IMG/VR virus record: IMGVR_UViG_3300035676_000001
DNA from: a virus
Taxonomy: Duplodnaviria; Caudoviricetes
DNA length: 64,000 bases
Strand: one strand, 5' to 3'
Shown here: in pieces, positions 1 through 64,000 of the stretch
Numbering within the stretch: position 1 is the first letter of the stretch
Layout of the letters: every line of letters begins with the position of its first letter
The notes under the pieces: model-generated
Told to the model about the DNA's origin: nothing
The model's input: only the letters and a program-made list of their open reading frames with translations
The model's database searches: none
Translations under genes and position numbers: made by a program

Positions 1-384
1 AATCCATTCTCCTTTGTCCTTATAAGCAAGAACCTTAATTTGGTTCAGGGGAGCAATATCTTGGATTTTTTTCAGGTCAACAATCGTGATTAGACCCCAA
101 TCTGCAAGAAGTTGGGCAATACGATTACGACGCTGAACATCATTCACGGTCAGGTTTGCGTGTTTGCCATCCAGAGCAAACAGTTCCTTAAAGTGAACGA
201 GATAATATCTACCTTGCTTGTGTAGAATATGGCAAGACTGATAGATTTTCTTTTCCTTTCTTGAAGCAACTCCGATACGGGTCAAAGTTTCACGAACTTT
301 CAAAAAGTCATCTGGTTCATTCAGAATGACTTCCACCATTTGATCGGGCGCCCACTTTACTTCAGGTTCTTGAACGACACTCAT
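1..384 (-). CDS. regA: RegA translational repressor (3' end beyond window start)
   Basis: Hand translation MSVVQEPEVKWAPDQMVEVILNEPDDFLKVRETLTRIGVASRKEKKIYQSCHILHKQGRYYLVHFKELFALDG matches T4 RegA. Its ATG overlaps the gp62 stop (ATGA). Confidence 0.95.
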   Translation of the reverse strand, partial: MSVVQEPEVKWAPDQMVEVILNEPDDFLKVRETLTRIGVASRKEKKIYQSCHILHKQGRYYLVHFKELFALDGKHANLTVNDVQRRNRIAQLLADWGLITIVDLKKIQDIAPLNQIKVLAYKDKGEWI

Positions 385-761
385 TTTGTTCCTCCAGTTT
401 CAAATTTCGATTTTATAAAATTAAGTTGTTCTTTAGTAAGAATCCTCAAAGCTTGTTTTGCCTTCTCATTACTATAACCATAATAACGTTTGACATAATC
501 AAGGTCTTTGATTTTATCTTGACGGAGCCAGGGAGAAAATCTCTTCTTTTTCCTCAGACTATTTATAAAGAAGTCATATTGTATCTTTTTGGGGAGAAAA
601 TGATATCGATTCATTTCGTTTGCAAACATAATACAATCAATGTGCCCAGAGAGGCAACGATTAATAATATACGGAGCATATTCCTTCTCAAGTGAAGGAT
701 CTTCGTCAATCAGATGTTGCTTCGTCTGATTGATCGAGTTTAACCAGTCCTTCAATTCCAT
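381..761 (-). CDS. gp62: Clamp loader small subunit gp62
   Basis: MELKDWLNSINQ...YAPYIINRCLS...KKKRFSPW...YYGYSNEKAKQAL. Start trimmed from 815 to the ATG at 761. Syntenic with gp44 and regA. Confidence 0.9.
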   Translation of the reverse strand: MELKDWLNSINQTKQHLIDEDPSLEKEYAPYIINRCLSGHIDCIMFANEMNRYHFLPKKIQYDFFINSLRKKKRFSPWLRQDKIKDLDYVKRYYGYSNEKAKQALRILTKEQLNFIKSKFETGGTK

Positions 762-1578
762 AATTAAAAAGCAAGAGTTCTTTACGTTGTTTTTGCTCAC
801 GCATATATTCACCAACAGAACGCATTGTGTAAGTCAAATCAAACTCGGCAGCGTTCCAGTTCTTAAACCTATCTTTTACAAGTTGGTCCGTATTATAACT
901 TACCAACATATCCATATTGTTGGAATTACAATCAGCAGCAAACTTATCGTGATCAAATCCTTTGTGCATTGATCCTTTGTTCCCATAGAGATTATCCTTA
1001 ATATCATAAGGAGGATCGAGATACATAAAAGCACTCTTGTCTCCATCCATTAGATAATCGTAGGAATAATTAGTTATGCGCCAATTCTTAATTATCTCAG
1101 AATACCCAGGCAACTTTTCAATCCCGCGCAGACTGAAGTTGGAGTTAGATGCTTGTTCTGAAAATGAAGAACTTTCTGTGAGACCACTGAAAGAACACTT
1201 ATTAACAACATAGAAAGCCACAGCACGATCGAAACTTGACACATCTTTATCATTGATCTTCTCCTTAGAAACTAAGAAAAGTTGTCTTGCTTTATCTGGA
1301 GTATTAGCAGTACTTTTAATAGTTGTAAGTGCATTGGAAAGATCAACACCAAACATCTGGAGTTGCTGCCAGAAGTTTACAAGAGGTTCGTAAAGATCAT
1401 TCACCCAAATATCTAGGTTGGGATACTTTTTAGTGATATAAATTGCAACACTTCCACCACCAAGAAATGGTTCTCGGAACTCATCATAGTTGCGAAGGTC
1501 TGGAAAGTAAGGTCCCATCTTTTCACAAGCACGGGACTTACCACCTGGGTAGCGTAAAGGAGTTTTCAGGGATTTCAT
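706..1578 (-). CDS. dam: DNA adenine methyltransferase (Dam/D12 class)
   Basis: Motifs TPLRYPGGKS, EPFLGGGSV (SAM binding) and YLDPPY (catalytic). Start trimmed to MKSLKTPLRY at 1578. Confidence 0.92.
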   Translation of the reverse strand: MKSLKTPLRYPGGKSRACEKMGPYFPDLRNYDEFREPFLGGGSVAIYITKKYPNLDIWVNDLYEPLVNFWQQLQMFGVDLSNALTTIKSTANTPDKARQLFLVSKEKINDKDVSSFDRAVAFYVVNKCSFSGLTESSSFSEQASNSNFSLRGIEKLPGYSEIIKNWRITNYSYDYLMDGDKSAFMYLDPPYDIKDNLYGNKGSMHKGFDHDKFAADCNSNNMDMLVSYNTDQLVKDRFKNWNAAEFDLTYTMRSVGEYMREQKQRKELLLFNYGIEGLVKLDQSDEATSD

Positions 1579-1579
1579 A

Positions 1580-2134
1580 TTACCATTCATTAGATTCATC
1601 CTCCCATTTGTAAAGTTCATCAACAATTTCATGATATAGTTCTCTTACTTGGTTCTTAGGGGCGGGCAAAACACCCTTAGCAATATACTGAACATCCCTC
1701 TTATCAATCACAATATTGAGTCCAGATTTAGAAACGTTTTTTAAGGGATCAAAATTTTTCAATGCATTCTCAAAAGATACTACCCCAAAATGACCCTGCA
1801 TTTGATCAATTAAAAGCATTTGATCAAACTTTTTTTCAGGAAAAGCATTATTTACATTACCTTGAAAATTTTTAAGCGTTATTGGTTTTGTGTTAAAAGT
1901 AGCATCAGTTTGAAATAATTTATCTTTTCCCTTTGCCTCCCAACGGACATTATTATGAATAAAATCGTGCCCTAAAGTGTCATCCAATCCAACGTAAGTT
2001 AAAGTGCTAGTTTTTTCAATTGCCTTTTCAACAAATACGGTTCTTGTAAATTTTTGTCCACCAAAACGAAGGCAACGAGTGTATTTAATTACACCAATAA
2101 CCATCGAGAAATCAAAATCAATCATTGTTTTCAT
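1580..2134 (-). CDS. Hypothetical protein, possible PD-(D/E)xK nuclease
   Basis: GHDF-x6-WEAKG resembles the D...E-x-K nuclease motif. Stop codon lies 1 nt before the dam ATG. Alternative start at 2125. Confidence 0.5.
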   Translation of the reverse strand: MKTMIDFDFSMVIGVIKYTRCLRFGGQKFTRTVFVEKAIEKTSTLTYVGLDDTLGHDFIHNNVRWEAKGKDKLFQTDATFNTKPITLKNFQGNVNNAFPEKKFDQMLLIDQMQGHFGVVSFENALKNFDPLKNVSKSGLNIVIDKRDVQYIAKGVLPAPKNQVRELYHEIVDELYKWEDESNEW

Positions 2135-2330
2135 AATCTTTAGGATGATACTTCAAATACTCTCTAAAAGTAAGTTTCATTTCTTTCTGCGTCATACCAC
2201 AATGCTTTGCGGCAGCAGGAACAGTCATTTTGGCGCGAAAGAGACCTTCATTTGCCTCTTTTACATTTTCAGGAGTTGTTTTTACAGGAATCTCATAAAG
2301 AGATGCCTTATCAATTTTAAGCAAACTCAT
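2118..2330 (-). CDS. Conserved small hypothetical protein, possible helix-turn-helix
   Basis: 70 aa with MTVPAAAKHCGMTQKEMK (HTH-like pattern). Overlaps the gp44 stop (ATGA). Confidence 0.6.
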   Translation of the reverse strand: MSLLKIDKASLYEIPVKTTPENVKEANEGLFRAKMTVPAAAKHCGMTQKEMKLTFREYLKYHPKDYENND

Positions 2331-3268
2331 TTAAACTCACACTCCACCATTAGTTCAGTTAATGCAGCTAGGAGGTTAATTTCCTGATCAGCAACGAACG
2401 CAATTTGGTATTGATACTTAGCAATAACAAGAACGGCAGCGGGGATAGAGTTGGGAAGTAGAACGCTATAAAGGGCGTCATAAACCCTGCGAAGAATGAG
2501 AGAAGAATCGTTGTCCAAGTTGGCGACCACCCACTTTCGAACTTCGGAGAAGTTTTTTTCTTTGAGATGTTTAATGAGATCATTTACTGTAACGTCAGAG
2601 AAGGATGCAAGAATACCAGAGTCAATTTCGCCGCCCACCGAATACCTTTGACATTCGTTGAGGACTCGGCGCCAATCTGGAAAATGTTTGTTAATCAGTT
2701 CGGCAAGGACTTTAGGATCGTATCGTACACCTTCCGCATCCAGGATGTCCTGTAAACGCTTGAAGAAGGATCCTGCCAGCTGGGTTTTTTCTTTTCCTTT
2801 AATCCCAAACTCGACGACTGCACATCGGGAGTGAAGGGGTTCGATGATTTTGTTTTTGTAGTTACAGGTGAAGATGAAGCGGCAGTTACCAGCAAACTCC
2901 TCAATAAACGCCCGTAGGAGGAGTTGTACATCGTTTCCTGTATTATCTGCTTCGTCAATGATGACGACTTTGTGTTTAGCATCTGACGAAAGCGAAACGG
3001 TCGAAGCGAAGTTCTTCGCATTGTTTCGGACAGTATCGAGGAATCTACCCTCGTCGGATCCATTGATGACATAAACATCTACTCCCAATTCATTGCACAA
3101 TGCTTTTGCTACGGTGGTCTTACCTACACCAGGAGGACCACAAAGAAGCATATTCGGAATTTCGCCTTTATTTAGAAAATCACTAAAGGTCTTTTTAATA
3201 TTCTCAGGAAGAATACAATCTTCAATTGTTTTGGGACGATACTTTTCAACCCAAATAAAATTACTCAT
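2327..3268 (-). CDS. gp44: Clamp loader large subunit gp44 (AAA+)
   Basis: WVEKYRP, Walker A GPPGVGKTT, Walker B IIDEAD, SRC motif. Start trimmed to 3268. Confidence 0.97.
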   Translation of the reverse strand: MSNFIWVEKYRPKTIEDCILPENIKKTFSDFLNKGEIPNMLLCGPPGVGKTTVAKALCNELGVDVYVINGSDEGRFLDTVRNNAKNFASTVSLSSDAKHKVVIIDEADNTGNDVQLLLRAFIEEFAGNCRFIFTCNYKNKIIEPLHSRCAVVEFGIKGKEKTQLAGSFFKRLQDILDAEGVRYDPKVLAELINKHFPDWRRVLNECQRYSVGGEIDSGILASFSDVTVNDLIKHLKEKNFSEVRKWVVANLDNDSSLILRRVYDALYSVLLPNSIPAAVLVIAKYQYQIAFVADQEINLLAALTELMVECEFK

Positions 3269-3270
3269 AA

Positions 3271-3393
3271 TCAAATCCAATCAGGTTTTTTCAATTCACA
3301 TGCGGGGACAATTTCCCACCATTCATTCCCATCAAAAATATACAATTTATGTGTATCTCTGTCAAGGAAGATGTCGCCTTTACTGTATTTCAT
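3271..3393 (-). CDS. 40-aa hypothetical protein (not in ORF track)
   Basis: MKYSKGDIFLDRDTHKLYIFDGNEWWEIVPACELKKPDWI fills the gap exactly and its ATG overlaps the upstream stop (ATGA). Confidence 0.65.
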   Translation of the reverse strand: MKYSKGDIFLDRDTHKLYIFDGNEWWEIVPACELKKPDWI

Positions 3394-3899
3394 ACCCATT
3401 CAGGTTTACGCTCAGGCATACGGAGATAATTATCCGCCACCCAAGGTTTGGAAGCAATATACATTTTGTATGCAGTGAATGTATCAATGCTTTCATCAAG
3501 TTTGTATTCGTCGGGCATAGCACGAACGAATGGAGTCACCTCAGTAATCTTTCCTTTGGGGAAAAGATAATATGCGGCAACAAGAGTATTATAACACGAA
3601 TGCTGCTTACCATATCGCAGAGTATATTCGTCACACAGATTCATTCCGTGCTTAATCAACCAGTATGCATTATGAATGGACTTTGCTGCCCATTGAGTAC
3701 AAGGATGATTGCGAAAGGCACCCTTCTCAGTTGCATAGGTTGTTCCGTCTGCTTTGGGAAGAGTGCCGTAGTTATGATACCACTTAGATGCTACAATGGA
3801 AAGCATTTGACAGCATTCCAAAGGCATCTTGACGATATGTTTGTCGGGAAGGCATACTGCCGACTCAGCAGGAAATTCGTTGGTTACAAAGATGTTCAT
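3390..3899 (-). CDS. Pyrimidine-dimer DNA glycosylase / endonuclease V-like protein
   Basis: MNIF...LPDKHIVKMPLECCQMLS...HPCTQW pattern of the Pyr_excise (DenV-related) family. Start trimmed to 3899 (TGATG overlap). Confidence 0.7.
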   Translation of the reverse strand: MNIFVTNEFPAESAVCLPDKHIVKMPLECCQMLSIVASKWYHNYGTLPKADGTTYATEKGAFRNHPCTQWAAKSIHNAYWLIKHGMNLCDEYTLRYGKQHSCYNTLVAAYYLFPKGKITEVTPFVRAMPDEYKLDESIDTFTAYKMYIASKPWVADNYLRMPERKPEWV

Positions 3900-4318
3900 C
3901 AGAGACAATACTTTCGAATTACATACTTTACTTTTTCTGGTTTATCTTCCATCCAATATGCTTCGTGTTCTATACGATAAGAAGCAGTAGATGACTTTAC
4001 AGAATTATGAACATCTATAATTTTGTTAGCTGGAAGAAACATATCATTTAAAGATATTCCAAAAGGTTTGTATCCATTGCACAAATGCCCAACATGAGTA
4101 GCTTCATGATACACAGTTTCATTCACATAGTGCTTAACATCAAACCCACTGATTTTGATGTTATTTGTGCAGATAACAAACTTATTTCCAAAGTCTGCAT
4201 ATCCAAAGATATTTTTGTCTCTACAGTATCCAACATTTTCGTGAACACTGTAGTTTGCTCGATAAACATCTTGAATAATTTCACGACCGATGGGGGTCAG
4301 ATAAAGAAGAAATTCCAT
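3899..4318 (-). CDS. Hypothetical zincin-like protein (HExxH)
   Basis: ETVYHEATHVGH plus a downstream EHEAY. ATG at 4318 overlaps the gp45 stop. Confidence 0.55.
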   Translation of the reverse strand: MEFLLYLTPIGREIIQDVYRANYSVHENVGYCRDKNIFGYADFGNKFVICTNNIKISGFDVKHYVNETVYHEATHVGHLCNGYKPFGISLNDMFLPANKIIDVHNSVKSSTASYRIEHEAYWMEDKPEKVKYVIRKYCL

Positions 4319-5004
4319 CAACCAAAAGTCGAATCAGGTTCCAGAGCAATATAATACTTCAGATTGTACTTGGTGTTGCTGAATTGGGACAGAAGTTTTT
4401 CCGACACGACCACATCATAGGCACCAGGAATAATCTTGATATTTTCCACCTTGAAGTTGAAGGTGAATTCCTTATCAGTCTCACCAACCACAATAGAATA
4501 CTCGTTAGAGGTGTCGTTCTTCTTATCACGAACCACCAGACGAATCACACCCGACTCACCAACTGCCGACAGGTCAGGAAGTTGATAGACCGCTGCTGCC
4601 TTCACCAGTTTCTCAAGAGAAGCACTCTCCAGTTGGAAACATACATCTTTAGAAGGAAGTTGAATCTCCTTATCGGGAGGAGAGATAATCACATTCGGGT
4701 CAGCATAGAAATACTTCACACGACGCTTACCTTCACGAATAGTGATATAAGAATCTTCAGTAAAGTCAAGGTCAGGGTCTTGGTGAAGACTCAAACCATT
4801 CAGGAACTGATTGAGGTCATAAACTGCGAAGTCACGAGGAAACTCTTCAGTAATATCTGCTTCAGCAAGAATATTCTTAGCAACAGAAATAGTGCGAAGA
4901 CGAGTCCCTTGCTTTACCAGAATTGAATTATTGATTCCAGCAAAGTTCTTGAGAATAGTCAGAGAGTTATCAGAGAGTTTCATAGTTTGAGGTTTGAGTT
5001 TCAT
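4318..5004 (-). CDS. gp45: Sliding clamp gp45
   Basis: MKLSDNSLTILKNFAGINNSILVK...FAVYDLNQFL...YYIALEPDS, the T4 gp45 pattern, upstream of gp44/gp62. Confidence 0.95.
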   Translation of the reverse strand: MKLKPQTMKLSDNSLTILKNFAGINNSILVKQGTRLRTISVAKNILAEADITEEFPRDFAVYDLNQFLNGLSLHQDPDLDFTEDSYITIREGKRRVKYFYADPNVIISPPDKEIQLPSKDVCFQLESASLEKLVKAAAVYQLPDLSAVGESGVIRLVVRDKKNDTSNEYSIVVGETDKEFTFNFKVENIKIIPGAYDVVVSEKLLSQFSNTKYNLKYYIALEPDSTFG

Positions 5005-5006
5005 AA

Positions 5007-5360
5007 TCAACGGAATTCGGTCAGACCATTATCCTGACGAGAATAATGACCATCAAAGTGGAGCAGTAGCATAGCATAGTGAATGACTTTCATCAAGTCA
5101 CGCTTGTTGCGACCATCCTTATCACCATAACGGCTTCCGTACTTAAGGATGTTTGCCTGACAAAAACCTGCTGCGAGTTTCTTTGCTGCCATCAGATCAA
5201 TTGTTTGAATATCAGCATAACCAGATTCATCACCGCAATAATGACCGTGATAAGTGCTGGTCACATAATCCTCAACATCTTTGAGGATTTTGTCTTCATT
5301 GTATTTCCAAAGATGATTTGTTTTTTCAGTCATAGTAATAGTAAAGGTCGAATCACTCAT
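5007..5360 (-). CDS. Conserved hypothetical protein, DUF3310-like
   Basis: HY...GFCQANILKYGSRYGDKDG...DLMKVIHYA pattern. Start trimmed to 5360. Confidence 0.6.
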   Translation of the reverse strand: MSDSTFTITMTEKTNHLWKYNEDKILKDVEDYVTSTYHGHYCGDESGYADIQTIDLMAAKKLAAGFCQANILKYGSRYGDKDGRNKRDLMKVIHYAMLLLHFDGHYSRQDNGLTEFR

Positions 5361-5389
5361 AAAGGAAAGGCATATTTTTACCTTCCCCA

Positions 5390-5418
5390 ATTATATCAGA
5401 AAGGAGCAGGTTGGTCAA
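5390..5418 (-). promoter_or_regulatory. Sigma70-type promoter for the DUF3310-gp45-gp44 cluster
   Basis: Minus strand TTGACC-17 nt-TATAAT. Confidence 0.75.
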
Positions 5419-6529
5419 CGTATTCTACAGTCAGTTCAGGACCAGTAGAAGGCATCTGGAAGTCAGCATCAATTTTATCGTAGAGTTCCAGGAAGGCAGT
5501 TTTAGTTTCATCATCAAAACGATTGATGCAAACTTGAATTGCTTTTGCTTTATCATTGAAGATGCTATAAGCACGAATGATATGAACCAGGCGACGGGTA
5601 GAGATGATCTCTTCAATACCACCATCATAGAAGGTCTTACGAATCACATCACCCCAATCAACCAGACGCTTGCAGAAGTCACGGTCTTCCACACCAAGGT
5701 CCAGAGCGATGCCTTCCAGAATCTTCTGTTCGGTAGCAGGAGCAGGATAGGACTGCTCAAAGGTCACAGGGAACCGCTCCAGGAACGCCTCATTGAGCAC
5801 ATTGGTGCCGATGAAGCGACCATCATCAGAGCCCTTACCCTTGGTGTTGGCGGTGGCGAACACGTTGAAACCAGCGACAGGTTTCACGAAGCGACCAATC
5901 TTTTTCAGGAAGACACCTTTACCTTCAAGGACAGATTGCAGACACAGAATCTTGTTGGATGCAAGGTCAATTTCATCCAGCAGCAGAATCGCACCGCGCT
6001 CCAGTGCCTCAATCACAGGACCATTGTGCCAGACAGTCTCACCATTCACCAGACGGAAACCACCAATCAGGTCATCTTCATCAGTCTCAATGGTGATGTT
6101 AACACGAATCAACTCACGCTTCAGTTGAGCACAAGCTTGCTCCACACTGAACGTTTTACCATTACCCGAAAGACCCGTAACGAACGTCGGATAAAAAATA
6201 CGGGACTGAATAATTTTTTTAATATCGTTAAAGTTACCAAACTTGACGAAGGTATCATCTTTATCGGGAATAAGGTTTTGTTCCACAGCAGGAAGAGCAG
6301 CAGGAGATTGATATGCTTGCTCCATTTTACCAACAACAGTAGGGGTGACTTCCAGATTCCAGCGACCACGAGAAGTCTTGAACTGCTCCAAACGACGGGT
6401 CACAGTCTGATAGTTCAGACTACGAGAAGCACAGAAACCCTTGATGTCGCCAGCAGAGAGTTCAGAACCAAACAGGGATTGGAGTTCAGAAATCAGTTGG
6501 TCGTCAGTCACAGAAGATTTGCGGGGCAT
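5396..6529 (-). CDS. cobS: CobS-like / MoxR-family AAA+ ATPase
   Basis: Walker A GLSGNGKT, Walker B LLLDEID, ATANTKG and NEAFLERF. This is the cyanophage cobS-like family. Confidence 0.88.
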   Translation of the reverse strand: MPRKSSVTDDQLISELQSLFGSELSAGDIKGFCASRSLNYQTVTRRLEQFKTSRGRWNLEVTPTVVGKMEQAYQSPAALPAVEQNLIPDKDDTFVKFGNFNDIKKIIQSRIFYPTFVTGLSGNGKTFSVEQACAQLKRELIRVNITIETDEDDLIGGFRLVNGETVWHNGPVIEALERGAILLLDEIDLASNKILCLQSVLEGKGVFLKKIGRFVKPVAGFNVFATANTKGKGSDDGRFIGTNVLNEAFLERFPVTFEQSYPAPATEQKILEGIALDLGVEDRDFCKRLVDWGDVIRKTFYDGGIEEIISTRRLVHIIRAYSIFNDKAKAIQVCINRFDDETKTAFLELYDKIDADFQMPSTGPELTVEYVDQPAPF

Positions 6530-6562
6530 AATGTAGTTAGGTGGTTTTGTTTAACTGAAGTA

Positions 6563-6618
6563 ATTATAACAGCAAAAAGGGGGTCTTGGACCCCCCAATG
6601 GACAGTTTGAAAATTGGT
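6563..6618 (-). promoter_or_regulatory. Two-box element + GC hairpin + -10 upstream of the cobS-like gene
   Basis: ACCAATT-TTCAA-ACTGTCCAT, then 29 nt containing GGGGGTC-CAA-GACCCCC-TTTTT, then TATAAT. Confidence 0.7.
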
Positions 6619-8763
6619 TCAGGCAACGAGTTCGATAAACTCACCAAGAATACGCTTGTTCATTTTTTTAGACTTCAGACTCTTCACAAAAGCAGATTTA
6701 ATTTGTGCTTTAGAAGCATCCTCCGAAACCGCAAACTCAGTGTCTTGGGCTAGAGCAGTAGCAGAGAGACCGAAGTAAGAATGATACCCAGACTTTTTAA
6801 TCGTAAATGTCTTTTCCTTTCTCCAAGAACCCATCACCTTATCAAAATCGGGACCATAATATCCACAATAACGGCGAATAAAATTACCAGCATCACGAGA
6901 CTCAAGAACACGAATACCAATGAAGTTAATATCGGCAAACTTGTCCCGCAGATTGCGAAGAAAAACATCAGTCATTTGATACCATTCACAATCCAAAGAA
7001 TAGGTACTTCCAGTCTTACGGTCACGCAAGAATGACCCAAATCCAATCGCAGCAGTTCCCAGAAAAGGATTATCTTCCCAATGACGCTTCACTTCGCGGT
7101 GATACTTAATACCACAAGCTTCACCATCAGTCAGAACAACACACTGGACTTTCTGAAGTTTATTTTCTTTCTGAAACTTAGGAAGAATCTGATGAAGAGA
7201 AATAAGTGCCTCGTTCAAAGGAGTTCCTGAGAGAGAAAGACCCAAAGGAATCTGATAAGAAGTATAGCAGTTACGCCCAAAAGAATAAGCAAGACGGAAG
7301 ATATTCTTCATCTGCTCTTCAAGAGTCTTACCATTCACTTGACTGGTGAGCAGATTCATCATCGAGAACCATTCTCCAACTTGAATCATACCAGCTTGCT
7401 TTTCGTAAGCAAGTTCACGAAGATTTGCCTTACCATTCTCATCATAAGAAACCAGAGGATAATCAGTCGTGAAAGCATAAACCTCAAACGGAATCGAAAC
7501 TTTCTTACAGAACCAAACAAGATTGAAGAGTTGCTTGACCGTATCCAGCATCACATCACACATCGAACCAGACCAGTCCAGAACGAACACCAGACCGTGA
7601 TTCTTGCCGTTAGCAAGAGTTGTAACCTTCCTGAACAGGTCTTCGTTGTATTTGTAGGTATGAAGTTTAGAGCAGTCTAGAACACCAGTGCGGGCAGTCG
7701 TAGCACGGGCATAGGAGTCTGCTGCCTTACGACACTCAAACTCTTTGACCAAATAATTGACTTCTTTCTGTGCCGAACGCTTGAACTCTACAAACTGCTT
7801 ATCAACTTCACCAAAGATGTCTTCATACTTATATTCACGGTCTTCAATGAAAGAATCCCAGGTATTTTTACAGTTAGAATGAATATCAGCGTTCGGAACA
7901 ATTACTTTTTTCAGGTCAAGTTTAGGCAGTTCCAGATAAACATTTTCAGGACCACTATTATTGACGAGTTCTTTCAGTGCCTCTTCCAGAGAATCCATTG
8001 TCTTCACTTCAGGTTCTTCATTCCTCTCACCACCTTGATTACTTGAAGTCGGTTGCTGCTCCTGCTCTGCGGACCCACCATAAGAATCAGTTTCGCCAGG
8101 TTGCTCCTGGTCATTCTCACCTTCCTGTTGGTCAATAAAATCGGAAGCAGGTTGATTATTAGCACCATCCTGCTGCGACTCAAGATTATCCAGAGAAATC
8201 TTGGTTTCTTCCTGCTGCTTTTGCTTACAATACTTGTAGAGTGCTTCTGCAGCAATCAGGACATCTGCAAAAGATTCAGAAGCATCAATCAGATTGATAA
8301 TTTCCTTCTCTTCTGCAGTAAAGTTCAAATCCAAGAAGTTACCAATCTTGAAATAAAGATTCGCACGGTCGGCAAGATTATAAGTTTCCAGTTTATCATC
8401 ACCAATCTGAAAGAAGTCATCATCGGCAAGTTCCTTGTAACCGTTAAAGAAAGTCTTGGCAAGACCAGCATAACGACGCTTCATCAGTTTCTCAATGCGA
8501 GCATCCTCAACCACATTCACAAACTGTGGGGGAATCTTATGCTCCTTCAACCAGTCTTCATCAGGTGTATAGAGAGCGTGACCCACTTCGTGACCCACCA
8601 GAAGGTCATAGACAGTGTTGCTTGCCTTATCCCACATAGGCAGAGTCAGAACACGGGTATGAACATTAAAGCAGGCAGTCTCCACCTTCTTATGCTCAAC
8701 CACAAGGTCTTCGGTAGCAAGAAGCTTTGCGAGTTGGGACTTAATTTCGTGGCGGACAGTCAT
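6619..8763 (-). CDS. CobT-like protein: N-terminal HExxH metallopeptidase-like domain, acidic linker, C-terminal VWA domain
   Basis: GHEVGHAL...NVVEDARIE, an acidic Q/E-rich linker, MIDAS DWSGS, GTP and LTDGE. Confidence 0.8.
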   Translation of the reverse strand: MTVRHEIKSQLAKLLATEDLVVEHKKVETACFNVHTRVLTLPMWDKASNTVYDLLVGHEVGHALYTPDEDWLKEHKIPPQFVNVVEDARIEKLMKRRYAGLAKTFFNGYKELADDDFFQIGDDKLETYNLADRANLYFKIGNFLDLNFTAEEKEIINLIDASESFADVLIAAEALYKYCKQKQQEETKISLDNLESQQDGANNQPASDFIDQQEGENDQEQPGETDSYGGSAEQEQQPTSSNQGGERNEEPEVKTMDSLEEALKELVNNSGPENVYLELPKLDLKKVIVPNADIHSNCKNTWDSFIEDREYKYEDIFGEVDKQFVEFKRSAQKEVNYLVKEFECRKAADSYARATTARTGVLDCSKLHTYKYNEDLFRKVTTLANGKNHGLVFVLDWSGSMCDVMLDTVKQLFNLVWFCKKVSIPFEVYAFTTDYPLVSYDENGKANLRELAYEKQAGMIQVGEWFSMMNLLTSQVNGKTLEEQMKNIFRLAYSFGRNCYTSYQIPLGLSLSGTPLNEALISLHQILPKFQKENKLQKVQCVVLTDGEACGIKYHREVKRHWEDNPFLGTAAIGFGSFLRDRKTGSTYSLDCEWYQMTDVFLRNLRDKFADINFIGIRVLESRDAGNFIRRYCGYYGPDFDKVMGSWRKEKTFTIKKSGYHSYFGLSATALAQDTEFAVSEDASKAQIKSAFVKSLKSKKMNKRILGEFIELVA

Positions 8764-8933
8764 TTGATTTGAATCGTATGTGTATATGATACAAAAGAAC
8801 CTCCCTTTTTGGGGGAGGTCATGTGCCGCTTTTTGAAGTGGCTCAGTCGTGCTTTTGCTTGTCGGAGTGCTTGCGGTTTCAGTTTCCGCTTCTGCTCCTT
8901 CTTAGAATGGTGGTAGCGGTTGGGGACTTGCAT
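8760..8933 (-). CDS. 57-aa basic hypothetical protein (not in ORF track)
   Basis: MQVPNRYHHSKKEQKRKLKPQALRQAKARLSHFKKRHMTSPKKGGSFVSYTHTIQIK. Has a TAATG overlap with gp46 and an ATGA overlap with the VWA gene. Confidence 0.6.
   Translation of the reverse strand: MQVPNRYHHSKKEQKRKLKPQALRQAKARLSHFKKRHMTSPKKGGSFVSYTHTIQIK
8786..8842 (-). promoter_or_regulatory. Two-box element + hairpin + -10 upstream of the VWA gene
   Basis: GCCACTT-CAAAA-AGCGGCACA, then 30 nt containing ACCTCCC/GGGAGGT and TTTT, then TATCAT. Confidence 0.7.
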
Positions 8934-10660
8934 TACTCTTGTGCTTGTGAGGACATCATACGCGAAAAACCTTTGACTTTCTCGAACCGTAGGACAGTTT
9001 CAAATTTGTCATGTAGGTCTGCCTTATGAGAAATCACAAAGATATTAGCATCCTTAATCACATAACGAATAATCTTAAGAAACTCATCAGTTCCAAATCC
9101 ATCAAGTGAAGAATCAAAGACCTCATCCATAATCAGCAGATTAGTATTGACGGAATTTTTGACTCTCGCAACTTCTCTCCAAGTGAAGAGTAGGGCAAGG
9201 TCGATTCTCATTTTTTCACCCTCACTAAAAGAACTATAAGAAAAGTCTTCGTGAATGGGTGATTTTACAGTTTCGTTGAACTCTTCATCAAGATGGAAGT
9301 TAATATAAAAATCCATCATCTGAAGATAACGATTCACCTGCTGATTTATGAACGGAAGATACTTCTTGATTATCTTCGTTTTTACGCCATCGTCCTTGAG
9401 TAAGGAGTAGGCAAAATCGTAATAAACGATTTCTTCTTTTTTCTTTGAAAGGTCTTCGAATGTTTTTTGGAGATTTTCCCGAAATTCTTCTAACTTTTCA
9501 TGTTCAGTATTTCGGTTTTCAAGTTGTTCGGTAATAGTTTGAATTTCAGATTCAAGGTCTCGAATTTGCCTCTGGTTGAGGGATATCCGAGTATTGTTTT
9601 GAGAAATCTCATGGTTGAGTTTCGTAATCTCCTTTGATAGAACTGTGAATTGACGCTCTCTCTCTTCCTCAAATTTTATAGTCTCCTCAAGTTCTTGAAA
9701 ACCTTTCTGGAGTTCCTTTGCCTTATTTTGAGCGTCTGCAATTCTATTTAACCGAAACTCATCTTCAATCGTTTGAGTGCAAGTAGGGCAGACCGTATTC
9801 TCTGTGAAAAACTTATGCTCTTTGGTAATCACAGATACTTTCTGCGATATTTTGCCCTTCAGATTGTTTAGCTTTCTCAACTTATCATCAGCACCAAGCA
9901 CTTCCTCTTGTTCTTTTGTGCGAGAAAAAACTTCTTCTTCAGTTCTACCACTCTGAGTCATATAAGCATCGACTTCTTTCATCAATTGGTCGATTTTATT
10001 CTTACGATTCTCAATATTTTCCTTACCACGATTTTCAAGTTCATCGATGAAGTTTTGCTGCATCTTCATCTTATCCTTGAGAGTTTCTTTACGAACATCA
10101 AGAGATTTCACTTGGTCTTTTTGGACACGAATCTTTTCTTTGATGAGAGAGTTCATCGCAGAGAAAATACGAATATCCAGAAGGTCCTCAATCACTTCTC
10201 TACGATGTGCCGTAGTCAGTTGCATAAAAGGTACAAATGTGCTAGAACCCAGAATCACAATCTGAGTAAAAGACTTGTAATTGACCTTGAGAATATTCTC
10301 TTCAAGAATGCGTTGATTTGCTCTGTCGTCTGCCTCCTTATGAAGGGGAACGCCATTCACTTCAATATCAAAAATATTTGGTTTGATACCACGACGAACC
10401 AAATAATCCCGACTATTCACCGAAAACTCAATTTCTACACAACAATCTTTTTCGTTGGTAGTATTTACAAGTTGAGGTTTGTTAATCTTCCTGAACGGTT
10501 TGTTGAAAAGAACAAAAGTAAGTGCATCCAGCATCGTGGATTTTCCAGCACCATTTGTTCCAATTACAAGATTGGTATGACTTTTTTGAAAATCAATCTC
10601 ACTCCACTGGTTCCCAGTTGAAAGAAAGTTTTTCCACTTAATTTTTTTGAAGGTTATCAT
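8933..10660 (-). CDS. gp46: Recombination endonuclease subunit gp46 (Rad50/SbcC-like)
   Basis: Walker A GTNGAGKST, coiled coil with CPTC zinc hook, FSEGEK signature, Walker B LLIMDEVFD. Confidence 0.97.
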   Translation of the reverse strand: MITFKKIKWKNFLSTGNQWSEIDFQKSHTNLVIGTNGAGKSTMLDALTFVLFNKPFRKINKPQLVNTTNEKDCCVEIEFSVNSRDYLVRRGIKPNIFDIEVNGVPLHKEADDRANQRILEENILKVNYKSFTQIVILGSSTFVPFMQLTTAHRREVIEDLLDIRIFSAMNSLIKEKIRVQKDQVKSLDVRKETLKDKMKMQQNFIDELENRGKENIENRKNKIDQLMKEVDAYMTQSGRTEEEVFSRTKEQEEVLGADDKLRKLNNLKGKISQKVSVITKEHKFFTENTVCPTCTQTIEDEFRLNRIADAQNKAKELQKGFQELEETIKFEEERERQFTVLSKEITKLNHEISQNNTRISLNQRQIRDLESEIQTITEQLENRNTEHEKLEEFRENLQKTFEDLSKKKEEIVYYDFAYSLLKDDGVKTKIIKKYLPFINQQVNRYLQMMDFYINFHLDEEFNETVKSPIHEDFSYSSFSEGEKMRIDLALLFTWREVARVKNSVNTNLLIMDEVFDSSLDGFGTDEFLKIIRYVIKDANIFVISHKADLHDKFETVLRFEKVKGFSRMMSSQAQE

Positions 10661-10919
10661 TCTTTGGAGGAATTACGATGTCGTCAGGGGTAATCACAGC
10701 ATACTTGTAATTATACAGCTTACAAGTCTTTATAGCAAGCTCGTCATCAACTTCTACAACTTCCATTTCTTTCTGGTAGTCTTCGTCGTCTTCGAGCATC
10801 AAAGCATATCTTACAGCATCATCTTCTTCCTCAAAAAGAAAAAGGACTTTTTCTCCGTATTGGTCTTGAACGGCATAAGCACCGTCATCTTTCCTATCTT
10901 TAAGAGTGAGAAGATACAT
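10638..10919 (-). CDS. DUF3110-like hypothetical protein
   Basis: VLFLFEEEDDAVRYALML...VITPDDIVIPP resembles the cyanobacterial DUF3110 family. Confidence 0.55.
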   Translation of the reverse strand: MYLLTLKDRKDDGAYAVQDQYGEKVLFLFEEEDDAVRYALMLEDDEDYQKEMEVVEVDDELAIKTCKLYNYKYAVITPDDIVIPPKNDNLQKN

Positions 10920-11956
10920 TACTCAACTTCGCAAGCTTGTTTGTATAGGTCTTGAAATATTCCTTTGATGATATTCTTATCAAATCCAAATTCGGATTCA
11001 TCAATATAACGATTCAGAATTGAAATAGTATTCTCTTCCTCATCAACTTCAAACTCTTCACTTTCTTGAATTTCAAAGTTCTCAATAATCTTGAGTTCTT
11101 GAACACCTGCAGTATAAAGTTTATCAATGAACTTTTCAAAATCTTTTGGTTTGGTTTTTTTACGAACGATTACCTTAACGATTTTGTTTTCATATTCAGT
11201 TGCATTAAAGAGTTTGTAATTGGTATCCTCATAATAAAGATTATAGAACAATTTATAAGGATTATTAACTGGAGTATGAGTAAGAGTTTCAGTATCAAAG
11301 ATATGAAATCCACGAGTATCATTCACATCATTCCAATACATCTCATAAGCATTTCCTAAGTAATAAATCTTACCATTATCGGAACGAGTATGATAGTGTC
11401 CAGAAAATACTTTTGTAAATTTATCAAAAATATTTGCATCCATTCCATGCTCTTCCATAATCAGATTACGATTCACACGAAAACCTTTAAGTTCTAAGTG
11501 TCCCATCGCAATCTTTGCTTTGGACTTCTTGATTTGATTGAGAGTTTCATCATAGTTCTCACTACAAATCCAGGGCACCATCATAATATCCAGACCACCA
11601 ACTTTAATGGTTTGTGGAGAGCTATAAGTCCGAATATTAGGATAGGTCTGAAGAAGCAGACTTGGAGAATTGACGCTATTGGTATTCTTATAGTAACAAT
11701 CGTGATTACCAATAATCATATGAACCTCATAGTTTCTCATAGGTTCAAATACAACTCTCTTTGCCCATTCCAGACTTTGATAATCAATTGACTTACGACT
11801 ATCAAAAGCATCACCCATATGAATGACTGCTTCTACCCCGTGCTCTTCAAGGGCAGGAAAGAAGACATTCTTATAGAAGAGTTCAAAGTGGTCGTGGAGA
11901 TACTTGGAACCCTTCCTTGCCCCATAGTGAGTGTCTGTGATAATGGCAACTTTCAT
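10919..11956 (-). CDS. gp47: Recombination endonuclease subunit gp47 (Mre11/SbcD-like)
   Basis: Metallophosphoesterase motifs TDTHYG, GDAFD, GNHD and SGHYH. Confidence 0.97.
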   Translation of the reverse strand: MKVAIITDTHYGARKGSKYLHDHFELFYKNVFFPALEEHGVEAVIHMGDAFDSRKSIDYQSLEWAKRVVFEPMRNYEVHMIIGNHDCYYKNTNSVNSPSLLLQTYPNIRTYSSPQTIKVGGLDIMMVPWICSENYDETLNQIKKSKAKIAMGHLELKGFRVNRNLIMEEHGMDANIFDKFTKVFSGHYHTRSDNGKIYYLGNAYEMYWNDVNDTRGFHIFDTETLTHTPVNNPYKLFYNLYYEDTNYKLFNATEYENKIVKVIVRKKTKPKDFEKFIDKLYTAGVQELKIIENFEIQESEEFEVDEEENTISILNRYIDESEFGFDKNIIKGIFQDLYKQACEVE

Positions 11957-12429
11957 CGGTTACTGCGATACTGGATATTGTCCTTCATCGTATTATAGTC
12001 CGAACTGCTGCCTGAAAGCAAGCTATCGTCAATCATCATTACCTCATCAAACCCAGTGCGTTCGATAATCTTTGTCTTAATTTCTAATTGCTTTTTCTCC
12101 TTCTGAATACGGCGGAGAAATGCATAGTGAATAATTTGTGTAAAATAAGCAAAAGGATTTTGAGACTTCTCTGGATTGAAATTATGAATGTACTGCACAC
12201 AATTTTCAATACCATCAGAAATCATATCCTCACGGAACATATAATTCACAAAGTTTGGTTTATATGATAAATGAGTCGCAATCTTCAGAAAACACTCTCC
12301 CAAGTAATTTGTAATACGCGGTTTAGGAAGACCTGCTTCTTTAGCGGCAGCAACCTTAGTACGATATACAATTAGTGCTTCTAATAATTCTTTGTTATTT
12401 ACATAGTGTTCTGATTTCTTCTTGGGCAT
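11953..12429 (-). CDS. gp55: Late transcription sigma factor gp55
   Basis: HYVNNKE...YMFREDMISDGIENC...NPFAYFTQIIHYAFLRRIQKEKKQ. Confidence 0.96.
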   Translation of the reverse strand: MPKKKSEHYVNNKELLEALIVYRTKVAAAKEAGLPKPRITNYLGECFLKIATHLSYKPNFVNYMFREDMISDGIENCVQYIHNFNPEKSQNPFAYFTQIIHYAFLRRIQKEKKQLEIKTKIIERTGFDEVMMIDDSLLSGSSSDYNTMKDNIQYRSNR

Positions 12430-12461
12430 AGCATCGGACTCATTAAATATATGATTTACTT

Positions 12462-12490
12462 ATTATACCATACATTCGGGGGCTTGACAA
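12462..12490 (-). promoter_or_regulatory. Sigma70-type promoter of gene 55
   Basis: Minus strand TTGTCA-17 nt-TATAAT with a TGG extended -10. Confidence 0.75.
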
Positions 12491-12512
12491 GATATGAAAA
12501 TATGTGTAGACT
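12484..12512 (+). promoter_or_regulatory. Candidate antisense sigma70-type promoter sharing the -35 region with the gene 55 promoter
   Basis: Plus strand TTGACA-17 nt-TAGACT. Confidence 0.5.
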
Positions 12513-12538
12513 AGGTTTGTCTCCGTTGAAGATAAAAA

Positions 12539-12952
12539 CTAGCTTTCTTTAAGACCTTTAAAGAGCTCTTCAAGTCTCTTACGAGCATCTTTTACTGAAG
12601 AGATATATCCCATCTTTTCAGAAGGTTTAACGGCACCACCACCAGGTTTATATACTTCTATTGAATCATCATCCTCAGAGAGATATTGATTATAAAGTTC
12701 TATAACTCTTTCATCTCTAGATTCAGTCATAGTAATAACTTTATCAAGTTTGATTAAAAAGATATCATCACTTGCTATTTCCATCCAAGGTTTAATCTTC
12801 ACATAAGATGTTGGACCATTGTGAAGCACCTTCATTACAACAGGATTTTGTAGCACTATAATAGGATCTCCATCATTCTCATCTATAGATACTAGAGAGA
12901 ATATTTCTTCACCTGATGTAAGTTTTATAATAGAGTAAAATTCGTCTCCCAT
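12539..12952 (-). CDS. Conserved hypothetical protein, possible Sm-like fold
   Basis: IIKLTSGEEIFS...LQNPV...KPWM pattern. Occupies the usual position between uvsW and gp55. Confidence 0.55.
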   Translation of the reverse strand: MGDEFYSIIKLTSGEEIFSLVSIDENDGDPIIVLQNPVVMKVLHNGPTSYVKIKPWMEIASDDIFLIKLDKVITMTESRDERVIELYNQYLSEDDDSIEVYKPGGGAVKPSEKMGYISSVKDARKRLEELFKGLKES

Positions 12953-14415
12953 TAGTTTTTAAGAGGTATGTTTACAATATCGTAGTTAAAGTTTTCTTCA
13001 TTATAAATTTTAATTCTTTCTATTAAGTGATTGAGTGTATAATTCTTTCTTGATTTATAACTAATATCATCGGCAATATCATATAAAGTTGCTTTTACTT
13101 TACTTTCCCCTTTCCTAAGAACTCTTCCGATAGATTGGAGATTTCTAATTCTCGATTTCGATGGTGACGCAAACACAACATTATGTAAGTTGCGAATATT
13201 GATACCGGTAGAAAAAGTTCCATAGGATGCTACGATAATTGCGTTATTTTCTTTCTCTGTTATTTCACGAACCTTTTCTCGTTCTTCAGTATCCACTCCA
13301 CCGTGAACAAAGAATACATGACGGTTATCATGCTTGCTACTATTTATGAGTTCGTATAAAGGTTGTCCGTGACCTTCTACTCTACTGAAAAGAATTAAAG
13401 TATTTCCTTTTAAGTCAAGAGCAAGATTACGAATAAATTTGTTTCTTCTTTCGTGTCCGATAATATACTGAACCTCATCTTCAAAAGTCTCAAACTTATT
13501 CGGTGGGTGTTTCAATAGAAGAATGTTGATATCCAGTTTTGCAAGATGACCTTTTTGCATCAGTTCATCCGTCTTGATAATCTTGTAAGAAGGACCAAAT
13601 AATCCTTCTAGAACCCACTTGTGAGTTTGGCTACCATCTAGTGTTCCAGTAAATCCAAAGCGATATTTTGCATCACAGAGTTTTGTCATTATAGATATTA
13701 ATGACTTGGATTTAAACTGGTGTGCCTCATCTCCAACGACTACATTAAATCTTGCAAAATACTGCTTAGGCAATTTGTAAATACTTTGCCATGTAGTAAT
13801 AATGACTTGGGAATTGGTTTCCCTCTCCTTTCCCGCATAGATTTTGTGACAGTATGAACCAACATCCCACCCGTAATCTGCAAAATCTTTATACATTTGT
13901 TCTACAAGGGAAGTCGTTGGGACAACTATCAGAATATTTTGCTGCTTCTCAACATAATATCTCACAACAGAATATATCATTAATGACTTTCCAGAAGCAG
14001 TTGGAGATATCAATAACTTTCGATTATGTCGCAAAGCGTCGTATACTCCCTCAACTTGGTAATCGCGTGGGGCGTGCCTACTGATAGCAGTCATATAATC
14101 TTTCACACCTTCTCTTGAGATGTTCTCATTTACCTCAAAAGGTAATCCATAGAATTTATTATTTCTAAATTCGTATGTATAGTTGTGATCTTCACAAAAT
14201 TTGATAATTCTATCTAAGAGTCCAATGTAAATCTCACCTGTTTGTGTAGAGAACAGGCGAATTTTTCCGTCCCAGTATTTGTTGCGAAACTGGGGGCTGA
14301 ATTTTGCATTTGGAACATCAAAAGTAAATTGGTCTTGAAGTTCATAATATACATGAGGTTCTGCTTGAACGTGGAGATAGACCTCATTCTTTTTTGATAT
14401 TACCAAATGAGACAT
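12952..14415 (-). CDS. uvsW: UvsW SF2 helicase
   Basis: PRDYQ, SPTASGKS, GDEAH, TGT, STGINI and QSIGRVLR. Confidence 0.97.
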   Translation of the reverse strand: MSHLVISKKNEVYLHVQAEPHVYYELQDQFTFDVPNAKFSPQFRNKYWDGKIRLFSTQTGEIYIGLLDRIIKFCEDHNYTYEFRNNKFYGLPFEVNENISREGVKDYMTAISRHAPRDYQVEGVYDALRHNRKLLISPTASGKSLMIYSVVRYYVEKQQNILIVVPTTSLVEQMYKDFADYGWDVGSYCHKIYAGKERETNSQVIITTWQSIYKLPKQYFARFNVVVGDEAHQFKSKSLISIMTKLCDAKYRFGFTGTLDGSQTHKWVLEGLFGPSYKIIKTDELMQKGHLAKLDINILLLKHPPNKFETFEDEVQYIIGHERRNKFIRNLALDLKGNTLILFSRVEGHGQPLYELINSSKHDNRHVFFVHGGVDTEEREKVREITEKENNAIIVASYGTFSTGINIRNLHNVVFASPSKSRIRNLQSIGRVLRKGESKVKATLYDIADDISYKSRKNYTLNHLIERIKIYNEENFNYDIVNIPLKN

Positions 14416-14437
14416 TCATAAAATATCAGTTACAAAT

Positions 14438-14443
14438 ATTTAT
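14438..14443 (-). promoter_or_regulatory. Late promoter (TAAATA) upstream of uvsW
   Basis: ATAAATA on the minus strand in the intergenic gap, matching the T4-type gp55 promoter. Confidence 0.6.
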
Positions 14444-14448
14444 TGATA

Positions 14449-14472
14449 ATAAAAAAGAGGCATTCCTGCCTC
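14449..14472 (-). terminator. Rho-independent terminator after the basic protein gene
   Basis: GAGGCA-GGAA-TGCCTC followed by a T run. Confidence 0.7.
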
Positions 14473-15193
14473 AATTTGCCAATTTTATCCCAGATATTCC
14501 GAATGATGGTCCTTCCCCAGGAGTGAATTTTTTCTTGTTTGATGATGAACCAACATTTGGAAGTGAGCTGCTACCTCCAGGTACTTTCGCAGTTTGATAT
14601 CCAGTTCTTTGATTAATTGGACTCATTCCCGCTCTAGAGTAAATAGCACCTCTTTTGGCAGCACCTTCTGCATCACTTCTTGCTCTTTGTCCAGATGCTG
14701 CAATATTTGAGGGTTTATTTACTACAATATCACCTTGTTTTGCTCCAGCATCAATTGCTTTCTGCTTCACGCCCTTAATTGCTGATAAGAATGCTCTGGC
14801 TTTTTGTGATGGGGATAGTTTGGACTTTGCCTTTCCTAAGGTTACATCGTGGACTGCACCCTTTATACCTTGTAATTGTTGTTTTAATCCTTTTACAGTT
14901 GAACGTACATTTTTTTCACCCTCTTTATACGCATTTTTAGCCACATTAGCGGCAAATGCTGATGGACTTGAGTGAGTTCTAATATATGTTGGCACATCAG
15001 GTCCATTCTTCATTTTCCAATCGGTTGCAACCTTTGGATTTTGTACTGGTCCTCTTCCTCTAAATCCTGCAATTGCCACATCTTTTCTCGCAGCACCTTC
15101 AGTTCCCGGAATGGGCATTGTTCCAGATTTGCGCGATGCTGATATTTGACGTAGTTCTCTTGCTTCTTCTAAGAATTCTTTGAAAGTTTTCAT
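14471..15193 (-). CDS. Lys/Arg-rich protein with a T4 internal-protein-like N-terminus
   Basis: Starts MKTFKEFLEEA. Has its own TAAATA promoter at 15209-15214 and its own terminator. Confidence 0.6.
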   Translation of the reverse strand: MKTFKEFLEEARELRQISASRKSGTMPIPGTEGAARKDVAIAGFRGRGPVQNPKVATDWKMKNGPDVPTYIRTHSSPSAFAANVAKNAYKEGEKNVRSTVKGLKQQLQGIKGAVHDVTLGKAKSKLSPSQKARAFLSAIKGVKQKAIDAGAKQGDIVVNKPSNIAASGQRARSDAEGAAKRGAIYSRAGMSPINQRTGYQTAKVPGGSSSLPNVGSSSNKKKFTPGEGPSFGISGIKLAN

Positions 15194-15211
15194 TCAACTT
15201 TTTATTTTTAT

Positions 15212-15643
15212 TTAGTTAAATCCTGATTGGAAACGATGCCATTCAATTGCATTCTTAATTTGATATGTTCTGTTGGAAATTGTTTTAATGACTTCTTCAA
15301 GAAACTTGAGCATAATATCGTAGTATCTGATTTTAAGTTCTACTTTTGATAGTTTCTCATCGGCAGACATATATCTTTCAATAGCATCCTTTTCTCTTAC
15401 CTTATAGGGAAATGGTTCTTCAGCATAAACTTCTAATGGTGCCTTTCCAGTGTAATAATTATAACGCTCCAAACGAATCCGATTATGCATCTCTCTTGCT
15501 TTTTCACGAAGAAGAGTAATCGTATTATAGATGGTATAATATTTTGAATGAAGTTGTGGAATTTTTAAAGATTCATCGTGTAAGTTGTCAGGATCAATAA
15601 CAGAATCTCTCTGCCACATTTCCTGAATTTCATCAAGATTCAT
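15212..15643 (-). CDS. uvsY: UvsY recombination mediator
   Basis: ESLKIPQLHSKY...YYTGKA...RTYQIKNAIEW. Confidence 0.92.
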   Translation of the reverse strand: MNLDEIQEMWQRDSVIDPDNLHDESLKIPQLHSKYYTIYNTITLLREKAREMHNRIRLERYNYYTGKAPLEVYAEEPFPYKVREKDAIERYMSADEKLSKVELKIRYYDIMLKFLEEVIKTISNRTYQIKNAIEWHRFQSGFN

Positions 15644-16206
15644 GTACTTGTAAATGGATAAAGTGGTTTGCCGTCTGTACCTAGTATATCATAAATGGTG
15701 TACTTGAAAGCCACCTCTGCCGTAAAATAATTAATATCCGTAACTGTTGAATCAAAATCCAATGAGGTTAGGGATACTGGGAAAAGATTTTTAAATTTTA
15801 CAACTGCTGTTGAACCATAATTACTATTTAAAACATAAAGAGATCCATCACTATATGCTCTATCATAATCCACAGTTCCATTCGCATCTCTAATTAAATC
15901 TCTATATTCCTCAAGACTTCCTGAACCACCAAAGGCGGTAATCCAGTTGTGAATCGCCATATAGTTCTCTAAATTTTCATCAACAAGAAATCTTAAGTTC
16001 AAATCTCCAAAGGTCATTTTTCCACCAGGTTGTGGAATATCATTTAGATAATCTGGTTGAATTAATGTATTAAGAGTTATTTCTGGTATCTTAGCAGAAT
16101 TGCAAAAGAAAGCAACCTTTGGATACTTTGCTAAAGTGAATTTGAATCCAGTCGGAGATAAAAAATTGCGATTGGATATTTGATTAGCAAGGGCATTTGT
16201 TGCCAT
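15640..16206 (-). CDS. gp3: Tail tube terminator / completion protein gp3
   Basis: NRNFLSPTGFKF...LRFLVDENLENY...FKNLFPVSL. Follows gp23. Confidence 0.85.
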   Translation of the reverse strand: MATNALANQISNRNFLSPTGFKFTLAKYPKVAFFCNSAKIPEITLNTLIQPDYLNDIPQPGGKMTFGDLNLRFLVDENLENYMAIHNWITAFGGSGSLEEYRDLIRDANGTVDYDRAYSDGSLYVLNSNYGSTAVVKFKNLFPVSLTSLDFDSTVTDINYFTAEVAFKYTIYDILGTDGKPLYPFTST

Positions 16207-16228
16207 AATGTTTTATTTGTATTTAGAT

Positions 16229-16257
16229 AAAAAAAAGAGGGTCCCGAAGGACCCTCT
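16229..16257 (-). terminator. gp23 terminator with C(UUCG)G tetraloop
   Basis: AGAGGGTCC-TTCG-GGACCCTCT followed by a T run. A TAAATA late promoter for gp3 follows at 16220-16225. Confidence 0.9.
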
Positions 16258-16275
16258 AGAGGAATGTGAACTAAC

Positions 16276-17676
16276 TCACATAAGATTAGTAACCTTGACT
16301 CTTCTGTAGTAAACGTTAGAGTTGGTTGAGATGATACCAGGATCGCTGGTTGTAGCACCCTTAGCGAATGGGTTGGCGACCAGACCATATCTGGTCTTAA
16401 AGCCAATCTTAGGCTGGAAGGTTTGCTCACCAACGGCACGAACCATCTGGAGGGGAACGTATGGGCAGTAGAAGAGACCTGCATCATAAGGATTAGCACC
16501 CTTATATCCAACAACGTAGTACTGGTTAGCAGCAACGTTTGCCGAATATGGGTCGATGTAGACTCTAAACTTGCCTTGGAGAACACCAGCGAAGGTGTTA
16601 CCAGTGTCGTCAACGTTCAGGTTAGCGTTGAGTGCAGGGGTGTAATCGAGAACACCAGCCATTGCAAGTGCTGAAGCAACGTCAGCAGAGCAAACGATGG
16701 TGTTGCCCTTTCCTCTACGAGTTTGCTGTGCAATTGCGTTTGCATCGCGCTCGATTTGGAAGATAAGACCCTTGAACTTCTCAACTGACCAACGACCGTT
16801 GGAGTCAACGTCGAGGTCAAAAGTACCAGCGGTAGCAGTGTTTGTCTGAGCACCAGGAACAGCACTCTTATAGATGGTACGGATAACTTCGCGGTTGATT
16901 TCAGCGAGGATCTCGGTGCTGAGGATGTTAGCAAGCTCAGCTTCAGCGTTCAGACCGTGGATTGCCTTGAGGTCTTGAGCGAGTTCTAATGAGTACTCAG
17001 CTTTCAGAGCTCTTGACTTAGCGGTAACGGTAACCTTTTCAATCGAGAATGCCATCTCGTTGAAGTAGTTGGTGTTGCCGTCGCCAAGTGCTTCAGCATT
17101 ACCAGTGGTCATCCCTTCGCCAACGTTGTACTGGTTAGCACCAGTTGCAGCGTTGGTGGTTTGATCGGTTGGGCTGAGGATTGAAGGATTGGTTCCACCC
17201 TGAGCGGTAGTACCAAGACCAACAGAACCATCGATGAAACCTGCAGTCAGGTTACGGCTGTTGTTCTGACCAGAGAATGCAGAATCTACTTCGTTGTAGA
17301 AGGTTTCTGCACCAGACTGGTTGGTGTAACGTGAACGCATTGCGAAGATGAGTCCAGTAGGACCGTTCATTGGTTGAACGCCACAAATATCGTAGGCGAT
17401 CAGGTTAGGCATCGAACGACGGATCAGTGAGATCAGTACGGGGTCGAAACCTGCGGTAGGTGAAGAAGCACTACCACCAAAACCACCGGTTCCAGCCGAG
17501 TTGGTTGGTGAAGCTTCGTAAAGGAATTCACGCTCTTCGCGGATTGAATTCTCTTGGTTCTCTAACAGGATTGCGGTTACTGCTCTACGATGAGAATCTT
17601 TGATTGGATCAAGACCTTCATAGTCGAGGAGTGGTGCCCACTTCTCCTGCAGATGTTCTGCATTGAACATTTGCAT
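16276..17676 (-). CDS. gp23: Major capsid protein gp23
   Basis: KWAPLLD, FDPVLISLIRRSMP, GVQPMNGPTGLIFAMRSRY, KSRALKAEYSLELAQDLKAIHG and FQPKIGFKTRYG. Confidence 0.99.
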   Translation of the reverse strand: MQMFNAEHLQEKWAPLLDYEGLDPIKDSHRRAVTAILLENQENSIREEREFLYEASPTNSAGTGGFGGSASSPTAGFDPVLISLIRRSMPNLIAYDICGVQPMNGPTGLIFAMRSRYTNQSGAETFYNEVDSAFSGQNNSRNLTAGFIDGSVGLGTTAQGGTNPSILSPTDQTTNAATGANQYNVGEGMTTGNAEALGDGNTNYFNEMAFSIEKVTVTAKSRALKAEYSLELAQDLKAIHGLNAEAELANILSTEILAEINREVIRTIYKSAVPGAQTNTATAGTFDLDVDSNGRWSVEKFKGLIFQIERDANAIAQQTRRGKGNTIVCSADVASALAMAGVLDYTPALNANLNVDDTGNTFAGVLQGKFRVYIDPYSANVAANQYYVVGYKGANPYDAGLFYCPYVPLQMVRAVGEQTFQPKIGFKTRYGLVANPFAKGATTSDPGIISTNSNVYYRRVKVTNLM

Positions 17677-17729
17677 TGGTTTTTACCTCTTTTTTTAAAA
17701 CGTGTTAGTTTGACTGTATGATTTAAAAA

Positions 17730-18923
17730 TCACTTTTTAGAAACTCTTTGGAGAGTCTGAAGATAAGCACTCATTGTGCCGTTAACTGATTGACTTTGAG
17801 TATAATCAGTTGATTCAGACAGATTTTCACTAGCGTTTCTTTGAGTACCGGTATTTGTTGGGAAATATGATTCCTTTAAAGTTACCAGTTTCTCACGATA
17901 GCTCTCTTCACTATCAAACTCAACATTTTCTGCAAGAGAAGCGAGTTTGTCCTTCTGAGAAAGTGCAAGACCCTCAGTGACTTCTGCAAAGACTACATCA
18001 GCAACTGACTCTGCTAATCTTCTATTAAGAGCAACATTTCTTTGAATTTGCTCGTTGAGTTTTTCTTCCATTTCATCAAGTTTATCTACCATGCTCTCGA
18101 TGACATCATATCTATCTTCAGGGATTGTTACATAATGATCTTCAAAAAGACCCTTCATTCCTTGAAGGAATGATTCGGTCATTTCGGTCTTAAGACCGTG
18201 CTCAACTGCGAGTGCATTTTCAGAAATCCACTCGTCAGCAACATACTCAAGGTAAGCATCAACACGGTCGGTAAGACCTTCTTTGATTGCTTCGATTTCT
18301 TCTACGAGTGTTGCCTCGTAAGAAGCCTGGAGTTGCTCTTTGATTTCAGCAACCTTAGTTTTGATTGCTGCCTCAAAGATGGTGCGAGCCTTCTCTTGGA
18401 ATTCCTCGGAGAGCTCCTCACCTGCAAGGAGAGCATTGACATCTTCTTCGATGTCAAACTCTTCCTTCATATCTTCTTCTTCATCTTCACCCTTCTCGTG
18501 ACCCTTGCCTTCCTTCTTCTCACCCTTTTCTTTTTTGCCTTCCTTATGAGGAGCCTCACCAGGCTCTTCACCATCTTCCTTCTCTTCTGCTTCAGCAATC
18601 AGATCCTCTTCATCCTCCTCGGTCTCCTCTTTCATACCTTGACCAGGTGCCGAAACTGGAGTTGCTGAAGTGTGAGCAGCTTCTGCTGCTGAGGCTTTAG
18701 CATTAACTACGTTCTTGACCTGAGCAAGAGTTTTGCCAGGAGTGTTGAGTTTTGCTGAATCATCGTCTGTGCGATAATTTTCTGGAGTAGGACCACCTAA
18801 ATCCTCCCAACCACCAGTTTGTCCAGGAGCAATTCCGGTGGACAACTTGTGCATTGGTTCGGCAGCTGCAGCCCCTTTGGTTACTACGTTTTCCATTTCT
18901 TGTAAATTTCTACCAACGGACAT
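17730..18923 (-). CDS. gp22: Prohead core scaffold gp22
   Basis: Acidic protein with EDLGGPTPENY and EEFQEKARTIFEAA, between gp21 and gp23. Confidence 0.93.
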   Translation of the reverse strand: MSVGRNLQEMENVVTKGAAAAEPMHKLSTGIAPGQTGGWEDLGGPTPENYRTDDDSAKLNTPGKTLAQVKNVVNAKASAAEAAHTSATPVSAPGQGMKEETEEDEEDLIAEAEEKEDGEEPGEAPHKEGKKEKGEKKEGKGHEKGEDEEEDMKEEFDIEEDVNALLAGEELSEEFQEKARTIFEAAIKTKVAEIKEQLQASYEATLVEEIEAIKEGLTDRVDAYLEYVADEWISENALAVEHGLKTEMTESFLQGMKGLFEDHYVTIPEDRYDVIESMVDKLDEMEEKLNEQIQRNVALNRRLAESVADVVFAEVTEGLALSQKDKLASLAENVEFDSEESYREKLVTLKESYFPTNTGTQRNASENLSESTDYTQSQSVNGTMSAYLQTLQRVSKK

Positions 18924-18952
18924 TTTAGATTGATTGTGTTATAATCTATATT

Positions 18953-18960
18953 TATTTATA
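18953..18960 (-). promoter_or_regulatory. Late promoter TATAAATA upstream of gp22
   Basis: Exact T4 late consensus in the intergenic gap. Confidence 0.75.
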
Positions 18961-18962
18961 AT

Positions 18963-19613
18963 TTATAGATTTGAAAGAAATTCTTGGAACAATTGTACTT
19001 TGTTCTCTTGAAGTGTTCTTTCATCAATGAGAGTGTTAATTCTCTTTTGAGTTTGTTCGGCAAGTTTTTCACGAAGAATACCACCTTCCCAAACCCACTC
19101 TTTACCTTCCATAATTCCCTGAACAAAAGCGTCAGGAGCAGAAGGGTCGGCAACGATATCAGCAGCGGTTGCTAGCATAAAGTCTTCGCCAACAATTTTA
19201 TGACCTTCGTTGGTCATTTTTAATGAACCAACACCACGAGAAGAAACGCCAAGGCAAACACCTTCACCAATGAGAGATTTTGCAATCTTACCCATTGGAG
19301 TTTCTAGCAGTTGTGCCTTACCAATAAAATTGGTTCCCTTTTGCTCAAGAGAAACAATCTTATGAGAAACGCGGTCAAGATTGACGGTAGGACCATCAGG
19401 ATGACCAAGTTCTCCAAGAGCACGACCCTTAGAAACAAAGGCTTCATTATATCTGCTTACCTCTTTTGCAAGAGTTTGCATTGGATACATTCTTCCATTA
19501 CGGTTGCAAATGTCTCCTTGAAGGAAAATACCTTCAATAAACATTTTCTTATCAGCACCTTTACCTTCGGTAATAAATTCTACCTTTTGAATTTCTTCTG
19601 TGATGAGTTTCAT
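18963..19613 (-). CDS. gp21: Prohead protease gp21
   Basis: NRNGRMYP, ALGELGHP, GVSSRGVGSL and DIVADPSAPDA. Confidence 0.97.
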   Translation of the reverse strand: MKLITEEIQKVEFITEGKGADKKMFIEGIFLQGDICNRNGRMYPMQTLAKEVSRYNEAFVSKGRALGELGHPDGPTVNLDRVSHKIVSLEQKGTNFIGKAQLLETPMGKIAKSLIGEGVCLGVSSRGVGSLKMTNEGHKIVGEDFMLATAADIVADPSAPDAFVQGIMEGKEWVWEGGILREKLAEQTQKRINTLIDERTLQENKVQLFQEFLSNL

Positions 19614-19614
19614 T

Positions 19615-20157
19615 TTATTCTGCTACTAGGGTGACAACTTCTGCAATATTGAAGAAAGTATCTGGTTCAAAGGTAAGGCAAGATACTTTTACACTCTTAG
19701 CCAATGTTGCTCCAGTAACTGCAACACCTGTAAGTGCCGAACTATTGAAGTTGATTGTTACTGAAGAATCAGTCATCGACACAATTGAATTATGTATGGT
19801 ATTGATTCCTGCTGTAGGAGCATTTTCAATCGTTACATAATCTGTAGGAAGGAATGGATTACCTGCATTGTTATCAAATGTGAGTGTAGTTGTTGTGCCG
19901 GTAGTTACTCCAACAATTCTTTGTCTTCTCAGAGTTTCCTTGAGAATGTCTATACTGTAAGAAGTGATATGAAAATTATCTTGAGTTGCTACTGGATTTG
20001 TTCCAATAGCGATATATCCACCAGAACTGCCGGTGGTCGAACCAATAGTAATTCTCAAATATCCAGTCTTAAGTGCAATAGGAACACTAGTCGCAGCAAC
20101 ACCAACAGATGGTGCTAGCCTTGGAATTTGTGTATCCTGAATAATTTTTGTTGCCAT
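19615..20157 (-). CDS. Hypothetical virion protein
   Basis: Thr/Gly/Val-rich beta-type 180-aa ORF tightly packed in the head operon. Confidence 0.6.
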   Translation of the reverse strand: MATKIIQDTQIPRLAPSVGVAATSVPIALKTGYLRITIGSTTGSSGGYIAIGTNPVATQDNFHITSYSIDILKETLRRQRIVGVTTGTTTTLTFDNNAGNPFLPTDYVTIENAPTAGINTIHNSIVSMTDSSVTINFNSSALTGVAVTGATLAKSVKVSCLTFEPDTFFNIAEVVTLVAE

Positions 20158-20348
20158 TATTCTTCGTCCTCGGTGGATTCTTCATCATCAACTTCATTTT
20201 CAATTTCATTATTAAACATTGCTGAAGCGACATAAGGACGAGCATCATCTACTCTTTGTGCCGCTTTTGTATAGAGAAGTTCTTTAATCCTGCTAGAAAC
20301 ATCTGCAGGGGAACTATCAGTCGCAATCAAATCGATAAGTTCTTCCAT
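20157..20348 (-). CDS. Small acidic prohead-core-like protein (gp67 position)
   Basis: 63 aa with an acidic tail. Follows the portal gene, with TATAAATA at 20373-20380 upstream. Confidence 0.55.
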   Translation of the reverse strand: MEELIDLIATDSSPADVSSRIKELLYTKAAQRVDDARPYVASAMFNNEIENEVDDEESTEDEE

Positions 20349-20375
20349 AAAATTGTTTTATTATTATAAGATTAT

Positions 20376-22061
20376 TTATATCTTCCCACCTTTGGGCTCT
20401 GCAGGAACTTCAGGTGCTGCTGGTTCCATTGGAACTTCTCCCATCGCGGGTTGTTCCGCTCCCATAGGTGCCGCTCCTCCTTCTGGAATTGGGTTACCCA
20501 TTTCGTCTACTGGAGCATTGGGGTCTGGAAGAATACCTTTTTGAATTTCATCTTCAATCTGCTCATCAATTTCAATAATTTCAGAATCAGTTTGACGAAG
20601 AACTTTTTTGCGAACATATTCGGTAGAGTAATACTTACCAATATAAGGTTCCATTTGAGTCATTAGAGTCAAACGATTGGTAATCAGTTCTGCCTCTTTG
20701 AGTTCTGCAAAATGATTATCGTATAAGAAATCATATTGAATATGATCGCTCATTTTATCCCAATCTTCTGGAGATACGATATTCTTGAGAAGAAGTTGAG
20801 TGCGAAGTAAGTCATTGAACATATTTGCAAAACGCTTTCTTAAGCGTCCTACAAATTTGGAGAACTTGAGTTCATCTCTTAAAATTTCTGATGAACGACC
20901 AAGATTGAATCCATCTCCTCCACCAGCAATTCTGGTTTCAGGAACTGCAAGTGCTCTATAAAGTTTTTTCTGGAAATATTCGATGTCGGAAAGTTCGCCA
21001 AGATTCTGACCGCCAGGAAGAGTTGTTATTTCTGTACCGCGACCACCTTCACGGCGAGGTAACCAGAAATCCTCAAGCATACTCATAAACTTGCGGTCAT
21101 CACGAACCTCACCTGTGTTTGCATCATACACAAGCTTGTTACGATAACGACTCATAACATCCTTAAGATATTGCTCTGCCTTTACCTTAGGAAGATTACC
21201 TACATCAATATAGAAGATTCTTCTTTCTGGGGCTCTCGATAATCTATAAATTACTAGAGAATCCTCAATCATACGAAGTTGATTGAGTGCCTTGATTGCC
21301 TTATGGAGATATGATAGAACTGTTCCTTTATTTCTATCAATCAATCCCGATGTACAATATGTGATAGAATCCTTAGCAATCTTTACCCCACCCTTTGCTG
21401 AACCAGAAATTGTTCCTGATGGATAATTTGGAGTTGGACTATAAATGAAATACTCTTCAATTTCTGGGAAATTAGTTTGCTCATTACTAAAGTTCCCACT
21501 CATAATGGTTCTATTCGTCAGAAGAGAATTTCGGTCATTTGGATCCGCCTTCTTTTCTTGGCGAACATGCTTCATCTTCATTGGATCAATATACCTGAGT
21601 TCCTTAATTCCTTCCTCAGGTTTTTTTACATCAATAACTTTTAGATAAAAAACACGACCATCTACATACCAATTCCTAAAGATTTCATGGCACTTCTTAT
21701 CGAAGTCCATAATTTCTTTGATATATCTGAACTCATCTCTAATAATTTTCTTTAACTTATCACTAGCATTTAAATTTGATAATTCAATTTCTACTGGAGA
21801 ATCATAGAGGTCACTTACAATCGCTTCATTAACAATATCTTCAATCGCAGAATCACATTCTGGATGCAAAGACATCTCACGATATCTACGAATTAAATCG
21901 TACTCAGTTCTGTAGACACCTTCGATATCTACATACTGTCCATAAAAACCCGATTGAATATAATAATCAACCCCGTCCTCATTGTTAGGAGGTACGGGGG
22001 AAACTATAGATTTGGATTTTTTTTCGTTATCCTCAATCGAAAAACCAAAAAGTTTCGCCAT
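20376..22061 (-). CDS. gp20: Portal protein gp20
   Basis: YLHKAIKALNQLRMIEDSLVIYRLSRAPERRIFYIDVGNLP and EDFWLPRREGGRGTEITTLPGGQNLG. Confidence 0.99.
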   Translation of the reverse strand: MAKLFGFSIEDNEKKSKSIVSPVPPNNEDGVDYYIQSGFYGQYVDIEGVYRTEYDLIRRYREMSLHPECDSAIEDIVNEAIVSDLYDSPVEIELSNLNASDKLKKIIRDEFRYIKEIMDFDKKCHEIFRNWYVDGRVFYLKVIDVKKPEEGIKELRYIDPMKMKHVRQEKKADPNDRNSLLTNRTIMSGNFSNEQTNFPEIEEYFIYSPTPNYPSGTISGSAKGGVKIAKDSITYCTSGLIDRNKGTVLSYLHKAIKALNQLRMIEDSLVIYRLSRAPERRIFYIDVGNLPKVKAEQYLKDVMSRYRNKLVYDANTGEVRDDRKFMSMLEDFWLPRREGGRGTEITTLPGGQNLGELSDIEYFQKKLYRALAVPETRIAGGGDGFNLGRSSEILRDELKFSKFVGRLRKRFANMFNDLLRTQLLLKNIVSPEDWDKMSDHIQYDFLYDNHFAELKEAELITNRLTLMTQMEPYIGKYYSTEYVRKKVLRQTDSEIIEIDEQIEDEIQKGILPDPNAPVDEMGNPIPEGGAAPMGAEQPAMGEVPMEPAAPEVPAEPKGGKI

Positions 22062-22090
22062 TTTATAAATTTAAACTGTTATTTTACTAT

Positions 22091-22681
22091 TTAGTTAATA
22101 TCTTCACCACCAGCTTTTTCTGATGTGCCCTTCATGGCTTCCCACCAGAGGACTTGCATTTCTACAGTAAACTCTTGAATTGAGTCAGTTCCATAGTCAA
22201 GGGCAATGTTGCTGATGCTTGTTGGGAAGATATCATAGAAATGATATGCTCTTAGGGTAGATCCATCACGGTCTAACTGGTAGACGAATGCATCTGCTGT
22301 ATATGCTGCTGGATCAGTTTCACCAGTGTTATCAGAAACTCTGTTGATTTTGTTCATCCAGTTCTCAAATGCGGAACGGATTGCAAAATCAGTATCGTTC
22401 AGAACACCGATTGTCCAGGATTCGAAAGTACGGTCTCCTGCCAACTTCAGAGTTCTTCCTCTAAAAGAAACTTCGAGAGGAGTTACATTTGATGCTGGGA
22501 GTGCAGCAGACTTGACGAGCAATCTTGATTTATCAAGAGTATTGACATCTGTAGGAGCTACATCTGGAAAAGAAAGAACAACTTCAAATAGGTTGCTTCT
22601 GGTGCCACCACCCGACAGTTTGCTCTTGAAGTCGGTAATCTTCCTTAAAGGAGGTGGATTTAGTTGTTGTCTGGTTGCCAT
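22091..22681 (-). CDS. gp19: Tail tube protein gp19
   Basis: GGGTRSNLFEV, FRGRTLKLAGDRTFESW and IQEFTVE. Confidence 0.95.
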   Translation of the reverse strand: MATRQQLNPPPLRKITDFKSKLSGGGTRSNLFEVVLSFPDVAPTDVNTLDKSRLLVKSAALPASNVTPLEVSFRGRTLKLAGDRTFESWTIGVLNDTDFAIRSAFENWMNKINRVSDNTGETDPAAYTADAFVYQLDRDGSTLRAYHFYDIFPTSISNIALDYGTDSIQEFTVEMQVLWWEAMKGTSEKAGGEDIN

Positions 22682-22700
22682 AATTGTTTAAACCTCTAAA

Positions 22701-24851
22701 TTAAAAGTTTCCGATTACTTCTTCAAAATCAACACCAGTCTTGGTGGCAACGAAGGTAAGACCAATGAAGTTGATTGATCTTGCGGGTTTGATGTAAATG
22801 TCAGCAACGAATTCATTATTATCTATCACAGCAGCGGTGTTATTTGTTTCGTCACAAACAACAACATAATCAAAAATACCTCTCTTTGCTTGAACATCAC
22901 GCAAGAATGGTTCAATTGTATTTACGAAGTTGGTTCTTGTAAGTTCGTCGTTGAATTCGAAGAGTTGATCTTTTGCTGCCTGAGAAATTGCTCCCTCAAG
23001 ATAAACAAACAGACGACGAACATTGATTCTATCAAATGCCGATGCCTTAGCATATCCAGTCTTATCACCGAACAGAATGATTCCTGCACCAGGCGAGAAG
23101 ATGACTGGGTTAATTCTGCTCGAATAGAGGCGGTCTCTTTGGGTCTTAGTTGGATTGTAAGCCAGTTTTACGGCATTCAGAATAGCGCCTCTTGAGGTTC
23201 CAGCAGGTGAGTACCAGGGGAAGTTATTGATGTCGTTGCGGGCACAGAGACCAGCAATATCACCGTTTAGGGGAACATATCTGAATGTATTTGCAAATCT
23301 ATCGTACATATACTTATAACCACTATCAAAGACTGCATAAGACGAAGATGTGATAGGAGCATAGAAACTGATTACATTATCAGTAATATCTGCTGCCGAA
23401 TTGACTGTTACTGCAGTTTGTGATGAAGTATCAGTAAGAGCAGCACCTCTGTATGGTGAGATGAATGCAAGTGCATCTTTTCTCAGTTCAGCAACAGAAA
23501 TTAGTTTATTTGCAAGTGCTTGTGCAGTTTCCTTTGCATATCCAGCAGAACCCATTAATAGGAAATCTACCTGGAAGTTCTCTGTGCTTTCGAACAGATC
23601 GTAACCTGCTGAAAGTTTTGCGAGAGATGAAGTAAGTGCTCCAGATGTTGTAATATCTGTTCCACCATCATAGTTCTTGCCACCACCTAATGCGTTGCTT
23701 GAAGAACCTGTAGCGGCAAAATTAACTCCATCTGCTGGTTGATCCCAACCTACATCAGTCGATGGAGTAAATCCAGAACTAAATCCTGTAGTTACAATAC
23801 CTGCAGGTGCTCCACCAGCAAAGATATACTGTGAGTTAGTTGCAATATACTTTCTCCAGTATGAAGGGCTTCCTACTGAGAATTCTGCATCAGTCGCTTT
23901 GGAAAGACTTAAATGCTTTTCAAGAATAGTTCCAGCATTTCCGGTTACATTTCCAAGGGAGTCGATAACTACAACATGAACCTCGTCAAATCTTGCGTTT
24001 CTTGCAGCAGCGAATGCTGAAGTTCCAGGTCTTGGGGCAATATTATTCCAAGAAATTGTTGATGATGTTGTTAATCCAACTGTTTGTTGATCGAACCAAT
24101 CCAAATTGGAAGATACTGCAATGGTTGCAACTCCAACTGAAGCAGAAGTTCTAATAGTCAGATTACCTGTGGTTCCGAATGCATAAACTCCACCTTGCTG
24201 ATAATCAACTGCTGTTTCAGTTCCAGCGGCAGAAACTTGACTTAAAACTTTTACTCCAAGAGTTCCAGCACCAATTTCGGTAATAATTCCCTTGAGGTAA
24301 CCATCTAAAACTGAAGTTGAACCTGCACCAGGAAGAACTGAACTAATTGCTTGAGTTACACCATAACCAACTACAGCACCTGTAGTTGTAACGCCAAGAA
24401 TTTGATCTGCTTTACCGTCGATAATTGCTACTCTGATTCCATTTGACCAAGAACCAGGATTCTTAGCAGCGACTACTACACCAGCAATGGTATTCTCGTC
24501 ATAACCAAGTTGCTCATAATGCTCCAAGCTTTTAATTTTTACGCTGGAGGCAGTTCCTACAAATCCGTTTCTTAAATCATCATCGTCTGCTCTTACAACT
24601 CTTGCAGAACCACCATAAGCAAGATAAGATGAGGTAACTAACCAATTCTCGTAATGCTTATCGGTTGCGTATGGTCCACCAAAAGTTGTTAGCAAGTCAT
24701 TCTCATTCTCTACTAAAGTTGGAGAATCTACAGGTCCTTGTGCAAAAGGTGCAACAATAGCACCAACTTTGTTTGACGAAGGAGTAGCTCTTCCAATTGT
24801 TAAATCAACTTCCCTTACTACAATTCCAGGAGATGCTAAATTTAGCGGCAT
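22701..24851 (-). CDS. gp18: Tail sheath protein gp18
   Basis: LASPGIVVREVD, PWYSPAG, SAFDRINVRRLF and IYIKPARSINFI. TATAAATA at 24887-24894 upstream. Confidence 0.97.
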   Translation of the reverse strand: MPLNLASPGIVVREVDLTIGRATPSSNKVGAIVAPFAQGPVDSPTLVENENDLLTTFGGPYATDKHYENWLVTSSYLAYGGSARVVRADDDDLRNGFVGTASSVKIKSLEHYEQLGYDENTIAGVVVAAKNPGSWSNGIRVAIIDGKADQILGVTTTGAVVGYGVTQAISSVLPGAGSTSVLDGYLKGIITEIGAGTLGVKVLSQVSAAGTETAVDYQQGGVYAFGTTGNLTIRTSASVGVATIAVSSNLDWFDQQTVGLTTSSTISWNNIAPRPGTSAFAAARNARFDEVHVVVIDSLGNVTGNAGTILEKHLSLSKATDAEFSVGSPSYWRKYIATNSQYIFAGGAPAGIVTTGFSSGFTPSTDVGWDQPADGVNFAATGSSSNALGGGKNYDGGTDITTSGALTSSLAKLSAGYDLFESTENFQVDFLLMGSAGYAKETAQALANKLISVAELRKDALAFISPYRGAALTDTSSQTAVTVNSAADITDNVISFYAPITSSSYAVFDSGYKYMYDRFANTFRYVPLNGDIAGLCARNDINNFPWYSPAGTSRGAILNAVKLAYNPTKTQRDRLYSSRINPVIFSPGAGIILFGDKTGYAKASAFDRINVRRLFVYLEGAISQAAKDQLFEFNDELTRTNFVNTIEPFLRDVQAKRGIFDYVVVCDETNNTAAVIDNNEFVADIYIKPARSINFIGLTFVATKTGVDFEEVIGNF

Positions 24852-24915
24852 CTTTATTCTCCGTGCTATCCAGAATTATCTAAAAGTATTTATAAATTCC
24901 CACGACTTCACAGAA

Positions 24916-26613
24916 CTATCCGTATTCCCACATATGAGAGCGGTCCCCATATTCGTCAACATTCCATATTTCGGTGCTTTCTAATTGACTCTGAGCATTT
25001 GCGAATACCCATCTATCACCTGTTTCTATATCTACAGTTACTTCCATATCATCTAAACCATCAACAATGAAACCAAATGGAGACATATCTTGCTCAATTT
25101 GATTCTTCTGTTCCTCATAAATTCTCTTACGAACATCGTTGTCCGTCATTTCTTTGAAATAATCCTGAGCAACTAACCAAGAGAAAATTACAAGGCACAT
25201 TGCTAAGTCATCATTACAACCTTCTTCTGCTTCAAATGAATTACCTCTCTGAGCAAATGTTGTAAGTTCGCTAATAATCTCATAATCACTTGTAAGTAGT
25301 TTATCGTCTTCTAATAAAGTTTTGAGGTTGGAACATCCTAATTTTTTAACTGCGGCAGTCATTCTCACACCAAGTTGAGATTTTTTACCACTAAATCCAG
25401 AACCTACAATCTGACCTGCACGACCTCTCATCGCACACATCAAAACATTATCATACTCCAAATCAAAGTGTAAAATACTTGCTACCTGGTCACCAATATC
25501 ATTGACTTCAATCAGTAACCAAGCATCGTTATAACCTTTTGCTACTTCGTGAATGATACTTGGGAATAGCATCGGTTTAATTTCATTATTTCGATATTTT
25601 GCCACAACCTTATAGGGGAAGTTTGTAATATCAAAAACTACAAATGCAGAATAGTCATTACCCAAACCACGGGCAACATCGACCGTGATTAGATAATTAT
25701 TCTCTTCTTTCGGATGCTCATAGACATCCAATCCAGCATTTCTTTTAATTGGATCATCATAAACAAGATTGCGAAGTTTTGATGCATTAATAAGAGTATT
25801 GACTGACCCTAGAAACTCGCATTCAAACTCAACCTTAAACTGCTGTTCGCTGGTGTTTGCAATCGTCTGCTCCTTCCAGGCTTCGTCTCTACCAGGCACC
25901 TCAGACCAATGGACATCTGTGGGTACATATTCGTTCTTGCCCTTCTCAGCGTCATGCCACATACGGTAGAAGTGGTTCATACCGCGAGGGGTAGAAACAA
26001 TAATTACCTTTGTGCTTTGACCAGAAGAAATGGTAGGATAAACTGAAGCAAAGAAGTCATCGGCAATGTGATTCGGGATGAACGCGAATTCGTCCAAAAA
26101 GATGACATTATAAGATCCACCTCGGACAGCAGATGAGGAAGTAGAGTTTGATGAAATCTTCGATCCATTTTCTAATTCTAGAGAACCTTTGTTCCAAGAT
26201 ATAATACCCTGTTGCATCCACTTGGGCAAATTCTCATAGGCAAGTTGCAATCTTCCGAGAAGGTCTCTGGCAGTAGATGCTTTGTTCGCTAGAATAGCTA
26301 TATTCACATTGTCGTTGAATACTGCATAATGTAATAGATATGAAACGCAAGTCGTAGATTTACCTGTCTGTCGAGGCATCTTACAAATATTAAATCTATT
26401 CTTATGGAAATTTGTTACAAGTTTCTCTTGAAATGGATACATCTCAAAAGGAACAAGACCGTGGTCCAGAGAAACAATTTTAATATAATTCTTTGCGAAA
26501 TATACGGGGTCTTCCTTACACTTTAAGAACTCGATGATTTGTTCTTCAGTAAATTCAATCGGCGTATTCGCTTTTTTGAGCAGAGGATTGCCCAAATAGA
26601 CATCATTAGACAT
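24916..26613 (-). CDS. gp17: Terminase large subunit gp17
   Basis: YLGNPLLKK, PRQTGKST, FLDEFAF and DDLAMCLV. Confidence 0.98.
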   Translation of the reverse strand: MSNDVYLGNPLLKKANTPIEFTEEQIIEFLKCKEDPVYFAKNYIKIVSLDHGLVPFEMYPFQEKLVTNFHKNRFNICKMPRQTGKSTTCVSYLLHYAVFNDNVNIAILANKASTARDLLGRLQLAYENLPKWMQQGIISWNKGSLELENGSKISSNSTSSSAVRGGSYNVIFLDEFAFIPNHIADDFFASVYPTISSGQSTKVIIVSTPRGMNHFYRMWHDAEKGKNEYVPTDVHWSEVPGRDEAWKEQTIANTSEQQFKVEFECEFLGSVNTLINASKLRNLVYDDPIKRNAGLDVYEHPKEENNYLITVDVARGLGNDYSAFVVFDITNFPYKVVAKYRNNEIKPMLFPSIIHEVAKGYNDAWLLIEVNDIGDQVASILHFDLEYDNVLMCAMRGRAGQIVGSGFSGKKSQLGVRMTAAVKKLGCSNLKTLLEDDKLLTSDYEIISELTTFAQRGNSFEAEEGCNDDLAMCLVIFSWLVAQDYFKEMTDNDVRKRIYEEQKNQIEQDMSPFGFIVDGLDDMEVTVDIETGDRWVFANAQSQLESTEIWNVDEYGDRSHMWEYG

Positions 26614-26618
26614 AAAAA

Positions 26619-27947
26619 TTACCTCTGTTCAATCCAAGTCATTGCACCATAAGCAACTGCATTCGTCACACCAGTATCCAAAACTGCAACTGCAAGAGTG
26701 AGAGTATCACTAATTGTTCCAATGCCGCTTCTACCAATTTGGTAAACAGTATCCTTATCTAAACGAATACCTGTACCACCACCACCTTGAATAATATATC
26801 CACTATCCAAATCAATACCCGCTGTTCCGATTCCAGTAGCAGTCCTGTTATATTGGGTAAATGCATTTTCATCAGGCATATCAACCCAAGTTCCACCAGT
26901 CAAATCTGCATTTCGGACAAATTTATATGCCAAACTAATGGCAGTTGAATTTGAAGATGGGCTTGTTTGATACAAACTTGCTGCCTGGAAGAATGTTGGA
27001 AGAACAATACCAGTAAGTGTTGTTGGTTTCAAACGAATTGAAAGAAGTGGATAATAAGTTTGTGATACTGGTAAAATTCTACCAGTCACTGCGGTTCCGA
27101 CATTCTGTGCAATACCCAACTTATCAGTAAATCCTTCACAAATCAAAGAATTGGAACCCTGATACAAATAATGAGGACCAGTAGAAACACCTGTCGTGTT
27201 TGTAAGTTCTAAACGAATTGGGAGAAATGGAGTTTTGCACCAAGGATAAGGAAGTCTGTTTCCTGCGTTAATTGTATGAATGGTCCTTACTTGCCCATCT
27301 ATCTCAAAGTGAAATTTAATCTGCCCTGCACCATACCATTCATATTCCATAACAATCATTTGCTGTGCGGAGGGAGAAGCAGTAATACCGCTTGGTCCAT
27401 TACCGTCTAACTTATCTCCATTCCATTCTGAACGAGAATATCTTTCAGTAATAATACCACTTGGACCATTACTATTAATCAAGACGCAGGCATAGTCACC
27501 ACCATCATCCTCAAAATAAAAACCATCTCGCCCATCAAATAAACCAAATCTTCTGCGGACACCAGATTTTGGTGGTTCTAATCTGATGGCAAAAGAAATT
27601 TCTGCTGGTCTTCCCGAAATGTATCTCATCACATTTCTGGTTTGACGAATGACTTCTGAACCTGCAGAAGAAGTTACAGACATTCCAACACCACTTATAA
27701 CGGAGTCCCAAACCGCAGTTCCGCCAACACTAACTCTTGTATCCCATACATCAGTCTCAATTCCATATTGGAATGTATTGAAAAAAACAATTTCTGGAGT
27801 GGATGTCTTAAGTCTTCCTTTACCTGTTACCTCAATATTTTGTAGATAAGTTGGAAGAGGATTAATATTGGTGACCGTTACAATACCAGTAGAACCAAAT
27901 GTTCCAAATCCTATGGATGCGGGTTGGGGAAGGGGATTGTAAGACAT
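26619..27947 (-). CDS. Hypothetical beta-rich protein, probably virion-associated
   Basis: 442-aa Gly/Thr-rich ORF in the gp16-gp17 island. No catalytic motif recognised. Confidence 0.55.
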   Translation of the reverse strand: MSYNPLPQPASIGFGTFGSTGIVTVTNINPLPTYLQNIEVTGKGRLKTSTPEIVFFNTFQYGIETDVWDTRVSVGGTAVWDSVISGVGMSVTSSAGSEVIRQTRNVMRYISGRPAEISFAIRLEPPKSGVRRRFGLFDGRDGFYFEDDGGDYACVLINSNGPSGIITERYSRSEWNGDKLDGNGPSGITASPSAQQMIVMEYEWYGAGQIKFHFEIDGQVRTIHTINAGNRLPYPWCKTPFLPIRLELTNTTGVSTGPHYLYQGSNSLICEGFTDKLGIAQNVGTAVTGRILPVSQTYYPLLSIRLKPTTLTGIVLPTFFQAASLYQTSPSSNSTAISLAYKFVRNADLTGGTWVDMPDENAFTQYNRTATGIGTAGIDLDSGYIIQGGGGTGIRLDKDTVYQIGRSGIGTISDTLTLAVAVLDTGVTNAVAYGAMTWIEQR

Positions 27948-28336
27948 TATACTAAGAACCAGTTAGAACCGTTGTAAAAATAAGTAAAACTTTGATGATT
28001 GATTTTCATCACAACTGAAGTATCGTTTTCAACACTCGCACCAATACCAGCACGAACCGTTACATTATATGTAGATATCTTATTGCCTTCATCTTTTACA
28101 GTAATTTTTTTACCTGTTAATGGAGACGCTGGAAGGTCTATCAAAACAGGAACATTTGCATTTATTGCGATATAATCATCAGAAGTTGTTGCTTGATAGT
28201 ATGTTGTGACTCCAGAAATTGTTACACAACTTGTAAATCCAACACATGCCCATTGGACACCATTCCATTTATAATAACGACCTGCGGTATTATAAATTTG
28301 ATTTAGTAGTGGAGAGTTTGGAAAATTAATCGCCAT
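27947..28336 (-). CDS. Hypothetical fibre/tail-associated protein
   Basis: INFPNSP...YKWNGVQW N-terminal module and a LPASP...VKDEG module of the kind seen in fibre proteins. Confidence 0.5.
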   Translation of the reverse strand: MAINFPNSPLLNQIYNTAGRYYKWNGVQWACVGFTSCVTISGVTTYYQATTSDDYIAINANVPVLIDLPASPLTGKKITVKDEGNKISTYNVTVRAGIGASVENDTSVVMKINHQSFTYFYNGSNWFLV

Positions 28337-28340
28337 AGTT

Positions 28341-30227
28341 CTAAACCTGCTGAATGGTTACAATCACTGAAGGAATTCCTGGAATATTTACTGGTATATC
28401 TCCACCAGGAGAAGAAATTGATGTGATTGGTTCAGTTCTAGTGAGTTGAACTTGAGTATCATCTACCATCCACATATACTCTACATAATCTCCAGCATTC
28501 ATATCAACAATAAAATTCCAAGCAGCAACTGTTTCGGCATTTGTTCCCTGAACAGCAACAACACTGGTTGTGTCTGGGATATTAATTCCATTTTTTCTCA
28601 ACCAAATCCATATATGTCCAGTAGCACCTGAAGGTTTATCTAACTGAACTGAAAACTGTGTATTATAAACTCCACCATAAGTAGAAGTAATCCTACTTTG
28701 ATTTGCTACACTAAATCCACTTTCATTAGCAATGCTACGCAAAAGCATCGGAGTTGATACACCAATTCCAGAGCAAGATTGTGATATTGTATCATAATAA
28801 GAACCATAGTATCTTGTAGCGGTTCCTAAACCAGTTGCATTGATTGTAACTGTTCCAATTCCATTCGTAGGAGAAATTGTAATTCCTGTTCCTGCAATAA
28901 TTTGATTAACAATTGTAGGTTTATTCAGAATGGATGAGATACCAGTAGTTGCATTCCAGTCACTATTGACTTGTGCTGCAGGAATTACTGGTTTGTTTAG
29001 AATAGATGTAACTCCAGTTACTGCATCCCAATTTGCATTTAATTGGGTAAAACTACCAGTACTACCAATACCTGTTGCGTTAATAGTAATGCGTCCAGTA
29101 TTTGCTGATATATCAATACCAGTTCCTGCAATCAGGTAAGTAACAATACCACTTAATGGGGCACCATTACCATAATAAGAAATCGCAGTTACAACTCCGA
29201 CACTCATTCCAAGATTTGAAGTATTTCCATATCCCAGAGTAACATCTAGGTTTTGTGGAAGATTTGCTCCTCCTCCACCACCACCTTCGCCGCCGCCACA
29301 CCCGGGTGCAAATTCTACCCATTGTGTGCTATCACCATCTGGATAATAAAGATATGGTTTACCTACTGTGCTATCCCACCAAAGTGGATAAATTATTGGG
29401 TCTACTGGAGGTGCATCACCAATAGTTAATCCAATTCCAGTAATAGTTACAATACCGACATGAGAAGAAACAAAAATATTTGGACCAGCATCGATGTAAG
29501 TTACAATACCACTTATGGTTGAACCATCATTTGAACCTATCCACTTATTAGTTATTTCATCATATTGTAGAAAGTAATTATCAGTCTTCGCACTATCTCT
29601 ATCAACATCATCCAAAAACTCAAGACGAGTTTCACCACCTCCACCTAATGTGGAAAGTTGTTGTTGAATACGATTAAGGAAAAGTTTATAATGCTTTTGA
29701 AGATCATCAAGAGTTGCAAAGTTTTGATCCAAAGGAGTTAATGGATCATTTTGCATCTTTACATTTGAAGGTTCCGAAAGAAGTCCTAATGACTTTTCAA
29801 TCAGGTCTTCTTTAGGTTCATTAAGATCTTCTAATTCTTCTTTATGATCCTCAAGAACCTCAAGAACTTCATCCAAAGAATTTTCAATTACATCATCAAT
29901 AATTTGTTCTTGTTCTTTGGCTGTCTCAGAATATAACCATTTTTCAAATGCCTTAACTGTTTTTTCTTCTTGTACTTTTTTCTTTTTAGTTTCCTTTTTT
30001 AAATTAACAACTTCTTCAAAAACAGAATCAAGAGTGATATCACCAATTAAAGATTCTTCTTTCTTTTTTTCTTCTACTTTTTTTTCTTTTTCTTTTTTCT
30101 TAAGCGTAGCAAATTCTTCAAAAAGAGAATCCAATCCCAAGTCACCGACTACAGAATCAAATTCTTCTTTTTTCTTTTTCTTATCTTCTGCTAATAATTT
30201 AAAAAAATCAGATAATTCAGAGGACAT
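28341..30227 (-). CDS. Chimeric fibre-like protein (charged N-terminus, NKP repeats, C1q/TNF-like C-terminus)
   Basis: K/E-rich coiled coil, duplicated WDAVTGVTSILNKP / WNATTGISSILNKP, and GVYNTQFSVQ...RKNG...MNAGDYVEY. Confidence 0.55.
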   Translation of the reverse strand: MSSELSDFFKLLAEDKKKKKEEFDSVVGDLGLDSLFEEFATLKKKEKEKKVEEKKKEESLIGDITLDSVFEEVVNLKKETKKKKVQEEKTVKAFEKWLYSETAKEQEQIIDDVIENSLDEVLEVLEDHKEELEDLNEPKEDLIEKSLGLLSEPSNVKMQNDPLTPLDQNFATLDDLQKHYKLFLNRIQQQLSTLGGGGETRLEFLDDVDRDSAKTDNYFLQYDEITNKWIGSNDGSTISGIVTYIDAGPNIFVSSHVGIVTITGIGLTIGDAPPVDPIIYPLWWDSTVGKPYLYYPDGDSTQWVEFAPGCGGGEGGGGGGANLPQNLDVTLGYGNTSNLGMSVGVVTAISYYGNGAPLSGIVTYLIAGTGIDISANTGRITINATGIGSTGSFTQLNANWDAVTGVTSILNKPVIPAAQVNSDWNATTGISSILNKPTIVNQIIAGTGITISPTNGIGTVTINATGLGTATRYYGSYYDTISQSCSGIGVSTPMLLRSIANESGFSVANQSRITSTYGGVYNTQFSVQLDKPSGATGHIWIWLRKNGINIPDTTSVVAVQGTNAETVAAWNFIVDMNAGDYVEYMWMVDDTQVQLTRTEPITSISSPGGDIPVNIPGIPSVIVTIQQV

Positions 30228-30228
30228 A

Positions 30229-31824
30229 TTAACAATTCCAAGCTCTCAGAGATTTATTGATTCTTGAATTTGGATCGTTTGCAGTTTTTGCTGAAGTCAA
30301 TTTCTTCTTCATACCACTCATACGAGCACAAAATGATTTTCTACGATTTGATGCCTTCGAACCCTTCTTTAATTTTGATGGGTCAGTTGTTACAGCAGTC
30401 TGTAACTTTGAACCAGGATTCTCTCTTCTATAAGATTCAACACCTTTTTTATTGAGACCACCAGATTCTCTTTTACCTTCTTTTCTCTGCCAAGCTGCAG
30501 ATGCTTCACTCATAAATTCCCCAAATGTCTTTAGGTCTGTAGAGTTTGCTAGTGGAAGTTGAATTCCTGATAATTTTCCTTTTGCCGCATTTCTTTCACC
30601 TTGAGTAGAACCTTGAGATGCAAGTTTTCTAATTTTATCTTGTCTCAATGCGTTTCTTGTATCTTGTGATGTGTGACCTACTTCAAAACTAATCTGTTCT
30701 TTTTGCATCTCACCACTATCTACATAGTCTGCTGCGGTATCAATGTAGTCTGCTGCCTTTGTAATCTTTGATTGAACCCAAGCTTCAATACTTCCCTCAC
30801 CTTTTTTTACTTTTTTCTTGAGTCTATTTGCTGCCTTAATAATAGTAGAAATTTCTGAGCGAGCCATCGAATACTCGTGATCGTATCCTTCATTAGCAGG
30901 GTGAACTTGTGCAATATCAAACTTCATTTGATTCGTAGTTAACATAGGTGGTGTTGAATATAATGCCCAGAACTTTGGACCATACTTGCATTCAGACTGA
31001 GTTTCGTCTTTTTTGCATTTTGGGCAATATCTTACCATTCCAGTTTCTTCTTTAACGGGAACGCAATTTGGAACCATTTTTTTACCCTTCTTTTTCATAC
31101 CCTCTTCCTTATAACCATCCCAACAATCTTCTGATTTTGTGCCCCAATTAGCAGCACCAACTTTACGACATTTGACAAGTGCTCCAGATGCATATGCACT
31201 AGGCCAAACATCATATCTTGATTTTACTTTATTGTAGCAAGCATCTTTTTTACCACTACCTTTGCCTGCTTTATCTTTTACTTCTTGGAGATCCATTTCT
31301 TCTGTTCTTACATTTGTTGGTTTTGAAGCACCAGTTTTTTCTGGTTGATTTGGGTCTAAACGATTTTTTCTTCTTCTTGCAGATTCTTCTTCGTCTTTAG
31401 AAAGTGTTCTTTTCATTTTAGAACTTCCACACTTTGGTGTAGAAGTTTGTCCAGGTTGACGAGCACAAGGTTTACCTGCCCATTTACCTCCAAGTTGAAC
31501 CCATCCTTTTTTTCCATCAGATGATTTGGATTTATTAAACCAATCGTGAAGACCTTCATCTCCAGACTTGGTTTCTTCCTTCACATCTTTAAATTTCTTA
31601 TGATGCTTTTTAGCATCTGCCTCCATTTTTTTCAAACGAGTATAATAGTCTGGAATTTCGTCTAAGTGTTGAAGAGCAATTTCTGTCGCCAACTTTTGAT
31701 TCTTGGTATGTTCGTGCTCAATTGGAGCACCCATATCAAGTTGCTTTTGGATAAACGAAACTTCAAGACGATGCTTTTTAGCAATCTCTTCCACAGTTTT
31801 GTATGGTTTCAATTGCTCATTCAT
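30229..31824 (-). CDS. Modular basic protein (DUF5661-like N-terminus, DUF6321-like C-terminus)
   Basis: IEHEHT...ALQHLDEIPDYY at the N-terminus and RRKSFCARMSGMK...RINKSLRAWNC at the C-terminus. TAAATA at 31849-31854 upstream. Confidence 0.6.
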   Translation of the reverse strand: MNEQLKPYKTVEEIAKKHRLEVSFIQKQLDMGAPIEHEHTKNQKLATEIALQHLDEIPDYYTRLKKMEADAKKHHKKFKDVKEETKSGDEGLHDWFNKSKSSDGKKGWVQLGGKWAGKPCARQPGQTSTPKCGSSKMKRTLSKDEEESARRRKNRLDPNQPEKTGASKPTNVRTEEMDLQEVKDKAGKGSGKKDACYNKVKSRYDVWPSAYASGALVKCRKVGAANWGTKSEDCWDGYKEEGMKKKGKKMVPNCVPVKEETGMVRYCPKCKKDETQSECKYGPKFWALYSTPPMLTTNQMKFDIAQVHPANEGYDHEYSMARSEISTIIKAANRLKKKVKKGEGSIEAWVQSKITKAADYIDTAADYVDSGEMQKEQISFEVGHTSQDTRNALRQDKIRKLASQGSTQGERNAAKGKLSGIQLPLANSTDLKTFGEFMSEASAAWQRKEGKRESGGLNKKGVESYRRENPGSKLQTAVTTDPSKLKKGSKASNRRKSFCARMSGMKKKLTSAKTANDPNSRINKSLRAWNC

Positions 31825-31837
31825 TGGTTAAAACTTA

Positions 31838-32260
31838 TTACTCTTTATTATTTAGAAAACCTTGTTTGAGTAATTTTGAGAGTTCTGAAGTTGACCCGAC
31901 AAATACTGCGTTATTAGTCACATTATTTGTGGTCTTAGTAGTATCATCTTCTACTTCTTTAAGTTTCTTTTGCAAATCAATTAATTTGTCTGTGGTATCT
32001 GCAACATTCTTAATTAACTGACCAGCAACCTCATATGCTCTTGGGGAACCACCTTCTCCGGCAAGTTCCATAATTCCATTAATTGCTTCCTGACCCTTTT
32101 CAATTAATGAATAAAGATTAGCGCGAGTATATTCGTAATCTTTTTTGATATCATCAGATTTTACTGGAAGAATATCAAGTTTTTCTGCAGATTTTTCCAC
32201 CTCAACAATACTACTTTCGATGTTGAGAGCATTATCCAAACCTTCATAATTATTTTTCAT
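31838..32260 (-). CDS. gp16: Terminase small subunit gp16
   Basis: DYEYTRANLY...PRAYEVAGQLIK...NNAVFVGSTSELSKLLK. Confidence 0.93.
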   Translation of the reverse strand: MKNNYEGLDNALNIESSIVEVEKSAEKLDILPVKSDDIKKDYEYTRANLYSLIEKGQEAINGIMELAGEGGSPRAYEVAGQLIKNVADTTDKLIDLQKKLKEVEDDTTKTTNNVTNNAVFVGSTSELSKLLKQGFLNNKE

Positions 32261-32266
32261 AATCTA

Positions 32267-33064
32267 TTAGATATCCTTTTGTTGTGTAGGGCTCCAAGTC
32301 TTGGAGTCATTGAAGAATTCCCAATTTTCGCTGAATCCAAAATCATCGTCTGGACCAGCATCAATTGGATCTGGTTCAACGGTATATCTCATTTCTCTCT
32401 TCGCAGTTGTTCTATTCGTATCAGCATAAACATCAACCTGAACCTTACGAATCAGACCCTCAGTGCTCTCTGCAATAGGACCAAACAGATAGGTTTTTGC
32501 TGTAAAATTGAAGGTATAAATCATAATTCTTCTTGTTGAAAAATCACCCTCATAATCATCGGTAAAGGAAACATTATCTAAAGTTATTGGAATATCTCTT
32601 TTTTCTCCGATTGAATCTACCAAATCTATAGACAAGGTAAATGCTGGTTGAAAATATGGAAGAATTTGCTCAACTACTTGAAGAGCATCATCTTGTAGTT
32701 TAGTCATCAAATTTAATTGAAATCCAATGTTGTAAGGAACTGGAAGATAGACCTTTTTTAGATTCGTTCCATCAGATGCTTTAAAGGTTTGAGTCACATT
32801 TGCCTTTCTTGTAGCATCATATTGAATTGATGTCATTTCAAATGATAGTCTTGGAAGAGTCATTGCGACTGGTTTATTTAACTCTGCCTGCTGTTCAATT
32901 CTTGCAAGAAACTTTTGAGTGGGACCATATGCCAAAGGAACTTTCATTTCACTGATGCTATCTCCAGTGGAGTCTTTATGTCTAATGTAAATATCATTAA
33001 ACAAAGTTCCGAATGAGATAACGGTTCTTCTAATAATTTCGTGATAAAAATAAGTCCCTAACAT
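32267..33064 (-). CDS. gp15: Tail sheath stabiliser / tail terminator gp15
   Basis: YFYHEIIRR...FGTLFN, VPLAYGPTQKFLARI, LPRLSFE and EQILPYFQP. Confidence 0.95.
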   Translation of the reverse strand: MLGTYFYHEIIRRTVISFGTLFNDIYIRHKDSTGDSISEMKVPLAYGPTQKFLARIEQQAELNKPVAMTLPRLSFEMTSIQYDATRKANVTQTFKASDGTNLKKVYLPVPYNIGFQLNLMTKLQDDALQVVEQILPYFQPAFTLSIDLVDSIGEKRDIPITLDNVSFTDDYEGDFSTRRIMIYTFNFTAKTYLFGPIAESTEGLIRKVQVDVYADTNRTTAKREMRYTVEPDPIDAGPDDDFGFSENWEFFNDSKTWSPTQQKDI

Positions 33065-34455
33065 TAATAAGTACCGAATGGATTTGACTGTGAAAAATCT
33101 ATAAAAGTATCTGCTTCGTTTTCTATTTCAATATTTTCACTGTATTTATCATAAAGATCCCAACGGTCATATGACTGGACAGAATAAATTGCATTTGATT
33201 CAGATCCAACAATATTTTCTCCAGGATAAAATCCTTTAGTGGCAGCATTATCAACGAAAGAAATTTTGAGAATCTTGGTATCCGCATCCCAAGATTTAAC
33301 TCTTGCAGTTGTTCCTGAATTTGATCCAGTAACGACTTCATTATATAAGTATGTACCCACTCCAACTAAAGTTGTTGGTGGTGCAATAGTAACTGTTGGG
33401 GCAACTGTATATCCTACTCCAGGATTTGCAATTCTGATAGAACTTATACTTTGTCCTAATCCTACAATAGGTTTTGCTACAGCAGTTTCTCCAGTTCCAA
33501 CAGATCCTGTAATGGTGACAATTGGTGAAGATACGTATCCAGTACCATTGGAAGTCACTACAAAATTGGAAATTCCATTTCTAATAGTTTCAATTGAACA
33601 AGTTGCTGCTGCACCAGAACCACCACCACCAGAAAATGTGATTGATGGTGCTATAGTGTATCCTGCTCCAGCATTTGTAAGTATGATAGATTCAATTGAA
33701 TATACACCTGCTCTAGATGTAGTTATCGCTACTGCAGATGCATTATATCCACCATATGGAGCAGATGTAATCGCAACCGTTGGAGTTGATGTATAATCAT
33801 ATCCATCATTATTTAAGAATATTTCTCGAATGTATCCAGTAGATATGATCGCATCTGCTGTGGCAACCGAACGTGAACTGATTAATTGTAGAGTTGTGAT
33901 ATATCCTTGGTCTTCAATTTGGGTATCAATTTCGTCTATCGTAGTATCAATAACCTCATCCTCATATTCGAAGAGTTCACATTTTAATTCATAAACGTAA
34001 AGTTTTCCTAATTGATAAAAATTAACCTCATGCTCAACAAACTTTACTTCAAATAATCTTTGCCCAAGTGGGAAATAAACTAAGTCACCCTCTCTAGGTC
34101 TGGATGATAATACAATTTCATTATCATCACTATCTTCTAAAAATGGAGAAATAAAGTCTTCAAATCTTTCTTTTGATATAATTATGCTTAGTTCGTCTTT
34201 TAAACTCATACCAAATTTGGTAAGAATATCACCCTGCCCACTGTATCCTTCAAAATTATTAATATATGCTTCAATTGCAAAATTATCATCAAACTTTGAT
34301 GATTGAATTTCTCTAAGAATAGATTGTTTCCTTACAAATTTTCTTGGGATGTAGATAACATCCACACCATAAATCTTTAACTGTTCATTAATTAGATCCT
34401 GAACGAGTCTTTGTTCACCGGGTGAACCTTGTAAGAAAAAGGGATTAAGTGCCAT
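33064..34455 (-). CDS. gp14: Neck protein gp14 with inserted Gly/Thr-rich beta modules
   Basis: NPFFLQGS...EQRLVQDLINE, RPREGDLVYFP, YELKCELFEY and a C-terminal IDFSQSNPFG. Confidence 0.92.
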   Translation of the reverse strand: MALNPFFLQGSPGEQRLVQDLINEQLKIYGVDVIYIPRKFVRKQSILREIQSSKFDDNFAIEAYINNFEGYSGQGDILTKFGMSLKDELSIIISKERFEDFISPFLEDSDDNEIVLSSRPREGDLVYFPLGQRLFEVKFVEHEVNFYQLGKLYVYELKCELFEYEDEVIDTTIDEIDTQIEDQGYITTLQLISSRSVATADAIISTGYIREIFLNNDGYDYTSTPTVAITSAPYGGYNASAVAITTSRAGVYSIESIILTNAGAGYTIAPSITFSGGGGSGAAATCSIETIRNGISNFVVTSNGTGYVSSPIVTITGSVGTGETAVAKPIVGLGQSISSIRIANPGVGYTVAPTVTIAPPTTLVGVGTYLYNEVVTGSNSGTTARVKSWDADTKILKISFVDNAATKGFYPGENIVGSESNAIYSVQSYDRWDLYDKYSENIEIENEADTFIDFSQSNPFGTY

Positions 34456-34457
34456 TA

Positions 34458-35300
34458 TTATCCAATAAAATCGTATGGTGGGAGTTCGTATTCTAAAGCC
34501 ATTCTTTGCTTCAGGTCTTCTAATTCTCTTTCAGCATCTTCATAGAGTTCTCTACCATTTAGTTCAATTCCTCCAGGAAGTTTTACTCCTCTAAATTTAA
34601 TCAAGTTCTGCCCCCACTGCCTTTTCATAAGAGCAGTTAAATATTTTTTAAGGAAACTGTCATTATAAACTTTAGTAAATTCTGTCGGATTTAAAATTCT
34701 ATAACAATCTATAATAATAAAGGTATCTTTATTCTGGGCATTCCAATCAATATCAAGATACATTCTATTCTGTCTCTTGTTAAATCTAATTTGTTTATCT
34801 GTGGTTAGAAGAAAATCAATATCTTCCAGATAACTCTTAACCATAGCATATTGTAAAAGTTCAACTGAGTTAAAGTAATATAAATCATTCAAAAACAGTT
34901 GATATTTAATACTAAACATTCCACCAGAAATGGAACTAGTGTCAAACTTAAATACCTTTTCAATTCCAATTACGGAATCTGGAACTTGAATAAAATTTGA
35001 AGATTCGTAGAAATTAAAACTAGTAGTTCCAATACCACTAATATTTGCTGTACCAGTTGTTGTTACAATACCAACACCATTTGTATTTTTTGCTCTTCCT
35101 CTGTTAATATCTTCGTCTGTAAGTTTGTACTTTAAGTACATTCTTTCAACACCATCAAAGTGTCTTTCTTGAAAGTACTGTAAAGCATCGTCAACCAAAT
35201 CATCAATTTGGTCATCATCTATATTGATTTCCAATACAGGAGCACCAAGTCTTCTAAGACAATAATCAATTAATTCTTGTCTACTTGCTGGCTTTGCCAT
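34458..35300 (-). CDS. gp13: Neck protein gp13
   Basis: YCLRRLGAPVLEIN, KRQWGQNLIKF and LPGGIELNG. Start trimmed to 35300. Confidence 0.95.
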   Translation of the reverse strand: MAKPASRQELIDYCLRRLGAPVLEINIDDDQIDDLVDDALQYFQERHFDGVERMYLKYKLTDEDINRGRAKNTNGVGIVTTTGTANISGIGTTSFNFYESSNFIQVPDSVIGIEKVFKFDTSSISGGMFSIKYQLFLNDLYYFNSVELLQYAMVKSYLEDIDFLLTTDKQIRFNKRQNRMYLDIDWNAQNKDTFIIIDCYRILNPTEFTKVYNDSFLKKYLTALMKRQWGQNLIKFRGVKLPGGIELNGRELYEDAERELEDLKQRMALEYELPPYDFIG

Positions 35301-35938
35301 TAGTACGAGCCTCCATCTATAGCATTTGACCAAGCTGGAACACCAGCATTATCTGTTGTCATTATATAGTTTGTATAATCAATCCCATTTTGTGGACTTG
35401 ATGTTGATATCAAAAGTCCGGAAGAATTGAAATATGCCATCCCATTTGTATAATATGGTCCATAATATAACCCACCAGAAATGGTTGCAATTCCAGATAT
35501 TATTGCATTTCTAGCGGTAAATTCATCAAATTTTAAATCATCACTAACATATAAATCACCATCAACATAAACATCATTTTTAAAAGTACTAATACCTACG
35601 AATGTAGATACCCCAGTTACATTTAAATTGAATAATGTTGCAATTCCAGATATTATTGCATTTCTAGCGGTAAATTCATCAAATTTTAAATCATCACCGA
35701 CGTACAGGTCGCCATCAATGTAAACATTACTTTTAAATGTGCTTACACCAACGAACGTTGATATTCCACTTACGTGTAAAGATGTAACTGATGCAATTCC
35801 ACCAATAACATTTTCTGCCGTTGTTGATCTTCCACCTGCAGATCCAGAAATGCTAGCAACAATTTTTACAGCATTTTGCTGTCCAACCCTAGTTTTTATT
35901 GCATTTTGTTGATCAACTTTGACTTTAATATCTGCCAT
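35300..35938 (-). CDS. Hypothetical virion protein with a 51-aa tandem duplication
   Basis: DGDLYV.DDLKFDEFTARNAIISGIAT occurs twice. C-terminal IDGGSY is typical of fibre-associated proteins. Confidence 0.6.
   Translation of the reverse strand: MADIKVKVDQQNAIKTRVGQQNAVKIVASISGSAGGRSTTAENVIGGIASVTSLHVSGISTFVGVSTFKSNVYIDGDLYVGDDLKFDEFTARNAIISGIATLFNLNVTGVSTFVGISTFKNDVYVDGDLYVSDDLKFDEFTARNAIISGIATISGGLYYGPYYTNGMAYFNSSGLLISTSSPQNGIDYTNYIMTTDNAGVPAWSNAIDGGSY
35484..35697. repeat. Two identical 61-nt direct repeats, period 153 nt
   Basis: gttgcaattccagatattattgcatttctagcggtaaattcatcaaattttaaatcatcac at 35484-35544 and 35637-35697. Confidence 0.9.
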
Positions 35939-36282
35939 TATCTGGTAACTCCTTCGGTTACTAGAACCATTCCTTCAATAACTCGGTTTTTAATTCCAAA
36001 ATCATCGGTAATCACAACATCATAAACATATCTACCGGGTTTAATAGTTGTTGTTTGGGCAGCAGTCAATCTAATCGTAATCTTTCCAGAAGATCCTGGA
36101 CTTTCAATGGATGCAGTAAAAGATGTTGCTGTAGAACTTCCTGCCCATTTTCTCATTTGAGCAGAAACAGTATAAAGTGTTAAATCGAATAATGAATTTG
36201 TATCTGTTCCTTCTAGAGTAAATGTTTGGCTAAAGTCACTGCCAGCATTCACTACTATATTATTAACATATACTGCAGCCAT
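35938..36282 (-). CDS. Hypothetical virion protein (single Ig-like domain)
   Basis: GSDFSQTF...AQMRK...GKITIRLTAAQT...GRYVYDV pattern. TATAAATA at 36305-36312 upstream. Confidence 0.6.
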   Translation of the reverse strand: MAAVYVNNIVVNAGSDFSQTFTLEGTDTNSLFDLTLYTVSAQMRKWAGSSTATSFTASIESPGSSGKITIRLTAAQTTTIKPGRYVYDVVITDDFGIKNRVIEGMVLVTEGVTR

Positions 36283-36307
36283 TTATTTTTTAAGCTCTAC
36301 TTTTTAT

Positions 36308-36484
36308 TTATATCCCCAAATCACCGAGAGAACTCATCACCTCTTGTTGCTTGAGATATAGTTTACAATATAATTTTGAAAATTTTTTAAGTTCTTCGTG
36401 ATCTAATTCATCGATTAATCGTGAATGTTTTTCAAATTCAAATAACTTATTAATTGTTTCCAATTCAATTTCATTTGGTTCCAT
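36308..36484 (-). CDS. nblA: NblA-like phycobilisome degradation adaptor (58 aa, not in ORF track)
   Basis: MEPNEIELETINKLFEFEKHSRLIDELDHEELKKFSKLYCKLYLKQQEVMSSLGDLGI. Two-helix pattern with L-x-T-I-x-x-x-FEF, resembling cyanobacterial NblA as I recall it. Confidence 0.65.
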   Translation of the reverse strand: MEPNEIELETINKLFEFEKHSRLIDELDHEELKKFSKLYCKLYLKQQEVMSSLGDLGI

Positions 36485-36674
36485 TAACTAACTCCTTAAG
36501 TAATAATTTTATTTCATCAATATCTTTTTTCATCTGATCTAATTCTCTTTTTTGAGTATCACGATTGTTTAAACTATTTACATATTGATTATAGGAGTAA
36601 TTATCACAATTGATAATTGCTCCTGTTTTTTCGTCACGATATAAGTTAGGATGCCCTTTAACTGGAATCATCAT
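36471..36674 (-). CDS. Small conserved hypothetical protein
   Basis: IPVKGHPNLYRDEKTGAIIN followed by a coiled coil. Overlaps the stop of the 2395-aa gene. Confidence 0.65.
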   Translation of the reverse strand: MMIPVKGHPNLYRDEKTGAIINCDNYSYNQYVNSLNNRDTQKRELDQMKKDIDEIKLLLKELVNGTK

Positions 36675-39600
36675 CTAATAGCAATACTCCTCAAATCTTT
36701 AAATCTTGGTGCTTGTGATTGATCTGTACCAGCCATTACAATCTTAATTGTATATCCAGTAAAGTCTCCTAGATTATTAGCATTAAATTCATATTCGAGG
36801 AATTGGTTATCCAAACTTGCTGGAACAAATGTATCAGGCAATCCATTATTTTTTGAAGGATCAATTACATCTGGATACCCATCCTGATTATTATCAACTG
36901 TCAAATTAGTATAACCTGGGAATAATTCAAATGACTGTTCAATTTCACTGGAATCTGGTCTAATCAAGCTGTATAGAACTCTAAAGTCCGCAGATGCTGG
37001 TCTGTAAGCGCCGATAATGACCTTAAGTGCTGTTGCTGGTTGAGATAACCTTACGGTGTTTGAAACATATACAGCAGCGTGTGGATCATTAACTAAAGAA
37101 TTAACTCTACCATCATTAACAAAATCTGTAATTGGATTATTTAATCTGTTACTTGATAAGTTGATTGAAGAATTTTTCCAGAAAATCATTGGAGACAGAT
37201 TTGTATCTGATGTTGATAAATTAATCTTTGCAGTGAAAGATTTATTTCTTAGCATTCCATCCAAGTAAGTTTCTTCATTAATATTGGAACAAATAATTCT
37301 GGTCGAAGATAACTTATTAGAAGCTGCGATTTCAACAGTTTCATACCCCTGATCAATAAATGAACTTTCTACACCATCAACACTGGTTCCACTTACGGTT
37401 CTAATTTCTGCAGATATTTCAGTTGCAGATCCAGGAACAATACATGCAATCTCTGGAGTAATCGTATCATACTGAATATTTTCAGTTGCATAAACATTAT
37501 TTCCACCACCAGTATATTCTGAATTAAATGAAATTTGTGGAGCAGATGCTAGACTTCCATCCGTTCCCCTGTTTACTGCATTACTATCAAAGTTTGAACG
37601 GTCAAATTCGATATAATAAGTATCAATATCATTACCAGTATCACTGATATCGTGAGTTGCATTAATTCTTCTTAGAGAAACTCCACTAAGTTCGTACTTA
37701 TAAACCATACTATTAACTGCATGATCTAAAACCAGAGTGGAATCAATTCCTCTCGTGATAGTAAGTAATTGCCCAGTTCCTACAGATTCATATTTAATAA
37801 TTTCATTTTCAATTTTAATGAATCCTGGATTGGATGCGCTAACAGCAATTCCCTCAAAAGTTGTGAAGTTTGAAGTTGAAGCAACACTGATTGAAGTGTC
37901 GCTAGATAAAAGAGTTGCTGATAGAGTTGTTGGTGCAATATTAGATTCAATATTGCTCAGAGTCAATTTATTATTTGAGGCATACATTCCGTGATCGAAA
38001 TGATTGACCTTCATAAAGTTTCCAGAATAAACACCACCTACTGGAGTTGATGTTCTAATCGTCGTTCCTGCCAGAGATACTGCTGTTCCAGAATTATCAT
38101 AATAGACAAGTGTAGAAACTCCAACAGTAGTAAATGATTGTGCCTGAACATTGGAAAGATATAATGTATCAAGACCAGTGATTGCAGTAATCGTAATTCT
38201 AGCATCACGCCCAGCTGCTGGAGATACATCTGCTGTTTTAATTCCTACTACATCACCAACTGCATACCCATTTCCTGGAGTCGCTACAGTTACTGCAGAA
38301 ACAACTCCATTTGTGGCAGTCATATTGAGTTTTAATCCACTTCCACTACCACTAATAGCATAAGTTCCAACATTAGATGTTGAAGTATAGTTAGATCCTC
38401 CTGTAGTGATTCCTACAGTAGAAACTGAACTACCTGTACCAACAATATATCCATAATTATATGGTTTTGCAGCATCTGCAACTTTTCTTCCAGTTGTCAA
38501 AATTCCAATCATCGCAGAGTTGGTAATTGTACTTACCCCTACAGCAAATTTCTTAGGTAAAGTTGTAATTGGATTTTCGAATAGTTTTGGTATATATCCA
38601 TTACTCTCATTGAGAGTTGGATTCTGGAAATATACACTTCCAGTCTTTGAAGTAAACTCCGCTTTATAGAGTTTAAATTTCAAATCTTGATACTGATTCT
38701 CTGTCCAGATTGATCCATTCTGAGATTTGAATAGTGCTCCGAGAGCAAACTGCTTAGTATAACGGACACTCTCTGCATCTGGTAAAGTTGCAGTATTTTT
38801 AGTCTTTTCACCCATTTCAGCAATCCAGACCTCATATTGGTCTGTTTGTGGGGCAAGAAGAACTACTGCGTACTCTAAACCTGGAGCAAGATATATTGGA
38901 TAATCGAAAGTAACAGTTGTTGCTACAGTTCCATCAGTTGAAGTATTGATTTGATTTGGTTTTAAAATGACTGGATTTCCAACAACTGTTCTTGTTGGTG
39001 TTCCCAATTCGACCGTTCTAATCTCGACGGTAAGAGGTGCATTATCTGGGTCTTTACTTGCAAAGAATAAATCTACTGCAGTCAAATATGCTCCATTACT
39101 ATCATCATTAGGAGAATTTCCATTCAAATCTTCAATGTTTCCACCAACAGAGAATGATTGTGCAAGAGGATCGACAAAATAAATCGTTGTTGATGTAGTC
39201 GTTACTTTTTGTCTTTCCTCCCAAGTTCCCTCTGCCTTATAAATTGTTTCCGCTGAAGAGATTAACTTGCTTCCTGGAAGTGGAGTTTCATTTGTGGAGC
39301 TTGAAGATAATTTGTAAACCTTAGATCCTGTTGCAATTCTAACGGGAGGAGCAGGATTTGTATTTGGATCTCTTAGGAAAAATGCTCCTTGAAGATCTCC
39401 ATAATTATCAGAAATCAATCTGAGTTGTTTTACATATGCTACTGCTCCGCTAGTTTGACCAACTAACTTCATTCCAGTAACCAAATATCCAGAATATAGA
39501 CCTTGTGCTTCAGCGCATAAAGAATTGATATCTACATTAAGAATTTTTGATGTTGCACTATATGCTGATGGAATACTTTCATTTTTATCGTATGGGTTGA

Positions 39601-42600
39601 TATTATAAGTTACTGTTGGAGAATTGAAGGGACCTTCTTTATGATTTGATGTTGCAACTCTAAAACTAATTAAATTCTTACCATCATAAGACCCGACAAC
39701 AGTCTCTCCAACACTAAACGCTGCTGAAGCACCATAATTTTCCAATGTCGAATCAGTTGCAATTTCAATTAATTTTGGAACGAAATCAACTTCACTATTG
39801 CTATCAAGGAATTGATATATTCTCGTTAATGGTTTCAGATTTACTGCATTAAATCCAGTGTTACGAGATCTCATATAGAGTTCTGTTCCACTAGAAATTA
39901 ATCTATCTTGAACATTTGTAGAAGAACTTGATCCAACAACAGCAAATGTTCCGGTTGCTCTTAACCACACCCAATTTGCCTGATTGATAATATTTACATC
40001 TTGAAGTCTAATCGTTCTTACCCAACTATCACTTTCTGGGTTTAATTTTATAGTTCCACTATATGATACTACATGGAATGGGTTTACATTTTCAACTTTA
40101 GTTGCTAATGGCTGCTCTATCCATCCAATAGATTCATATCTGAGGGTAATTACATCATTTGTCTTTTGTACATTTGAATCATATAATGAGAAATTATTAG
40201 AAAGATCTAAATCTTCATTAATAAAAACCTCGGCAGAAAGTGGTAATAAATTAATACTATTTCTACTAATTTGTGGAGTCAGTTCATCATTTACAGTATC
40301 TACTTCAACTGTTGAAACTTGTACATTAATAAGATCGCTATTTTTGAAATCATCTACAAAAAATCCGGTTTTAAATCTATTAAATCCTTGAGCATCTTGA
40401 ATTTGTAGAGTCTGTGTATTGAGTTCGAGTAAAGAGAGAGAAGTTACTTTTTCTAAATTCTCTACTCTATCTTCAATTAATCCAATATCACGCATCGTAT
40501 ATCTTCTATTATCTACTAAAGATATTGAAGCATCTTTTGGATTGTAAAGATATGGGGGCAATGTAATTGTTGCCATCTCCATAACTTCATCTGGTTTTGA
40601 TGGAGCTTTAGGATCTGTCGAAGGAACACCCTGAAGAACGATAAAGTTTCCTAATTTATCCAAATAAAGTTTATCAATTCTACCAAGATAGAAATCATAA
40701 CCAACTAAAGAGCTTTCATTTGGAGAAAGGACTAACTTTGGTTCTGTACCGAAAGTTCTGGAAGCAAAATCGAATGGAGATGAAGTTGTGCTAGAGAATA
40801 CAGATACTCGTGGTCTGAAATCTAAAGTATCTGATGCTCTTACATTATTTTTACCAATATTTGGAATATCTGATGAGAATCTCGCTGCCTCATAACTATT
40901 GACTGTAAATACATCTCCAGTATCACCAGATGGGACTGTATAGTAATCAAATACTACCAATAACTGATTGGTTGGTGATTCTTCTCCAGAATTTCTTACA
41001 AGTCTGGAATAATCATAGTATTGCTCTTTTTGTCCTTTATCAAGAGTAAACTTATTAGTTATATTTTTATAACTACCTGGGGTGGTGGAAATGAGAGCAG
41101 TATTAATATTAGACTCTTCAAAATTAATATTTTCACCTACAACAAATCTATTGGTGTTTAGATAAACAATACCTAAATTATTTGAAGATGGTTTAGAAAC
41201 AATTCTTGCAATTGCCTTACTTGTTCCACCAACAATATTCTCACCGATAATTGCATTTACATCTACATTGGCAATAGAACTGAATGAAACTACATCCAAA
41301 GATGGTGCAGATGTATTTAAGGATTCATATACTGCAATAACTTTCGCTACATCTGGATAGTTTAAACAAATTTCCTCATCTTGGACTCTCAAACCATAAT
41401 ATGGATTATAAGCCAGTCCGTCATTAATAGAAGTACTAATTCCAGTACCAGATTCTGTATACTTGGATAAAGTTACATTAATTGTTTTACTACGATTAAA
41501 TTGCTTTACTTTACTTTGAATTCCGTTTTTAATAAATGTTGCATTGATTGCTGCAATATTTTTATTATCAATATTACTAAATGTAACTTGATTAGATGAC
41601 AGAGTAAACTTATCTGAAGTCAAATCTTCAATTGTTCCATCCGCATAATGAATAGAATATCTTTCTTCGTCAAATGCTTGGAATTGTGAAGTAGCAGAAC
41701 TTATTCCTAAATCAAAATTACTTGTAGAAACCGTAAGTGTATTACTTGATGGGGTCAATGTAGCATTAGACTGTGCTGTAAATGTTAAAATAGAATCACT
41801 TAGATTTGTGGTTGAAATATTTGAATCTGGTAGTTGTGCATAAAGATATCCAGATTGCTCATTTCTAATTTTTGGAGTACCAATTGAAAAAGTTGTACTT
41901 GTCTGAGATGCTGGTAAAGAACCATCACAAACACCAGATACATTAGTAACTGATGCCAAAGTCATAGATGACCCATCAGCAGAAACTGATTGAACTCTAT
42001 TATATGTTTCAGTAAGAAATCCTACTCTTTGATATCTAATAATTGTATCCGATGCTATTCCACTGAAGATTTTTCCAGATGCGGAAACTGCACCACTTGA
42101 TTGAATAGTAATTACATCAGTTGGAGAAAAACCAAAAGCAGTAGATTTGTCTAATTGGGCATCTGCTGCAAATGCCGTAGAAAATCCAGATACTGATGTT
42201 GACTGGAATAATGATTTAATGTCTTGAGTTGAATATGACCTTATTGATCTTATGGATCTGGAATATAATTCCAATCCATTGATTAGAATTTGCTCACCAA
42301 CGATAAATGTTCCAGATGTTTGTCTCAATGAGATAATGTTAGATCCAGTACCAACAGATGTTGCATATCCACTAGCACCACTACTCTTACCTTTTACAAA
42401 TGATGTTGCAGGAAGTTCGGTTCCAGAGACACCCTGGTTTAAGGTAAGTTGTGTGTAAGTCTGAATATCATAGAGATATAAATCCCAATTTGTAGCGGCA
42501 CTTGAGTATGCTGCATCAGTTACATTGAAGGTATATACTCTAGCATCACCGATTTTAGTTCCTGATGCTGCAGTGGTTGATGACTTTCTTTGATTATAAA

Positions 42601-43858
42601 GTTCTATAGTCGCTTTTTGCTTTGGACCTCCAGAAGCATTATTTACTCGAACCAAATTACCCATTTCAAATGGGATATTAATATCAGACTTAGTGGCAGT
42701 TGTTCTTGGTTTAGGAACATCTACTATTTCTATACCGGTTTTTTCGATATCATATCCCCTCACATACGCTTTGCCTGGAGCAAACTTGATACACATCAAG
42801 TTATCTGATGGGGTATTTCCTTTTTCTGTTTTTTCATTACTAAAGAATAGACCATCATTACCCAGTCTATTATTCAGAGAATTATTTAATGAAAATTCAA
42901 ATGGATCTACAACATAATCTCCAGATTCATCATATGTTCTTTGCGCTAGATAATCTCTAATGATCGAGTATTGAGATTTGGTTTCAATTTTTTTAATTGC
43001 ACCGTTTTGAACTCTCAATAATTCTACAAAATCAGTATCATTATCAATATCTGTCAGTAGTTTTTTGGTTAATGTTAGAGAAATTTTAAATCTATCTGCG
43101 CCAGGTGCAGCATAGTTAGTAAATCCTTTGGCATTATCATAGAGAGATGAATCATCTTTTGCTGTGATGATTTGCTCATTAATTCTGAGACCTACACGAT
43201 ATGATGGTGTATTAGTGTAATAGTCGAGAATAATTGTTTGTTTTGGTACTCTTACAAATGTACCTCTAATGAAGTAGACGCCTTCCCCTATTGAGGCTGC
43301 TGATCCGGTAGAAGTTGCATCTGCAGAAATGGTAGTTGCAAAAGATGTACCAGCATTAATTGTTGTTCCATTGTAAATTACATTTTCACTTGCTGATAAA
43401 GATTCTCCATTTTGAAATTCATTAAATGTAAAGTTATTATCGGAATCTTGATATTTTACATATATCGTTACATATTCAACATCAGAATTTGGAAGTTGAA
43501 CTAATTGAATAGTTGCAGTTGTTCCAGAAACCTGTCCTGTTATTTTTTTACCTACAAACTTTTCAATGTATGATGCAATATTAACCCCAAATGCTGTTGG
43601 GTTTAACTTTACAGCATAAAACTGATTATCAAAAACAATGTTTCCAGGGATCACCATCGATCCCTCTTTGAAAATATGACTACCGAACGATTCTACTTGA
43701 TCCTGTAATATTGATTGAAGAGTATTTAATTCTCTTGCCTGTACAGGTCTTCCTGGATTGAATAGAACCTTATAATAGTTTTTATCCTTAGCGCCGATAT
43801 CACGCTCATTAAAATCGTCATAATATGGGCTTACATTTAGATTTGTTTTCTGAGCCAT
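36671..43858 (-). CDS. Large virion structural protein (VrlC / DUF4815-like)
   Basis: NLNVSPYYDDF, VLFNPGRPVQARELN, YAAPGADRFK, GFFVDDF and DPLAQSF. Confidence 0.85.
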   Translation of the reverse strand: MAQKTNLNVSPYYDDFNERDIGAKDKNYYKVLFNPGRPVQARELNTLQSILQDQVESFGSHIFKEGSMVIPGNIVFDNQFYAVKLNPTAFGVNIASYIEKFVGKKITGQVSGTTATIQLVQLPNSDVEYVTIYVKYQDSDNNFTFNEFQNGESLSASENVIYNGTTINAGTSFATTISADATSTGSAASIGEGVYFIRGTFVRVPKQTIILDYYTNTPSYRVGLRINEQIITAKDDSSLYDNAKGFTNYAAPGADRFKISLTLTKKLLTDIDNDTDFVELLRVQNGAIKKIETKSQYSIIRDYLAQRTYDESGDYVVDPFEFSLNNSLNNRLGNDGLFFSNEKTEKGNTPSDNLMCIKFAPGKAYVRGYDIEKTGIEIVDVPKPRTTATKSDINIPFEMGNLVRVNNASGGPKQKATIELYNQRKSSTTAASGTKIGDARVYTFNVTDAAYSSAATNWDLYLYDIQTYTQLTLNQGVSGTELPATSFVKGKSSGASGYATSVGTGSNIISLRQTSGTFIVGEQILINGLELYSRSIRSIRSYSTQDIKSLFQSTSVSGFSTAFAADAQLDKSTAFGFSPTDVITIQSSGAVSASGKIFSGIASDTIIRYQRVGFLTETYNRVQSVSADGSSMTLASVTNVSGVCDGSLPASQTSTTFSIGTPKIRNEQSGYLYAQLPDSNISTTNLSDSILTFTAQSNATLTPSSNTLTVSTSNFDLGISSATSQFQAFDEERYSIHYADGTIEDLTSDKFTLSSNQVTFSNIDNKNIAAINATFIKNGIQSKVKQFNRSKTINVTLSKYTESGTGISTSINDGLAYNPYYGLRVQDEEICLNYPDVAKVIAVYESLNTSAPSLDVVSFSSIANVDVNAIIGENIVGGTSKAIARIVSKPSSNNLGIVYLNTNRFVVGENINFEESNINTALISTTPGSYKNITNKFTLDKGQKEQYYDYSRLVRNSGEESPTNQLLVVFDYYTVPSGDTGDVFTVNSYEAARFSSDIPNIGKNNVRASDTLDFRPRVSVFSSTTSSPFDFASRTFGTEPKLVLSPNESSLVGYDFYLGRIDKLYLDKLGNFIVLQGVPSTDPKAPSKPDEVMEMATITLPPYLYNPKDASISLVDNRRYTMRDIGLIEDRVENLEKVTSLSLLELNTQTLQIQDAQGFNRFKTGFFVDDFKNSDLINVQVSTVEVDTVNDELTPQISRNSINLLPLSAEVFINEDLDLSNNFSLYDSNVQKTNDVITLRYESIGWIEQPLATKVENVNPFHVVSYSGTIKLNPESDSWVRTIRLQDVNIINQANWVWLRATGTFAVVGSSSSTNVQDRLISSGTELYMRSRNTGFNAVNLKPLTRIYQFLDSNSEVDFVPKLIEIATDSTLENYGASAAFSVGETVVGSYDGKNLISFRVATSNHKEGPFNSPTVTYNINPYDKNESIPSAYSATSKILNVDINSLCAEAQGLYSGYLVTGMKLVGQTSGAVAYVKQLRLISDNYGDLQGAFFLRDPNTNPAPPVRIATGSKVYKLSSSSTNETPLPGSKLISSAETIYKAEGTWEERQKVTTTSTTIYFVDPLAQSFSVGGNIEDLNGNSPNDDSNGAYLTAVDLFFASKDPDNAPLTVEIRTVELGTPTRTVVGNPVILKPNQINTSTDGTVATTVTFDYPIYLAPGLEYAVVLLAPQTDQYEVWIAEMGEKTKNTATLPDAESVRYTKQFALGALFKSQNGSIWTENQYQDLKFKLYKAEFTSKTGSVYFQNPTLNESNGYIPKLFENPITTLPKKFAVGVSTITNSAMIGILTTGRKVADAAKPYNYGYIVGTGSSVSTVGITTGGSNYTSTSNVGTYAISGSGSGLKLNMTATNGVVSAVTVATPGNGYAVGDVVGIKTADVSPAAGRDARITITAITGLDTLYLSNVQAQSFTTVGVSTLVYYDNSGTAVSLAGTTIRTSTPVGGVYSGNFMKVNHFDHGMYASNNKLTLSNIESNIAPTTLSATLLSSDTSISVASTSNFTTFEGIAVSASNPGFIKIENEIIKYESVGTGQLLTITRGIDSTLVLDHAVNSMVYKYELSGVSLRRINATHDISDTGNDIDTYYIEFDRSNFDSNAVNRGTDGSLASAPQISFNSEYTGGGNNVYATENIQYDTITPEIACIVPGSATEISAEIRTVSGTSVDGVESSFIDQGYETVEIAASNKLSSTRIICSNINEETYLDGMLRNKSFTAKINLSTSDTNLSPMIFWKNSSINLSSNRLNNPITDFVNDGRVNSLVNDPHAAVYVSNTVRLSQPATALKVIIGAYRPASADFRVLYSLIRPDSSEIEQSFELFPGYTNLTVDNNQDGYPDVIDPSKNNGLPDTFVPASLDNQFLEYEFNANNLGDFTGYTIKIVMAGTDQSQAPRFKDLRSIAIR

Positions 43859-43861
43859 TTC

Positions 43862-45421
43862 TTAGAATTCCAGGATAATTTTAACGTCTTCTTTTTGTCT
43901 AGAACTTCTTGTTACTGTGGGTCTATTATCAATGTAGATTATATCACCTGACTTATTATTTATCTCTGGATTTGCAAGACCGTTTGTAAATTGAACTCCG
44001 AGATTTATAATTTTATTTGAAATTGATGTAGTGATTCCAGAGAAAGAACTATCAATAGAAGCATTAAACCCACCAGCAACTTTGGAAACTTGATTAGTTG
44101 AATTAAATTGAAGAACTTTTCCAGATGTTGATAATCCAACATAATCTGTTTGGTCATAAGTTGTTGGATTAAAATATAAAGATCTATCTTGATAATATTT
44201 CAGAACTTTGGTTTCCGAATCATATGATGCAACATATCCAACAGCAGTTCCACCAGTAACAGATTGTTGAATCTTATCTCCAACAGAAATACTTCCAGTT
44301 GGTGTACCGCTGAATTTCATTGCATAAACTGCAGAAAATTCACTAGAAGTAAATTTGGAAGTATTAATTCCTGTAGAGTCATATACAGTTGGGTTTTTTA
44401 AAATTCCAACTTGCGAGAATTTAGTATCTATTGGAAAATCTTTCGTTGAATCGTCAAATCTCGCATAAATTAAAACTTTATCCGCTCCAAGTTCTTTATA
44501 GATATCAAATCCGTGACCCTTGGATGGTGGAATAATAGGAATTAATTCGGCATATGTTCCTGGATTCCCAGTTGTTCCCAAATCTACAAGAGCATATGTG
44601 TAATTCTTTCCACCAGAAGTTACTGTAGCATCAGTAATTCTCCCAGAGGTATCTACATCCAAGGATACTGTCGCCCCACTACCATCACCAATGATATTAC
44701 AAGTTTGACCCGATGTTAGAGTGTATCCCAGACCTCTATTCTGAATATATACTTTTTTTAATTGATTATCATTTAAAGTTGAATCGCCGTTTTCTCTAAC
44801 GGCAGTTATCTGAGAATCTGTAGTAGTTTGCCAATCATTTGGAACGGTAATATATTCGATAGAGTCAAATTTAATAATATCACTTGGAGAGACGGTATAT
44901 AAGTATTTCCAAATATATCCATCACCACTTTCACCAGCTCGTGAAGGTTCTAAATCGGTAAAAGTTGGTTCATCTTGAGAGGAATTTCCTGTAGTATTAA
45001 TTCCAGATGAACCATTATCAATACAAATATAGACTCTATAATCAGAATTCATTACATAATAATTAGCATCGTACAATCTCATTGCACCTGTAATTGGTGA
45101 TGGATTTACAACACTATAATCGGGTCTATACATTTCATATTTTGTACCTTCAACCCAATCTATTCTTCTAATTACTCTTCTAATATTTGCACTTGTAATT
45201 TTTTTACCAAAAAGAGCAGTAGTTTCATAATGATTCAAATAATCAATATTATCTGTTGGATTTGGAGGTGTAGTATCCCAATTAGAATCTCTACCAAATC
45301 CAGAAGTTGTTGGATTGGATAAACCAACAAATACATAATATGAATTTGTAGAATCCTGAACAGAATCTATAAAATTAGATGCATTCAGGATTCTAAATTG
45401 ATCTGTTACAAGTGCAGACAT
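43862..45421 (-). CDS. gp8: Baseplate wedge protein gp8
   Basis: YYVFVG, YRVYICIDN, DGYIWKYLY and EDVKIILEF. TATAAATA at 45442-45449 upstream. Confidence 0.85.
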   Translation of the reverse strand: MSALVTDQFRILNASNFIDSVQDSTNSYYVFVGLSNPTTSGFGRDSNWDTTPPNPTDNIDYLNHYETTALFGKKITSANIRRVIRRIDWVEGTKYEMYRPDYSVVNPSPITGAMRLYDANYYVMNSDYRVYICIDNGSSGINTTGNSSQDEPTFTDLEPSRAGESGDGYIWKYLYTVSPSDIIKFDSIEYITVPNDWQTTTDSQITAVRENGDSTLNDNQLKKVYIQNRGLGYTLTSGQTCNIIGDGSGATVSLDVDTSGRITDATVTSGGKNYTYALVDLGTTGNPGTYAELIPIIPPSKGHGFDIYKELGADKVLIYARFDDSTKDFPIDTKFSQVGILKNPTVYDSTGINTSKFTSSEFSAVYAMKFSGTPTGSISVGDKIQQSVTGGTAVGYVASYDSETKVLKYYQDRSLYFNPTTYDQTDYVGLSTSGKVLQFNSTNQVSKVAGGFNASIDSSFSGITTSISNKIINLGVQFTNGLANPEINNKSGDIIYIDNRPTVTRSSRQKEDVKIILEF

Positions 45422-45454
45422 TTGAATATAGTTTTTTTCTATATTTATACTATG

Positions 45455-48400
45455 TTACAGAGTCTTTTTAATTGGACCAATATTTCTTAAACCATATCCT
45501 CTTCTTTGGATAGTTGGGAAAGTTGATAATCCAGCATCAACATTATAAGCAGAAACTGCTATGGAAATTGGTGATGTTGATCTTGTAAATCCTGACAATT
45601 TACCCCAAGAGAATTTACCCACGGAAGACCCTGTTGTTGCAATTCCAACAATAGGTGAAGTTGATTGGATGTTACAAGTAATAATTCCAACTGAACTATT
45701 AAATGCACTAATATTATAGATATTATCCAAGAAAGTAGTTCCAACTCCAACTATTGCTGAATCGGTCGTATAAATCGAAGTTACACCTTTTCCGACGGAG
45801 GTATTAAAGATATAAATTGGTTGACCAACTACTAACCCCGTAAATGGTGCGAGAGATGAATCTAATGTAAATTTAATCGCAAGAGCAGTGCCAATTCCAG
45901 TAGATGTTGTAATACCAGTAATATCTCCAGAGAATCCTTGTAAAGTGGTCACATTAGAAATATTTTCATAAGTAGGATCTGGTAAAGGAACAAGAACCTG
46001 TGGAACACTTGATGTCGTATATCCATATCCAGGATTCGTAATTGTGACCGTCGATAGAGATCCATTTACAATAGAGATGGTTGCAGTAGCAGTGGTTCCA
46101 ATACCAACACCAATTGATGGTGGTGCAGAAATACTTACCGTTACTGCTGCTCCAATGTACCCACTTCCAGCGTTATTAATTGTCAATGCCTGAATAGTAC
46201 CCCCAACAGAAACAGTTGCTGTAACGGCAGCCGAAACGGGGTCAGCAGCACCAGAAATAATCAGGGCATCAAATTCTATATTACCAGGAGAAACATTTTC
46301 ATAATTGAAGAATTGTGCGTTATCAACATAAATTTCCGTGTCTGATGCTGAAATATTTTTAATAACCTTTGCAGTTGGATAAATTTGTGATTCAATGGAA
46401 TCTCTAGATTTAGAAACCACATTACCATCAATAATTTTATCTACTTTTTGCTTAGTCCAATTTACTGGTTTGAGATTTTGAGTATCAATTCCCTGCAAAG
46501 TATAAAGATTTGTTTGAACTTTATCTGATGATGAGATATCAGTAATAGTTCTCAAATCTTGAGTTGTGGTAATTCCCAATAATTGATTATTACTATAAAC
46601 TTGTAAATTATCACCTATCTTAAGAGTTTCATTAATATTTACGGTAACACTATCAGAAGAACTTCCTCTATAGAAGAAAATAGCGACATTATCTTCTGGT
46701 TTAGGTGCTTGAGTAAAGGTAAATGATGTTCCACCATTAAACTGATAGGATAATTTTGGTTGTTGTAAAATTCCATTGATAAAAATTAGTAATAAGGAAT
46801 CAAAATCTATCAACTGTGAATCTGGATCGGAAGGATTCCTTTCAAAACTTAATAGTTCCGAATTATAGTAAAGTGGGAAACGAGTTCTTGATCCATCTTG
46901 ATAATCTTTAATGGAATCAATATAATCAAGTTCCCCAAATTGCCAAGCTCCAAATGAATCTGTAAATGTATCTAAAACTGTGAGTTGGAATTCCGAAACA
47001 GGAGAAGGTATACCATATGCAGTTACCAATCCTACAGTTTTAAATACATCACCTTTCTTAAATCCATATCCAGATCTTGTAATTTTAAATCCAGTGACTT
47101 CAAATAGGGTAGAACCTACACCTACAGTAGAACTTGCACCAACCTCAACATTTAACAGCAATCCAATACCAGTATCCGTAGTATTACCAATACCAAGTCT
47201 TGAGACTCCAGTTACAGGTAGATTCTCATAGTTTGGAGAAGAGACATTGATTTGTGGATTGGTATATCCACTACCACCACCAACTACTGTAAATGATAAA
47301 GTTCCACCGGCACCTACAGTTGCAGTAATTGTGGCTGCGGAACCTGTATGACCACTTTCAGTTACTGCAATAGAAACTGGATTTCTATATCCAGAACCAT
47401 AATTTCCAGTAGTGCCAATTCCAATCGATACAATAGACCCACCAGAAATAATAGCAGTTACGGAAGCACCTACAAGTGGAGCATATCCAAGACCTGGAGT
47501 GGATCCTAATGATACAATCATTCCACCTCTGGGTAATTGGTTCATATTAACATCAGATTGAGAAATTATGATGGAACCATTAGTAGATGTAATTCCAGAA
47601 AATACGATGCTGCTAACTCCAACAGTGGTATTTTCAATAATATTATAATTGTTACTCAAATTATTTTCAGTAGTTGGCGTTTGGAAGATTCCATTGATGA
47701 ATACAATTCCATTCCCACCTGTAGATCCTAAACCTACAGTACCAATTCCTTGAGATGATAATGTATAGGTTTGTCCAATTCCAGTGAATCTTTCGGAAAT
47801 ATTATCATATACTTGGTTGGTAGTGTAATCATTTTTTAAGAAAACTCTACCGTTAAAATATGCTCTAGATTCGTCTAAATTATCCAAATCTGCACCTAAT
47901 TGATCCTCAATACTTCCTTGTGGTGCATCAGTGAAATAAATTTCATTACCTGCAATATTAAATGATCCTCTATAGACATTTACGGCAGAGAGGTCATTAT
48001 GAGCAGTTGAAGAAGACCCAACAAATCCTCTAGTAACTTCAACCAATGGAACTGCTCCATTAAAGGTAATAGGTCCAATTGTAGTGGTTCCTAGTCCAAC
48101 ATTATCCACTCTCATATATTCATTATCAATCTTAAGAATATCTCCAAGAGATACTGAAGAGATTCCACTTAGAGCAAATATAGTAAGTCCTGCTCCAATT
48201 TGAGATTGATTATTAAGAGTGTGATTAATCAGAGAATATGCTATTGGATATTGAACAACATTATTAATAGAAATGATAGATTTTTCATTTTTCTTGACCA
48301 TTTCAAGCTGGTGAGCATTTCCTTGACCTGCCGATGTAAATGTTACATAGATTCCTGAAAGTGCATAATCTTTTCTTGTAGATAATTTAAACTTATCATT

Positions 48401-51400
48401 ATTAATCTTGTAAGCATATACTGTGCTTGGTAGACGATCTGTAACTACTCCAACAGAATTTAAAGTTGAACCAATGCCTACAGATGTTGCACCAATTCCC
48501 AAGAAGGTTGAAGTTGGTCTATAAATCAGTTCTTCCCCAGTGCTAAAGAAATGATTTGTTAGAGTAAATTCTCCAGATGCAAAATCCAATACAGAACTAT
48601 CTGATGGATCAAAGGTCTTCATAAAAATTGGATACCCTTGATAGTTTAATTCGAAGTTCAGTCTGTTAATATTATCACTATTTGGGGAGTAATATCTTGA
48701 AGTTTTGACCGATTCGATTATACTTGCATACTCCAAATCGGATGGTGTATTAATTTCATCAATTTCAGTATAGAATTTTTCATTGAATGAGAGAATTTCG
48801 AATGTTCCAGTTAATGAAGAGTCTGGATAGAACTTTAGATTTGCTGTTGATCCAGAAATTTCTCCACCAAATGTTCCGATACCTGTAGTGCTTCCAACGG
48901 ATAAGAATGGGTATTGGACACTGTAAGTTTCATTCGAATCTGCAATCATCATTACTTGATGTAATGCACTAGTATTACCAATACTAACTTTTATTGTTGA
49001 TTTGACGGAAGTGAATACATTAAGATCTAATGATACTACGGTAGAAGCAGAAGAGACATTTGAATAATTGGAGACATAATTTACAGTTCTTTCATATCCA
49101 TCAGGTTCTCCAGATTCTTTAAATCTATATGTTCCAACTCCTGCAGCAGTTGTATTGAATCCAATATTTTTGCTTCTAACTATAACGCCATTTGATGAAG
49201 TATTCGTATAGTTTAATGTAAGAACTCCACCAGAAATTGATGCTCCAAATGACCCTATAAAATTGCTGCTTAATTCATCATTAGAATCGAAATAGAATTC
49301 AGTGATATTTGTATCGGTTCCATCATGATCTACATATACTTCCACATAATTCATTTCATTTGTGGTAGTGTCAAGAATATGAATATTAGAATATAGAGAC
49401 TCTAATGATGATGTACTTTGGGAAATTAATGTTGTAGTAATTCCAGAAGATACTGAAGCGTTAGATCCGATTAAATCTACAAATCCAATTGATGTTGTTC
49501 CAATTCCACTAAAGAAAGTTGAAAAATTGGTGTTTAAAATTTTAATCTTATAATCTTCACTGTAAGGATCGATTGGATTAAATCTTAAGTAGAAATTACC
49601 CAAATCATCTACAAATCCAGAAATATCTCCAATTTGGTCATCAAGATTGGTTATGCTACTCTTTTCAAGAGTATAAATGTTTGTATCACTATTAATTATT
49701 ACTACTTCAGTAAATTGAATTTTTGTATAATCATTATTTGTTACTTGAATCAGATATCTATTGTGCTTTTCTAATGGAGAAATTGGCAATAGATTTGTAA
49801 AATTATTAACAGCAGAATCGGAACTTGAAAATTCTGAACTAATATCATCAATGTCCAGAACTCTATTTGTGCGGCACTCAATATAGTCTGCAAGCCTTCT
49901 ATTTTTAAACTTCAAGAACTTGGATGTACCGTTAATTGTGTCCACATCAACAACTAAATCAAAATTATTGATAGTATCAACTCTGCGTTCATCAATAATA
50001 TCGTAAAGAATATCAGTAAATTCTCCTACAGTTGTAGTTCCTACTCCAACATTTTGCGTAATTGTAGTGTCTGCAAAATTCTTCAGTCCACTTGGGTGAA
50101 GAATGCTATTGACTGGTGTAACAATATCTACCCATTCTTGGTTACTCTTGATAGAGTATGAAAGATTTTGGTAATAATCATTGTCTGGAATAACTTGACC
50201 ATCCTCATCCAACTTTCCAATATCATCAGACCATCCAAGTTTTTGACTTGATCCATAACCTACTTCAAATTGTCCTGTGGTTTTTTCTACCGCATTAACA
50301 GTTGCTAGATTACCAGATTGTACACCACGAATTATTTCATTTGCTGATAATTCATATTTTCCTGATACTTTGATATAATTTTCATTATACTGGACTACCT
50401 GCAAATCTTGAACATCAAATCCAGTTTCATTTTTTACCGATAAAGTTTCACCAATAATGAAAGGAGAATATGTTTGTGATGCTTCAAATTTTGGATAATT
50501 ATTGTAATTGACAATTGAAGCATAAGATTCTTGTATAGTTTTTGCTATACCAACATTTGTAGATAATCCGACAAGACTATATTCTAATTTTCTTGGAAGA
50601 ATAGTCGCCGCATTTTCATATGCTACTACTTCAAAGAAACCATATCCATAATCCTCAGAATTAAATCCATCACCATCTAAACTATACTTTTGAATACCTT
50701 CAACATAAATTTTATCTCCAACAGCAAATGGTTCTGTACCAAAACCAGCAAGGGGAGTCACGAGATAACAAGTTACTATTCCAGAGGAAGATGATGAAAT
50801 AGTTTGAATTCCAATACCATTACTATTATTGATTGACTTAATTTCTACAATAGATGATGGTAGTCCTTTTGGTTGCTGTAAAATATCAACGGAAACTATT
50901 CCAGTTCCAGATACATTGGCTGAAATGTATCCAGAATCTATACGCTCCTTTGACTCACTATCTACAATAATTAAATCTGGAGTGCTAGTATAATTTTTAC
51001 CACCATCCAGCACCGTTACTTTTGAAATTGTATTCGCATTTTTAATCGTAACTAATGATGGAATTGCTGCAGTTGGGCGTAGAGTCTTATCGGAAGGATA
51101 TTCAAAACCTTCATTTAAAATTCTTGTTTGATTAATTTTCCCAATACCATCAGATTTTGCAATTAAATATGCACCTTGACCGTTTACAGATTCTGTTCCT
51201 TTAAAAATAGGAATTTTATTATATCCAACTCCAGAAGAAATTGTTCTGATTTTAGAAATTCCACCGGAAGCAGTTCTAGAATTTGTTGTATACTTCAGAA
51301 CTTCACATTCGGAAGAATCATAAGATAATTTTTCTGGAATATATTGAAGAGAAATATCGAATGTTGTTGTACCAACACCCGAAATGGAATATTCTCCACT

Positions 51401-54400
51401 ATAACCACTCTTAACGAAATTAATTTGGGAATAATTATTAATCTCAGTATCTGCAGTGCTAATATATCCTGATTTTTCTAATGCATAAAATAATTTCGTT
51501 GGAAGACCTTCACTATAATTTAAAGTTAGTGAAGCATTTGTAGATACACCTACAGTTCCAATTCCTGTGGTTGAAAATACTGTTGTGGATCCGGTTGAAA
51601 CGAATTCATCTTTAAAAGTATCATCATAGAATAATTTTAGATTGTATCCAGATAGTGATGAATTGGATAAATCAAATATTAAATTATTATTAGAGACTCC
51701 ATTAATTACTGGATTAATTGGACCAAGTTTATGAGTTGATACAGGAGCATTTGTAATATTTACAGATAATGGTGGATTTGAGGTTGAATCAATTAATGTT
51801 TCACACAATTTAATTGTTTCATTGTCCACTTTATAAACATAATAAATTCCAGTAGATAATCCTGCAGCAATTGTTCCCGAAGTCGAATATACTACTTTGT
51901 CCCCAGTATTCAAATTATGATTTGAAATTGTAATTTCATCTGTAATTGTATTGATTCCTGAAGAAGTGAATTCGATAGGATTAATGATGAGTTTTTCTCT
52001 GATTGAGTCATATTCGACACGAATTGCTGTTGAAGTTCCAATTCCGACAGAAAGATTTGGTTTTACATCAAGAGTAATACTATCACCAGAATAAAGATTA
52101 TGTACAGTAGAAATGGAAACAGTTGAAACAATATTATCAATATCACCCTTGATTTGATTAAAATTGGATTCTATTGAATACCGATAATCATCACTTCCAT
52201 TATTCCTAAAGAATAATCCACTTGTAGTAGTTGTGAGTCCAATCTGAGTTACAATTCCAATATGATCATTAGATTTTTTAATGACATAAACTATCTGAGA
52301 ATCTCCACTACTTGGTAGATTGAATGATGCACTTGTTTCAGTATTTGCTACTGAAATTGCTGATGATGAAGATAATTTTCTCAGAATTACTTGTTGATTG
52401 GTTGCAAATGGATGCTCTGGGAGATAGATTGTTTGAGTTGGAATAGAAATTGTATATGAACGAGTTCCTACAGTATATCCAACACCTATACCAATTCCAG
52501 ATGTTGATCCTACACCTATAGATTGTTTTGGATTGAAATATACTGTGTCATTTACTTTTGATTCAAAATATGGAATTGATTTACTTACAGTAAAAGTATT
52601 TGGCAAATAGCTAACAATACTAGTTGCTGTATGTGCTGCACCTGTAGATTGCCTTACAACTCTAAGAACACTATCATTTCCATAAACATTAAGTACTGAT
52701 AAAATTTCATTATCAATTTTAATACTGCTACCAATTGAAATATTTTCTGGTATTCTGGAAACATAAATGTCGGTTACGACTCCAGCAACAGAATATGCTG
52801 GAATATCCTTCATTAAACTGGTTGTAAATGAAGTAACTCCTATCTGATTAAATCCATTAAGTTGACTCAGTTCTGTAGAAAATCCAGATATTGTTACATA
52901 GTCCAAATTGTTAAATGTATGATATGGTGGTACGGAAACTTCTACTTCGTTACCACCTTTCCAAGTAACTATGACATTATCATATGAAGTTACTGTGGTT
53001 TGTAAGTTTGAAATATCCTTTCCAGTAATTGCCGAAACTTGTGCTGATAATCCAGACCCTCCAGTATTCGATTGATCAAATAATAAATTATCACCTACTT
53101 TATATCCATCACCTGCATTAATAATATCAAATTCTTCTACAGAACCTGTAGTCACAGAATCTACGATAGTTAACTGATTGATAACCTCATTTGACTCCAC
53201 AATAAAATCATTTCCAGCATATTCTTCATTTACTTTATATGGTAGTGTATTTCGGATAAGATTTGATTTATTGAAATCAAATGTCTGATTCAGAGAAGTA
53301 TTTTCCGAAATAAATTTAGATCTATAACTTTCTCCGATAAAGTATGGGAATTGTCCCACCAAATTACCGAATACATCTTCCACACAAGTTGCAAAATATG
53401 CATAGATTCCATTTGGAAACTCTGGAGTTATACAATATCTTCCATTATATTCATCCAAATCTCCGGAATTTGTGAATTTATAATCTTCAACAAAGAATCC
53501 ATCATCAAATCCAGATGGTCTATTTTCAATATTAGAAGTATTTAAAGTGTATCCAGAGACTAGTCTCTTAATTTGAGAGTTATTATTTTCTGGGTCTGAA
53601 TATCCATAAGAACCATAGATTGGATTTCCATCATATGCCCAACCAATAATTGGTGAATGCGATTCACCACTATCATTTAATTCATCTTGGATTTTTTGAG
53701 AATATCCACAAACGCTGTACTGTAAATTATTTTTGGAAGAAATGACTAATTCATTTGAAATTTCTCTACTGTCATTCTCTTCCCCATAGAGCAAGGTTTT
53801 GTTGATGCTTACCGATCTTACTTGTGGATCTAATATTGCATTTTTACCAGCAGATACTACGGATATTGATGTATTTGTGGTACTATATCCAGCTCCAGGA
53901 TTTACAATTACTGCATCAACAATTTTATTATTGACAATTATTGGTTTAATTAAAGCACCAGTTCCACTACCATTTACTACAATATCTGGAATGGAATAAT
54001 ATTCCGATCCCCCATATTGAATATTTACATCTTCTATTCTTCCATTTATGACTATTGGTATAAACTGAGCATTTTTTCCATTTTTTATAAAGATTTGAGG
54101 TTTTTTATGAACATTGAGGATATTGGATCCATAATCCGATCCTTGCTCATAAACATAAACATCAGTAATCTCTCCTCTTACGATAGGAGTAGCAACAATA
54201 GAACCAGTAATCTGCGTACTACCAACACCTACAGAACTATAAGTTACTGATAAAGAAATTTCAGGATAACTGAAAATTTGATATCCAGACCCAACACTAT
54301 CAAACTTAACATAATTTCTTCTTTGGTAATTTTCTACAGATGTTCCACCGATGCCAGCATTGGCAAGTCTGAATGTACTATCGTCTACCTTAAGGATATA

Positions 54401-57328
54401 ATATTGATTCGTTGTAGATAGACCACTAATTCCAGAAGTTTGGTAAGTATAATTTACCAGTTCTCCATCCAAAAATCCGTGATTAGTAAAAGAAACTGTA
54501 CTTTCAACTGTAGATATCCCAATAGGATTTACTCTTAATTTTCTATTCTGATAATTAGAACCTGGATTTATGATTTTAATATCAGTTAAAGTTTTCTTTG
54601 GTTCTGTTTTGAATTTGTGTGTTCCAGAAGTACCAATTGTGGTAAAACCTACTGTATTAATTCCAGATCTATAATCAGATAATTTTTGATAAATTTGAAT
54701 TGTGGTATCACTAATATATTTTGTATAATAAGTGGCACCAGTTTTTAATGTTAATCCTGTGTTAGCATCCGACCCAGCATAAGTTCCAATTCCTAATGGA
54801 GAATTGTTGCCAGAATCGTAAATGATTGGTTGACCATTTACTAAACCATGAGAAGATGGGAATGTAATCGTCTCAAATGTAGTATCTACTCCTCCACCAA
54901 ACCCAAGTTGTTTAGCATCAAATTCTAGTTCTCTTCTTCGTGTCTCAATTACTGGTTCAAATGATGCTCCTTTACCATTACCTCCAGTAAGTGTTATAGA
55001 AACTAAAACATCGATATCAAAATCCTGAGGACTTACATAAATCCTTTCAACAGAACCTTTAACAACTGGTTGTAAGAGAGATGAACCAGATGATGGAGAA
55101 ATTGATGGTGGATTAATTACATCATAATTCGTTCCACCATTTAATACATTAACAGATTTTAATGGACCATAATAAATCTTATCATCTGTCTTATAACCAC
55201 TAATTTCAACACCATTAATCAGCATACCAACCGATCCGACTGGTGTTAAATCAGATTTCCCATCTGCAATGTTTACATTAAGTGGGAACTTTCTTAAAAG
55301 TTTTTGTGCAGATATTAGATTTTGTTTTTGAGTATTGAGAGTAAAGATGTGTGTACCAGATGTTAGTTCACCAAACTGAATATAACTATTGGTCCCAACA
55401 AAAGACCTTGATGCATACAAACGAATCTGAGTCTTATCATTAATTACTTCAACATAATAAGTTCTTTCAGACAATCCAGAAATAGGAGAATCTGAGAATG
55501 AATAGTATATTTCCGAACCAGTGAAGAAGGATGCTTTTTCGGAAAAATTTATGATTGAATATTTTCCAGTATCAGAATCTTGTCCAGATACGGAAATTGC
55601 TTCATACCTAAAGATATTTTTATCAATCTCATATGATGGTAATGAGTTTGATGCAACATACATGTACTCATTATTTTCATTGTATACATTTTGAGTATCC
55701 GATGTCAGAGAGTCGTATTCTAGAGGAACAATAGAACTGGAAGATACATTTAATTTTCTTCTGATATCGTAGTCAAATGATGGGCTTAAAGTAAAGGACC
55801 CATTAGTGGTAACTTGATTATTATTAATTTGAGTTACAACTAAGTCAGAAATAATTACAACTTCACTATTTCTATTTAAAATTTCAATTGTATCACCAAC
55901 CTTTAAACTTGATTTGTCAATTGAACTTTTAAGAATTACCTGAGAGATTACTCCTGAAGAAAAACTACCTATCTGATATCTGGAACTTGTGTTATAAATC
56001 CAACTATTTGCAAAAATTTCTTTAAAAGTTTTATCTTGTTCTGGATTTTCAATAACTTCTCCAAGATTTCTAATTCCAATTTCTTCCCCAATATCAATTG
56101 AGGACCCTTGTGAGATTGCTTTAAAATTAGACAGTACTCCAGTGAGTCTTAATTCAACTTTATTTGAGGTATCTCCATTTTCATATCCATAATAAGTTTC
56201 ATCAGATCTAATAGTATCTGTTGGATTAAGTTGCTCATCAATTCCAGAACAACCAAAAAATTGATTAATACTTTTACTCGTATAGGTAATAATATTATTT
56301 CCAGAATATAAAGTTCCAGATTCAGGAAATCCAATTGTAGAATCTACAGTAATAATTTCCGAACCAATTGTTGCTGTTTGAATTACTCTAGTACTTCCAG
56401 TAATATTAAAAGTTCCCGTTATTGTTGGGAAAGCGTCATCATATCCAACAAATAAGAGTAACTTATAATATGTTTTTCCACCTCTTCGAATTATTTCAAC
56501 TTCCGAAACAGAAGCACTAGTATTATCATCTGTGCTTTTTTTGATAGTTTGTCCAGAAAGAAGTAAAGGATCTCCAGAAATTCTTTCAGCAACAACTATC
56601 TCTCTTCTAATAAATGATGCGGAAGATGGTTTGATTAGGAATTTTTCTAAATCAATAACTTTTGGTGTCTCTCCAAATAAGACATTAAAAAGAATTCTAA
56701 ATGATTCATCAGTTCCTTTTGACTGATATAATGTTTTTGCTTCTCTAATGAAGTTCCCTACATTCAGATCGGAGACGAAATCTACACTCTCCAATCCTGG
56801 GGTTAGAGAATATTTAAGTTTTTTATAAAATTCTTGGAGAAAGAGTGCGCTTAGATTCTCTACATTTGCGCTATCATTATGTTCTGAGGCACTAGATTGT
56901 GAAAAAACTAAATCTTCATAATTTAATTCTTTATGGTAATTAGTGATTGCACTAAATCCACGGATACATCCAGTAAATTCAGTTGCTGTGAGTCCAATAT
57001 ATGTAATTATTTCATCATCAATCTTCAATAATCCATAAGTTGCTGGAAATCCCTTTGTACTTGAGACAGCAATAGTTGTGGATGTAGATGAGATATCTCC
57101 AACCAAAGTTGTGGATCCTACAACAACTTCTGGAGTTAAACTATCTAATTTTAGATATTGGTCTAAATTCTCCCCAATATCAACGGGTCCTCCCTGATAT
57201 TCTTGGGAAATATAGTACTGCTTTAAAAATTCAGCAGCCTTTGGACTTTCATCTAAGATAAATTCTGGAAGTTGATTATCAATAATTTGCTGAACTTTTA
57301 CCCTAGATTCAAAACCAGTTTGTATCAT
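45455..57328 (-). CDS. Giant baseplate wedge initiator / structural protein (gp7-like), 3957 aa
   Basis: QLPEFI...FLKQYY, YQSKGTDESFRILF, HSPIIGWAYDGNPIYG and HPSGLKNF. Located between gp6 and gp8. Confidence 0.8.
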   Translation of the reverse strand: MIQTGFESRVKVQQIIDNQLPEFILDESPKAAEFLKQYYISQEYQGGPVDIGENLDQYLKLDSLTPEVVVGSTTLVGDISSTSTTIAVSSTKGFPATYGLLKIDDEIITYIGLTATEFTGCIRGFSAITNYHKELNYEDLVFSQSSASEHNDSANVENLSALFLQEFYKKLKYSLTPGLESVDFVSDLNVGNFIREAKTLYQSKGTDESFRILFNVLFGETPKVIDLEKFLIKPSSASFIRREIVVAERISGDPLLLSGQTIKKSTDDNTSASVSEVEIIRRGGKTYYKLLLFVGYDDAFPTITGTFNITGSTRVIQTATIGSEIITVDSTIGFPESGTLYSGNNIITYTSKSINQFFGCSGIDEQLNPTDTIRSDETYYGYENGDTSNKVELRLTGVLSNFKAISQGSSIDIGEEIGIRNLGEVIENPEQDKTFKEIFANSWIYNTSSRYQIGSFSSGVISQVILKSSIDKSSLKVGDTIEILNRNSEVVIISDLVVTQINNNQVTTNGSFTLSPSFDYDIRRKLNVSSSSIVPLEYDSLTSDTQNVYNENNEYMYVASNSLPSYEIDKNIFRYEAISVSGQDSDTGKYSIINFSEKASFFTGSEIYYSFSDSPISGLSERTYYVEVINDKTQIRLYASRSFVGTNSYIQFGELTSGTHIFTLNTQKQNLISAQKLLRKFPLNVNIADGKSDLTPVGSVGMLINGVEISGYKTDDKIYYGPLKSVNVLNGGTNYDVINPPSISPSSGSSLLQPVVKGSVERIYVSPQDFDIDVLVSITLTGGNGKGASFEPVIETRRRELEFDAKQLGFGGGVDTTFETITFPSSHGLVNGQPIIYDSGNNSPLGIGTYAGSDANTGLTLKTGATYYTKYISDTTIQIYQKLSDYRSGINTVGFTTIGTSGTHKFKTEPKKTLTDIKIINPGSNYQNRKLRVNPIGISTVESTVSFTNHGFLDGELVNYTYQTSGISGLSTTNQYYILKVDDSTFRLANAGIGGTSVENYQRRNYVKFDSVGSGYQIFSYPEISLSVTYSSVGVGSTQITGSIVATPIVRGEITDVYVYEQGSDYGSNILNVHKKPQIFIKNGKNAQFIPIVINGRIEDVNIQYGGSEYYSIPDIVVNGSGTGALIKPIIVNNKIVDAVIVNPGAGYSTTNTSISVVSAGKNAILDPQVRSVSINKTLLYGEENDSREISNELVISSKNNLQYSVCGYSQKIQDELNDSGESHSPIIGWAYDGNPIYGSYGYSDPENNNSQIKRLVSGYTLNTSNIENRPSGFDDGFFVEDYKFTNSGDLDEYNGRYCITPEFPNGIYAYFATCVEDVFGNLVGQFPYFIGESYRSKFISENTSLNQTFDFNKSNLIRNTLPYKVNEEYAGNDFIVESNEVINQLTIVDSVTTGSVEEFDIINAGDGYKVGDNLLFDQSNTGGSGLSAQVSAITGKDISNLQTTVTSYDNVIVTWKGGNEVEVSVPPYHTFNNLDYVTISGFSTELSQLNGFNQIGVTSFTTSLMKDIPAYSVAGVVTDIYVSRIPENISIGSSIKIDNEILSVLNVYGNDSVLRVVRQSTGAAHTATSIVSYLPNTFTVSKSIPYFESKVNDTVYFNPKQSIGVGSTSGIGIGVGYTVGTRSYTISIPTQTIYLPEHPFATNQQVILRKLSSSSAISVANTETSASFNLPSSGDSQIVYVIKKSNDHIGIVTQIGLTTTTSGLFFRNNGSDDYRYSIESNFNQIKGDIDNIVSTVSISTVHNLYSGDSITLDVKPNLSVGIGTSTAIRVEYDSIREKLIINPIEFTSSGINTITDEITISNHNLNTGDKVVYSTSGTIAAGLSTGIYYVYKVDNETIKLCETLIDSTSNPPLSVNITNAPVSTHKLGPINPVINGVSNNNLIFDLSNSSLSGYNLKLFYDDTFKDEFVSTGSTTVFSTTGIGTVGVSTNASLTLNYSEGLPTKLFYALEKSGYISTADTEINNYSQINFVKSGYSGEYSISGVGTTTFDISLQYIPEKLSYDSSECEVLKYTTNSRTASGGISKIRTISSGVGYNKIPIFKGTESVNGQGAYLIAKSDGIGKINQTRILNEGFEYPSDKTLRPTAAIPSLVTIKNANTISKVTVLDGGKNYTSTPDLIIVDSESKERIDSGYISANVSGTGIVSVDILQQPKGLPSSIVEIKSINNSNGIGIQTISSSSSGIVTCYLVTPLAGFGTEPFAVGDKIYVEGIQKYSLDGDGFNSEDYGYGFFEVVAYENAATILPRKLEYSLVGLSTNVGIAKTIQESYASIVNYNNYPKFEASQTYSPFIIGETLSVKNETGFDVQDLQVVQYNENYIKVSGKYELSANEIIRGVQSGNLATVNAVEKTTGQFEVGYGSSQKLGWSDDIGKLDEDGQVIPDNDYYQNLSYSIKSNQEWVDIVTPVNSILHPSGLKNFADTTITQNVGVGTTTVGEFTDILYDIIDERRVDTINNFDLVVDVDTINGTSKFLKFKNRRLADYIECRTNRVLDIDDISSEFSSSDSAVNNFTNLLPISPLEKHNRYLIQVTNNDYTKIQFTEVVIINSDTNIYTLEKSSITNLDDQIGDISGFVDDLGNFYLRFNPIDPYSEDYKIKILNTNFSTFFSGIGTTSIGFVDLIGSNASVSSGITTTLISQSTSSLESLYSNIHILDTTTNEMNYVEVYVDHDGTDTNITEFYFDSNDELSSNFIGSFGASISGGVLTLNYTNTSSNGVIVRSKNIGFNTTAAGVGTYRFKESGEPDGYERTVNYVSNYSNVSSASTVVSLDLNVFTSVKSTIKVSIGNTSALHQVMMIADSNETYSVQYPFLSVGSTTGIGTFGGEISGSTANLKFYPDSSLTGTFEILSFNEKFYTEIDEINTPSDLEYASIIESVKTSRYYSPNSDNINRLNFELNYQGYPIFMKTFDPSDSSVLDFASGEFTLTNHFFSTGEELIYRPTSTFLGIGATSVGIGSTLNSVGVVTDRLPSTVYAYKINNDKFKLSTRKDYALSGIYVTFTSAGQGNAHQLEMVKKNEKSIISINNVVQYPIAYSLINHTLNNQSQIGAGLTIFALSGISSVSLGDILKIDNEYMRVDNVGLGTTTIGPITFNGAVPLVEVTRGFVGSSSTAHNDLSAVNVYRGSFNIAGNEIYFTDAPQGSIEDQLGADLDNLDESRAYFNGRVFLKNDYTTNQVYDNISERFTGIGQTYTLSSQGIGTVGLGSTGGNGIVFINGIFQTPTTENNLSNNYNIIENTTVGVSSIVFSGITSTNGSIIISQSDVNMNQLPRGGMIVSLGSTPGLGYAPLVGASVTAIISGGSIVSIGIGTTGNYGSGYRNPVSIAVTESGHTGSAATITATVGAGGTLSFTVVGGGSGYTNPQINVSSPNYENLPVTGVSRLGIGNTTDTGIGLLLNVEVGASSTVGVGSTLFEVTGFKITRSGYGFKKGDVFKTVGLVTAYGIPSPVSEFQLTVLDTFTDSFGAWQFGELDYIDSIKDYQDGSRTRFPLYYNSELLSFERNPSDPDSQLIDFDSLLLIFINGILQQPKLSYQFNGGTSFTFTQAPKPEDNVAIFFYRGSSSDSVTVNINETLKIGDNLQVYSNNQLLGITTTQDLRTITDISSSDKVQTNLYTLQGIDTQNLKPVNWTKQKVDKIIDGNVVSKSRDSIESQIYPTAKVIKNISASDTEIYVDNAQFFNYENVSPGNIEFDALIISGAADPVSAAVTATVSVGGTIQALTINNAGSGYIGAAVTVSISAPPSIGVGIGTTATATISIVNGSLSTVTITNPGYGYTTSSVPQVLVPLPDPTYENISNVTTLQGFSGDITGITTSTGIGTALAIKFTLDSSLAPFTGLVVGQPIYIFNTSVGKGVTSIYTTDSAIVGVGTTFLDNIYNISAFNSSVGIITCNIQSTSPIVGIATTGSSVGKFSWGKLSGFTRSTSPISIAVSAYNVDAGLSTFPTIQRRGYGLRNIGPIKKTL

Positions 57329-57329
57329 A

Positions 57330-59252
57330 TTACGACCTCGTTAATTCCCCGTTCGAATAGCTTGATCTATAAGAGTTTTTTGAAAATACCACACCCGATA
57401 TATCATCGCCAGATGCAATAACATCCTTAATCATATTTATTGTGCTTTTAGAAACATCAAATGAAATATACAGATCCTTAAGACCTATAACATCGTTTGA
57501 TTCTGGGAATGCTTGAATTTCAATAATATCCCCATCTAAGTCAGTTGAAGTAATATTTAAAGCACCAAGAAGAATTTCACCAGTTTCATAATCAACTGTT
57601 CCAGCAGATTGAACTACAACTGGAGTTTCCATTACTGAAGTTGTACCAACACCAGAAATTACTGGATATGGTTTTACAATCGAAATTGTTCCAGTTTTCA
57701 AATCTTGATTAGGAGTATCTGTGAAATATACCGTATCTACTTCTCCAGAAATTTTAAATCCGGTTGATTTAATATTTTTTCCTGCGGAATTTACATGAAA
57801 CTTATTTCCATAACAAATTTCATATTGTGTTGGTTGGTTAATAAGTGCCTTCAAATCTCTTCTAATTCTAACCTTAGTGATGTTAGAAGTAATCGCAGCA
57901 TCAGTATTATCAATAACTTGAAGAGCTTTACTATACTTAAATCTTCCACCAAAGGTATTTAAATTGGTAGATTGCGAGTATGTTGTAAGGGAACTCTTAA
58001 CTCTTGTCTTTAAGTCTTCTACACTACCAACTTGAGAGTAATTATAATAAACTGATGAATCAATCTCAACATATAGAACTTTTAAATCTACAATTTCAGG
58101 ATTAATTCCTGCAACTGTATATTGCTTTAATTTGCTTTGAATTTGTTGTTTATTAAAATCTGAAACATAAGTTCCATTTTTTGGTTTGATGCTAATCAAT
58201 ACCTTACCAAATTGTGGAGGAGTTAGTTCTTCACCACCAACAACAGAAACTGACTCAGTATCTGGATAAACTTTTGATTTGATAATTGCCTCATAATCTC
58301 TGGCAGTAACCGCTCTATACTGAGAAGAGTAGATTCTAGGCGCAAAATACTTAATTGAATCTATTCCTTCAATATCCCCACCATTTTGAGATCTTTGATT
58401 TGTAGTTACCGTAATAGTATTTGTTGGAACAATAGTATTCCCACTAGCATCTTGTAAAGTTCCAGCAAAGGAAAATGTATCGGCACCATTTCCATCTTTA
58501 CCATCAGTTACAATATAAGTAACCGTAATAATTGCACCATTGTCTAATTTCTTACCGAAGTATCCATCACCAAAAAGAAGTTCGTATTTTTCATCTTGAA
58601 CTTCTTGAAGTAGATAAATTTCTGAGGTTGAATCAATATCAAAAATATTTTCTGCTAAAGAATATACTCTACCTAGTCCAGTATCACTTGTACCTTTAAC
58701 ATATACAACAATTGTTGAAGTGTCAATAAATGAGTTGTTTAGAATAAATCTCTGATCTAAAGAACCATCAACCGTAAATTGTTTTTTTAAAAATGTTCCT
58801 TCTTTAATTTTAAGATTGCTAAATGTTGCCGTTCCATTCACAACATCAGCAGAGACATTAGAAGGAGAAGAGAACACATAAGATGAACTATCAACGCTTC
58901 CTACGCACACTAGACCCGCCTGTAAGGTTAGTGTTGGAGTTGATGCGGCAGTGCTTATCGAAAATGTAACTTCCGCTGTAGAGGCGGTTCTGGAGCGTGG
59001 TACATAACCAACATTCCTTGCTAAGGAAACTACATTTTCTCTAACTGTTGCAGAATCCAAGAAGGATTCATTAACAGTCATGTTAGAGTTGAATGCTGTA
59101 ATATAAGTATTATATGCTAATGTATCAATCAGAACAGAAAAATTAGACCCCTCAAAGTCAAAATCCGTGAAATTGGAATTTGCACGGAGATAATCTTTGA
59201 TGGAGGTCTTTATCTGATCAAAATCTAGATTGGCGAACTTTGTAAAAGGCAT
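57330..59252 (-). CDS. gp6: Baseplate wedge protein gp6
   Basis: LDFDQIK...FTDFDFEGSN...LAYNTY...FLDSATVRENVVSLA and QYRAVTARDY. Confidence 0.95.
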   Translation of the reverse strand: MPFTKFANLDFDQIKTSIKDYLRANSNFTDFDFEGSNFSVLIDTLAYNTYITAFNSNMTVNESFLDSATVRENVVSLARNVGYVPRSRTASTAEVTFSISTAASTPTLTLQAGLVCVGSVDSSSYVFSSPSNVSADVVNGTATFSNLKIKEGTFLKKQFTVDGSLDQRFILNNSFIDTSTIVVYVKGTSDTGLGRVYSLAENIFDIDSTSEIYLLQEVQDEKYELLFGDGYFGKKLDNGAIITVTYIVTDGKDGNGADTFSFAGTLQDASGNTIVPTNTITVTTNQRSQNGGDIEGIDSIKYFAPRIYSSQYRAVTARDYEAIIKSKVYPDTESVSVVGGEELTPPQFGKVLISIKPKNGTYVSDFNKQQIQSKLKQYTVAGINPEIVDLKVLYVEIDSSVYYNYSQVGSVEDLKTRVKSSLTTYSQSTNLNTFGGRFKYSKALQVIDNTDAAITSNITKVRIRRDLKALINQPTQYEICYGNKFHVNSAGKNIKSTGFKISGEVDTVYFTDTPNQDLKTGTISIVKPYPVISGVGTTSVMETPVVVQSAGTVDYETGEILLGALNITSTDLDGDIIEIQAFPESNDVIGLKDLYISFDVSKSTINMIKDVIASGDDISGVVFSKNSYRSSYSNGELTRS

Positions 59253-59253
59253 T

Positions 59254-59655
59254 TTATCTTGTTGCCTCTAATATAAATGAGAATTGCTGTGTTGGAATTT
59301 CTTGTCCGATAATGTTAAAAGTAACTGTAACTTCAAAGTCATTTGTATCAGGTCTTGGATCTACATCAACAATTACATCAGTGACTCTAGGTTCATAGTT
59401 CTGAATACAAGTAATAATCTGGTCTCGGACTGTCGATGCAGTACCGAAATCAACAAAATCAAACAGACTAGAGCGAACATTCGAACCGATTGTAGAATTA
59501 AAAAATCTTTCGGTAGGAATTGTTTCAACTAAATTACGAATTGACCTTATAATAGCATTTTGATTCTTCAAAATTGGCAAATCCTTAGTAACAGGATGAG
59601 GTTCAAAGGATAAGCTAATATCTTTGAAGGATCTAGATATCCTAGTAATTGCCAT
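59254..59655 (-). CDS. gp25: Baseplate wedge subunit gp25
   Basis: FKDISLSF..HP.T.DL, AIIRSIRNL...ERFF and YEPRV. Confidence 0.93.
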   Translation of the reverse strand: MAITRISRSFKDISLSFEPHPVTKDLPILKNQNAIIRSIRNLVETIPTERFFNSTIGSNVRSSLFDFVDFGTASTVRDQIITCIQNYEPRVTDVIVDVDPRPDTNDFEVTVTFNIIGQEIPTQQFSFILEATR

Positions 59656-59685
59656 CGGACATAAAATTTCTTTATTTATTTATGT

Positions 59686-59928
59686 TCATTTCCAGGGAGA
59701 ACCATAGACTGGTTCAGTTCCATATGACCAATCATCATAGTCTTCATCATTTCTAATTTTTTCGTGCAACTCAACTTGTTTTTTGAAGTCGTGCTTTGGT
59801 GCCAAGTCGTGCATAACCTCTTGAATGACTCTTTTTGGAGGTTCTACACCATAATCTGTAATCAATTTAGTGGTTCCCCACATCTCTCTCATATAATTTG
59901 AGTCTCTATCGACGGGTAAATTAGACAT
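59686..59928 (-). CDS. Conserved hypothetical protein (80 aa)
   Basis: MWGTTKLITDY motif. AGGAG Shine-Dalgarno 5 nt before the ATG. Confidence 0.7.
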   Translation of the reverse strand: MSNLPVDRDSNYMREMWGTTKLITDYGVEPPKRVIQEVMHDLAPKHDFKKQVELHEKIRNDEDYDDWSYGTEPVYGSPWK

Positions 59929-59998
59929 TTTAGCTCCTGTTTTAACGAATAAAACAGAACTTTTATGAAGGAGGTTGCTATCTCCTATTGTCTATTTA
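59929..59998 (-). promoter_or_regulatory. Late promoter followed by a two-hairpin leader that occludes the Shine-Dalgarno
   Basis: TAAATA, then AGGAG-ATAGCAAC-CTCCT, then AGTTCTGTTTT-ATTCGTT-AAAACAGGAGCT-AAA-ATG. Confidence 0.5.
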
Positions 59999-60337
59999 AC
60001 GACTCACTTCTCTGAGAGAATAGTTATCAGAATCTAAGTATTTTAGTAACTCTAATGCAATTAATTTTGGATTTCCTTCGCCACATGTATAGACATCAAT
60101 CGCAATGCACCCATTTTCTGGCCAAGTATGACAAGAAACATGACTTTCTGCCAGTGCAATGACGATAGTACACCCTTGTGGATAAAAACAATGTTGAAAA
60201 ATGTTCAGAATCGTCATCTTTGCCCTTTCAATTCCTCTCTCCATCACTTCTTGAAGAGAAATTGAATCGTTTAAAAGACCAAACTCAACATCATACACCT
60301 CTAAAAGAAGGTGTTTACCCATAGAAACCCTTTCCAA
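59996..60337 (-). CDS. speD: S-adenosylmethionine decarboxylase proenzyme (pyruvoyl-dependent)
   Basis: MGKHLLLE, PQG, AE/SHVSCHTWPE and DVYTCG. Start is TTG at 60337 or ATG at 60322. Confidence 0.88.
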   Translation of the reverse strand: MERVSMGKHLLLEVYDVEFGLLNDSISLQEVMERGIERAKMTILNIFQHCFYPQGCTIVIALAESHVSCHTWPENGCIAIDVYTCGEGNPKLIALELLKYLDSDNYSLREVSR

Positions 60338-60357
60338 CGCACAAAAATCCTAAAAAT

Positions 60358-60813
60358 TTATTTATTTCTAATATTTTGGACCATCTCATAGTCCTCTTCT
60401 AAGATTTTTTTTAGATACTCATCATCCCAAAGGTCATAGTACCCAGTTTTTGCTAAAATTTTCCTCATTTTAGTCAAAAATTCTTCATTTTGATACAATA
60501 TAAGATTATAGAGTCCATTATTTGTTTGAACACCGTTAATAAAACTTGGTTCATCTCTAAAATCATCAAAAAACTTGTATTTTGGATATAATTTATTCAG
60601 TTCTTGAATCTTCTGATACCCATAATCCAAGTCTAAGTCATCTTCAACGACAAAAATGACGACACCAAACTCCTCATCAAGAGGTTTGATATCGTCAATC
60701 GAACATTTTACAATTTTATATGTATTTGTTTTTGCAAAAGGGCATATCGAATAACCTTTAAGGTCTGGATGAGAGTTTTTTATTTTATCAATCCATTCCT
60801 CAAGATCATTCAT
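60358..60813 (-). CDS. Hypothetical protein, DUF1415-like
   Basis: EEWI...ICPFAK N-terminus. Start trimmed to the ATG at 60813. Confidence 0.45.
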   Translation of the reverse strand: MNDLEEWIDKIKNSHPDLKGYSICPFAKTNTYKIVKCSIDDIKPLDEEFGVVIFVVEDDLDLDYGYQKIQELNKLYPKYKFFDDFRDEPSFINGVQTNNGLYNLILYQNEEFLTKMRKILAKTGYYDLWDDEYLKKILEEDYEMVQNIRNK

Positions 60814-60962
60814 CACCCTTTACCTTGACCCCTATACTTCTTACGAGCTCCGTTACGAGAAGACGCGGCATACTTAGTTCCGCCTCCATCGCCTTGGCGA
60901 GACTTTTTAGGAGGACCGGGAATATAAGAGCTCTTATTTAAACCAACCTTTGCTTTAGCCAT
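60813..60962 (-). CDS. 49-aa Lys/Arg/Gly-rich protein (not in ORF track)
   Basis: MAKAKVGLNKSSYIPGPPKKSRQGDGGGTKYAASSRNGARKKYRGQGKG, with stop/start overlaps at both ends. Confidence 0.7.
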   Translation of the reverse strand: MAKAKVGLNKSSYIPGPPKKSRQGDGGGTKYAASSRNGARKKYRGQGKG

Positions 60963-61126
60963 TAATTTTCTCCTATAATTTCAGTTTCAATTTCATTCGG
61001 ACTTGGAGAACCTGTCTGATAAAACTCAATTGCCAGATCCTCCATTATATTGAAGTATTCTTCCTCTGTGAGAGAGGAGTAAATCTTACGCCCTTTACAA
61101 AGTATATTGTAAGTTTCGTTAGCCAT
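60962..61126 (-). CDS. 54-aa acidic hypothetical protein (not in ORF track)
   Basis: MANETYNILCKGRKIYSSLTEEEYFNIMEDLAIEFYQTGSPSPNEIETEIIGEN. Packs exactly between its neighbours. Confidence 0.7.
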   Translation of the reverse strand: MANETYNILCKGRKIYSSLTEEEYFNIMEDLAIEFYQTGSPSPNEIETEIIGEN

Positions 61127-61131
61127 TCGAA

Positions 61132-61890
61132 TCAGATAATTCTTGTCTTCTCGTGACCAACTCTAATACGAGGGTCGCACCAGATTTCAAAACCTGCTTC
61201 CTTCGCATCTAAACAGAATGATACATCTTCTCCACACATATCCTGAACCTCACCAGATTCAAAGACTTGCATCTTTGGAGCAAACCAAGGATACTTCATT
61301 TCAGAGTGCTCAAAAACACCATGCTTAATCAGCAACCAACCAAATCCTGCATAATCAACAGTAAAAGGTTTACGACGCTTTGAGATACTCTCTACGGTTT
61401 CATGATTCATCACACCACCATTGTTACGGAAATCTTCTTCTTCCATCCAATGAGCAACTGATGTTGTATGACCATCTTCAGTAGCATACCAACCAGAAGC
61501 AATGTCTTGGTCCATCAAGACCAACTGCCAGAACTTTTCAGTATTGAAAACAATATCCGAGTCAATCCAAAGTTGCCAATCATATTTCAGTTTACCATCC
61601 CAGGGAATTTGGTCAGGTCCACGCAGTACATTCGCTCCCAAACACTTACATCTTGCGAAATTAACCATCGAAGAGTAATCTTGCGAGATTTGAATGCTTG
61701 CTCCTGCCTGTACAAGATCAAAACAAAGTTGCACAAAATTCTTTAAGTAAGTATAAGAGACTCCTCTCCCAGGCAGACAGAACACAACGGACTTGCCGCG
61801 CACCATTTCTTTTGCCTGATTATAATCCCATTCGGGCTCTGTTGAAGACGCTACAGGCGCCTTTGCTTTTACAGTAAATCCTTTAGCCAT
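61132..61890 (-). CDS. GT-A-fold glycosyltransferase-like protein
   Basis: LWIDSDIVF (DxD), FTVDYAGFGWLLIK, GEDVSFC and RVGHEK. Confidence 0.6.
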   Translation of the reverse strand: MAKGFTVKAKAPVASSTEPEWDYNQAKEMVRGKSVVFCLPGRGVSYTYLKNFVQLCFDLVQAGASIQISQDYSSMVNFARCKCLGANVLRGPDQIPWDGKLKYDWQLWIDSDIVFNTEKFWQLVLMDQDIASGWYATEDGHTTSVAHWMEEEDFRNNGGVMNHETVESISKRRKPFTVDYAGFGWLLIKHGVFEHSEMKYPWFAPKMQVFESGEVQDMCGEDVSFCLDAKEAGFEIWCDPRIRVGHEKTRII

Positions 61891-61912
61891 AAGATAAGTC
61901 GTTTACATTCAT

Positions 61913-61941
61913 ATCATACTATATTATGTATTCGTTGTCAA
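61913..61941 (-). promoter_or_regulatory. Sigma70-type promoter of the GT-A-like operon
   Basis: TTGACA-17 nt-TATGAT. Confidence 0.8.
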
Positions 61942-62112
61942 TCAGTCCCGTTCTGAGAGAATCACTTCATTTCCCTCTATTGAAAGTCTTATCTCAGTAT
62001 CTTCGTACCAGGAGAGTTCATTTATAATTTGCTCTGGAATAATCATAAAGTATTCACCCGTAATTGGATCGACCTGTATGGACTCAAAAATATCTCCGGA
62101 ATTTTTTTTCAT
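61942..62112 (-). CDS. AbrB/MazE-like swapped-hairpin protein (56 aa)
   Basis: TGEYFMIIPEQIINELSWYEDTEIRLSIEGNEVIL fits the IP...L.W..G..+...+.G..+I+ pattern. Start trimmed to 62112. Confidence 0.55.
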   Translation of the reverse strand: MKKNSGDIFESIQVDPITGEYFMIIPEQIINELSWYEDTEIRLSIEGNEVILSERD

Positions 62113-62294
62113 TTCGTGTATTATATGCAACCTTTTTCAGAATTATATAGTATCCGGAATTTTTTGAAGAGTGTGATATTTAGAGGTCGATTTGGGTCGT
62201 TTATAGCTTAGGGTAGTGGTGCGTTTTTATATACGGGGGCGCCCCGCCGCACAAATTACCCCAACGGAACTGCCAAACACGAACGCATAAGGCA

Positions 62295-62324
62295 CTGCCC
62301 CCCACCCCGAAGGGCAGAGGGCAG
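62295..62324 (-). terminator. 13-bp GC hairpin with UUCG loop ending the GC-rich module
   Basis: CTGCCCTCTGCCC-TTCG-GGGTGGGGGGCAG pairs at all 13 positions when G-U is allowed. Only a weak U tract follows. Confidence 0.6.
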
Positions 62325-62332
62325 GGGGTGGG

Positions 62333-62524
62333 TCACCAGGTCGGCAGTGCCTCCCCTGCCTCATGAGCGTGTGCCTCCGAATACTGGGCTGCGATGGCGG
62401 TAGCGGGCAGACCCCAATGGATGTAGGCGGAGGGGCGGGACCCGTTCTTCAGTTGGTCGGCACGGGAAATCCACTTGATTTGACGGGTCTCCAGGTCAGA
62501 GCACATCGCAAGGGGGAAACGCAT
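62333..62524 (-). CDS. Small hypothetical protein (63 aa)
   Basis: MRFPLAMCSDLETRQIKWISRADQLK...; has its own TTGACC-18 nt-TACAAT promoter. Start trimmed to 62524. Confidence 0.65.
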   Translation of the reverse strand: MRFPLAMCSDLETRQIKWISRADQLKNGSRPSAYIHWGLPATAIAAQYSEAHAHEAGEALPTW

Positions 62525-62573
62525 GGGGGGGGTGGTGAACTGAGAGAATTGTAGAGCACGAAGGGGGCAGGGG

Positions 62574-62762
62574 TCAATACCCCAGCCAGACCAGAAACTC
62601 ACCAGCATCGACGGGACCGAATCGGGCGGTCACCCCATAGTCGGTGCGGAAGTCATCCCACAGACCATGGTCCTTTGCTGCCTGGCAGGCGGTGCCCCAG
62701 CGGATGCAGCCGTTCTCATCGGTGCAGGATTCCAGCAGGTCGGGGAAGGTGGCGAATGTCAT
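62574..62762 (-). CDS. Small hypothetical protein (62 aa)
   Basis: MTFATFPDLLES...GEFLVWLGY; has its own TACAAT -10. Confidence 0.7.
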   Translation of the reverse strand: MTFATFPDLLESCTDENGCIRWGTACQAAKDHGLWDDFRTDYGVTARFGPVDAGEFLVWLGY

Positions 62763-62795
62763 GGGGTCCGTTGCGGATGAGAGTATTGTAGCAGG

Positions 62796-63017
62796 TCAGG
62801 CGGCGGATTTGGCAGCGAGCATCAGGGCATGGAATTTATGGAATTCGTGGGTCATGCCAGGGGAGAGCGTCGGGCGTCCCTTGCTACCGTGAGCGGGGAG
62901 GTGGAAGGTCTGGGCGATGGCGGGGTGGGTCACTTTGTCGTGACTGCCGCCTGATTTGATGGTGGCGCCTGCCTTCAGAATCAGGCGGCGGGCGTCACGA
63001 ATCTTGAGAGGTTGCAT
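62796..63017 (-). CDS. hicA: HicA-like (YcfA family) dsRBD-fold mRNA interferase
   Basis: MQPLKIRDARRLILKAGATIKSGGSHDKVTHPAIAQTFHLPAHGSKGRPTLSPG has the GSH catalytic motif, HP, +P.H and L..G. Start trimmed to 63017. Confidence 0.75.
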   Translation of the reverse strand: MQPLKIRDARRLILKAGATIKSGGSHDKVTHPAIAQTFHLPAHGSKGRPTLSPGMTHEFHKFHALMLAAKSAA

Positions 63018-63039
63018 CGGGTCCGTTGCGGTCTTCCTA

Positions 63040-63095
63040 ATGGTAAGACCCCCAGCGGCGAACCGTGGGGGTCTGGGGTCAGATTCAGAATTGGA
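63040..63095 (-). promoter_or_regulatory. Two-box element + hairpin + -10 upstream of hicA
   Basis: TCCAATT-CTGAA-TCTGACCCC, then a 29-nt AGACCCCCA...TGGGGGTCT hairpin, then TACCAT. Confidence 0.65.
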
Positions 63096-63228
63096 TGGAT
63101 TCGAAGTAGGCGGCGCAGTCTGCGATGTTGGCGTCTGCCTCATCGTTGGCGATGGTCTCCAGAATCTCCAGCAGTTGGGCGCCAGTGGCAGCGCGGTTCA
63201 GGAGGGCGGTTGCGAGGTCCAGGGTCAT
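63085..63228 (-). CDS. 47-aa hypothetical protein (not in ORF track)
   Basis: MTLDLATALLNRAATGAQLLEILETIANDEADANIADCAAYFESIQF; has its own TACAAT -10. Confidence 0.7.
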   Translation of the reverse strand: MTLDLATALLNRAATGAQLLEILETIANDEADANIADCAAYFESIQF

Positions 63229-63287
63229 GGTAGGATTGTCGGTTGATTGGTTGCGGCAGTCTTTAGGGCGCTGCCGTTCCCATTGTA

Positions 63288-63464
63288 TCAGGCAGCGATG
63301 AGGAGGTCATTCTCCCAGCGGGAGAGGTTCAGGACCTCATCGTAGAGTCGGTCCGCGACCTGCTCAACATAGCGGCGCTCGTCTGCCTTCAGGATGGCGG
63401 CGCGGCACTGAGCGGCAATCTCATCGATGCTCAGGGCGCGGTCGGTGGCGGGGTTGTAGCGCAT
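63288..63464 (-). CDS. 58-aa hypothetical protein (not in ORF track)
   Basis: MRYNPATDRALSIDEIAAQCRAAILKADERRYVEQVADRLYDEVLNLSRWENDLLIAA. Confidence 0.7.
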   Translation of the reverse strand: MRYNPATDRALSIDEIAAQCRAAILKADERRYVEQVADRLYDEVLNLSRWENDLLIAA

Positions 63465-63492
63465 GGGTCGGTTGCCTTTGGTTGACTTTAGA

Positions 63493-63549
63493 ATTCTAAG
63501 GGGTCAGGGGGTCGGGTGTGACCCCCAGTGTGCCAGTGCCTCAGTCGGC
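63493..63549 (-). promoter_or_regulatory. Two-box element + hairpin + -10
   Basis: GCCGACT-GAGGC-ACTGGCACA, then 30 nt with GGGGGTC/GACCCCC, then TAGAAT. Confidence 0.65.
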
Positions 63550-63717
63550 ATAGAGGCGCTGGAAGTCGTCCACAAACTCCCGTGCCTCATCGCCAGACAT
63601 CCGAGCGACCATCTCACGGGCGACGGTCTCCCAGGAGAAGTCGTCTGCCAGATCATAGATGGCAGAGCGGGCAGCGGTGGCGCTCAGGTTGGCGGCGTTG
63701 ATTTGAGCGTAGGTCAT
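63541..63717 (-). CDS. 58-aa hypothetical protein
   Basis: MTYAQINAANLSATAARSAIYDLADDFSWETVAREMVARMSGDEAREFVDDFQRLYAD. Start trimmed to 63717. Confidence 0.7.
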   Translation of the reverse strand: MTYAQINAANLSATAARSAIYDLADDFSWETVAREMVARMSGDEAREFVDDFQRLYAD

Positions 63718-63741
63718 GGTGGGGTCGGTTGAACTGAGAGT

Positions 63742-63798
63742 ATTGTAGGGGGTCAGGGGGGTCAGAATGCCACCAGCTGGTCCAGATCCCATTGTGGC
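63742..63798 (-). promoter_or_regulatory. Two-box element + -10, boxes embedded in the upstream CDS
   Basis: GCCACAA-TGGGA-TCTGGACCA, then 30 nt, then TACAAT. Confidence 0.55.
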
Positions 63799-64000
63799 AC
63801 ACTGGGGACCTCATCGATCACATAGAAACCCTGATTCTTGCGAATCCAGGCGTTGATATGCTTCGTCGTCGTCGCGCTCCATTTGTAGGAGGTCCGCATC
63901 CATCCTTTGCCAGGGACGATGGCGGCGACGGGTTGAGCGTAGGAGAACAGGATGCAGGACCCATCGGCAAGGATGACCTCAGTCTGATTGGCGCCGATTT
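63762..64000 (-). CDS. Hypothetical protein (5' end beyond window end)
   Basis: ...IGANQTEVILADGSCILFSYAQPVAAIVPGKGWMRTSYKWSATTTKHINAWIRK...LVAF*, an open frame to the window edge. Confidence 0.7.
   Translation of the reverse strand, partial: IGANQTEVILADGSCILFSYAQPVAAIVPGKGWMRTSYKWSATTTKHINAWIRKNQGFYVIDEVPSVPQWDLDQLVAF

Follow-up and report, generated by a model that had tools for sequence, protein, structure and literature searches.

A 58-amino-acid open reading frame (ORF) in the structural module of a cyanomyovirus is a real gene under purifying selection, and its product is probably a distant homologue of NblA, an adaptor protein that sets off the degradation of the light-harvesting antenna in cyanobacteria. 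The ORF lies in a stretch of 64,000 nt of viral DNA (hereafter the window), the whole of which is one long string of minus-strand genes constituting the structural module of a T4-like cyanomyovirus. This module includes genes for a gp7-like protein (3957 aa), a VrlC/DUF4815 protein, gp13 and gp14. By analogy with NblA, phycobilisome degradation may well be the function of the ORF product.

An NblA-like identity had been proposed in an earlier note on this DNA that was made from its letters alone. The proposal draws support from the predicted fold of the protein, from a weak profile-profile match that agrees with the fold in its register, from a match in the ESM Atlas and from HHpred results published for orthologues. 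The Pfam model for NblA and the C-terminal Trp of that family, in contrast, speak against it. Furthermore, the family to which the ORF belongs has already been published as a predicted nblA of cyanomyoviruses, and the window ORF mainly re-discovers this prediction.

A conserved small gene among virion genes

The extent of the ORF and its 14 nt overlap with the upstream gene proved to be as the earlier note described them, and all of these features reside on the minus strand (Table 1). The ORF also fills the gap in front of a promoter-like motif, as had been claimed. The description of the gene as hidden is true only of the ORF track available for that first reading, in which it was missing, whereas gene callers do call it and GenBank carries it as a hypothetical protein.

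Table 1. Features surrounding the NblA-like ORF and positions of late-promoter-like motifs in the window
Feature	Coordinates	Strand	Remarks
TATAAATA, candidate late promoter for the transcript of the NblA-like ORF	45442..45449	minus	20 nt before gene 43862..45421
VrlC/DUF4815 virion protein, 2395 aa	36671..43858	minus	4 nt overlap with next gene; same gene string
Upstream neighbour, 67-aa virion structural protein	36471..36674	minus	phrog_473; T4-like gene cluster 112 (GC112)
Shine-Dalgarno sequence AAGGAG	36492..36497	minus	7 nt 5′ of the ATG of the ORF, within the 3′ end of the upstream gene
Gene overlap, 14 nt	36471..36484	minus	TGA stop of the upstream virion gene over the start of the NblA-like ORF
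NblA-like ORF, 58 aa	36308..36484	minus	ATG start, TAA stop
TATAAATA, T4-type late-promoter-like motif	36305..36312	minus	overlaps the TAA of the NblA-like ORF; 22 nt to next start (36282)
Downstream neighbour, 114-aa LtfC-like beta-sandwich protein	35938..36282	minus	phrog_3304; annotated 'L-shaped tail fiber protein assembly'
Farther downstream: baseplate-wedge-like repeat protein (35300..35938), then gp13 and gp14 neck genes	33064..35938	minus
All TATAAATA sites	560-567, 18953-18960, 20373-20380, 24887-24894, 36305-36312, 45442-45449	minus

Four lines of evidence establish that the ORF is a gene. Comparison with the orthologue in phage S-SRM01, which is 74% identical, yields a dN/dS value of 0.13, where dS is saturated (about 1.5). 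Relatives of the protein are numerous, forming 201 clusters at 90% identity and 121 clusters at 50% identity (E<=1e-3), and both length and motifs are conserved across these 121 clusters. The ORF product is matched over its full length (E 2.5e-18) by the HMM of phrog_27081, a small cyanomyovirus protein of unknown function, such that ORF residues 1-54 fall on positions 1-55 of the 59 in the profile. Finally, S-SRM01 and S-SM2 retain both the Shine-Dalgarno sequence and the overlap ATGGAxCCAAATGA. The overlap of stop and start codons suggests that translation of the ORF is coupled to that of the upstream virion structural gene. In addition, a protein identical to that of the window is encoded on 13 metagenome contigs, where the gene order is unchanged and the gene is called by gene callers.

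Across the phrog_27081-type family, L8, F15, K41, L42, Q47 and E48 are nearly invariant, and the consensus reads roughly M-x-P-x-x-I-x-L-x4-K-x-FEYEK-x-SR-x-ID...KLYLKQQE. GenBank records mostly label the orthologues 'hypothetical protein', and the copies in S-SCSM1 and S-SCSM2R are named NblA there. A 58-aa relative with 78% identity (P0034) bears the JGI name 'ferredoxin-thioredoxin reductase catalytic subunit', which is almost certainly a mis-annotation.

Among the neighbours, the 212-aa product of the gene at 35300-35938 (minus strand) contains two internal repeats of about 50 aa with the motif ...GISTFVG(V/I)STFK.(N/D)VY(I/V)DGDLYV.DDLKFDEFTARNAIISGIAT... These repeats match repeat segments in giant baseplate-wedge proteins (phrog_8215, phrog_1469).

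Sequence comparison with NblA

A search with the Pfam model of NblA (PF04485, gathering score 25 bits) had been named in the earlier note as a check on its claim, and at the level of HMMER the outcome goes against that claim. In hmmscan runs, neither the ORF product nor any of 98 family members (35 close and 63 diverse relatives) matched PF04485 at E<=10. A six-frame search of the genomes of S-TIM61, S-SRM01, S-SCSM1 and S-SM2, all of which carry the family, likewise produced no match to this model; in the same run, the validated NblA of S-TIP37 scored 28 bits and thus exceeded the cut-off. HMMER searches of PDB sequences (phmmer, hmmsearch) did not find NblA, and all hits, among them AcrIIA15 at E 0.6, were at chance level. 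According to Nadel et al. (bioRxiv 10.1101/494369), the Pfam profile gives marine phage NblAs poor scores, and the literature notes that picocyanobacterial NblAs, too, often fall below it.

Comparison of profiles by hhalign yielded a weak match. The reference NblAs comprised seven cyanobacterial plasmid proteins together with NblAs of the Ma-LMM01-type and T7-like phages, to which four more were later added. When the family profile was aligned with the mixed NblA alignment, P was about 0.005 over 51-52 colinear columns, and with the cyanobacterial and Ma-LMM01-type NblAs it was 0.0014; across reference sets, the P values of 0.0014-0.0054 span 38-52 colinear columns. The T7-like phage NblA clade on its own gave no match to the family profile. 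The real score was 19.2, whereas 200 shuffles of the columns reached at most 14.3 (mean 9.5, sd 1.7) and two single-reversal controls gave 10.9 and 11.9. The hhalign probability for the match, calculated without secondary-structure scoring, was low (7-18%).

The alignment to NblA that the earlier note had drawn by eye, with L8, T10-I11 and F15-E16-F17 as its anchors and a one-residue gap, has the same register as that found by hhalign. Whether sequences or structures are aligned, L8 and F15 of the family, each at least 90% conserved, fall on the Leu and the Phe of L-[ST]-x-E-Q-x-F, the N-terminal motif of NblA. This motif is reported to bind ClpC (PMC4103541), and the C-terminal motif of NblA is reported to bind phycobiliproteins. 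The phage family does not conserve the N-terminal E-Q, in whose place it has variable residues and Lys. Furthermore, the conserved C-terminal Trp (W56, invariant in our reference NblA alignment A4) is absent from the phage family, whose members end at the equivalent position and carry an invariant KLYLKQQE block of their own instead. Judged by the Pfam model or by the C-terminal motif, the family therefore falls outside NblA.

Predicted fold

The earlier note had also looked to a helix-loop-helix dimer as a mark of NblA. The AlphaFold2 model built from the family alignment is a helix-loop-helix (mean pLDDT 85.5), with helix 1 formed by residues 8-25, a loop by residues 26-28 and helix 2 by residues 29-55. 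When representatives of the PDB (48,161 chains) were searched exhaustively with this model, crystal structures of NblA took ranks 1, 3 and 5. The NblA chains matched were 1ojh_A (Z 6.4, 52/52 residues covered), 2q8v_A (Z 5.8, 50/53 residues covered) and 3cs5_A (Z 5.5, rmsd 1.4 Å, 48/48 residues covered). These Z scores of 5.5-6.4 are modest and lie in the range where the search tool warns of a common helical arrangement. The structural argument for NblA is instead that the representatives of one tiny family all appear at the top, that coverage is full length and that the register equals that of the sequence alignment. Gapless alignment at offsets of +2, -3 and -1 puts F15 on the conserved Phe of NblA (F13 in 1ojh, F18 in 2q8v and F16 in 3cs5, respectively), and hhalign had independently given the same register.

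Cyanobacterial NblAs (PF04485; 1OJH, 2Q8V/2QDO, 3CS5) thus resemble the ORF product in being about 60 aa long and in forming a helix-loop-helix that superposes over its full length, where the loop coincides in position and helix 1 has its conserved Leu and Phe in alignment. Sequence identity between them is about 10%, however, and PF04485 does not detect the ORF product with HMMER.

Searches of the ESM Atlas point in the same direction. In the search by shape, a cluster assigned to PF04485 (99%) was the only full-length match of similar size beyond the family's own clusters (TM 0.69/0.71). The search by features placed an NblA cluster at 0.76, a value that is useful as a lead only. A Foldseek search of the model against the PDB found nothing. 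As a positive control, an AlphaFold2 model of an S-TIP37-type NblA (pLDDT 76.5) was submitted to the structural search, and the NblAs of the PDB were not among its top 50 matches. This result indicates that the search is not sensitive to every true NblA, and also that matches to NblA are not generic to two-helix models of similar size.

The dimer of NblA is an open bundle of four helices. For the ORF product, prediction of a complex of two copies gave a score of 0.34, below the 0.42 mark, in a single run that counts neither for nor against a dimer. Some metagenomic relatives are longer than the ORF product. One of them (P0130, 134 aa) is a natural tandem fusion in which two phrog_27081 stretches are present in one polypeptide, an arrangement that would fit a dimeric functional unit without proving one. 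Two others carry an NblA-like domain fused to a phrog_3426 domain of roughly 65 aa, whose function is unknown. The two domains occur in both orders, with the NblA-like domain at the C-terminus in P0167 (134 aa) and at the N-terminus in P0180 (140 aa). Such fusions suggest that the two small proteins are functionally connected.

Position of the gene in other phages

In S-SRM01 and S-SM2, the family gene occupies the same structural locus as in the window, between the phrog_473/GC112 gene and the LtfC-like gene. For Bellamy and SynMITS9220M01, the annotation underlying the tblastn match suggests the same placement. Elsewhere the surroundings differ. The gene is located between the terminase genes in S-SCSM2R, after a virion protein gene and before a helicase gene in S-SCSM1, within clusters of small ORFs in S-SKS1, S-B43 and S-TIM61 (and probably also in S-TIM5, as judged by the position of the matching hit), and next to restriction-modification genes in DSL-LC03. 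At the structural locus of S-SKS1, the GC112 gene is followed directly by the LtfC-like gene. The GC112 gene is also present in the Prochlorococcus phages P-SSM2 and P-SSM5, where the next ORF is unrelated to the family; PSSM2_117, the P-SSM2 ORF at the equivalent position, was considered as a family member and rejected. The NblA-like gene therefore moves between genome positions in the manner of an accessory (auxiliary metabolic) gene. Such variable placement is typical of accessory genes and speaks against the protein being indispensable to the virion structure.

These positions bear on the possibility that the protein is an unrelated helical hairpin that has come to look like NblA by convergence, and that it serves as an assembly chaperone or minor component of the VrlC/tail-fibre module or as a small regulator. 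A role of this kind would suit a gene of a structural operon whose translation appears to be coupled to that of a virion gene. It would also be consistent with the absence of similarity to NblA at the HMMER level, with the frequent occurrence of two-helix hairpins, with the modest Z scores and with fusions that involve only another domain of unknown function, phrog_3426. However, the position of the gene is not conserved, its relatives also occur in non-structural regions, and the structural locus of S-SKS1 does without it. Moreover, convergence would have to account for the high ranks of the NblA structures among the chains searched, with full-length alignments in the register of the sequence comparison, for the failure of another two-helix model of similar size to retrieve NblA, and for published HHpred values of 95-97% for orthologues. 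We consider an unrelated hairpin unlikely.

Relationship to published NblA proteins and hosts

Several members of the family have previously been predicted to be NblAs. Wang et al. (2022; PMC9602691) predicted ORF237 of S-SCSM1 to be an NblA on the basis of an HHpred value of 95.5% to Nostoc NblA (their Tables S2 and S4), and listed seven myovirus homologues with values of 96.4-97.3% to the NblA of T. vulcanus (their Table S4). This list includes S-SRM01 (QPX48163), Bellamy, S-SKS1, SynMITS9220M01 and S-B43. The predictions of Nadel et al. (bioRxiv 10.1101/494369) concern nblA genes of eleven marine cyanophages and also the S-TIM5 homologue, and further cyanomyovirus predictions cover ORF118 of S-SCSM2R and S-SM2 (PMC9602691, PMC12801897, bioRxiv 10.1101/494369). 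The predicted NblAs of the cyanomyoviruses belong to the same family as the window ORF (phrog_27081), with 37-74% identity to it, the same length and the shared motif FEYEK...KLYLKQQE. The closest orthologue from an isolate is QPX48163 of S-SRM01, which is encoded at the same locus. In contrast to these isolate sequences, the window copy comes from an uncultured freshwater or wetland phage.

NblA function has been demonstrated only in other phage clades, namely S-TIP37 (PMC12695635), the Ma-LMM01 group, PaV-LD and one uncultured marine phage. The validated phage NblAs speed infection and degrade phycobilisomes (PMC12695635). Like the window ORF, the nblA genes of S-TIP37 (T7-like), Ma-LMM01, MaMV-DC and PaV-LD are small accessory genes of phages with phycobilisome-bearing hosts, and the role proposed here for the ORF is the same as theirs. 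Unlike the window ORF, the validated phage NblAs pass the Pfam threshold.

In the course of these comparisons, T7-like cyanophage contigs with nblA (L007-L011, G001-G004) were encountered in MAGs labelled as TMED88 'bacterium', Crocinitomicaceae, Pirellulaceae and Chloroflexota. In one of these MAGs (G002, 'Crocinitomicaceae'), three canonical NblA genes (85-90 bits) are present as well, an indication that cyanobacterial DNA contaminates this bin.

The window DNA is present at a high word share in wetland and freshwater metagenomes from two studies, and a search of sequencing runs listed none of RNA that contains it. Among isolates it is closest to S-SRM01, a freshwater myovirus that infects Synechococcus and came from a reservoir in Singapore, and whose DNA is 85% identical over part of the region. 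The earlier note took the ORF as support for a phycobilisome-bearing host. On its own this argument is weak, because nblA also occurs in T7-like phages of Prochlorococcus, which lacks phycobilisomes (PMC12695635). The host assignment nevertheless gains from the isolates, since each of the 23 isolate records in which the family occurs is that of a Synechococcus phage.

The same observations must be weighed in considering whether the protein is a true relative of the NblA fold that has been repurposed, either as an adaptor (for Clp or another partner) for targets other than phycobiliproteins or as an agent that disassembles antenna rods without proteolysis. The loss of canonical C-terminal features, including the invariant Trp, and of the N-terminal E-Q would be compatible with such a change. 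In addition, the NblA of S-TIP37 directs degradation beyond the phycobilisome proteins, nblA is found in phages of the phycobilisome-less Prochlorococcus (PMC12695635 for both), and S-SCSM1, which carries a homologue, infects Prochlorococcus too. On the other hand, every isolate record with the family derives from Synechococcus, which bears phycobilisomes, and positive evidence for another target is absent. A repurposed protein therefore appears improbable. The idea that the ORF arose by chance in the gap between two structural genes and is no gene at all, to which its shortness (58 aa) and the AT-rich DNA might lend some appeal, is refuted by the conservation data, that is, by the low dN/dS with saturated dS, the 121 clusters that keep length and motifs, the strong conserved Shine-Dalgarno sequence and the PHROG match, and its probability is negligible.

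Transcription of the locus

The motif TATAAATA occurs six times in the window compared with 5.96 occurrences expected by chance, and all six are on the coding strand (Table 1). Four of the six sites are situated 20-35 nt upstream of an ORF start, and in two cases (20373 and 36305) the motif overlaps the preceding gene's stop codon. The six motifs are likely to be T4-type late promoters. The site that overlaps the end of the NblA-like ORF is conserved in S-SRM01. The nearest coding-strand copy upstream of the ORF is that at 45442-45449, and a terminator scan of the interval between this copy and the ORF found no terminator-like site above chance.

Scans of the window for sigma-70-like promoters and terminators returned counts at chance level, and there is no intergenic gap before the NblA-like ORF. 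The best candidate upstream of the ORF, at 36616-36588, is not conserved in S-SM2. An inverted repeat of 13 pairs (12 matched) with a 4 nt loop is present at 36591-36626 inside the upstream gene, about 110-140 nt 5′ of the ORF start, and resembles a terminator for the antisense strand. At the equivalent position, S-SRM01 has a shorter stem in which two changed pairs still pair. This inverted repeat may be a chance feature of the coding sequence.

The overlapping start codon, the absence of a gap, the lack of an above-chance promoter in front of the ORF and the TATAAATA motifs are all consistent with transcription together with late genes. Judged by this gene anatomy, co-transcription of the NblA-like ORF with the VrlC and GC112 late genes, as the earlier note had supposed, would be the simplest reading. 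Such timing would distinguish the ORF from characterized phage nblA genes. In Ma-LMM01 the gene is early, with transcripts at 1 h, and in S-TIP37 it is expressed with DNA-replication genes before morphogenesis, whereas the window ORF sits in a virion morphogenesis operon.

Proposed function and implications

The explanation that we favour, with some reserve, is that the ORF product is a divergent NblA-family protein, belonging to a myovirus clade that is equal to phrog_27081, and that it acts as NblA does. In a mechanism modelled on that of NblA, this small helix-loop-helix protein would dimerise, bind phycobiliproteins of the host and hand them to the host ClpC-ClpP protease. The phycobilisome of a freshwater Synechococcus/Cyanobium-type host would thereby be dismantled and amino acids freed during infection. 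Since the gene is located between virion structural and tail-fibre-assembly-like genes and appears to be translationally coupled, its product would most likely be made together with the late morphogenesis proteins. Dimerisation, the binding of ClpC and phycobiliproteins, bleaching activity and late timing are properties that we infer for this protein.

For a T7-like phage only, recent work has shown that viral NblA accelerates the infection and reduces light harvesting by the host. The NblA-like clade of the T4-like cyanomyoviruses, which are a major group of cyanophages, goes undetected by the Pfam model, and most of its members are annotated as 'hypothetical'. If this clade is functional, phage-driven antenna degradation would extend to freshwater and marine myoviruses. 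Furthermore, the placement of the window gene inside a late structural operon raises a testable question of timing. It is possible, though rather doubtful, that the myovirus NblA-like clade either is expressed late with the virion-morphogenesis genes or has diverged into an adaptor with different targets. Late expression, if true, would mean that antenna breakdown is timed to the peak demand for amino acids for structural proteins, and either late expression or changed targets would make this clade a functionally distinct second type of viral NblA.
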